Source of the DNA: Jimgerdemannia flammicorona
Taxonomy: Eukaryota
Length of the DNA: 33,432 nt
Reading direction: 5' to 3'
Assembly: GCA_003990765.1 (NCBI GenBank)
Contig: RBNJ01000311.1
Location: forward strand, 1-33,432
The translations under genes were made by a program, and so were the position numbers. This document shows, in pieces, positions 1 through 33,432 of the stretch. How positions within the stretch are numbered: position 1 is the first letter of the stretch; each line of letters opens with the position of its first letter. The notes under the pieces were generated by a model, which was not told where the DNA came from, searched no databases, and saw only the letters and a list, made by a program, of their open reading frames with translations.

Positions 1-27
<27 letters not shown>

Positions 28-32
<5 letters not shown>

Positions 33-1235
33 GTCAGATAGGCTGAGAGGTTCTGACTCTACCTGTTGACAGAGGCAAACTGGGCTTAGTAGACTTTACA
101 AAGTATCTATATTGTCTGAGAGCATAGTGGCTGAAGAGAGTAAGTAAGTTAAGAGACCAAGAGTGGGTACTATTTATACAGAGAGTGTGAGAGACCTGAT
201 ACTCCTCTTGTAGAGTGACTGGTGATCTGCTTGCAATAGTGGCCATAGATGGGAGCAGAAGGATATATTATAAAGGCTTTTGGTGAAAAGTGGTGAATAG
301 TGTAAAGAGGATTGGACTTTGGTAGAGAGGTGATAAGGGAGAGAAGAACTGGAGATCATAGATATAGAGATAGAACTGACTACTACTGAGAGGTATATTG
401 GTAGAGAATTTTCAGCTTAATGATAGAATAGAATGCTTGTGAGAGCTAGGAGGAGACATGTGGTCTGAAGTGTGGCAAAGAATGAGAATTGAAGAGGAGT
501 GAGATTGAAATAATATTTAGCTTTAAAGTAAGAGAGTGATATAATGGCTTTCTTCTAAGTTCTGAGTAGTATAGTGAAGATTCCTAAGGCAAAATGTAAT
601 GCTAAACTATCAGTCAGAGCATTTGGTGGTAGATAGTACATATGAGTGTGAGGAATGCATGGATATTGACCAGGAGGGAGAAGTAGTACAAATATCAAAA
701 CATTGACTAAGAGAATATGAGATTTTGAAAGAGTTTTGGTATAATATTACTAGCAGACTAAAATTGCAGCTCCTGGTGAGAGAGGAAGAAGAGAGATGGG
801 AAGACCTCTAGTGTAAGTTAGTGGACAAGGTTGGAGATAAATGGTTGACATTGGGATGGGCCCTGGCAATTTGAATGGAGCTGACTGATCATTGGTTTCA
901 TATCTTTGAGGAGGGCCAGCAGATTGCAGTCAGAACTAGGGTAGTACATTGGGAATAGTTAATACTTGACATTTTGAATGATTGGTGAAGAGGGTGGGGA
1001 CCAAGTGGGGGGGGCTGTCAGAATCTGGTGACATGTATTTGCAAGAAGAGTAGAGGGAGGGTTCAGGTGGTGGGTGGTTGAGTTGTCCTTCAGCAAAGAG
1101 AGATGGAAAGTGGGGAGAGGGATCCAAGGAGTATAGGCTGAAGGGTTGTGGGTGCATATATATTAGTATTTATAGATTGAGCGGTAATAAATGGAAGTCC
1201 GAGTGACTATAAAAAAAAAAAAAAAAAAAAAAAAA
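28..1235 (+). mobile_element. Degenerate non-LTR retrotransposon (L1/Tx1-like LINE) 3' portion with poly(A) tail
   Basis: No CpG seen from 28 to about 1180. A relic Cys/His motif near 640-722 reads YECEECMDIDQEGEVVQISKH*LREYE, resembling the CCHC knuckle at the end of LINE ORF2. A G-rich 3' region is followed by AATAAA (about 1186) and poly(A) at 1211-1235. The 3' end resembles the element at 29976-30494. Confidence 0.7.
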
Positions 1236-1243
1236 TATAACAG

Positions 1244-2050
1244 AATACGAGAAACCCGTTATCACCATTTCCCGACGAATCCCTCGTCGAATCTTGATTT
1301 CCGCTCGCTCCTCGCCCTCCGCCTTGTTACTTATGCCTGGCACAACATTATTGATGAGTACGAAACCACACTTTCCGACCACCTGATCAACACCACCGTC
1401 GCCTTCGAGGCCCTCAACACCTTTGTCAACATCCTTCCCGACCGGGGCTTCCGGCGTTACAAATTCCTCGCTGACAAGGAGCGCATTGTGCAAGATATAA
1501 TTTATCTCACTGAGGGCTTCCACCGGATGCCGCAACCATCGAGAAAGATCGTCTCGTCTCCTCCATGTTTCTCCTCTGGTCGGTCCTCCTACGTTATCGT
1601 GAAAAAGTCTTCGCCGCGTCCAACCTCTCCGTCATGCCTAGCATCCTGTCCTTACAGGCTCATGCACTCGAGCCGCTCCCCAGCGAGCTCCTGTACGACA
1701 TCACGACTACGGCACAGATGTTAGAGCGTAGTCTAGCCGTCAAGCTCTCTCGACACCGTATGACCATCCTTGGCCGATTGCGATTGCCCACCTCCCGTCA
1801 CACGTTCGATCGATATGTCCGCTATATTATCTCGAGCGGAATGGAGCGCGTGCACGGCGTGCTGATGACTGAGGATCACAGGGTGCTCGAGTCACCGTGG
1901 CTGACGCAGGGCACCGGGGAGCAAGGGAGGCCGTTGGGGAGGTCATTGAGGCATGCGGTGAGAATGGTTTTGATTTACAGGCAAGGCAGAGTCGACGAGG
2001 TCGATTACGAAGCGTTCGAAGCGGAGTCGGACCCCGGGGAGATGGCGTGA
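1244..2050 (+). pseudogene. 3' part of an unknown protein-coding gene with a 1-nt frameshift near 1510-1520
   Basis: Protein-like frame (RIRETRYHHF...IIYLTEG) after a possible acceptor CAG at 1241-1243. It continues in another frame (GLPPDAATIEKDRLVSSMFLLWSVLL...GEMA*) to the stop at 2050, with no intron between the two. An AT-rich 3' UTR-like stretch follows. Confidence 0.5.
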
Positions 2051-3690
2051 AGGATCCAAAGATTTAAAGATGAAATGTATTTCCGTTTATTTATTTTTGC
2101 CTTCCTCAATGCTTTCCAATTCTTTATCTCTGTTCAGTATTTCGTATGAATCTATATATGTTTTCATACTATTCGAAACTTGGCTTCTGATTTGTGATGG
2201 TCCTCTCGTTTATTGTTTTTGGATCTTGTTTATTGCATGACATTCTTATATATGCTCCGTCGCCATCTCGAAGCCAGATATATTGCCAGAGTTTTATGGC
2301 TTTAAAGAAGTGTTCGGGGGGAGGGCGCCTTCGTATGACAGTCATCTTACCTCGATGAACACTGAAATTCTACGGATGGCTTGAGTCGGACTCAGATAAC
2401 TAGGATTGGCCATTACTAGCCACCACTGCTTTGGTACCTTTAAGGACAGCTCCCTCCGAGCAAGATCCTCCGAGGACATTGTTTGTTATTATATATAAAT
2501 AAGCTTCCGTCGTCGCTCGCCGCTCGCCACTCACCGCCAGGCCACCAGCATAGCGAGGACATCTTCCCCAGAGTATTTATGTTCAAAAAGGGCGTCTAAG
2601 AGTACAATTTTCCCTGTAGAATCTTATCGCTTGTCGAGTCCATTCTTGACCGCCTTCTAAGGTCGTGAGGAGACATGGTTCGATGTATGGAGTTTTTATT
2701 TTATTATTTTATTTTATTTTTTACGACGTAAGGGTTGATCCTTGAAGTAATTCATAATGCTTTGATATTTCACTAAAGAGTTGACTGGATGTAACCGAGA
2801 GGTATTTCAACCGAAATATCTACCAATCTTTTAAAAGTTCTCGGTTCAACCCCTGCATCTCGACGCCATCCAGTCATCCGATGTATCACATCAAGCAGAA
2901 ATGTAAGATTCAACTTGACTGGCGCATCCAGAAAAAAAAAAAAAAAAAAAAAAAAACACGACCTTCCTGACTCATCCCCAGTTGTAATTTCATACGCTCC
3001 CGCCATTAACTCAGCATACGAAAGCACACTCTCACCACGTCCTATGAAAAAAAATTGAGAATCTATGTATGCATTTCATTACTATATCTCGATAGAAGGG
3101 TTCTCATGTTGCGTTTTCATAATACATTGTGTGTGGCAAGCCGGAGAACATTAACAATTGTCGAATCCGGAATGGTCGCAAAAACATTTGACAAAGATTA
3201 GGTCATTAATATGAACTCGAACGGTGACATTTGAACCAGATAATACAGATAGACATCCTCCATTCCATCTATATCAATAGTTTTGCTTGCCTAAGATATA
3301 TGTACACAAGCCTACAACCCAAACCCCATTAGCCTGTACCCCGGCGTGATGACTGCCCTGCGTGCGCGCAGCACGCACGCCACAGTCGAAAGATTGGATA
3401 AAAAAACGGAATATGTGGCCTCCGGCAATCCCCGAAATGGTGTGGCGACCGAACGGAGAATATGCGAAGCAAATACAAACGTAAAGGGTGAAAACGATGA
3501 TACGACATGGTGAAGGATTTGACGAGAAACAAGGATAGATAAGAGAAATGAGAAAAATGTCGAACGAGAAAACCCATTACAGGGAACAACCCAAGAAGAA
3601 AAACGGTCCTCCCCCAGTCGCTTTGTATATATAACCAACACGAAATAACCACAACATGTCCACAATCCCTATTCTCACCCGCCCACGCGT

Positions 3691-6654
3691 TTATGACTTC
3701 TCCGCTGCCACTTCCTCCGCCGACGATCCAGATCCTCCCAGTGCCTCCGCGGCCTCTAGCTCCACAGCCGGAAGGACGGGGACATTGATCTCCCTCGCTT
3801 GTGTGAAATGTAGCCGAGACTCTCGATTGGCGACGTTGACGATGCGATATTGGTTGCCTGTGTGAGAGATAGAATATGTCCACTCATCAGATCAACAAAT
3901 AAACTGAAATGTAGAAAATGAACGTAGGATGGGCAGAGATTCGAGGAGGAAAGAGAGAGAGCGAGAGAGAGGGAGAGAGAGAGATGTGCTTACCCCTCGG
4001 TACGATGAACTGCCCTCCTGTCGAGATTACGAAGGTAGTCTTATGTATCGTCACGCGTACGGAACCGGAGATAACGTAGAAAACCTGTGCGTATATTCAC
4101 ATACCATGAACACTTGTCCATCAGTTCTTTCCGTTTCCTACGATCACTCCAGCGCTTTAACCAAAACAAACTACACTAGCCTACCATGGCGCTCGCTCTA
4201 GAGTTCTTGTTCGGCTTCTCTGCCCCCTTGGGCAATAAGACGATGCCGGATGACATAAACTCGCCCTCCGAGAACACCTTCTGGAACATGTACGCCTGGT
4301 TGTTCACGGCCTTAGGCTTAAGCATCGAGCCAATGACTGCTATGGCTGCATTGAAGCGGGAATCACGGGTTAGTACGTGAGTGAATTTTCGCAGGCACAT
4401 ACCCGACGCTCGGATGTCAAATACGAATGTGGTTATACATACGCCTTCGGATCTCCTGACCCGACCCGTACTGCACGACGACACCCTCTGGGAGCGGTTT
4501 ATTCACAGGATCTTCCTTCGGCTTCTTCCGCCCTCTCGCCAGGTCCCGCGCATCTTCGTTGTCGTCCACGTCGTCGTGCGAAGGATGCCGTTTGCGTTTG
4601 ATCCCGATTTCTTCGTCTTCGGAGGGGACGCGGATGATCTTTGTGATTATGGGGACGATGGCCGGGCCTAGAGTCGTGGCAGAAATAAAGCATGGAACAG
4701 AAAAGAACCAGATTGATAATCGTGGCGGCGTCGTGTTAACTGTCGAAGTTCACGTGGGACAGGAGGAGCAATACAAACGGGGATCTTGGCATACCGGACT
4801 TTCGCCTGCCGTACACCACTTTCTCTCCCGCCCAAAACTTGAGGGGCGCAATCTTCGTCCGTCGGCTACGTCGCACTACAGTTCGTGCATGGAAGAATTA
4901 TCGTTGTCACGGTGAGAATACTGATACAGTAGTGGGCTAAAACCCCAGAAATGTATAACTTCGAAGCAAACGAAAAGAAACTATATTGCCCAGCACTCGC
5001 CTTTCCCTTACCTCCCGTTCGGCCTCCTTGTTCGTCCTCCTCCTCCTCCTCCTCCCCCTCCTCTTCCTCCTCCCTCACCATAACCTCCACCTTGCTTCCT
5101 CCGGATAACGCTGGCCTGCCCTTCTTCGCAGCAGGTTTCGCTTTACCGTTCGGCTGTACTTTGATCGACCGCAATCTCCCCTTCCTTGTCGGTGGCGTCT
5201 CTTCTGTGTCGCGTTCGCTCAGCGGTGCTTTCTCTTCTCCTTGGTTTTCGATCTCGCACTCCTCCGGCTCCGAAGAAGGTACCTTGACGAGCGATGGCCT
5301 GCCCCTGCCCCTCTGTGCCTTCGCCGGCGCCTTCACCTGCGCCTTAGGAATCTTCTTGGCCGCCGAATTCTTCTTCCCGCGTCGATTCGGCAGCAGCGGT
5401 TCTTCTTTTTCTTCATCCTCCTCCTCCATCTCCTCTTGACCCGCCTTCTTCCCGCCCGCGCTACCACGCTGCTTCTCCATGGGCGTCGCAGCCGCCCGCC
5501 TACCGGACCTCGTGCCCGATGTCGTCTCCCCGGCCTCGTTCGCCGCGGGTCTGCCACGCCGCCCATTTGCGCCGCCGCCGAGATTGAATGCCGCGCCCTC
5601 GTCGTCCATTTCAGGCTCGGGTTCGTCCTCTTCCTCCTCCGTTTTCTTACCTCGTCTCATGGCATCCCTCCCGCCATTTCCCTCTCTGTCCCGCAATAGC
5701 ACCAACCCCTTTTTCTTCATCCGCCTGACTTTCGTCGCCTTGGCGGGTGTGGCGCCTGTGTCCGACTCGTCTTCCTCCTCGGGGTTACGGCTTCTGCTCT
5801 CGTCGTCGCTCCCCATTGTGTTGCCCGGATTGGGAAAGAGTAACTTGCGTACGGACTGAATCTCGAGCGACGAGACGGAGCCGGCGTCTACGTCCGTGTG
5901 AACATCGTCGTAGGGGAGGGTATCATCGCTGCGGAGGACGAGGAGGGTGGAACGGGAGGGGGAGGCTAGGTCTGGAAGAGGGAGGGGGAATGTTAACGAG
6001 TTGGTGCAAAAAGGGCTGAAGAACTAGGGAGAGTAAAAGGTGGAAAGGTACACTGAGAGTATCATGAGGTTTCTATACCTGCATTCCTTTTAGGCCGAGT
6101 CTCAGCTTGTACAGTGGGATCTGAGAGAAATGAGGAAAATGTAAAGCTGAATGAATCTTAACTATATTTCTTACAATCTCCCACGTCCTCAAACAAAACA
6201 AAGATAGAGAGTTACCATTTTTCCTTGCTAGGGCCCCCGCTATTTCCTCCTGTAGTGTTCTTGGGGATGACTGCTGTTGCGGTTGGTCCTGCTGTTGCTG
6301 CTGCTCCTGTTGATTGACATCGCCGTTGATATCGTCCGGCAGGATCGGTCCGTCGTCGCGCTGCTCTCCCTGATCATCCCCGTCTGCAAAGCTCTCGTCG
6401 GCGTCGCCCGGGTGCAAAGTGGATTCGTCGTAGAAGTCGCTTACATTTTCTTGACCGTCGTCATCCTGCTTCACGTTCGCCTTGGCGGTGCGACCGGTTT
6501 TGCTGTTTGGCAATAAGGGGGGGTAGTGAAGTCAGGTGTTTTGGGGTTATACACAAAAAGAACGAAAAGAGTGTGTGGCATACCGTCCCCTAATGCCAAC
6601 GTCTTGTGTGAACTTGTTACGGTCAGTGTTGTTCTGATTTCTGCTGCGCGACAT
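3691..6654 (-). CDS. MIF2: Inner kinetochore protein CENP-C/Mif2 (about 9 exons)
   Basis: ATG at 6654; N-terminus NKFTQDVGIRGR|KTG...DDDGQENVSDFY. CENP-C motif VRRSRRTKIAPLKFWAGEKVVY at about 4810-4876. C-terminal cupin FQKVFSEGEFMSSGIVLLPKGAEKPNKNS...VFYVISGSVRVTIHKTTFVISTGGQFIVPRG|NQYRIVN. GT-AG introns; stop at 3691-3693. Confidence 0.93.
3951..3984. repeat. (GA)n microsatellite in the last CENP-C intron
   Basis: aagagagagagcgagagagagggagagagagaga. Confidence 0.8.
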
Positions 6655-7101
6655 GGGGGCGGGTAGGCTAATTAATAACCGAGTTAGCTGACTCTTCTAA
6701 AGTGGTATCGTCGTTTGTTTATCTTCGCGTGACGTCATCCTGGCCCTCTTCAGCCACCCCCGTTTGTCATCATCATCAGATATTTCACTTTTTTTTCCTC
6801 CCCACCCCAGGCAATCGGGACAAAATAGTATTATTGCATGACAAACATTCATGCGACTAACATATCCATCAGCTTTTCAACCCTGGCTTACAGAACCTTT
6901 TCGACCAATAGCTTGCTCAGCAATTCTCTCCACTCTTTTGATGTTCTCCAATATTCCATAATTACACTTTATTATCTGAACTGTCAATTTTATTATAGTG
7001 GAGTCATGCAATTGCATGAACAAAATGTACTAGTCACCGATCAAGATCAACCTGGAAAAAGGCGGACACACATGTAATGATATACATTTAACCTGATGAA
7101 C

Positions 7102-8036
7102 CTAGCTAGTAACTCTAGCGGTTGTGTCTTCCCTTTTACCGTTCTCCACGGCGTCATTTACCTGCGCTTCAATCTCGAACGCGTAATGCCACGTTCTGAA
7201 GTACTTGCCCAGGCTCGTGTTGACATCCTTGTCCGGGTTCCCGTTTGCGGGGGCTTCAATGAAGTGTTGGCAAGCGATAGCCATCTGGGTGGCACATACC
7301 TTGGCGGGCAGCCTTCCGACGGCGGTGCCGAGCCCCATGAGGATGACAGCGTCGATACGGACGTCGCCTGCACCGAGCGTCATATTGTGGCGCCGGATCG
7401 ACGTCAGTATCGACCACGTGCTGCGGTAGACGAGGTCGTCGTCTGGGTCGAGGGTTTTAGGCGTGCGCATCGTCGGCGTGTGCGCAAGGTAGCGCGGGAG
7501 GCGTGAGCCATCTGGGAGGAGCGTGCGGAGTGAGTCGAGGTCGATGATACAGCAAGTGGCCGTGTTCTGTTGGCCGGCCCACTGAGAAAGAGAGAACGGC
7601 GTCAGTCTGCAAAGTTGGGGATGCTATGACAGATAATGAAAGGCAGGTAATTCTGTAAGTTTGACCTCAAAAAAGAATGACTATTACTCGCCTCTAGGTC
7701 CAACTTCCTCTGAACATGCGGCACCATCACCGCCGTCCCGCCGTACATCTCTGACAGATTCATATCCACGCCGCCATCCATAAGTCCGAAGCCGTTGGCA
7801 GGCGACATGATGCACTGGGCTGTGACCTCCTGCACGAGCTCTTCAATCCTGGTCTCATGGATCGAGTATGTTATCCTCGACTGATTGGCCGCGTCGGGTG
7901 CGTTAACCTGTTGCAGTGGCGTCTTGGTGAACTCCTCCTTCCACTCGTTACAGAGCTTGGACTTGATGTCGCAGAGGAAGATGTGAAATGCCCATGGTGG
8001 GGGGTCAGAGCTTGAGCTACCAGATTCTTGTGCCAT
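7102..8036 (-). CDS. Macrodomain (ADP-ribose-binding/hydrolase-like) protein, 2 exons (8036-7692, 7581-7102)
   Basis: Macro motif SPANGFGLMDGGVD, followed by RYLAHTPTMRTP and GLGTAVG. The exons join in frame (KLDLE|WAGQQ) through a GC-AG intron at 7582-7691. Confidence 0.88.
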
Positions 8037-8451
8037 GGTAAGATGAAGGACGAGCAAGAGATATGGGGTAGCCATAATATTTGGCGCGCCAGCACGTGCG
8101 AAAGTTTATTACATATGGAACCACCTTGATGCTTCCAGAAACGTGACCGCAGAGAATGATGGTACTTTAGATCATCGTTCGGGCGGCGCAATATATTGGA
8201 CGGTGATAACATGGTTCAAAGCGAAAAAAAAAAACACTCTTTTTAGATATCAAATAATAACGGACGGGTAGGTATCTTTACTCATCCATACCTGTTTGCT
8301 GTATAGTTGTGTGACCCAGTCACATGTACTCATAATTGTTGAATTGGGCAATGTTGATTCGCAACCCTTGCAAACGTCGAGTCGGTTGCTACGAGGCCCC
8401 CTCGATATGCAGCAGCCGTTACTGGCGGACAATCGATACAAACATATTCAC

Positions 8452-8548
8452 TCTGCTCGCATCCCCCCCACATGGACAGCCTTTACCAAGGGAAAGCATC
8501 TATTCTGCTCGCATCTCTCCCACCCCACACGGACGGCCTTTACCAAGG
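8452..8548. repeat. Two-copy imperfect direct repeat (about 50-57 bp)
   Basis: tctgctcgcatc...cccca-catggacagcctttaccaagg followed by tctgctcgcatc...ccccacacggacggcctttaccaagg. Confidence 0.7.
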
Positions 8549-9673
8549 CCGCGTGTTATTGGAGAGATTCACGCCGCACACAAAAGACTCAGATCGGCTT
8601 TGAGCGTGGTGGCTTGCCTGAGAAATAATTATGTAAGTTGGAAAGGGGTATTTATTCGTTTATTCCCGCAGATGATTCTATTCCATTCTTTCAGTATGAG
8701 TGGGGGGGTTGATTCCCTATCACCATTCTTCTAACCGGAAAAAGAAACATCCGGAAATGCCTCCGTTCGGTTGTATGATGTGTGGTATACACAAACAGCC
8801 TTGTTTCACGTTGGACGACTTTTGTGAGGGTGGGATCTATCGGATGGTGAAGATTACAATCCGTGACACGGCCACACGTCACCAGGGTGCTACACACGTC
8901 ACCCAAGCCAAAGCAGTCATAGGATAGACGTGTTTGTGTGCGCAAAACCGGATCGCCAGGGATAATATCCGCTTGGTCCGTTTGACAGGCTGTGGCGAAG
9001 TTCTGATTTTCCTTTCCAGGTTTTCCGTGTGGCGGGCGGTGCGACATGAAGCAATTTGACGAGAGGATCTGTAATCTCGGAGAATTCATTTTGGACCACA
9101 CATCACTTTTCGTCTTTGGATTGGTTTGCGATTGCCCAAGTGACGGTTTCCATCCAGCCCGGCCTGTCGGTTCCAATTTTCGCAAGGCGAATCTAATGAA
9201 GAGGTGGCATCAAAGATAATCATCGGGCCAAACAACAGACATTTTTGGTGCTTCTCCCATCCAGATTGCGGTGCTTGGTCATTTGGAGGGGGCCCAGATC
9301 ATTGCAATATATACAATATATACCGAAACTTGTGGAAGGCACAATCGGTTCGGGCAAAAAAAGATGCAGCAGTGCGCGTGGCGTTTCGTGCTTGGTGCTT
9401 GTTCATTAATTTTAAAATTAATATCCAGGAACCAGATTTGACACCTTCTATATACATCGAGGATGCCCGTTGGCAAGTTTCATTTGTAGAACCCACATAG
9501 TGTGCATATGCGCGAAACTCCCAAATATTTTAGAATATTTTCCCCATTATTTATTTATTTATTAAATTTTAATAATAATAATAATAATAATAATCCCATC
9601 ATGAGACCCGCTCGAATGTGAGCTAGACGATCCATTCCATATCCGAAACACCGGTTTATTGACATCCTAGCAA

Positions 9674-11493
9674 TCATACGGAATCGTGACGAACTAGATC
9701 GTTTGGGAAGAAGATCTTTTCCGTGTTCTTCCACACAGTTTCGGCCAATGCCTCGGGGTCATCACCTCGTACAGAAGCCATAACATGAAGGACTTGGCTA
9801 AATACAAGAGAGCATAAGCGAACGTTGGTCAACAAAGTTCAAGTAGATAAAAATAAAAATAAAATAAAAAACACCATATGAATGTCGGACATGTGAATTG
9901 GAAATTTACGAATCGTTACATGTTCCACCCGTCGATAGTCGAGACTACGCTCGAATGGCGAACCGAGGATCGGGACGAGTACCCAAAAAAATGCCCAATG
10001 TAAACAAAACGTGATGCTTACCCAACCGTGCAAGGCTCGTTTCGTGACTTGACCATGCAGCCAATCTCAAACCTCTCCATCGCCTTGCGCGGAGGTGCGT
10101 ACAACACCGCTTCCGTTGTGGGAATCTTGTCAAGGTATGCGGAGGATGCATGGGTGGCTCGGATGTCGCACCAGGGCGCATCTGACACAAGCATTTACGG
10201 AAGGATTATTATCCACGTGTAATCGAAAACCGACAGCGGGTGGAAAAACACACGGACCTGTTTCGATCATGAGACGATCCTCTGGGATTCGCTTGAGAAC
10301 CTCGAGGTTCTCTGCCGTCTTGAGTGAGCTTCGTGGGGATAATCGATATGTCCGTGTGATCAGGTGGCCAAAACACCGCGCAAGAAAAAGGCAAGGGATA
10401 TTGCGCTAATTGGTCTTGTCATCCCGTAACCGACTTACCATCCATTGATGCTGAGGTACAAACCCAATGCGACGACGCGTTCCATCTCATCGAGTTTGCC
10501 TGTGAACGAATGCATCACACCCGTCGTGAACTTGTGACGATGTTTCTGCACTAGATGTATTCCAAATTCCAAACTCATATGTCAAGGAAGCTTATAGGTT
10601 CGTGTCCCGGACTTCAATGGCACGGGGAAGCCCAAACAATCCTGGTACGGAATGACACACATGGAAAGGATATCGACAAAGTCACCGCCTGTGTTCCTAT
10701 TGTGCAGAAACATCGGCAGCCCCGCGGCCGCGGCGAGGTCAAATTGGAGCTCAAAGTACCGCAGCTGTACCTCTTTAGGACAGAACTCGAGGCGATCATA
10801 GTCTGGGAGAAGGCGTTATTCCGCGGAAAAGGGGGTTCAGTTATTTGGCGGCGAACGAAATTTCGACTTCCGCGCAGGGTTTGCCTACCTAAACCACACT
10901 CCCCGATAGCAACCACCTTTCCTTTAGCCTTTTCCGACATCACCAAGTTCATTAGCTGCATGTAATAGCCCTCAGGGCCATCAGGGTGCCGCTCGAAATC
11001 TTGGCAACGTGTAGGATGGCAGCCAACGGTTGAGTACAAGCCTGTATCCGCATGCGCCTCGTTAGTAATCAGCGGAGATGAGATTTGTTTTCCCATCGCA
11101 ACTCAAAAAGGATCAGAAGAGCAAGGGGATTTATGATTAGTATGGTTACCATGGGCTTTGGCGATCTCCAAGGCCTGCTCGCTCTCCGTCACTGAACCTG
11201 CGGTTATTATCATCTTCTCCACACCAGCCACCGTGGCACGCTGTAGGACATGCTCCAAATCGTCTGTGCGCCATATGTAATTACAATAGATCAATCATGA
11301 GGTTGACCGCAAGCTAGATCCAAAAACCCTACGCCTACCAGCATGTCTACGCTTGCCCCTGTAGATGCCTCTGAAAACTGGATCGGTCAAATTGACACCA
11401 ATGTCTTGTTCCAGAACAACAGAATGCGTGGTTAGACAATTGTCGGTATAACACATGAATCGGCTGAAAAGGGAACTCACCAATGAACCGCAT
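9674..11493 (-). CDS. TatD-family DNase (TATDN1-like), about 9 exons
   Basis: [92 protein letters not shown]; stop at 9674-9676. Confidence 0.95.
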
Positions 11494-11948
11494 GGTTGCG
11501 CTTTCTCTCCAAACGGTCGTAGAATTCGTTCCAGTCGAGATGTTTAGATCACGTGAAAGACGGAAAAGATTTTTAACAAGCCACTCACGTGATCTGGGCG
11601 CAATTCCCACGGGCGGAAATTGATATTGAAATGGAAACAGAGAGGCGCGTTGCCAACCAATTTTATCGAGCATTCTGCAATTCGCCCAATGCTATGGATC
11701 ATTACTACCACCAAAGTCCGTCGCAGTCTCGACAGCGTGGGGGGATCCAAGTGCTATCCAGCCTGTGTCAATCGGGAGGGCCCAGACACGTGGACCCAAC
11801 ACCTCCCCACCAAATAGAGTCAACACAACGGGGTCATTTGTGTTTGTTTGCGTCGCACCAAGGAGGTTATCACTGTCGAAGCGCGGCTCGCTTTCCTGGG
11901 CCTGGGGAAAAATTTCGCCTACCCCATCTAAGATTATGATTATGGCGG

Positions 11949-11986
11949 TCTTTTTTTTTTTTTTTTTTTTTTTGTTCAGTGTAAAA

Positions 11987-12022
<36 letters not shown>

Positions 12023-12027
12023 TTTAA

Positions 12028-12062
<35 letters not shown>

Positions 12063-12100
12063 GTACAGTATAATGAGTGTAGTGTAGTGTAGTGTATAGT
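11949..12100. repeat. Compound poly(T) tracts followed by (GTGTA)n
   Basis: Three T runs of more than 20 nt separated by short GTT..AAAA spacers, then gtgtagtgtagtgtagtgta. Confidence 0.8.
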
Positions 12101-12642
12101 TGTGTATGAAATTCTACGTCATATAGGCGAAATCATTAATATATATATATATATATATTTTTTTTGTTTTTTGTTTTTTTTTGCTTGCTGTATGTGTATA
12201 TGTGGTTCTAAGTTCTAATATGTACACTGGGTTTTAACGCTTTGTCTCGCGTGGAAGCCTTCTATTACTTTTATCGGCGACCCCCGTGGAGAGTGCAAGA
12301 GGTGAAGCGATTGTCTACGCTAGATAATATATACATTTTGCAACTCTCTTCAGCCTAATCTAATGTTATGTCCTGTCAAAGGAATGTAGGTGGGGGTATG
12401 TAGGTGGGGTATTTTGTTTTTGTTGTTTACGACTCCTATCGTGCCTGTCCCACGATTATTGTCTTTCTTATAATATTGTCTGATTCCACCGGTGCCCATA
12501 TCGGTGAGCGCGAAGGTGACTCCTGCTAATCTTGCACGATGTTGCTCGTCGTCGGCCAGTTAGGTTGAAGGAGAGGAAGGGTGTTTGTGCCACTGATTGA
12601 TTGCATATTTTTTTTCCGCACTGTGTGCCTTAAGAATTGCTT

Positions 12643-13020
12643 TTAGACGCTATCGAAGCTCCAGTTGAATTCATCGAGGTAGTTGATCTCGGGCTTAACA
12701 TCGAATTCCATCTTCACCGTCTCCGTGCGGGCCTCCTCCAACCTCGATTCCAAGGTGGCGATCCTCTTCTCAAGATGGTTGACTTGCGTCATGATATCAT
12801 CGTACGCGGTGAGCAGCTCACGATCCACATCTTCAAGCCTCGATGTGCGGGGCATGGAGCTGGGCGAGGGCGAGCGCGACGAGTAGGCCGTGCGCAGGCT
12901 CTCGAGCATGACTAGGATAGTGGCGAGCTGGTCTTGGGTAAAAGCCAAGTCCCGCTCCAGGTCGGAGACCGTGGGGTTCGGCTCGGGTGTCCGACGCGTT
13001 TGGGAAACTGGGCTTGACAT
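12643..13020 (-). CDS. Small coiled-coil protein of unknown function (125 aa, intronless)
   Basis: ATG at 13020 (MSSPVSQ...). Heptad-like helices LERDLAFTQDQLATILVML and AYDDIMTQVNHLEKRIATLESRLEE. GC3-rich codons and a long AT-rich downstream region. Confidence 0.75.
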   Translation of the reverse strand: MSSPVSQTRRTPEPNPTVSDLERDLAFTQDQLATILVMLESLRTAYSSRSPSPSSMPRTSRLEDVDRELLTAYDDIMTQVNHLEKRIATLESRLEEARTETVKMEFDVKPEINYLDEFNWSFDSV

Positions 13021-16000
13021 AGGCGGGGTACGCGCCTTGCGCTTGCGGTGTGTCTTGGGCCGACGAATCAGACTGGGAAGCTTTGGGCAGAGCGCGTCGG
13101 AGGCTCCGCAGTGCAGGAAGAAAGGCTTGAAAATGATTTGGCGCTCCAGTTTGGCGGTTGGGTGGTTGGGTTGGGTTTTTATGTTGGCAACAAAGAGTTG
13201 TCTGAAGTGCTTGGGTTGTCGATACGATGCGGTTATATATATCATCGTCGAATCTCCCAAGTCACAAATCTGGTGGCACTTTGATTATGAAATCTCCATT
13301 CCCGGAAAATGCTTAACAACTGACAAATTCTTTTTTTTGCTTCTGGAAACCGCCACGATTCCAGGATTATCGACGCCATTGGCAACAAAAGATCCAGAAG
13401 CACGGGCTAATACCAGCAGTTCCGTCCTGGATCATCCCTGGACTGGGTTCCGTGCTCCTGATCTTCAATAACACTTGGCTATTGGCCGCGGGCCTTGGGG
13501 CCAAAGCTCAGTGAGCGTCGGTGAGCGTGGGCACGGCCCGCACTAGATGCGGCTCTTCGCTAGCCTACGACGGCTCCGTGCGAAGGAAAAAAAAAAAAAA
13601 ACATTGCTAAATCTGTCTGACAGGTTTTCTCTCCCCAACCAGCCAACCAGCCTTAAGGGGATTGCCGAGCGACGATCTACGGCCCGTATTGCAACGTCAT
13701 AAATTTCTATCACGTGACACGGCGCCTGTGAGTGGTCACACTTGGACCCTTAAGCTAATTTCGCGTGGCGTCCCCTATTCAGGGCAATTACGATCACTGA
13801 TATTGTTTACGCACGACCCACGATCATTGGTTTAAAACTGATCTGCTTCGAATCTTCCGTTCTTTGCAATTTACGTTGGGATCAAATGGAACGAAAAACA
13901 GTCCTGCGGTGTTTTTGACCGCAAGGACAAGCCGACCTGCAAGTACAAATTTAGTGACCACTCTTCCCATACACTGTGGAACAAATGAATAACGCTGTTA
14001 ACCCCTTCCAACGGCCGCCACGACCAAAAGGATGTCGCCGACAAGCTTCCGATCGATTTTGGGACACAGCCAACGATTTAGGGTGTACTTGTGTAAAGCC
14101 AACCAAGCGTACATCCATATCACACAAACGTGACAAACTGAGAACTCCAATGTTGCTCAAACGTGGGAGCGGTTAACCCTGGGCGAAAAGGAAATGATAG
14201 TCAGCGTCGGATTTGGCCGCGACTCGCGGGGCCAACACACCGCGCAATTCAGCCGTGACCACTCTAATATTCCTGAAATGCAGGGATCCTCCTGATTCCC
14301 CGTGCAGCTGCCCTGTTTAAGTCGAGCATTGTGTGATTGATCGAACGATCAGCCATAAACACATACCCAAAACACATATTAGTGGTCGGAGTAAAAAATT
14401 TAGGTCTGATGCCAAGGGCTAGGTAGATATCGTATCCCAAACAATCCCACGCATTGGTCCAAAACACGCGGAGGCGTCGATCCCACTTCCAGTTGCTGAT
14501 GTGAATATCCATGTGGGTAAAATAACAGCCATTACTTTGGTTGCGCACAGTCATTTCCTATCCTGCAGCCCGTCGACGGTAGCTAGTACTTGCCGTGGGT
14601 AAAAAACTTCAACCCCGCTTTGTGGCCAATTTCGGAACTCGAGCGACAATAAATGGATCGCGCTCTCCTGTCGTGCAATGTCGCGTGAGAGAAGTAGACA
14701 CTCGGGTCAGCACTGCACCAACGCCCACGATCATGAGTACTGGTGTAAATAAATGAGAAATATATTCACGCCTATCGATTTGATGCATGACTACCACCGG
14801 CTTGACCATATGAGGTGAAGCTTATTAAAAAGTACCCTATGGCCTATCTGGATTGGTGGTACCTTTTTTCGATTATGTATACCCAAATAATATGGACAAA
14901 AATGCGTCGAAACGTGGCCATGGCGAACGCTCCCCACGTAACACAGCGCCACGCCCGGATCTGCGATTAATAAGACCCATCACGTTGATGGCGAACAAAC
15001 GTGCGGTTTACAGTTTGGAAGGGCTGTGGGGAAATACGTCACCGCCAACGAGGGTTAAGGTTCAATATTTAAGTAGGTGATGTTAGTAATACGTCACGTG
15101 GGCCAGTTTCCACGCCCTGACGTCAACTTGTGGTAGTGCTACGCATCACCAGCCCTTTCGGGCTCCCCCGGAATTGCAGGCTCAGGGCTGGCCCGCCAAA
15201 CATCGTCACCGATCCTCATGAGGCAGCTGTTTTACGTCAGCCGCTTTAGCCTGAGAATAATTTCCATATCTAGTCAGTTGTGTCGAAGGAGGGTTCGCGT
15301 GATACCTGCGAGGTACGGAAGGGGCAACCCGCGGAGGCGTACACCCGGCTACAGGCACCAAGCAGATTGCATGATTTTCTTGGCGCAGGAGACAAATAGG
15401 CAGTTCGCGACGGGTGATGCTTCCTGGCTTCGTGGGTTTGATGTGATGAGAATCAAGATGAAAATCAAACATTCATCTCTCGGGAGGTTATCCGGAGGTG
15501 CATCAGGAATTAGTAATCGCATATTAGATAACGATTTTCGATGACGAGGAAAAGGCTCTGTAAATCGATAGTCGATGATCAAGGAGAGGAAAAGGCGTTT
15601 GACGGGAAGCCACTCCTTGGGGTTCCTTCCCACTGGGTTTTGTGATAATCAATTGCTATGCGGTTACCGGACGGTGTCCTGTTGCTCAAAACTCAAAGCC
15701 AGCGAATCAAATCAATTCGAACTCTGATTCCTCTGCACCAGTCTTTGAATGAAGAGAATTTCGGTGCTGAGAATATACTGCAAACGCGCATTGGAACGCC
15801 AAAGGGAACGAGGGAAAGCCACTTAGTTAAAGACCAGTACAATGATTGGGACGAGAATGATATCACCGTTTATAGGACTACATTAATACAAAGAAACGCC
15901 GTTAGATATTATGCAATTTACCTAACGACAAAATTTCACGAAAACAAAATCGCCGACCTACCTCCAAAGGCCCTTTATCAAATCCACATCGGCCTCCAAC

Positions 16001-17489
16001 TTCATCTCAATCATAAAAACACACACGACGCTGCCAAGGGGGGTTTTTTTTTTTTTTTTTTTTTTTTTCTTGGTCGCTTCCTATTATCACATACATGGGT
16101 TCATTTCTGCCGAATTTCACACCCAGACTCCTAATACCACCGAACCCAACCTGTTTGCCACAAATTTGCTATTGCTACATTACGTCCGATCAGTTTCCCC
16201 TAATCCTGCCATCGCCAACATGCGTTTTCGCACCAAACGACGAGTAAGATCTGGGCCGCGCTCAAAGAGATGGAACAACGAACTTGCCGAAAAGTTGCTG
16301 TGGGAGGCCGCATCAATCAATATTAATATTATGTAATTGAACAGCGGCTGGGAGGCAATGGTCAATGTTCTAAAGCCAGATGTCGTCCCGTGTGGCATCT
16401 GTAGATATCGGCACGTGTAGCATAATGATGGTAGATTTCAGGTTTTGGACTTGCCGATTTGACATCATCAATCGAAAGGTTGCAAAAACGATAGGAAGGC
16501 CGAAACCGCGCATTGCGAAACGCCCCAAAAGAAATCGTTGCCTTGACCATTTTACTGGACTTTACCGAAAGATTATGACCAACGCCGTGCGTGACAAATA
16601 CGCTCCATCCGCAAGAAAATCTAAAAAGGAAATTTTCTTTAAGATTAAGAACCACTGCGGTTTTTGGCCTCCAAAAGGTCAATATTCCAGAATAAGATGC
16701 GGTACGATACGATCCGTGCAAAGGGGGGGGGGAGGGAGGGAGGACGGGGCGTGCGGCACCAGAATTAACAGGACGCCGAGGGGGGCTCCTGCAAACAAAC
16801 CCTGAGTTCGAAAGGCTCGGAGAGTTGATGAATGAAGCCGACGATTAAGACCAGAATGAATAACTCTCCGAGACTGCGGATGGTCATCTAAAGGAGATCT
16901 ACTAGTAGCGTAAGCAAACGTGGTAAAGATGAGTTGCCGCAGGAGACGACCCACGTCTACACCTCGCCAATACTGCCGGTGCTAGTTACTGCTTCTAAAG
17001 AACCTGTTTGGGGCGGGAAACCGGTATCCAAAATTCACGGCACACCCGGCGAGGAAGAAGGACTACACGACAGCTGCGTATCGTAGAAGAAAGAAGAGAA
17101 CGACGCAACTCTGATATGACAATTATTTTTAGTCCTCCTAGAACATTTCAGTCATCATTACTGTATGTAACACAACTAACCCCGTTCTGGCAAACGGGAA
17201 GGAAAAAGTTGACAGAAATCCATTGCCAGATTTGATTCATGTCCGTTACCCATATAAAGAACTGCGGCACCAGTCAGTTTTCGACGTTCAGATCCTGGCG
17301 GAAATTAATATCTAGCCCTAAATCATTGAATAACCCCTTATTCAATGAATTAGCCTAACCAGGTTAAGTTGGAAATGAATTATCCCATTGACAGTTACAT
17401 CATTGGGCCGGTATGTCAATCCGTGTGTCTTTGATGTAAAGGCTGGTGTTTTACTCATTTAACATCTTCAAACCCTAATAAAATCATTT

Positions 17490-18250
17490 CACTGTTTATA
17501 GTTTAAATAATAACTATTGATTTATTTTAAACATGTATATAAAATAAGTAAAAATAAAAATATAATAAAAATATATAATAAATTATTATTATTTATTTAT
17601 TTATAAAATTTTAGATATAGTTTATATGTATATAGTTAAATTTGACTATAATATAAAGCAAGAGATATAAAACTGAGAGATAGTTATTATAATTTTAGTA
17701 AAAAGTAGGTTTAAATTATTTTATATTTCTTTTCATTTATTTATAAAAAAAAACTCTCAATTAAATATAAAATTTTAATATTATTAAATATTTTTTATTA
17801 AAATAAATAATATTTTAAAGATTTATTTTAAACTTTTGCTAAGATTTCAATAGTATTATAAATATTATATTTTAATATTTAAATTTTATTTGCTTAATAT
17901 ATTAAAGTATTTATATAATTAAAAATATATAATTTTTATTTTAAAGATTAATAGTTAAGATTTATAAATTAAATAAAAATTATAAGACTATTTAATAAAT
18001 AATAATAATAACCTCTCTTTATTATAAAAATTTGTTATTAACTAAAATTTATAAAATTATATAATACTATATTAATTATTATAAATTTACTATATCATAA
18101 TGATTTCTTGAGTCTTAATATAATATTAACTATACTTAAACAACAGAACCTTACATTTGGTTTATTATAAAAAGTCTTTGTTATGAAAACACGCTATTAA
18201 AAATAATTTGCTTTATATACAAGATTAGATGTTAGATAATTATAAACAAG
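17490..18250. other. Extreme AT-rich island, probably a hypermutated repeat relic
   Basis: Almost only A/T; the remaining G and C occur mostly as AG/CT; no ORFs; abrupt compositional borders. Confidence 0.6.
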
Positions 18251-18776
18251 TTTTCTGATCGAATGAGAGCAAAATGAATAGCTAGAATAGCAAATGTAAA
18301 CAGCTTACAAGCAGTCACTTGGATGGCTTTAAAGAAAATGTTGCAGCGAGAAAAAAGTCTTTGGGGTTGGGGCTATGCCCACCCACCCGCTACAGTCATT
18401 TCTCATCCGTGGCGAAGCTCGAAAATCTATTCCCGCCCACAGGGTTTCAGCTTTCCCTACCAAACCTTGACGCCGTGGCGAAATCTCTGAGGAAGCCGAG
18501 GTTCGAATTACCCGTCGAACTCAAGATATTCGTAACAGACGATCCATGGAGCGGATCGCGAAAGTAAGGGGCTCCGATACGAATAGTCCCGATTGGATGA
18601 AGGATCAGTTTTTAGTTTGTGGTGCAAACACCAAACATATAACGTCCATCGCTTTGACCTGTCCCTCTGAAGCATTAGAGATATCATTCGTGGCCTCAAC
18701 GCCCTTACCCTCCAGACTACGTTGCTTTCCCCCGCAACGAATATGACATTTCGCCTTCCTGCGCTGAGCCTCCCAG

Positions 18777-19995
18777 ATGTCCACCTCTGTTATTCCCTTC
18801 GGAGGGGGTCATCCGTCGTCGCGGGCGTGGAATCGCACCCGTCCTCCACCCGCACCATCACCGTCGACCTCAAAGTCTTGAAGGTCGACACCCACTCTTT
18901 GGTTGCTCGCGTCCAGGGCGGCGTTTTCGGCCCCGATCTGTTGCGTCAGCTCAAATCGTACGGTCTTACGTTCCGCCATTTCCGGGGGGTTCGACCGTGG
19001 GGAGACGGGCCGCGACGAGAAACGGTGGACACTAACGGGCGGACACTATGCGACGAACAAGACGCATGTAGAAGACTTCGTGGTCGCCGTAAGAATGGTG
19101 ACACGATCCAGACAAATCTGATTCCGGCTTCAGGCGCGGGACCGTCGCGTGGTCGCCGTCGGTTCAGAGGGAATTTTTGGTATCATCACAGATGTTTGGC
19201 CTCGTGTGCACCGGGCGCCGGGATTTAAGGCGAGTCGCCATGTGAGGTTCAAAACATTCGAGGATGGGGTTGAGATCACGCGCAGAGCTCGTTGATGCCG
19301 ACGAATTGTCGGTTGATAGTTCCGGTGGGTTGAATACTTGATTATACATTGCTCTTCCAACTTGTGGTTTCGCATTCGATTATGCACCAATTCATTGCAC
19401 TTTTTCTTTCTTTTTTGCACCAGATGGAGAGTTTCAATATGGGGATCTCTCCTACCCCAATCACCACCCTCATTCTAAGCTTCGAATGCGCGACCATCCC
19501 GGATCTCGAGACTCGCACCTTGCTCCTGCGCTCGCTATTTGCAAGGATCACGACGGCACGTGGCAGGATCCCTCACTGACCATCGCGGCCACGCACCCGA
19601 ATCAGGACGACTCGACGTGGCGTACCAACTTCATTGCGCTGTGAGTTGCATCGGGCCTTGAAGGGGTGCGTGCCAGACGATGGGAGCGTGATTTTGACGT
19701 GCAGGTTGAAGGGATTATGAATCCTGGAACGTTGCTGATGGTGGAAAAGGGAGGAGTAGGGAAGGTGAAGTTGTGAGGAACGTATTAGTATTATTCGGAT
19801 GACCATACACTACAATTTTGTTTTTGCAATATAAAATTGAGTGTAGGGACATCTCGTATACCAATTGCATATATAAGAATCCCAAAAAAAGCCCTCTTGA
19901 CCGGGATTCTTCGCTTGTCCGCAAGCGAAACATGGTGGGAGGAACGGAAAGTCGGCACTACCAATATCGCGGCTCCTTCCAATAGTAGCCAGTAA
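18777..19995 (+). pseudogene. Putative spliced gene remnant of unknown function with a premature stop
   Basis: Candidate exons 19062-19179, 19424-19640 and 19926-19995 join in phase (..AVGSEGIF|DGEFQYGDLSYP...WRTNFIAL|ETWWEERK...*). There is an in-frame TGA at 19119-19121. The upstream exon 18777-18957 does not join in phase. Confidence 0.4.
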
Positions 19996-20340
19996 GGTTT
20001 GAACCCGACAGGTCGGACAAGCATACACAGCGACCATCGACGCTTCTGATCAGAAAGAGACGATCTAGAGAAATGAACCTGTGACACGGGAACGTGTGAT
20101 TATGGATATCAATTAGGCCCGGAGATTGGGTGAACTCGATTAAGATCTGATCTTTTGTCGGGACAGCTCGGATTTAGCCAACCTTAGAATTCGAACAGGG
20201 TTTCTTTTATATAACAAGTAAGTCGCGGAAAAGATCGCCTGAGGGAAGCCGAAACATACGAAACCCTGTGCCACGCATTGATGGAGCGGATTCTGAGCTT
20301 AATGAGAATCTCTGGTACTAAGTAACTGGTACACGCACCC

Positions 20341-20414
20341 CGTTTCTCGCACCCACCGTTTCTCGCACCCGCCGCTTCTCGCACTCGTCGCTTCTCGCAC
20401 TCGTCGCTTCTCGC
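20341..20414. repeat. 16-bp minisatellite (about 4.6 copies) upstream of the Zn2Cys6 gene
   Basis: cgtttctcgcacccac / cgtttctcgcacccgc / cgcttctcgcactcgt / cgcttctcgcactcgt / cgcttctcgc. Confidence 0.9.
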
Positions 20415-20576
20415 TGGCAGCATCAGTGTCAATTTCGGCAAAACGGTAATTTAGGGTTTAAGAAACTACATGTGCGGTATGGTACTTTATTGGGCTAGGG
20501 AAACACTCCGAGCCTACTTACATAAAGTCTGAAACCTGAATCCCCAACTCCTCAACTCTTCGAGTCAATTGTGGAG

Positions 20577-22679
20577 ATGGCCAGCACCGACAGTTCATAC
20601 GACTACCGCGATTTCCAGCATATCTGGAACCCCGCCAAAACCGACAACACCCCAAAACGAACACGCGAGGCTTGCATACGGTGTCGCAGTAAGAGATCCA
20701 GATGCGACGGTGAGAAACCGTGTCACCGGTGTCGGCATGTTCACGCCGAGTGCGAATACTCACAGTCCAAGATGCGCATGCTAAAGGAGTCCACTACCAT
20801 TGGTACCTACGAATCTCAAGACGACGAGGAGGGAGAGATGGATCTTTTGCACGAAGTGCATGCACTGGAGGATGCGCTAGACAAGTTGAGCGCCGAGATT
20901 CTGCAGCTAAAACGTCGGACGCCTGCGAACCGGGAAGGCTTAAATGATTATCCGAGTCCACCACTTTCTAACGCCGATGAGGACAAGTATGCGGAGGGTG
21001 AGTTACATGGAAAGAAGGATGATTCTGTGGTAGCTCTGGGCAACACCAACATCTACACCGAAAAGAAACAGTGGGTCATAGCGATGACCAAGAAAGGAAT
21101 CCGGCTCGAAGCGACCAATACTCGTCAGTTTTACGAACTTTTGGCACATATTGTCAACTCCGCCGCGATTCACCGCGGGCCGCCAACAGTATCTCGCCCA
21201 ATCGGAACTCAAGCTATGACCAGCCTGGCGACGGCTCAATGGCCCAGATGGCGCCGTATGCAAAAGTTCAACACGAAAAAGCGTATACCTATTTTCTCGC
21301 CGGATCCTCTGTTTGACGTTTCGACCCTCGTCATCACCTCCGAGATGGAAGAGGTGTTGTTGAACCTTATCCTACTGCAAAGTGCCGAATGCTCTGTCGC
21401 TCTTCCTCGGAAGGTATTCATTGAACGGTTGTTTTCGTATAATTGGACCCAAAGACTTTCATCCCCCCACGATATGGCCCTCTGTTTTGCCCTCTGCGCA
21501 ATGAATGCCCAACACTTTCTGGCGCACCACATTGACACAACCACACTAAACCTATCGCCCGGCTTCAACACGAGCGAATTCGGTCGAAAGCTAGCCACAA
21601 GGTATTTCTCAAAGGCGCGGGACCTTTTAATGGATCAAGTCTTCGATTACGAATCTAATTACTTGTGTGCAGAAATCGTGGATGCCCTGCACGCCATGTT
21701 CCATTACGTCGTTACCGAGGGTAATCTTGATCTTGCTTCGGTCTACCTCAACATGGCCATCCGAGTCGCGACCCAACTGGATTATCACAAAGCTTTACGT
21801 GACTCGAATGACACCGTCGTCAACGTCGCCGAGCTCGAGAAAGCGCTGACGTGGAATCTCTTGGCCTGCGAAGACCAAGCCATAGCTGCCGTTCTTGGGA
21901 ACCAATCAACCCATACCACCGCCGACGACACGCATCTCAACCTCCTCGACATCACGGTCCGCGTGCCCGCCGACATGTCACAGGACAAGCTGCAACGGCT
22001 TAATGAATTCTTTTACACGGCCAGGAGCTCCGCCATCTCGCGCGATTTTCTTAACGCCTGGTGGGGCGACGGCTCCACCGACCCAACCAAGGATCAGCTA
22101 GACCAATTCGTCGCGGCGTTTGCGCGCTGGGAGGAGGAGCTCCCATTCGATTTGCGCGTCTTGCCTTCCAGTGGCACGGCATTCAGATCCCGCATCTCCT
22201 TTTTCCTCGCCGTCAACATCCAGCTCTATTACCAAATTTCCTTGATCATCTTGTACTACCCATTTACACGCACCGTCCACCCGAACCCATCATCCCTCCC
22301 ACCGGAACTCCCTGAGGAGGCTGAGCGCGCTTATTCCCAGGCCGCCGTCATGGCCACGCGGCTGTTGGTTACGTACGTCCGCGAGGGCGGATGTATGTTC
22401 CCCATCAACGTATATCCAATCGCGAGCAACGCTCACATGCAGCTCGCCATGTCTAAGGACGAGAAGATCGCGAAGACTAACCGGGCGTATGTGGCGAGGG
22501 TTTTGAGAACGGTTAAATGGACGAAAGAATACCAGTTGCGGCAGCATGATTTTCGGAATTTGGCCATGTTGTTGGAGGAGTTCATGATAAGTGAGGGGAT
22601 CGACGTGGATGCCGATGCGAAGTTGGGGCCGGAAGATGATTATTTCACTGTCATTAGAACACCAGGGGTAGGGTGGTGA
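20577..22679 (+). CDS. Zn(II)2Cys6 (GAL4-like) transcription factor with fungal TF middle homology region, intronless, about 700 aa
   Basis: ACIRCRSKRSRCDGEKPCHRCRHVHAECEY, a coiled-coil linker, and a YLNMAIRVATQLDYHK-type middle-homology motif; single long ORF from the ATG at 20577. Confidence 0.93.
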   Translation: MASTDSSYDYRDFQHIWNPAKTDNTPKRTREACIRCRSKRSRCDGEKPCHRCRHVHAECEYSQSKMRMLKESTTIGTYESQDDEEGEMDLLHEVHALEDALDKLSAEILQLKRRTPANREGLNDYPSPPLSNADEDKYAEGELHGKKDDSVVALGNTNIYTEKKQWVIAMTKKGIRLEATNTRQFYELLAHIVNSAAIHRGPPTVSRPIGTQAMTSLATAQWPRWRRMQKFNTKKRIPIFSPDPLFDVSTLVITSEMEEVLLNLILLQSAECSVALPRKVFIERLFSYNWTQRLSSPHDMALCFALCAMNAQHFLAHHIDTTTLNLSPGFNTSEFGRKLATRYFSKARDLLMDQVFDYESNYLCAEIVDALHAMFHYVVTEGNLDLASVYLNMAIRVATQLDYHKALRDSNDTVVNVAELEKALTWNLLACEDQAIAAVLGNQSTHTTADDTHLNLLDITVRVPADMSQDKLQRLNEFFYTARSSAISRDFLNAWWGDGSTDPTKDQLDQFVAAFARWEEELPFDLRVLPSSGTAFRSRISFFLAVNIQLYYQISLIILYYPFTRTVHPNPSSLPPELPEEAERAYSQAAVMATRLLVTYVREGGCMFPINVYPIASNAHMQLAMSKDEKIAKTNRAYVARVLRTVKWTKEYQLRQHDFRNLAMLLEEFMISEGIDVDADAKLGPEDDYFTVIRTPGVGW

Positions 22680-22927
22680 GGGGAGGCAGGAAAAGGATGT
22701 GGGACGAGGGTCGTTTGTGCACAATAAGCGAGGATCCATATAATAATAAAATAATATGATTTAGTACCAGAGATAATTTGACAATAAGTCACAAATTTAC
22801 AGCGCAGCAGATGGATCGCATCTCAAATTTCGCATCTCGAAATTAAAATTTTTGGTGTGTATATAAGCCACAGAACGGCCCCTCGCACCCTCCACACCGC
22901 TCTTCTCTCTCCCAAAACCCACTAACC

Positions 22928-24744
22928 ATGTCGCCACCGCCATCAGCCAAGGGAAGGCACTCCGAGTCTGGCCTTGCTCGCTTCCTAGGCTCCGGCACCT
23001 CCGGCATTCTCGAACTATTTATTTTCCATCCTGTCGATACCGTCGCCAAGCGTCTAATGAGTAACCAGGCTAAGGTACGCGTGTGTTTGTATTGCATGCG
23101 GGAAACAGAGCTTATACCTGAGCAACTTGGGACAGTGGGAATCCCGGACTAAAAGAGACGATTGCGCGCTACCATCACACTATTGCCAGGTCTTCCTCCC
23201 TGGGGCACCCCTCTCTCAAGGTTATGCCACCCTCGACAAGGTTGTCTTCAAGGTACGGTCTCCACGTTCTATTGTTCTGATCAAATCCGAGATCCGTCCA
23301 GGAAACGCGTATATTAATTCCCCTCCTTCGCCCCACACCAGGACGCGTCCACCGCCGGCGTGTTTAAGAAATACGCCTCCCTTTTCCCCGGTCTGGGCTT
23401 CGCGGCTGGCTACAAGATTGCGCAACGCATATACAAGTTTGGCGGGCAGCCATTTGTGAACGATTACCTCAATAACTACCACAAGGCGGCGTTCAACGCG
23501 GCTTTCGGAGACAAGAACGGCAAGACCATGATGCATGCTACAGCGGGCAGGTGCGTTGGATCGAACTAAGCTTTGTTGAAAGTGGGGTTTGCAAGGGTAG
23601 AGCCAAGGCTCGAGAGAATGAACGGCAGGCTTTATCAAGAAAATGGTATTGGCGAGCTTGGTTTTTATGAGGACAAAATCCGAGACGCATGCTGCGTCGT
23701 CGTGGTATGGGGCATATCGTTTATCATAATCATGCGCGCATGTTGTCTAACATCTCCTTTCTTTACACTGTATTCAAATCACGAAACTCTCACAGCTTGG
23801 TCGGCATCGGCGAGATTTTCCTACTCCCGCTGGACGTGCTCAAGATCAAGCGCCAGACGAATCCGGAGACATTCAAGGGTCGTGGCTTCTTGAAGATTGT
23901 GGCGGACGAAGGGTTCGGCTTGTACCGGTATGTAGTGCTTTGTGCGTCGGTGATAGGCATACTGATAACTAGTGTCTGCTTGCGACATGGAAATATCTCG
24001 CAATAGAGTATTTAAGGAGCATACATTTCCAACTCATTTGAACCTATGCATTTATTCCAGTGGTGCCGGTTGGACAGCGGCGAGGAATGCGCCTGGATCT
24101 TTTGCACTGTGAGTATTATCTCCCATATGATCTCCATATAAAATAATGGCATCGTTCACCCCTCTTTACCTTTCTCTTGATAATGTAAATAACTTATCAT
24201 CCCGACTACTACCACCCCCACTAGCTTCGGTGGCTCAGCCTTTGTTAAGGAACACATCTTCCGCCTCAACGACTATAGCAAGGCGACCTTCACGCAAAAC
24301 TTCTTCGCCTCGATTGGTGGCGCGGTGGCTTCCATCACCGTCGCGGCCCCGCTCGACGTGGTCAAGACACGTATTCAGAACCGTAACTTCGAGAACCCCG
24401 AATCTGGTGTTAAGATCATTCGCGATCTGATCAAGCACGAAGGATTCAGCGCGTTCTTCAAGGGGTTGACGCCGAAGATTTTGGTGGTATGTTGATTAGG
24501 ATTGGGCACGAAATGGCTGTTGGGGTATATAGGAGCCACAATGAAGTGTTTAAGAAAACGGTGGAGATATGCACGTGCTGACCAACTATGCCCATCTTTC
24601 CTTTTCTGATGCTCATGTCCTCTGCACTACCAGGTCGGTCCCAAGCTCATCTTCTCCTTCACGATTGCGCAGCAGCTGATTCCTGTCTTCCATAATTTCT
24701 TCGAGGCGAACGGGGTCACGAAGACGGGAACGGCCACCGTTTAA
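22928..24744 (+). CDS. GGC1: Mitochondrial GTP/GDP carrier (SLC25 family), 7 exons
   Basis: SGLARFLGSGTSGILELFIFHPVDTVAKRLMSN, SLFPGLGFAAGYKIAQRIYKFGGQP, LLPLDVLKIKRQTNP, GAGWTAARNAPGSFAL, APLDVVKTRIQN, GLTPKILV|VGPKLIFSF; stop at 24742-24744. Confidence 0.95.
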
Positions 24745-25452
24745 AATATTGGGCGTATGGTGCAGTACAAGGGTGCGGGTGCTTTAGAGTCATGGCGAAA
24801 AATAAATACGGCCATGGTTTTTGTGTCCATAGACATGATTTCTGAATGTTGGGTGAGGTTAGGCAGGCACGTCAAATTGATTATAACTTTAGTGTTGCTT
24901 GATATGTATGCCTGCGAGCTTTTGAAAATCCTCGCCATGTATTATTTGACTACCACGTATTATTCGACTAGCTCAAGCGTCGCCGGACAATCCAATCTGC
25001 AAGGGTCGCCAGCGTCGCATGATGCTCGTCATGCAAGAATATATATTTTTGGGTTTCAAGATTGTTGTGCCTGCACCGTTTGGCCGTTGGGTGACTGGGT
25101 CCTTTTCGCTCTCTTTTTGATGTCGCTTGCTATTTATGATATGGCCACGATCTTTGTGATACTGCAGATATATCACGCACTAATGTACACTAATGATGTC
25201 TCATTGGCTACAGAGCACGTGGAAAAGTTTGGAAGTTGATCGGCATGCATGATGCAAAGGTGCATCAGAGGATGTCTATCGGAGCCCGACTCCGGCCACC
25301 ATGTGGAACAGGTCGATGATGGTAAAGCCGAGAGCAGAGCCGAGAACCGGTGGCTTGGTGGAGTCGTCACGTGTGACTGGGAACCCTCCGCCCGTTTCTT
25401 TTCTTCTGACATGATTCAGCCTATCTTCATCCCTCTTCTTTATCTCCTAAGC

Positions 25453-27703
25453 ATGGAGCTTTCGTACGTCGCAGACCCCTCCCACCCACCCTCATCCTCA
25501 CTCATCATCCATAAGGACCATCCTTTCAACGCAGAACCGCCACTGCCACAGCTCGTCGAGCACTATGTCACACCCGAACCCACATTCTTTAAACGTAATC
25601 ACGGACCCATCCCGGACATCGATAAGACGAAGCATCGCGTCGAAGTGAAAGGTTTGGTGGCGACGAATTTGAGTCTGGGCGTGGAGGAACTGAGGAGCAG
25701 ATTCGAAAAGGTCGACGTCGTGGCCACTTTAGAGGTTGGTATAGGGTTTGGGTTGTAGGAGAAAAGAGAATGGTACAATGGATGTACTAACTCAAAAGGC
25801 GAATTTGTCTTTCGTGCTGCTCATTACCTTCTCAATCCTTCGTCCATGACTCTTTTTACTTACGCATTACCAGTGCGCTGGCAACCGCCGCGACCATCTC
25901 GACAAAGTCAAAAAGACCAAGGGAGTACGTAATGAGTAAATATCAATACCTTTTCCCCTGTTTTCTACTTCGCGTAACCTGATGTATCCTTTCCAACAGG
26001 TTATTTGGTCGGCTGGCGCAGTTGGTACGGCCTGGTGGACAGGTGCCCGCCTTCGCGACGTCCTGATGGCGGCCGGGGTTCGCACGGATCCGCGCAACCG
26101 CGTGCAGGCCACATGGCATGTTGCATTCGAGGGAGCAGACGAGTGTGAGGAGGAGAAGGACAAAGACGTGGGGAAGAGAGGCTATGGGTCGTCCATTCCA
26201 TTGGAGAAGGCCATGTGAGTATCTACATTGTTCTTTATGATGTGTGTGTGTGTGTGTGAAAGAGATTTTGACGGCCTGCATTTACGGTACGCGCACATGA
26301 TAAAAGACGAGAATAGAAGAAAGATGAAGGCAACGACCCGGGCTTCTAGTGGGATTCATTGCAGTTGCTCTTGTTTTATTTCTTGAGTTTTCCATTCAAG
26401 ATCTATTCTGAAAGGATGGATACTCATGAATATATTCATTTTCGTTCACACACAGGGATCCGCTTGGCGACGTATTGCTCGCCTACGAGGTATGATTACG
26501 CTAGATCGCCTCGTTCATTTGGTGCATAGTGTGGGAGGACCGCAGGTGACGCCACGTGGGAATCCGACGGAGGAAACCAACACAAATCAACACGTCTCTC
26601 TATTAAATTCCCGCCAGATGAATGGAAAGCCACTCTCCCGCCTTCACGGCTATCCTATCCGCGTCGTCGTCCCAGGCTACATTGGCGCTCGCTCAGTTAA
26701 ATGGCTCGCGCGGATCACCATCCAGGCCGAGGAATCAAGGGCGTTCTTCCAGCAGCGGGACTATAAGATTTTGCCCCCTTTTGTAAGTGTTAATATAGGG
26801 TTGGTGAGAAGCAAAAAAAAAAAACGTAATACTATGCAATACTATTAACCAAATCAACCGATTCATTGTCCCTAGGTAACATCTGACGAGGAGGCCGCAG
26901 AATACTGGGACCGTGTGCCCTCAATTGGGGAGACGAACGTGCAGAGCGTGATCTGCGAGCCGGCGAGTGCAGAGGATGTGAGGCCTGGCATGGCTACAGT
27001 ACGCGGGTACGCATTTTCAGGTGAGTTACATTTGTTTGCATCAAGAGCTTTCGTCATGGTTGATATTGGGCTTTGTGTACAATATTACATTTAATTTATC
27101 TGCCTTTTGATTTTATTGACATCTAGGGGGCGGCAGGCTCATCCAGCGAGTTGGTAAATGTTCTTTATTTCCTGCTCTACAATCATTGAATTCTTTAAAG
27201 GGGGGGAGGGGGGATAAAGTTTCTATACTCAAACTCTCATAAATTCCTCCACCAGACCTCTCAATCGATGGTGGCCAGACTTGGCGCTGTGCTGACCTCT
27301 GCCAACCTTCGACCGGCCCGCGTCAGTGGTCATGGTGCCTGTGGCAGGCGCGCGTGCGGCTGGAGAAGGACTCGAGACTTGTGTGTCGGGCGGGTAAGTT
27401 GATTTTCATGGTTATGGGCGTCGTATCATCACACGATGTCCCAAGGTTGTGGAACATATATCTCACATTTCTTTATTCTGGATACGGTGCTCTCCAGTCG
27501 ATTTGGCCGGCAACACACAGCCAGAAGAACCCATGTGGAATTACCGCGGGGTGATGAGTAACGCAAGGTTCCGCATTCCCGATAACAAGGTGCCGGCCCA
27601 AAGTTACGAGAAGAAGGGCAAGAAATTGACACAAACTCAGCCGCCCGTACATATTCAGGCTCATTTGTCGGACAAGAAATCAGGAACAAAAGCCAATTTC
27701 TGA
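25453..27703 (+). CDS. Molybdopterin sulfite oxidase without a cytochrome b5 domain (plant-type), about 9 exons
   Basis: PFNAEPP, FFKRNHGPIP, the Moco cysteine in LE|CAGNRR, YGSSIPL, LLAYE|MNGKPLSRLHGYPIRVVVPGYIGARSVKWL, GYAFS|GGGR, WNYRGVMSN; ATG at 25453, stop at 27701-27703. Confidence 0.92.
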
Positions 27704-28484
27704 AAGCTGTTTCGCTCGTAATGTGCCGTGTTAATGTGAATGAACACAGTCTGTGGTCACTTTGGGTTTACCTTTTTTTTTACTTCTTTTCTTCTATCTC
27801 CTCGGTGATTTGTCGCACGGATACAAACGAGTCCTCCATTTTCTCTGCGTGATTCATCGGACATTTTGCATATTTCTGACCTATACTTCTACAGAATTCC
27901 TGTACAGAGGTGCATTTAATCTACATGAGAACTATATACATGAGAACTATCTGTAACCAACGCTGACTGCTATTTCATAGCAAATATATCGTAGATCAGT
28001 TGGTTTTACACTTCATTTCCATCATGGATGTTTTTTGCTGCAGTATCTCCATAAATTTTCTGGTATATACTGAATCTGAAAAATGCCACTCATGATTTGA
28101 TCGGATGGCTCGAGTTGCACATCACAGTATTGGCCTAGCCACTGCCAAATCTATGCCAACTGGTGCTCCTGGCAAACTTGTGGACCACATGCATTATGGA
28201 CTCAAGTAACAAATGATGATAGTCGAATGCATTACAAAATGTCCCTTATTCTTATAAGGCACCATGCTATTAGCATTCCCATAGAACCTTTCGTCGCTTA
28301 ACAAAGGCCACACCTGCAAGCGGCGCAAAGCGTTGGATCGCGGGCAGGCAAAGACGGATCCCCACCCCGTGCAGAGGTCCCATTGCTGACGTGAGCATGG
28401 TTGCCGAGGCCTTGTGGCCGAGGCCGCGCGAGCACGTTGCCGCGAGCGCGGTTGCTATGAGTGCGGTTATACTGGCTCTCTTAC

Positions 28485-28562
28485 TAGTGTAGCTTTGTTT
28501 GCGTGTAAGCGCGGCCTTGTGTAGTGTAGCTTTGTTTGCGTGAAAGCGCGGTCCTTGTGTAG
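28485..28562. repeat. Two-copy 37/38-bp tandem repeat, preceded by a GC-rich short-repeat tract (about 28400-28470)
   Basis: tagtgtagctttgtttgcgtgtaagcgcggccttgtg / tagtgtagctttgtttgcgtgaaagcgcggtccttgtg. Confidence 0.85.
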
Positions 28563-28624
28563 CATAACTTTATTGGAGCCATTAGCCATCTTTGGTCAGA
28601 AATGTTGGACGCCTATATTGGAAC

Positions 28625-29800
28625 CTAAATTAGGGTACAAGTCCTGCAAGGGAGTAGGCTGACTCTGGTGAGGTAACGAAGGAGAATGTTGCAACACCTT
28701 GGACCCACCTAGGCCATGGTGGAGATATCCACAGCATCTGCATGTACTCTTCTGTATAGAGAATGATCTGACACAATAGGTGCTTGTGCATTTGATGTTA
28801 CCAAAAATAGAAGTGCGACCATGTATACATTGCACGTGCAGTCTTAGAATGAATATGATGCCCTCATCTGACCATCCTCTACATGCAGAACTCTAGTAGG
28901 AGAATAATACAAAAGTTCTCACATAGCCACTATGCGAGCTTATGATAGTAGTCATTGATTAGGCATCAAATTCACTTGCTGTAATCTGTAAATGGTAATT
29001 TTACATATAAGTTTGTATAAGTAAATAAAATACTTCAGCAAAAATGATGCCTGCTTAAATTCAACCTCATGCATGCCAAACCATCCCAAACTGACCTGTA
29101 GTACTTACATTTGTTCACCTTCTCATAGATGCTGTCTCACTTGTTCTGCAGTCTGTCATATATATGGCTCAGTCTGTAGATATGGGCAATATCATTCTTT
29201 CTCCACTCATTACTAGCTCACTCAATTGCTAGCCCACTTGAGTTGTATCTAGTCATAAATTTTTGCACACCAGAATCCAGTATAATAACCCCTGCACTCC
29301 TTTCACCAGACATAGGACCTTGACTCTCAGCCCATACATTGGAATATAGAGATAGAATTTACTAAGATAATTTATTATAAGCTAACTATCATACTCAAGA
29401 CTAGAGAGGAATACAAATTCACCATGTGATTTCTCCCAGTACTTGAAAAGTATTGCAACTGACTGCTGATAGTCCTTTTTAGAATGAAACTTTATTTAAA
29501 ACATCTTGTATTTTGCTGTAAAGTTGAAGGCATACTTATTATAGATACATATCATATAGTATCTCCAGAACTCACTTATCATTATCTTTAAAGTTGAAAG
29601 CATTGAAATACTGTATCTACAGATTCTTTTTATAATATTTTATGCCTTTATTTTGAACTATAATGAGACACTAATTATAAGTCTACTGTATTGTCTCTAT
29701 CTATGCTCAGAGCTTTTCTCACTCATTGTAGATAGGAAAAAGATAGATATATCACATCTTACTCACTAGAGATTTCTCTTCTTTCATCTTTTTCTTAAAG
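28625..29800 (-). pseudogene. tnpB: TnpB/Fanzor2 RNA-guided RuvC nuclease pseudogene
   Basis: N-terminal YIYLFP..E*EKL*A*IETIQ*TYN*CL, then K*VLEILYD, KFHSKKDYQQSVAI and LEYDS*LIINYLSKFYLYIP. RuvC-I GVIILDSGVQKFMTRYNSSG (Asp at about 29275-29277). RuvC-II KLA*WLCENFCIILLLEF (Glu at 28891-28893). Then SKTARAMYTWSHFYF, TEEY, CRCCGYLHHGLGGSKV and NILLRYLT. Confidence 0.9.
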
Positions 29801-29829
29801 GTCTTAGGCTTTTTTGATAATTTCTTATC

Positions 29830-29973
29830 TTTTTTTATAATTAGTAGTAGAACATAATTCATTATGTTATACTATAAATACTATAATGATAGAGAGTAGA
29901 TCTTCTGTAAGCTTACCAGCCTCACTGTTATCAGCATCAATATTAGAACCAAGTATCACAAGTTGAGTCTTAT

Positions 29974-30015
<42 letters not shown>

Positions 30016-30925
30016 ACTTGGACTCTTCCTTTATTACCCCCATCTATCCCATATAAGTACAGTGAACCCACCCCCTATCCAATCCCCCTAGGGGGGCCCC
30101 TCCCCTCTTCTTCTTCTCGATGAAACACCACTCTATCAAAAACAATCCCCACCCTCCTATATACCACTCTATTTACATATCCTTGCTATTAAACCTTACC
30201 ATCGCCCCTCTGAAGGACTCCAACCTATCCACCATCCAGTCATCAGATCCCCCAACAGCTCCTCCCACCTTAAAATCTTCTCCTACAGTGTCATCTGCCA
30301 CTCTTTCTCAAATACAAATAGCCAATGTCCTGCCAATCCCACCCAAACTGCTAATACCCAACTAACAGTGAGCTAACTATTACCCACCCCCCCTACTAGC
30401 CGAGATCTCAAATCCTCCCAGCAATCCCCCTCATCTGCCAGCCTGTGCTCCACACTCAGTCTATTCTCTATTTCAACCCAAAAGTCCCCCAAAATGAGTC
30501 TTATTCTTTGTAAAGATCTACTTTATAAGCTCTAATCCAAAATAACACAGCTGGTCCTTTTGGGTAACTACCACTTCTTCAACTCCTCTTGCATATATGT
30601 ATTCCAAAAGGGCTATAAAACTCCTATATTTCTAGTTAAGCCCTGAACTGATATTGCTGATAATCTCATGGCTTGGGAAATACTTTTGCAGATCAGTGAT
30701 TTATCATTTGAGGTCTCATTGTTGGTGTTCTGAGCTAACTCTGATATAGCAGACCTTGACCTTTTTTGTGATCTGGTTTGTTGGTTGGTTGTCACCAAAA
30801 GCTCTTCACACATTTGTGATAGAGTAGAGTTGTTTGCCACCAGAGATTCTGACAATAGCAATTTTTCCAACATCATATGTCTCTTGTATTTTGCTCGTGC
30901 TTGTGTATGTAGTATTGGTTGTATT
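29830..30925 (-). pseudogene. tnpA: IS607-type TnpA serine recombinase pseudogene (split by the LINE at 29976-30494)
   Basis: SKIQETYDV.GKIAIVRISGGKQLYS (wHTH remnant). KVCYIRVSSEHQ (YxRVSS catalytic-Ser motif, about 30731-30748). EIISNISSGLN*K, VEEVVVTQKDQLCYFGLEL, then, across the LINE, KTQLVILG...KLTEDLLSIIIVF. Confidence 0.9.
29976..30494 (-). mobile_element. 5'-truncated LINE insertion with poly(A) tail and 15-bp TSD
   Basis: Poly(T) at 29976-30009. TGAGTCTTATTCTTT is duplicated at 29964-29978 and 30495-30509. AATAAA on the - strand just before the tail. 3' end similar to 1180-1235. Confidence 0.9.
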
Positions 30926-31429
30926 TTTGTAGGATTGTGGAATAATGCGGAGTATTCACAAAAGATAATATGCGCGTTTCGCATGTTGCTTTAAAAAAGG
31001 TAACGCCACTAAATGTACGGTCATATATATTAATAAGATGAATTGTGTGGTTTATTTCGGAATGTTCGAAAATGATTCAACGGTGCATAAACTCGAATGC
31101 TTGATAGTGATACACCAGTAGTATCCTACATCAGTATACGTCGCTTTTCGGACCAGAGCGAATGACAATGTGATATATTGATACCGAGATGTCCAAATAA
31201 AAGATGCTCGTGATAACAAAATAAAGGGAACATGATTGGGTCTCAACACATTCCACACATAAAGTGCTAATAATGCCATAATGTCACATGTGCAAAGTCT
31301 GTCCATGCATTCCGTGCCCCTAACCACCCTCTCTCTCATGCACAGGAGGGAAAGAAAAAAAAAGTGAAACAAACACCACGGAAATTCCTCGTGCAAGGTT
31401 GTTCCGAACAGCTGTCCGCAACCCGCCCA

Positions 31430-33415
31430 TTATTCCTTCTTCTCAGCCTTTTTCGTCCCTCCGTTCTGTTCCTTCTTGTGCTTGATCGTCAAACAGTTGA
31501 TATCAAAGTAATCGCACAGGTCGTTGATGACCGAGATAGCGAAATGGAGGTAGTGCACCAGCGAGAAGGCGAAGGCTACCCAGAGGAACGGGGCTTCTTT
31601 AGCGCCGGTGAAGAAGGGTTGACTGTGGGTTGGCCGGCAATTTAGTATAAATATATATATAGTGAAATTAGATGCACCACATTCCTTCATAGGAACACAA
31701 ACACCTTGCCTCTCACCAACAACTTGTCCATCATCAATAATGCTAGAATAATTTCAACACCTACATATTTGCGATGATGGGTAGATTCGCGTTCACGCAA
31801 CCTATAATCAGTGGTACCATCATCAGGTTCACAAAGGGGAACGGCGCCTCAGTGACGTGGGCAACGATGATCAGACCGACCTGGTACCCAAAGGAGCAGC
31901 CAATGTAGAGCGCGAAGGGAATCAAGTGATCAGTGACGATGGTAGGTGAGGCACGAAGCCACATATAGGCGGTGACGGAGGCGGAAAAGAAGGGGACCAG
32001 GCCGGCCAGCGCGGGAAGGATGGGGCGATGGTTGGCGACTGCGGCGCGATAGACGTTGATGGAGCTATATGAGAGGAAAATATTTCTTTTAGAGAATACT
32101 TGGCCAAGGCTATTCTGTTTGGATGGGAAGAGTATTGGGCCCATGGAATGGGCTTGATAATAATGAATACACACCTGGCAAAGGTGTTGGCCGACAACCC
32201 CACGGCACCAAACAGAAGGAACGCCTCGTTTATTTGGAGCTGGGCCAAGAAAGGTGGCAACGCGTCAGCGGCCACAGCGGGCAAGATAGAGAGACTGTCG
32301 ATGTGGGCCAGCCACACCTCGGCGCCGTATATGCCGCTGATGATGTGAATGGCAATGATGGCGAGGATACCCTCAACCGGACCGCTGAAATAGCTGAGGT
32401 AGAGGGTGCCAGTGTGGTATTCTTCCCAGGTGGAGAGGTAGAAGCTGCCGAGACCTGTGTGTTTTTGGTAAGAAAGAAAATCGCGATGCCAGGATAAATA
32501 TACACACAAGAAATGGAGACCCCTGTCTTCCCTTCCCTCCAATTGCTGACACAAAAAATGAAGACCACAAACAGTAGGTCAGTATAGGATTACTCACTGG
32601 AAAAGAGGCACAATATGGTATACCATGACTGACCAAGGCCAAGCGACGAAACGGTAAGCAGGCATTCAAGCTACCAAAAAAATTCGGGTGTGGTGGTGAG
32701 GAAAAAAATTAATATTAATGGAACAGATCTGTTGGTATATATATATATATAATCCCCTTACCGTGATGTTTAATGCGTCGCAACCTAACAGTATATTATC
32801 GGGATATGACTGGGATTAGATTAAAGATGTGCAAAAACAACGGTGAAAGACGAAACAAAGAATTGAAAGATATGATACCGTGGTCGAACAGCTCGCCTAG
32901 TGGACCTGAAGTGCCTGTCCGACGAGCCTGCTTCCCGTCGATGGCGTCGAGAGATTGGTAAACCCACAGGCCGAGTGCGAACCTAGATGAGATCAGCAGT
33001 AATATATCGGCGAATGAGACAAGGGAGGAAGGGGGGTTTCTCCACAAGAGAGTGAATAAATTCAGCAAATTCGACTGGATAGCACATACGTGAGATGGAC
33101 CCATTGTGGGCAGGGGCCAAGGTCCGGAGCGTAGTATAAGAGGGTAAGAATGTTGAAGAGAATGCAGATAAGACCAGAGAGGGTGATGAGATTTGGGCTA
33201 AATGATGGAATGCACAAGGATTAGCCGAGAAAAATTGGTTGGTGTTGAGCGACATGTTTTCCAAAGATAAGAACCTACGCGACGGTTAACGGGAAGAAGG
33301 TGACGAGCCAGGACCAGTATTTGGAGAGGACGTAGCGGGAAACGAGGGACTTGTCCACACCGCTGTAGCGGTAATTGGAAAGGTTATTGCGGTATTTGTG
33401 GTCGATATAGGGCAT
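31430..33415 (-). CDS. Choline/ethanolamine phosphotransferase (CDP-alcohol phosphatidyltransferase, EPT1/CPT1-like), multi-exon
   Basis: ATG at 33415 ([30 protein letters not shown]), [72 protein letters not shown]; lysine-rich C-terminus. Confidence 0.95.
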
Positions 33416-33432
33416 GAGGGGGGTGGGGTGGG

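Follow-up and report, generated by a model that had tools for sequence, protein, structure and literature searches.

Eukaryotic IS607-like elements that carry Fanzor2 genes (IS607EU) have been described by Bao and Jurka (2013; PMC3627910) and by Gilbert and Cordaux (2013; PMC3673617) and have been reviewed (PMC13565253). In the accessible parts of these sources, such elements carry a serine-recombinase gene, tnpA, and a Fanzor2 gene on one strand, have no inverted repeats that could be found, and are scattered patchily among fungi, amoebae, algae, and giant viruses, with many copies reduced to fragments. Two related groups of nucleases frame the comparison. The cyanobacterial pro-Fanzor TnpBs of IS607 elements combine a DPG motif with an alternative Glu and are partnered by an IS607 tnpA, according to the accessible text of Yoon et al. 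(2023; PMC10711439). Fanzor1 proteins, exemplified by SpuFz1 (PDB 8GKH; PMC11832414), are likewise TnpB-derived eukaryotic RNA-guided nucleases with an alternative Glu, introns, and nuclear localization signals, as far as the accessible text of PMC10530073 goes, but they are carried with eukaryotic transposases (Mariner, hAT, Helitron, and others) and not with an IS607 tnpA.

On the minus strand of the window, the 33,432-nucleotide stretch of DNA analyzed here, positions ~28,640 to 31,085 very probably represent a single, ancient, inactivated copy of an IS607EU DNA transposon in a fungal chromosome. Its content, a serine-recombinase tnpA and a Fanzor2-type TnpB, is that of a published class, and the copy itself is ordinary. 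Like the elements cited above, it has both genes on one strand. The fungal cases in the accessible parts of PMC3627910, PMC3673617, and PMC13565253 are Ustilago hordei and some yeasts, the latter having Fanzor2 alone, whereas here both genes are present and the named relatives belong to the Glomeromycotina; the introns found here also set this family apart from the elements described in those parts. A family of the Glomeromycotina type may already figure in supplementary lists of fungal Fanzor2 loci.

In an intact element of this kind, TnpA would excise and insert the element as double-stranded DNA, with neither inverted repeats nor target duplications involved, and Fanzor2, with a guide RNA from the element's own 3' end, would cut the emptied donor site, whose repair would restore the element by copying. 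Bacterial IS607 and IS605 are the systems in which these TnpA and homing roles have been established, and for an element of the window type we infer them.

Two pseudogenes of an IS607-type element

The tnpA pseudogene (29765..30889, minus strand), delimited by profiles and tblastn, comprises the N-terminal HTH and resolvase domain of an IS607-type serine recombinase and is split by a retroposon. The minus frame-2 translation (first base 31198) matched the NCBIfam model NF033518 (transpos_IS607) with an E value of 3.6e-24 and 85.3 bits, a score that the splitting of the gene keeps under the cut-off of 110 bits, and passed the 23.3-bit cut-off of Pfam PF00239 (Resolvase) with 25.3 bits. P0001, a JGI protein of 212 aa that bears the name “predicted site-specific integrase-resolvase,” aligned to the window in two pieces, residues 3-107 with 30805-30491 (E value of 1e-43, 70% identity) and residues 105-172 with 29968-29765 (E value of 5e-20), which abut exactly at the insertion. 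The YIRVSS motif, including the nucleophile Ser, lies at 30748-30731 on the minus strand. At 30556-30536, DRLCRFG has become DQLCYFG with the loss of both Arg residues, the HTH has an 11-codon deletion, and with the insertion removed there are 9 in-frame stops over ~200 codons.

The insertion is a poly(A)-tailed retroposon of 517 bp (29978..30494), recognized by blastn and repeat analysis, with an A34 tail on the minus strand and the same orientation as the element. Its 14-bp target-site duplication is a perfect direct repeat at 29964..29977 and 30495..30508. The removal of 531 bp (29979-30509) proposed in an earlier reading of the sequence without database searches was right because the 517-bp insertion is flanked by these perfect 14-bp repeats. 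The retroposon has a CpG observed/expected ratio of 0.19, and two short stretches elsewhere in the window, at 1183-1235 and 16044-16090, resemble its 3' end.

The core of the nuclease pseudogene (28639..29775, minus strand), delimited by phmmer and tblastn, includes HTH_OrfB-like, WED/REC, RuvC, and zinc-finger parts distributed over three frames with at least 17 stops. Pfam and NCBIfam gave no relevant nuclease match on the window directly (Pfam was applied to 3 long frames and 7 fragments); matches to DUF6336 and IF2_assoc in that scan, at E values of 0.12-0.18, were taken as chance. A word-index search with a nuclease fragment yielded 108 candidates, 0 of them scored. A phmmer search with the frame-0 read-through of 28741-29799 against 1.84 billion representatives produced 544 matches at an E value of ≤1e-3, including 100 at ≤1e-10 and 2 at ≤1e-30. 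When the full-length top relatives were scanned, PF07282 (Cas12f1-like TNB) was above its cut-off in 22 of 22, and most also matched PF12323 and PF01385. Searched back onto the window by tblastn, the relatives covered 29775-28639 with E values of 3.5e-45 to 1e-15 (3.5e-45 for P0003, 2e-38 for P0005, and 2e-25 for P0007). The predicted TnpB identity of the window copy rests on these relatives.

The sequence-only reading, which proposed a fungal IS607-like element with a serine recombinase and a TnpB of the Fanzor2 kind, is thus supported by NF033518 and PF00239 and by the relatives of the nuclease. The profile comparison it suggested succeeded for the recombinase; for the nuclease no model matched the window directly, and the TnpB family was reached through phmmer and tblastn relatives. 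All of the peptide motifs it quoted were found on the minus strand with stops read through, and its description of a dead copy that does not appear as open reading frames agrees with the stops (no fewer than 9 in tnpA and 17 in the nuclease), the deletions, and the split by the retroposon.

Decay has also reached motifs of the nuclease. The RuvC-I motif DPG is DSG at 29277-29269, a P-to-S replacement of the C>T type. TEEY, with the alternative catalytic Glu, is kept at 28755-28744 and is followed by a small deletion, and the first CxxC of the zinc finger lies at 28742-28731. Comparison with the relatives P0007 and P0011 placed a deletion junction at 28693..28695 (minus strand), where ~50 nt have been lost and the frame is shifted; the deletion takes the second zinc-finger CxxC and the RuvC-III Arg-Asp, both of which are present in relatives. 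Because these ~50 nt are missing, the window copy is irreparable from its own sequence. Neither TnpA nor Fanzor2 protein can be made from it, and it is a pseudogene of the Fanzor2 family, not a working member.

Among 108 relatives, conservation is at least 90% for D-P-G, the Glu six residues before CxxC (E497), the four Cys, and R-D. Judging from that alignment, the conserved catalytic Glu of this clade is probably that of TEEY, a residue six positions ahead of the first CxxC. The label of RuvC-II given earlier to LLLEF is probably wrong: the Glu of “LLPEF” is not conserved, and P0007 has K there.

Sequence comparison and modeling of relatives support the assignment of the nuclease to Fanzor2 rather than to Fanzor1 or ordinary TnpB, because the best match is 9B0L, the DPG and alternative-Glu fingerprint is present, and the gene is linked to an IS607 tnpA. 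The published form of that fingerprint, as given in the accessible text of PMC10711439, agrees with the conservation among the relatives. The best solved relative by sequence was 9B0L, with E values of 2e-24 and 1e-25 for the relatives P0007 and P0159; the matches of the same queries to ISDra2 TnpB were weaker (1e-11 and 7e-5). In the accessible text of PMC11832414, 9B0L is ApmFz2, the Fanzor2 of Acanthamoeba polyphaga mimivirus, which has in common with the family the DPG, the alternative Glu, the zinc finger, and R-D. For a model of P0159, used in place of the window copy, 9B0L was the best fold match as well, with a Z score of 24.5 and an rmsd of 3.5 Å over 406 residues (24% identity). Model residues 84-549 corresponded to chain residues 53-518, so that the match includes an N-terminal domain absent from TnpB structures, whereas ISDra2 TnpB (Z score of 21.3) aligned only from model residue 168. 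The window copy departs from ApmFz2 in that the second CxxC and RuvC-III are gone and the DPG has S for P.

A quick tree (FastTree, unrooted, with partial query rows and flagged composition outliers) placed P0003 and P0005 on the giant-virus/environmental side, together with environmental proteins and a transcript of Phalansterium, and split the family from the opposite side, which holds the cyanobacterial pro-Fanzors, with an SH-like value of 95.

Overlap of tnpA with the nuclease frame

The nuclease had been described as lying directly after tnpA. Instead, its reading frame extends over the whole of tnpA, in the +1 frame. The pseudogene of the Fanzor2 N-terminal extension (29800..30876, minus strand), recognized by tblastn and frame homology, starts with ATGATG at 30876-30871 and includes the motif PFWN...KKW*LP. 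The region's only sizeable open reading frame (30613-30990, 125 aa) is part of this N-terminal frame of the nuclease, which has 7 stops once the insertion is removed. Homology to Fanzor N termini was found in this frame, where residues 48-134 of P0170 match 30765-30502 with an E value of 1.9e-5.

In the related loci L001, L002, and L003, the +1 frame stays open along tnpA (P of 0.003-0.004 for each in a synonymous-codon shuffle); the openness of the +2 frame through the same genes was as expected from the shuffle. Among loci that have a recombinase on the same strand, this +1 relation held for 60 of 60 from viruses and 73 of 73 from prokaryotes, sets that include near-duplicate copies and do not count independent events. 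Loci with both frames intact overlap by a median of 533 nt (41 viral loci) or 596 nt (38 prokaryotic loci), with tnpA wholly or mostly within the nuclease frame, in the -1 frame relative to the nuclease. This nested +1-frame layout, in 73 of 73 loci and with the median of 596 nt, is that of the cyanobacterial pro-Fanzor elements, and a eukaryotic origin of the overlap was rejected on the strength of this identical arrangement. The cyanobacterial loci differ from the family in having prokaryotic hosts and no introns, and both of their genes start with ATG, often 7-22 nt apart.

In the fungal-type copies, one intron lies within the dual-coding stretch, with both frames preserved. The first ATG after the conserved upstream block is that of the nuclease, and there is no other ATG in L002 and L003. 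The fungal-type tnpA has no ATG, and an in-frame A-x-x-CTG-G is conserved 45-54 nt upstream of the HTH in all three loci. The arrangement suggests that one mRNA could serve for both proteins, with a little transposase made from a CUG start and the nuclease translated by leaky scanning. In this lineage the genes do not stand in tandem: the Fanzor2 frame begins near the start of tnpA and then runs in the +1 frame through the whole of it, and the overlap would encode a disordered, basic N-terminal tail (KRPR-like) and a structured N-terminal domain specific to Fanzor2.

Opinion must stay evenly balanced on the broader proposal that this N-terminal domain is an overprint of tnpA, with dual coding kept from cyanobacterial pro-Fanzors via giant viruses to intron-bearing fungal copies, the ancestor of the window copy included. 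The text of the Fanzor and IS607 literature searched, in its accessible parts and with figures and paywalled work aside, has no wording that we found for a full overlap of tnpA and the nuclease; the extension of the nesting to eukaryotes and the arrangement of start codons are new here. The persistence of a transposase inside a nuclease in eukaryotic nuclear copies bears on the origin of the Fanzor2 N-terminal domain and on the coupling of transposase and nuclease doses, and the reading of two frames from one mRNA would need unusual translation.

Residence, decay, and alternative origins

The element resides in a eukaryotic genome, as indicated by an intron, the internal poly(A) retroposon with its target-site duplication, a neighboring Zn2Cys6 reading frame, and named relatives that are eukaryotic. 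The intron is of the spliceosomal GT..AG type and 110 nt long (28986..29095, minus strand; DNA alignment and motif scan). It follows KRKRY-R, in the position of an intron of L003, and is missing from L001; a start at GTAAGT near 29110 was rejected in favor of 29095, to which the L003 alignment points. The flanking reading frame, of 717 aa, has a fungal Zn(2)-Cys(6) domain (PF00172, E value of 3e-9), and Diversispora epigaea and Gigaspora margarita (Glomeromycotina) carry the closest relatives of named origin, which are decayed copies; both findings bear out the fungal host assumed in the sequence-only reading. More intact relatives occur on soil-type metagenome contigs. No second copy was found in the 33-kb window: self-blastn returned the self match only, and tblastn with P0001 and P0002 found nothing else below an E value of 5.

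The CpG observed/expected ratio is 0.00-0.10 within the element, compared with ~1.0 in the flanks, and 54 of the 58 sites at which the majority (ancestral) sequence has CpG are now TG, CA, or TA. C>T or G>A accounts for 228 of 444 differences from relatives; C>T at CpA is also present (36 cases). In classical RIP of the Neurospora type, C>T mutation falls mainly at CpA and the (CpA+TpG)/(ApC+GpT) index is low. This form of RIP was rejected for the window copy, in which the loss is centered on CpG and the index is 1.34, compared with 1.15-1.25 in the flanks. The copy has decayed by cytosine-to-thymine mutation concentrated at CpG, by small deletions, and by the arrival of the retroposon, and decay confined to CpG is the mark of a genome defense aimed at repeats in this fungus.

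Alternatively, the stretch could be an endogenized fragment of giant-virus DNA in which an IS607/Fanzor2 element happened to lie, and no transposon would then have moved within the fungal genome. Many relatives are indeed on giant-virus-type contigs (79 viral loci), and the family falls on the virus/environment side of the quick tree. Against this, the homology to relatives spans only ~2.5 kb, the flanks are ordinary, with normal CpG and host-like gene fragments, and a Pfam scan of 10 of the 40 open reading frames of at least 130 aa found no other viral gene; with the spliceosomal-type intron common to L003 and the decayed copies in two named fungi, this makes a viral fragment very unlikely.

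A bacterial or cyanobacterial IS607, brought in by recent horizontal transfer or by assembly contamination, has practically negligible probability. Cyanobacterial pro-Fanzor IS607 elements are 34-43% identical to the relatives and have the nested layout in common with them, but the intron and the retroposon with its duplication lie inside the element, the CpG decay is confined to it between eukaryotic flanks, and cyanobacteria do not hold the nearest relatives, which are eukaryotic or environmental. A Fanzor1 or an ordinary TnpB beside an unrelated recombinase is, finally, extremely unlikely as an identity of the nuclease, and nothing was found in its favor. The identical layout in every one of the viral and prokaryotic loci compared speaks against that reading, as does the best match to ApmFz2 with the N-terminal domain included; there was also no Fanzor1 chain among the PDB sequence matches listed at an E value of ≤0.01 (19 and 15 sequences), which is weak evidence.

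As an IS607EU copy, the locus has little value itself, with no working nuclease. It serves as a pointer: Glomeromycotina-type fungi and soil metagenomes hold a Fanzor2 lineage that has members with frames still open. These members are candidate compact RNA-guided nucleases that would already be adapted to eukaryotic nuclei, with introns and a basic N-terminal tail.

Element ends and upstream block

A 3' noncoding tail (28560..28638, minus strand) was placed approximately from the CpG map, the CpG-poor zone ending at ~28560-28610; the omega-RNA scaffold and the right end would be expected here. The fold of the tail in this decayed copy (28540-28740) was no better than that of shuffled sequence (z value of 0.87; 161 of 200 shuffles folded equally well or better), and Rfam gave 0 matches at an E value of ≤1 on 28200-31300. 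A search for terminal inverted repeats gave no pair joining the two ends, a result that is uninformative for a decayed copy with undefined ends. This single decayed copy yielded neither the element ends nor a target dinucleotide, TAM, or guide RNA.

The extent given previously, 28586..31007, falls short upstream, where the DNA alignment carries the homology to relatives to ~31083. This margin includes a conserved noncoding block (31040..31083, minus strand; DNA alignment and motif scan), common to the metagenome relatives L002 and L003, that is probably a promoter or left-end region. At 31067-31055 the block reads GAACATTCCGAAA, decayed from the GAAnnTTCnnGAA that L002 and L003 keep intact; in L001 the sequence is TTCnnGAAnnTTC. 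This motif may resemble a heat-shock element.

Identity and placement of the two genes

The peptide motifs quoted in the sequence-only reading were all seen when minus strand 28400-31200 was translated through its stops, and the element is, as that reading had held, invisible as ORFs, the longest in the region being only 125 aa (30613-30990). The frame starting at 31198 matched the NCBIfam IS607 transposase model NF033518 (E 3.6e-24; 85.3 bits, below the 110-bit cut-off) and scored 25.3 bits against Pfam Resolvase, PF00239 (cut-off, 23.3). The 129 N-terminal tnpA codons, used as query against 5.8 billion proteins, gave two relatives from four candidates, the best recombinase relative being P0001, a 212-aa JGI "predicted site-specific integrase-resolvase" with 71% identity. 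In tblastn its residues 3-107 aligned to 30805-30491 (E 1e-43) and residues 105-172 to 29968-29765 (E 5e-20). The window tnpA contains nine stops, lacks 11 HTH codons by comparison with the recombinase P0002, and has lost two arginines where DRLxRFG now reads DQLCYFG.

Nuclease models of Pfam and NCBIfam found no match in three long frames and seven shorter pieces of the window, and a word-index search with the nuclease fragment found no relative. A phmmer search of 1.84 billion cluster representatives with the frame-0 read-through of 28741-29799 returned 544 proteins with E<=1e-3, of which 100 reached E<=1e-10 and two E<=1e-30. The Pfam scan of relatives took in 25 proteins: the Cas12f1-like TNB domain was above cut-off in 22 of 22 full-length hits (P0007 to P0030), and in most of these HTH_OrfB_IS605 and OrfB_IS605 were present as well; P0004 and P0005, the closest pair, come from gene models that have also decayed and show weak OrfB_IS605 only; and P0003, the translation of metagenome locus L001, matched HTH_OrfB_IS605 (E 8.7e-10). 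Nuclease relatives spanned window positions 29775-28639 in tblastn, in frames -1, -2 and -1 (E 3.5e-45 for P0003, 2e-38 for P0005, 2e-25 for P0007 and 2e-26 for P0011), across HSPs containing at least 17 stops.

For the full-length relatives P0007 and P0159, the best solved sequence was PDB 9B0L ("TnpB-like protein L79"; E 2e-24 and 1.1e-25), with ISDra2 TnpB at E 1e-11 and 7e-5 and no Fanzor1 chain among the 19 and 15 solved sequences listed, respectively. PMC11832414 gives 9B0L as ApmFz2, a mimivirus Fanzor2, and describes its N-terminal domain as missing from TnpB structures. P0159 as modelled with AlphaFold2 (mean pLDDT 81.9, pTM 0.79; residues 1-83 disordered, 84-550 confident) had 9B0L as its best fold match (Z 24.5, rmsd 3.5 A over 406 residues, 84-549 on chain 53-518). 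The match to ISDra2 TnpB (Z 21.3) began only at model residue 168, which argues that residues 84-167 are the predicted counterpart of the ApmFz2 N-terminal domain.

In an alignment of 108 relatives, D357-P358-G359, E497, C504, C507, C522, C525 and R531-D532 were at least 90% conserved, and the Glu of LLPEF was not. DPG with an alternative Glu is the fingerprint of Fanzors and pro-Fanzors (Yoon et al., PMC10711439), and the window family has it in common with them. The label RuvC-II, earlier placed on LLLEF, is thus probably wrong, and the catalytic Glu probably lies in TEEY. The sequence-only observation is borne out and its interpretation upheld: the element is a dead member of a known transposon kind, with an IS607 tnpA and a Fanzor2 TnpB.

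In a quick, unrooted FastTree of 202 rows, with partial query rows and flagged composition outliers, the window's family (P0003 and P0005, support 96) grouped with environmental proteins and a Phalansterium transcript; 21 viral rows stand on that side as well, opposite 60 prokaryotic and 37 viral rows (split support 95). Where the closest relatives have a named source, it is Diversispora epigaea (RHZ81291.1), Gigaspora margarita (CAG8680334.1) or Phalansterium solitarium (the transcript). The window host is, to judge by a predicted gene, fungal, because an uninterrupted 717-aa Zn(2)-Cys(6) transcription factor ORF lies at 20526-22679 (+) (PF00172, E 3e-9; PF04082 weak). Molybdopterin oxidoreductase fragments occur at 25240-26848 (+), with PF00174 in two ORFs, apparently intron-split, and a 1.5-kb block of 20-27% G+C at 17000-18500 (window, ~48%) has normal CpG o/e (1.11).

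A nuclease gene overlapping tnpA

The nuclease had been described as following tnpA in tandem; instead the genes overlap, the nuclease running through tnpA in the +1 frame. Scanning JGI metagenome contigs with P0001 yielded three short loci, a relative being encoded by 3 of 594 pattern matches. Both frames are open in L001 save for one stop at the tnpA end, and AT-rich GT..AG introns occur in L002 and L003. One spliceosomal-type intron lies within tnpA, inside the dual-coding stretch (L002 661-730; L003 1309-1373), and its removal restores the frames of tnpA and the Fanzor2 N terminus; it is absent from L001 and the window, so intron presence varies in the family. The nuclease part of L003 holds two further introns, one at the position of a 110-nt GT..AG intron in the window (29095-28986), after the KRKRY-R codons.

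With the introns of L002 and L003 removed by script, the +1 frame is open in all three loci from upstream of the tnpA HTH into the nuclease core, and the +2 frame has 4-11 stops. When tnpA synonymous codons were shuffled (5000 per locus), the +1 frame stayed open in only 0.3-0.4% and the +2 frame behaved as expected, the three loci being related to one another. Differences among the loci concentrate on tnpA third positions, with L001-versus-L003 third-position rates of 0.36 in tnpA and 0.56 in the nuclease-only part. The L001 +1-frame translation was significantly similar to the N termini of 45 of 150 phmmer hits (best E 3.6e-25, small set). At 1370 of 3108 differing N-terminal positions the L001 recombinase residue was codable in the hidden frame (567 expected), the six internal controls (P0007, P0099, P0049, P0015, P0095 and P0018) being at chance; hidden YARVSS was codable in 21/26 gap-free cases and DRL-x-R in 31/44.

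Loci from more distant relatives are decisive on the overlap. Among 79 viral loci with a nuclease match, 60 had a recombinase hit on the same strand, 60/60 of these stood in the +1 relation, and both ORFs were intact in 41 (median overlap 533 nt, 329-779); among 80 prokaryotic, mostly cyanobacterial, loci the figures were 73, 73/73 and 38 (596 nt, 425-680), both sets including near-duplicate copies. The recombinase and nuclease ATGs in the prokaryotic set are often 7-22 nt apart. The exact 7-nt spacing, ATG-n4-ATG (L016-L020, L075, L076, L085, L087, L107, L109, L113), is common to viral and cyanobacterial copies.

On the window's minus strand, the nuclease +1 frame can be followed from ATGATG (30876-30871) through PFWN..KKW*LP, and residues 48-134 of the relative P0170 match it (tblastn, E 1.9e-5). 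These results extend the nesting and the overprinted N-terminal domain to fungal-type copies whose dual-coding stretch is interrupted by an intron. Wording of nested genes was not found in the searched text of PMC3627910, PMC10711439 and PMC13565253. The wider interest lies in this dual-coding layout of the family, not in the dead window copy.

Upstream block and start codons

The element had been placed at 28586..31007; the element itself stands, and its extent is corrected by an upstream block, window 31083-31040, common to L001-L003 and the window. Within this block L002 and L003 carry GAAnnTTCnnGAA, L001 carries TTCnnGAAnnTTC, and the version in the window is decayed. The triplet array (GAAnnTTCnnGAA or its complement; window 31067-31055, L002 93-105, L003 732-744, L001 67-79) presumably resembles a heat-shock element and may be a stress-responsive promoter.

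In L002 and L003 the 214-223 nt that separate this block from the nuclease ATG contain no ATG, whatever the frame; L001 has one additional upstream ATG. The nuclease ATG is kept through varying tnpA Y-D-V codons, TAT-GAC in L002 and L003, GAT-GTC in L001 and both in the window. No tnpA start ATG was found in L001-L003; an in-frame A-x-x-CTG-G sits 45-54 nt 5' of the tnpA HTH in 3/3 loci. A transposase start at CUG, from which leaky scanning would then reach the nuclease AUG, would fit this start-codon layout.

Insertion and decay in the window copy

The insertion claimed earlier is borne out, as both P0001 tblastn pieces abut exactly there. It occupies 29978-30494 (517 bp), with an A34 end on the minus strand and 14-bp perfect direct repeats at 29964-29977 and 30495-30508. 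This structure marks it as a poly(A) retroposon, of SINE-like or truncated-LINE type, that landed in tnpA. Short sequences resembling its 3' end at two other places in the window, 1183-1235 (54 nt, 89%) and 16044-16090 (47 nt, 83%), suggest a multi-copy family.

The window differs from the majority base of L001-L003 at 444 of 1361 comparable columns, 228 of the differences being C>T or G>A. The 58 majority-CpG sites are now 21 TG, 15 CA, 18 TA, 1 CG and 3 other. CpG o/e is 0.10 over 28641-29978, 0.00 in 500-bp windows between 29001 and 30000, 0.19 in the retroposon and 1.03-1.06 in the two large flanks, the CpG-poor zone spanning about 28560 to 30947. Classical RIP was considered as the source and dropped, since the Neurospora-type RIP index in the element, 1.34, is not lowered by the usual thresholds; we accordingly interpret the mutations as CpG-centred deamination of cytosines in a silenced repeat.

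In the nuclease, the RuvC-I motif has changed from DPG to DSG, a small deletion follows TEEY, and the first CxxC is intact. A deletion of about 50 nt has taken out the second CxxC together with the Arg-Asp of RuvC-III, there are several further frameshifting deletions of 10-30 nt, and the window copy cannot be repaired from its own sequence. Adjoining the nuclease 3' tail is a 37-bp tandem repeat of about three units (28478-28590), two of them CpG-rich and near-identical and the unit nearest the element decayed.

Follow-up and report, generated by a model that had tools for sequence, protein, structure and literature searches.

A segment of 110 nt on the minus strand (positions 28986 to 29095) of the analysed stretch of 33,432 nucleotides, here called the window, interrupts a decayed TnpB/Fanzor-like gene and, with a probability of about 85 % judging from comparison with related sequences, derives from a spliceosomal intron. 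We propose that a U2-type (GT-AG) intron was present in an active ancestor of the element and was passed on to the window copy, which has since decayed. The host spliceosome would excise this intron from the pre-mRNA of any functional copy and join ...KRKRY(R) to LRRVMLRIHKKI..., the helical part that links the RuvC-I aspartate to the remainder of the RuvC domain, and the joined exons would form one restored open frame. We infer both that the segment was actually spliced and that the AG at 28986 served as the acceptor; a later deletion of approximately 20 nt, and not a different acceptor, would then be behind the frame that stays unrestored in the window copy.

The gene runs on the minus strand from approximately 30620 down to 28630, and its copy in the window is a pseudogene that is long dead. 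We counted at least 27 in-frame stops, 20 of them in the 258 codons upstream of the segment and seven in the 117 codons downstream, and the homology switches frame at least twice, with HSPs in two frames. The upstream coding part (29096..29977, minus strand) extends from a WED/HTH-like region through RuvC-I to ...KCKYYR and contains many stops and at least two frameshifts; the codon of the RuvC-I aspartate lies at 29277-29275 within RSAGVIILD (29301-29275). The downstream coding part (28630..28985, minus strand) comprises LQQVNL, a deficit of approximately 20 nt, CLINDYYHKLA*WLCEN..., RuvC-II, TEEY, a partial zinc ribbon and NILLRYLT. Here the canonical RuvC-II position is represented by LLLEF (inside 28879-28911), TEEY with the Fanzor-type rearranged glutamate is located at 28752-28747 and NILLRYLT at 28690-28667, and the frame ends at a stop at 28632-28630. 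The last catalytic motif, DRDxNGARN of RuvC-III, is missing between ...GGSKV and NILLRYLT, and the copy has neither an intact catalytic triad nor an open frame.

The N-terminal part of the pseudogene is split by an insertion of 517 nt (29978..30494, minus strand), which does not belong to the Fanzor element. The insertion ends in a 32-nt poly(A) (29978-30009), and exact copies of a 14-nt direct repeat lie on either side of it (29964-29977 and 30495-30508), two matches of this kind being found in 0 of 100 shuffles; by these sequence features it is a non-LTR retroposon or a SINE-like one. The N-terminal piece upstream of it (30495..30620, minus strand) translates as …VL*PFWNTYMQEELKKW*LPKRTS… and can be compared with PFWN...WWLPE of two related loci introduced below (L019 and L006). 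We considered RIP-like hypermutation as the source of the stops and rejected it, as the changes at 213 conserved sites were not directional (22 C>T plus G>A vs 18 A>G plus T>C); substitutions at these sites amounted to 40 transitions vs 10 transversions. No second copy of the element is present within the window. Contigs from two sequencing runs turned out to be diverged relatives and span only positions 28300-28947 of the window, so that none crosses the 110-nt segment.

The segment itself was checked with a script and occupies exactly 110 nt of the minus strand (29095..28986), beginning with GTCAGT and ending with TTTACAG. On its 5′ side the AGG codon for the R of KCKYYR lies at 29097-29095; the exon ends in ...TAC AG and the G of the GT completes the codon, which makes this a phase 2 position. 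The putative intron thus splits an AG/A arginine codon, in the context TACAG/GTCAGT...TTTACAG/ATTA, and its 5′ end is firm and its 3′ end probable. The GC content is 0.32 in the segment vs 0.41 in each coding flank (29096-29330 and 28700-28985). By eye, we noticed no clear CTRAY-type branch point motif near the 3′ end of the segment, and there is no other copy of the segment within the window.

The limits of the homology were determined using phmmer. The query was the translation of 29871..28600 on the minus strand (424 residues, stops read as X), which was searched against 1.84 billion representatives and returned 531 proteins at E<=1e-3, 101 of them at <=1e-10 and two at <=1e-30. In the best matches, the aligned stretches stop at query residue 259-260, the R of KCKYYR, and resume at residues 297-301 (28980 onward). 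The closest proteins have approximately 8 residues (LRRVMLRI) at the site where the window has 38. Both the script and the ends of the phmmer stretches therefore agree with the claim that Fanzor homology breaks at KCKYYR over 110 nt bounded by GT...AG.

The evidence that carries the intron reading comes from related DNA. With an alignment built from the closest proteins, we searched metagenome contigs and recovered 30 loci (L001-L030), in 21 of which both flanking blocks could be located. The original prediction had called for an alignment to homologues, and the outcome bears it out. The site is contiguous in 19 of the 21 loci (...KRYK LRRxMLRIH KKI...), the two blocks being separated by 18-29 coding nt: 27 nt in 15 loci, 29 nt in two, where a 2-nt frameshifting insertion explains the difference, and 18 nt in two that are more distant. 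In the other two loci the site carries extra sequence directly after TACAG, 75 nt in L008 (GTACAT...TCATAG) and 66 nt in L019 (GTAAAA...TTGTAG). The outcomes that the original prediction had named as refuting were not observed: none of the homologues inspected codes across the segment, and both insert-bearing relatives have GT-AG ends.

The inserts of L008 and L019 lie at the same nucleotide and in the same codon phase as the segment in the window, the AG being followed by A+ATC or A+TTG. Both contain in-frame stops and are very poor in GC (0.19 in L008 and 0.09 in L019), and removing them restores a continuous reading frame in either locus. L008 is otherwise open from the start of the contig, approximately 300 codons upstream, to the insert and from there to its natural end, apart from one frameshift. 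As its insert contains stops, this gene could be expressed only if the insert were spliced out. We detected no similarity among the interiors of the three inserts. Spliceosomal introns are classically recognised by a fixed position and phase combined with drifting length and sequence, and because position and phase are shared by the window, L008 and L019 while length and sequence differ, this is the reading we favour for the 110-nt segment.

The 3′ end of the intron (28986 or 28979) is less certain than the 5′ end because of the 20-nt deficit close to it. After removal of 110 nt, the window reads ...YYR/LQQVNL vs ...Y(K/R)/LR(R/H)VML in the relatives, without any gap, and only 0.2 % of 20,000 random 18-mers of local composition score as well as LQQVNL does against LRRVML at this fixed position (p ~0.002). 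A segment of 110 nt is not a whole number of codons, and its removal leaves the downstream homology out of frame; the frame is not restored because approximately 20 nt common to all relatives are missing from the window just after the acceptor, probably 18 nt past it, a deficit of 20 giving the best fit in all eight relatives tested. Due to this deficit, the remaining homology (CLINDYYHKLA...) shifts into the frame quoted in the original prediction. The prediction that homology resumes as I*CLINDYYHKLA*WLCEN was thus right in placing the restart near this point, but the sequence obtained after removal of the 110 nt reads LQQVNL, which is in another frame. It is possible, but unlikely, that the same intron used the AG at 28979 as its acceptor (117 nt, 29095..28979), or that a single deletion took away the original acceptor together with the first ~25 nt of the exon that follows. 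Under both versions, SK*I*CLIND would correspond to HKKIRCLVND, and the bases coding for LRRVMLRI would be absent from the window copy. Removal of 117 nt does keep the downstream homology in frame, and both phmmer and the DNA alignment by MAFFT pair SK*I*C with HKKI(R/C)C, overlapping the same bases as the LQQVNL reading. However, the spliced product would lack nine conserved residues found in every relative, and the peptide match of LQQVNL at its fixed position speaks against this acceptor as well. We compared the two placements of the deficit, 18 nt after the acceptor vs at the acceptor, by counting matches out of 70 in eight relatives. The intron-bearing L019 and L008, in which LQQVNL is aligned with LR(R/H)VML, gave 47 matches for the placement after the acceptor vs 42 and 43, respectively, for the placement at it, and the same preference was seen in L017 (39 vs 36) and in L001 and L003 (41 vs 40 in each). 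On the other side, relatives of the L009 clade gained one to three matches with the deficit at the acceptor (34 vs 36 in L009, 35 vs 38 in L012 and 36 vs 37 in L016). The bases directly following the AG at 28986 are ATT, as in L019, which also speaks against the acceptor at 28979. Taken together, these comparisons make the AG at 28986 the more likely acceptor, with an ambiguous placement of the deficit.

Two further explanations do without an intron in the window copy. It is improbable that the segment is junk inserted or expanded in an already dead pseudogene, with GT and AG at its ends by coincidence. The decay of the copy is indeed severe, one foreign insertion is already present in it, and the frame stays broken when the segment is taken out. 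Yet the segment starts at the very nucleotide at which the inserts of two diverged relatives start, in the same TACAG/GT context and phase, and one of these relatives, L008, is a nearly intact gene with stops in its insert; the segment being single in the window likewise argues against this explanation. Still less probable, to the point of being very improbable, is a coding segment, that is a lineage-specific insertion of 30 residues between RuvC-I and the rest of RuvC in which MRLNLSRHH would correspond to LRRxMLRIH. The unspliced frame is preserved across the segment (110 - 20 = 90, a net gain of 90 nt), and protein alignment by MAFFT as well as tblastn pair MRLNLSRHH with LRRIMFRIH or LRRCMLRIH. 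This pairing is nevertheless no better than chance, as an equally good 9-mer arises in 25 % of 3,000 shuffles of the segment. Moreover, the segment contains a stop in that frame, none of the inspected homologues has extra residues there, and the GC content falls inside the segment.

Two of the related loci, L006 (~3030-3036) and L007 (~1678-1684), share one 2-nt frameshifting insertion, which hits the codons for HKKI a few bases past the intron site. These otherwise open genes are therefore broken nearly at the place where the window copy has its 20-nt deficit.

Regarding its family, the window copy is tied by phmmer to P0001 (CAG8680334.1) with an E-value of 5.5e-34. Searches of Pfam and NCBIfam with its read-through translation, in which stops were read as X and, in one search, one of the two pieces was in the wrong frame, returned 0 families. 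A word-indexed protein search gave no scoring match. At the top of the phmmer matches stand hypothetical proteins from Gigaspora margarita and Diversispora epigaea together with unnamed proteins from metagenomes; next come proteins of Phalansterium and Naegleria labelled in UniRef as transposase or Cas12f1-like TNB domain. The intact relatives L009 and L003 and the proteins P0004 and P0016 match HTH_OrfB_IS605 (PF12323), OrfB_IS605 (PF01385) and Cas12f1-like_TNB (PF07282). Among solved structures, that of mimivirus Fanzor2 comes closest to L009 (PDB 9B0L, E 2.6e-25), and in this alignment D324 corresponds to the D of LDPGV, E467 to the first E of TEEYTSK and D501 to the second D of DRD. Both have a non-acidic residue at the canonical glutamate position, P in L009 and G in the mimivirus protein (ApmFz2). 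According to the parts of PMC11832414 considered here, such a rearranged RuvC glutamate, located ~50 residues C-terminal with a non-acidic residue at the canonical place, is typical of Fanzor. The domain set, the match to 9B0L and the rearranged active site together identify the family, at the level of sequence, as Fanzor2-like, i.e. as genes for TnpB-derived RNA-guided nucleases.

An IS607 recombinase upstream of the gene was also considered (…LTEDLLSIIIVFIV…, matching the N-termini of P0001 and P0002) and was rejected, the match being the Fanzor N-terminal region read in an alternative frame. In the comparisons made here, we saw no IS607-type serine recombinase (TnpA) adjoining the window copy. 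The N-termini of P0001 and P0002 (RHZ81291.1) themselves (…LLSI..VF.V…) correspond to that alternative frame, and P0002 also has a duplicated block; from their sequences, both public models look like mis-predicted decayed Fanzor copies. Right past the Fanzor frame, at 28400-28600 on the minus strand, lies a GC-rich region in which a motif of ~35 nt occurs twice (…caaacaaagctacact…). This region could be a place for a guide RNA or another element.

The family contains other introns as well. In L003, L006, L007 and L019 we found a second putative intron of ~65 nt (GTTTAA...ACTAAC...TTAG) after the N-terminal ...WWLPE(K)/, located at ~617-681 in L003, ~1981-2045 in L006 and ~927-1000 in L019, with an ACTAAC branch point 14 nt before the AG. 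The window (30563-30550, AAAAG/GACC) and the L009 clade lack it to the nucleotide. A third insert with GT...AG ends, ~85 nt long (~1745-1829) and just before RuvC-I, was found in L019 and in no other locus. The two shared sites occur in all four combinations of presence and absence: the window has only the intron in the RuvC region, L003-L007 only the N-terminal one, L019 both and the L009 clade none.

We placed these differences on a tree built from 23 rows and 193 columns with a quick search. The intron-less rows include two well-supported groups, the L009 group (100) and the group of L001-L007 and L017 (97), and the three rows with the RuvC-region intron (window, L008 and L019) fall on unresolved branches between them. 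The intron label changes three times on the tree as drawn, and the well-supported branches force only one change, which is compatible with a single origin. Since the interiors of the inserts are dissimilar, they do not demonstrate common descent of the RuvC-region intron. If all contigs represent genomic DNA, repeated, precise and recent gain or loss of introns, or recombination between copies of the element, may have taken place in Mucoromycota/Glomeromycotina-type fungi, a scenario that we put forward only tentatively. Should it be true, this Fanzor2-like family would be a compact natural system for following intron turnover in a transposon gene. For studies of how mobile genes gain and lose introns, the close relatives that have or lack each of the two or three introns could be of use.

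The surroundings of the element are fungal. A neighbouring sulfite-oxidase-like gene matches a molybdopterin oxidoreductase of Jimgerdemannia flammicorona, with 100 % identity over 161 residues in exon 1 and 95-99 % in the later exons, and a Zn2Cys6 fungal transcription factor is also encoded in the window. From ungapped tblastn segments and a three-frame translation we read the boundaries of two introns in the neighbouring gene, one of 139 nt (25735-25873, GTTGGT...CCAG) and one of 75 nt (25925-25999, GTAAGA...ACAG), and the 110 nt of the segment fit these host intron sizes, as had been predicted. The base composition of the window is 38-61 % GC apart from a 1-kb block at 17001-18000 with 25 % GC. 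With intron-bearing fungal genes flanking the element, and with a poly(A) retroposon and its 14-nt target-site duplication inside it, the claim that the sequence is not bacterial or endosymbiont contamination is supported. The further claim of the original prediction, that the element was adapted to eukaryotic expression, is acceptable for the ancestors of the element and has to be limited to them because the window copy is dead. In the lineage leading to Jimgerdemannia, a TnpB-derived element thus appears to have lived as a eukaryotic gene dependent on the spliceosome, and not as a bacterial or endobacterial contaminant.

The closest relatives of the window copy are CAG8680334.1 of Gigaspora margarita, RHZ81291.1 and RHZ53548.1 of Diversispora epigaea and the loci L001-L030, with 49-56 % identity despite the decay. 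The Gigaspora and Diversispora proteins have the domain order of the family and its ...KRKRY(K/R) LRRVMLRIH KKI... junction, and are annotated only as hypothetical. The Fanzor2 of Acanthamoeba polyphaga mimivirus (ApmFz2, 'TnpB-like protein L79', 9B0L), as described in the sections of PMC11832414 considered, has the rearranged active site in common with L009. It is, however, a viral gene without introns (ApmFNuc is given as such by Jiang et al., in the portion of the article considered), whereas the window copy is fungal and has a probable intron, and of the catalytic triad seen in ApmFz2 the third motif is gone from the window copy.

Introns in Fanzor genes have been reported before. In the part of Jiang et al. 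(2023, Sci Adv, PMC10530073) considered here, Fanzor genes are described as having captured introns at a density similar to that of host genes, and the intron-containing Fanzor1c of Chlamydomonas reinhardtii, CrFNuc, was studied there. Saito et al. (2023, PMC10432273) and Yoon et al. (2023, PMC10711439) use in their main texts neither the word 'intron' nor the names of the fungi discussed above; the supplementary tables of these studies and of Jiang et al. may already include J. flammicorona. Our finding is an ordinary one because Fanzor genes were already known to carry introns. What it adds, well supported by the comparison of sequences, is a further example of the known intron-bearing Fanzors, in a dead copy; its practical value is small, the copy being dead and the phenomenon known. 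It also adds to the published picture of intron acquisition by Fanzors what appears to be an intron-bearing Fanzor2-like lineage from early-diverging fungi. As far as that part of Jiang et al. goes, the Fanzors described there and the window copy have in common a TnpB-derived gene located in a eukaryotic nuclear genome and spliceosomal introns of host-like size. They differ in that CrFNuc is a Fanzor1c of a green alga, whereas the window copy is a Fanzor2-like pseudogene of a Mucoromycota-type fungus, the intron of which is recognised from relatives with vs without the insert and not from gene prediction or RNA.
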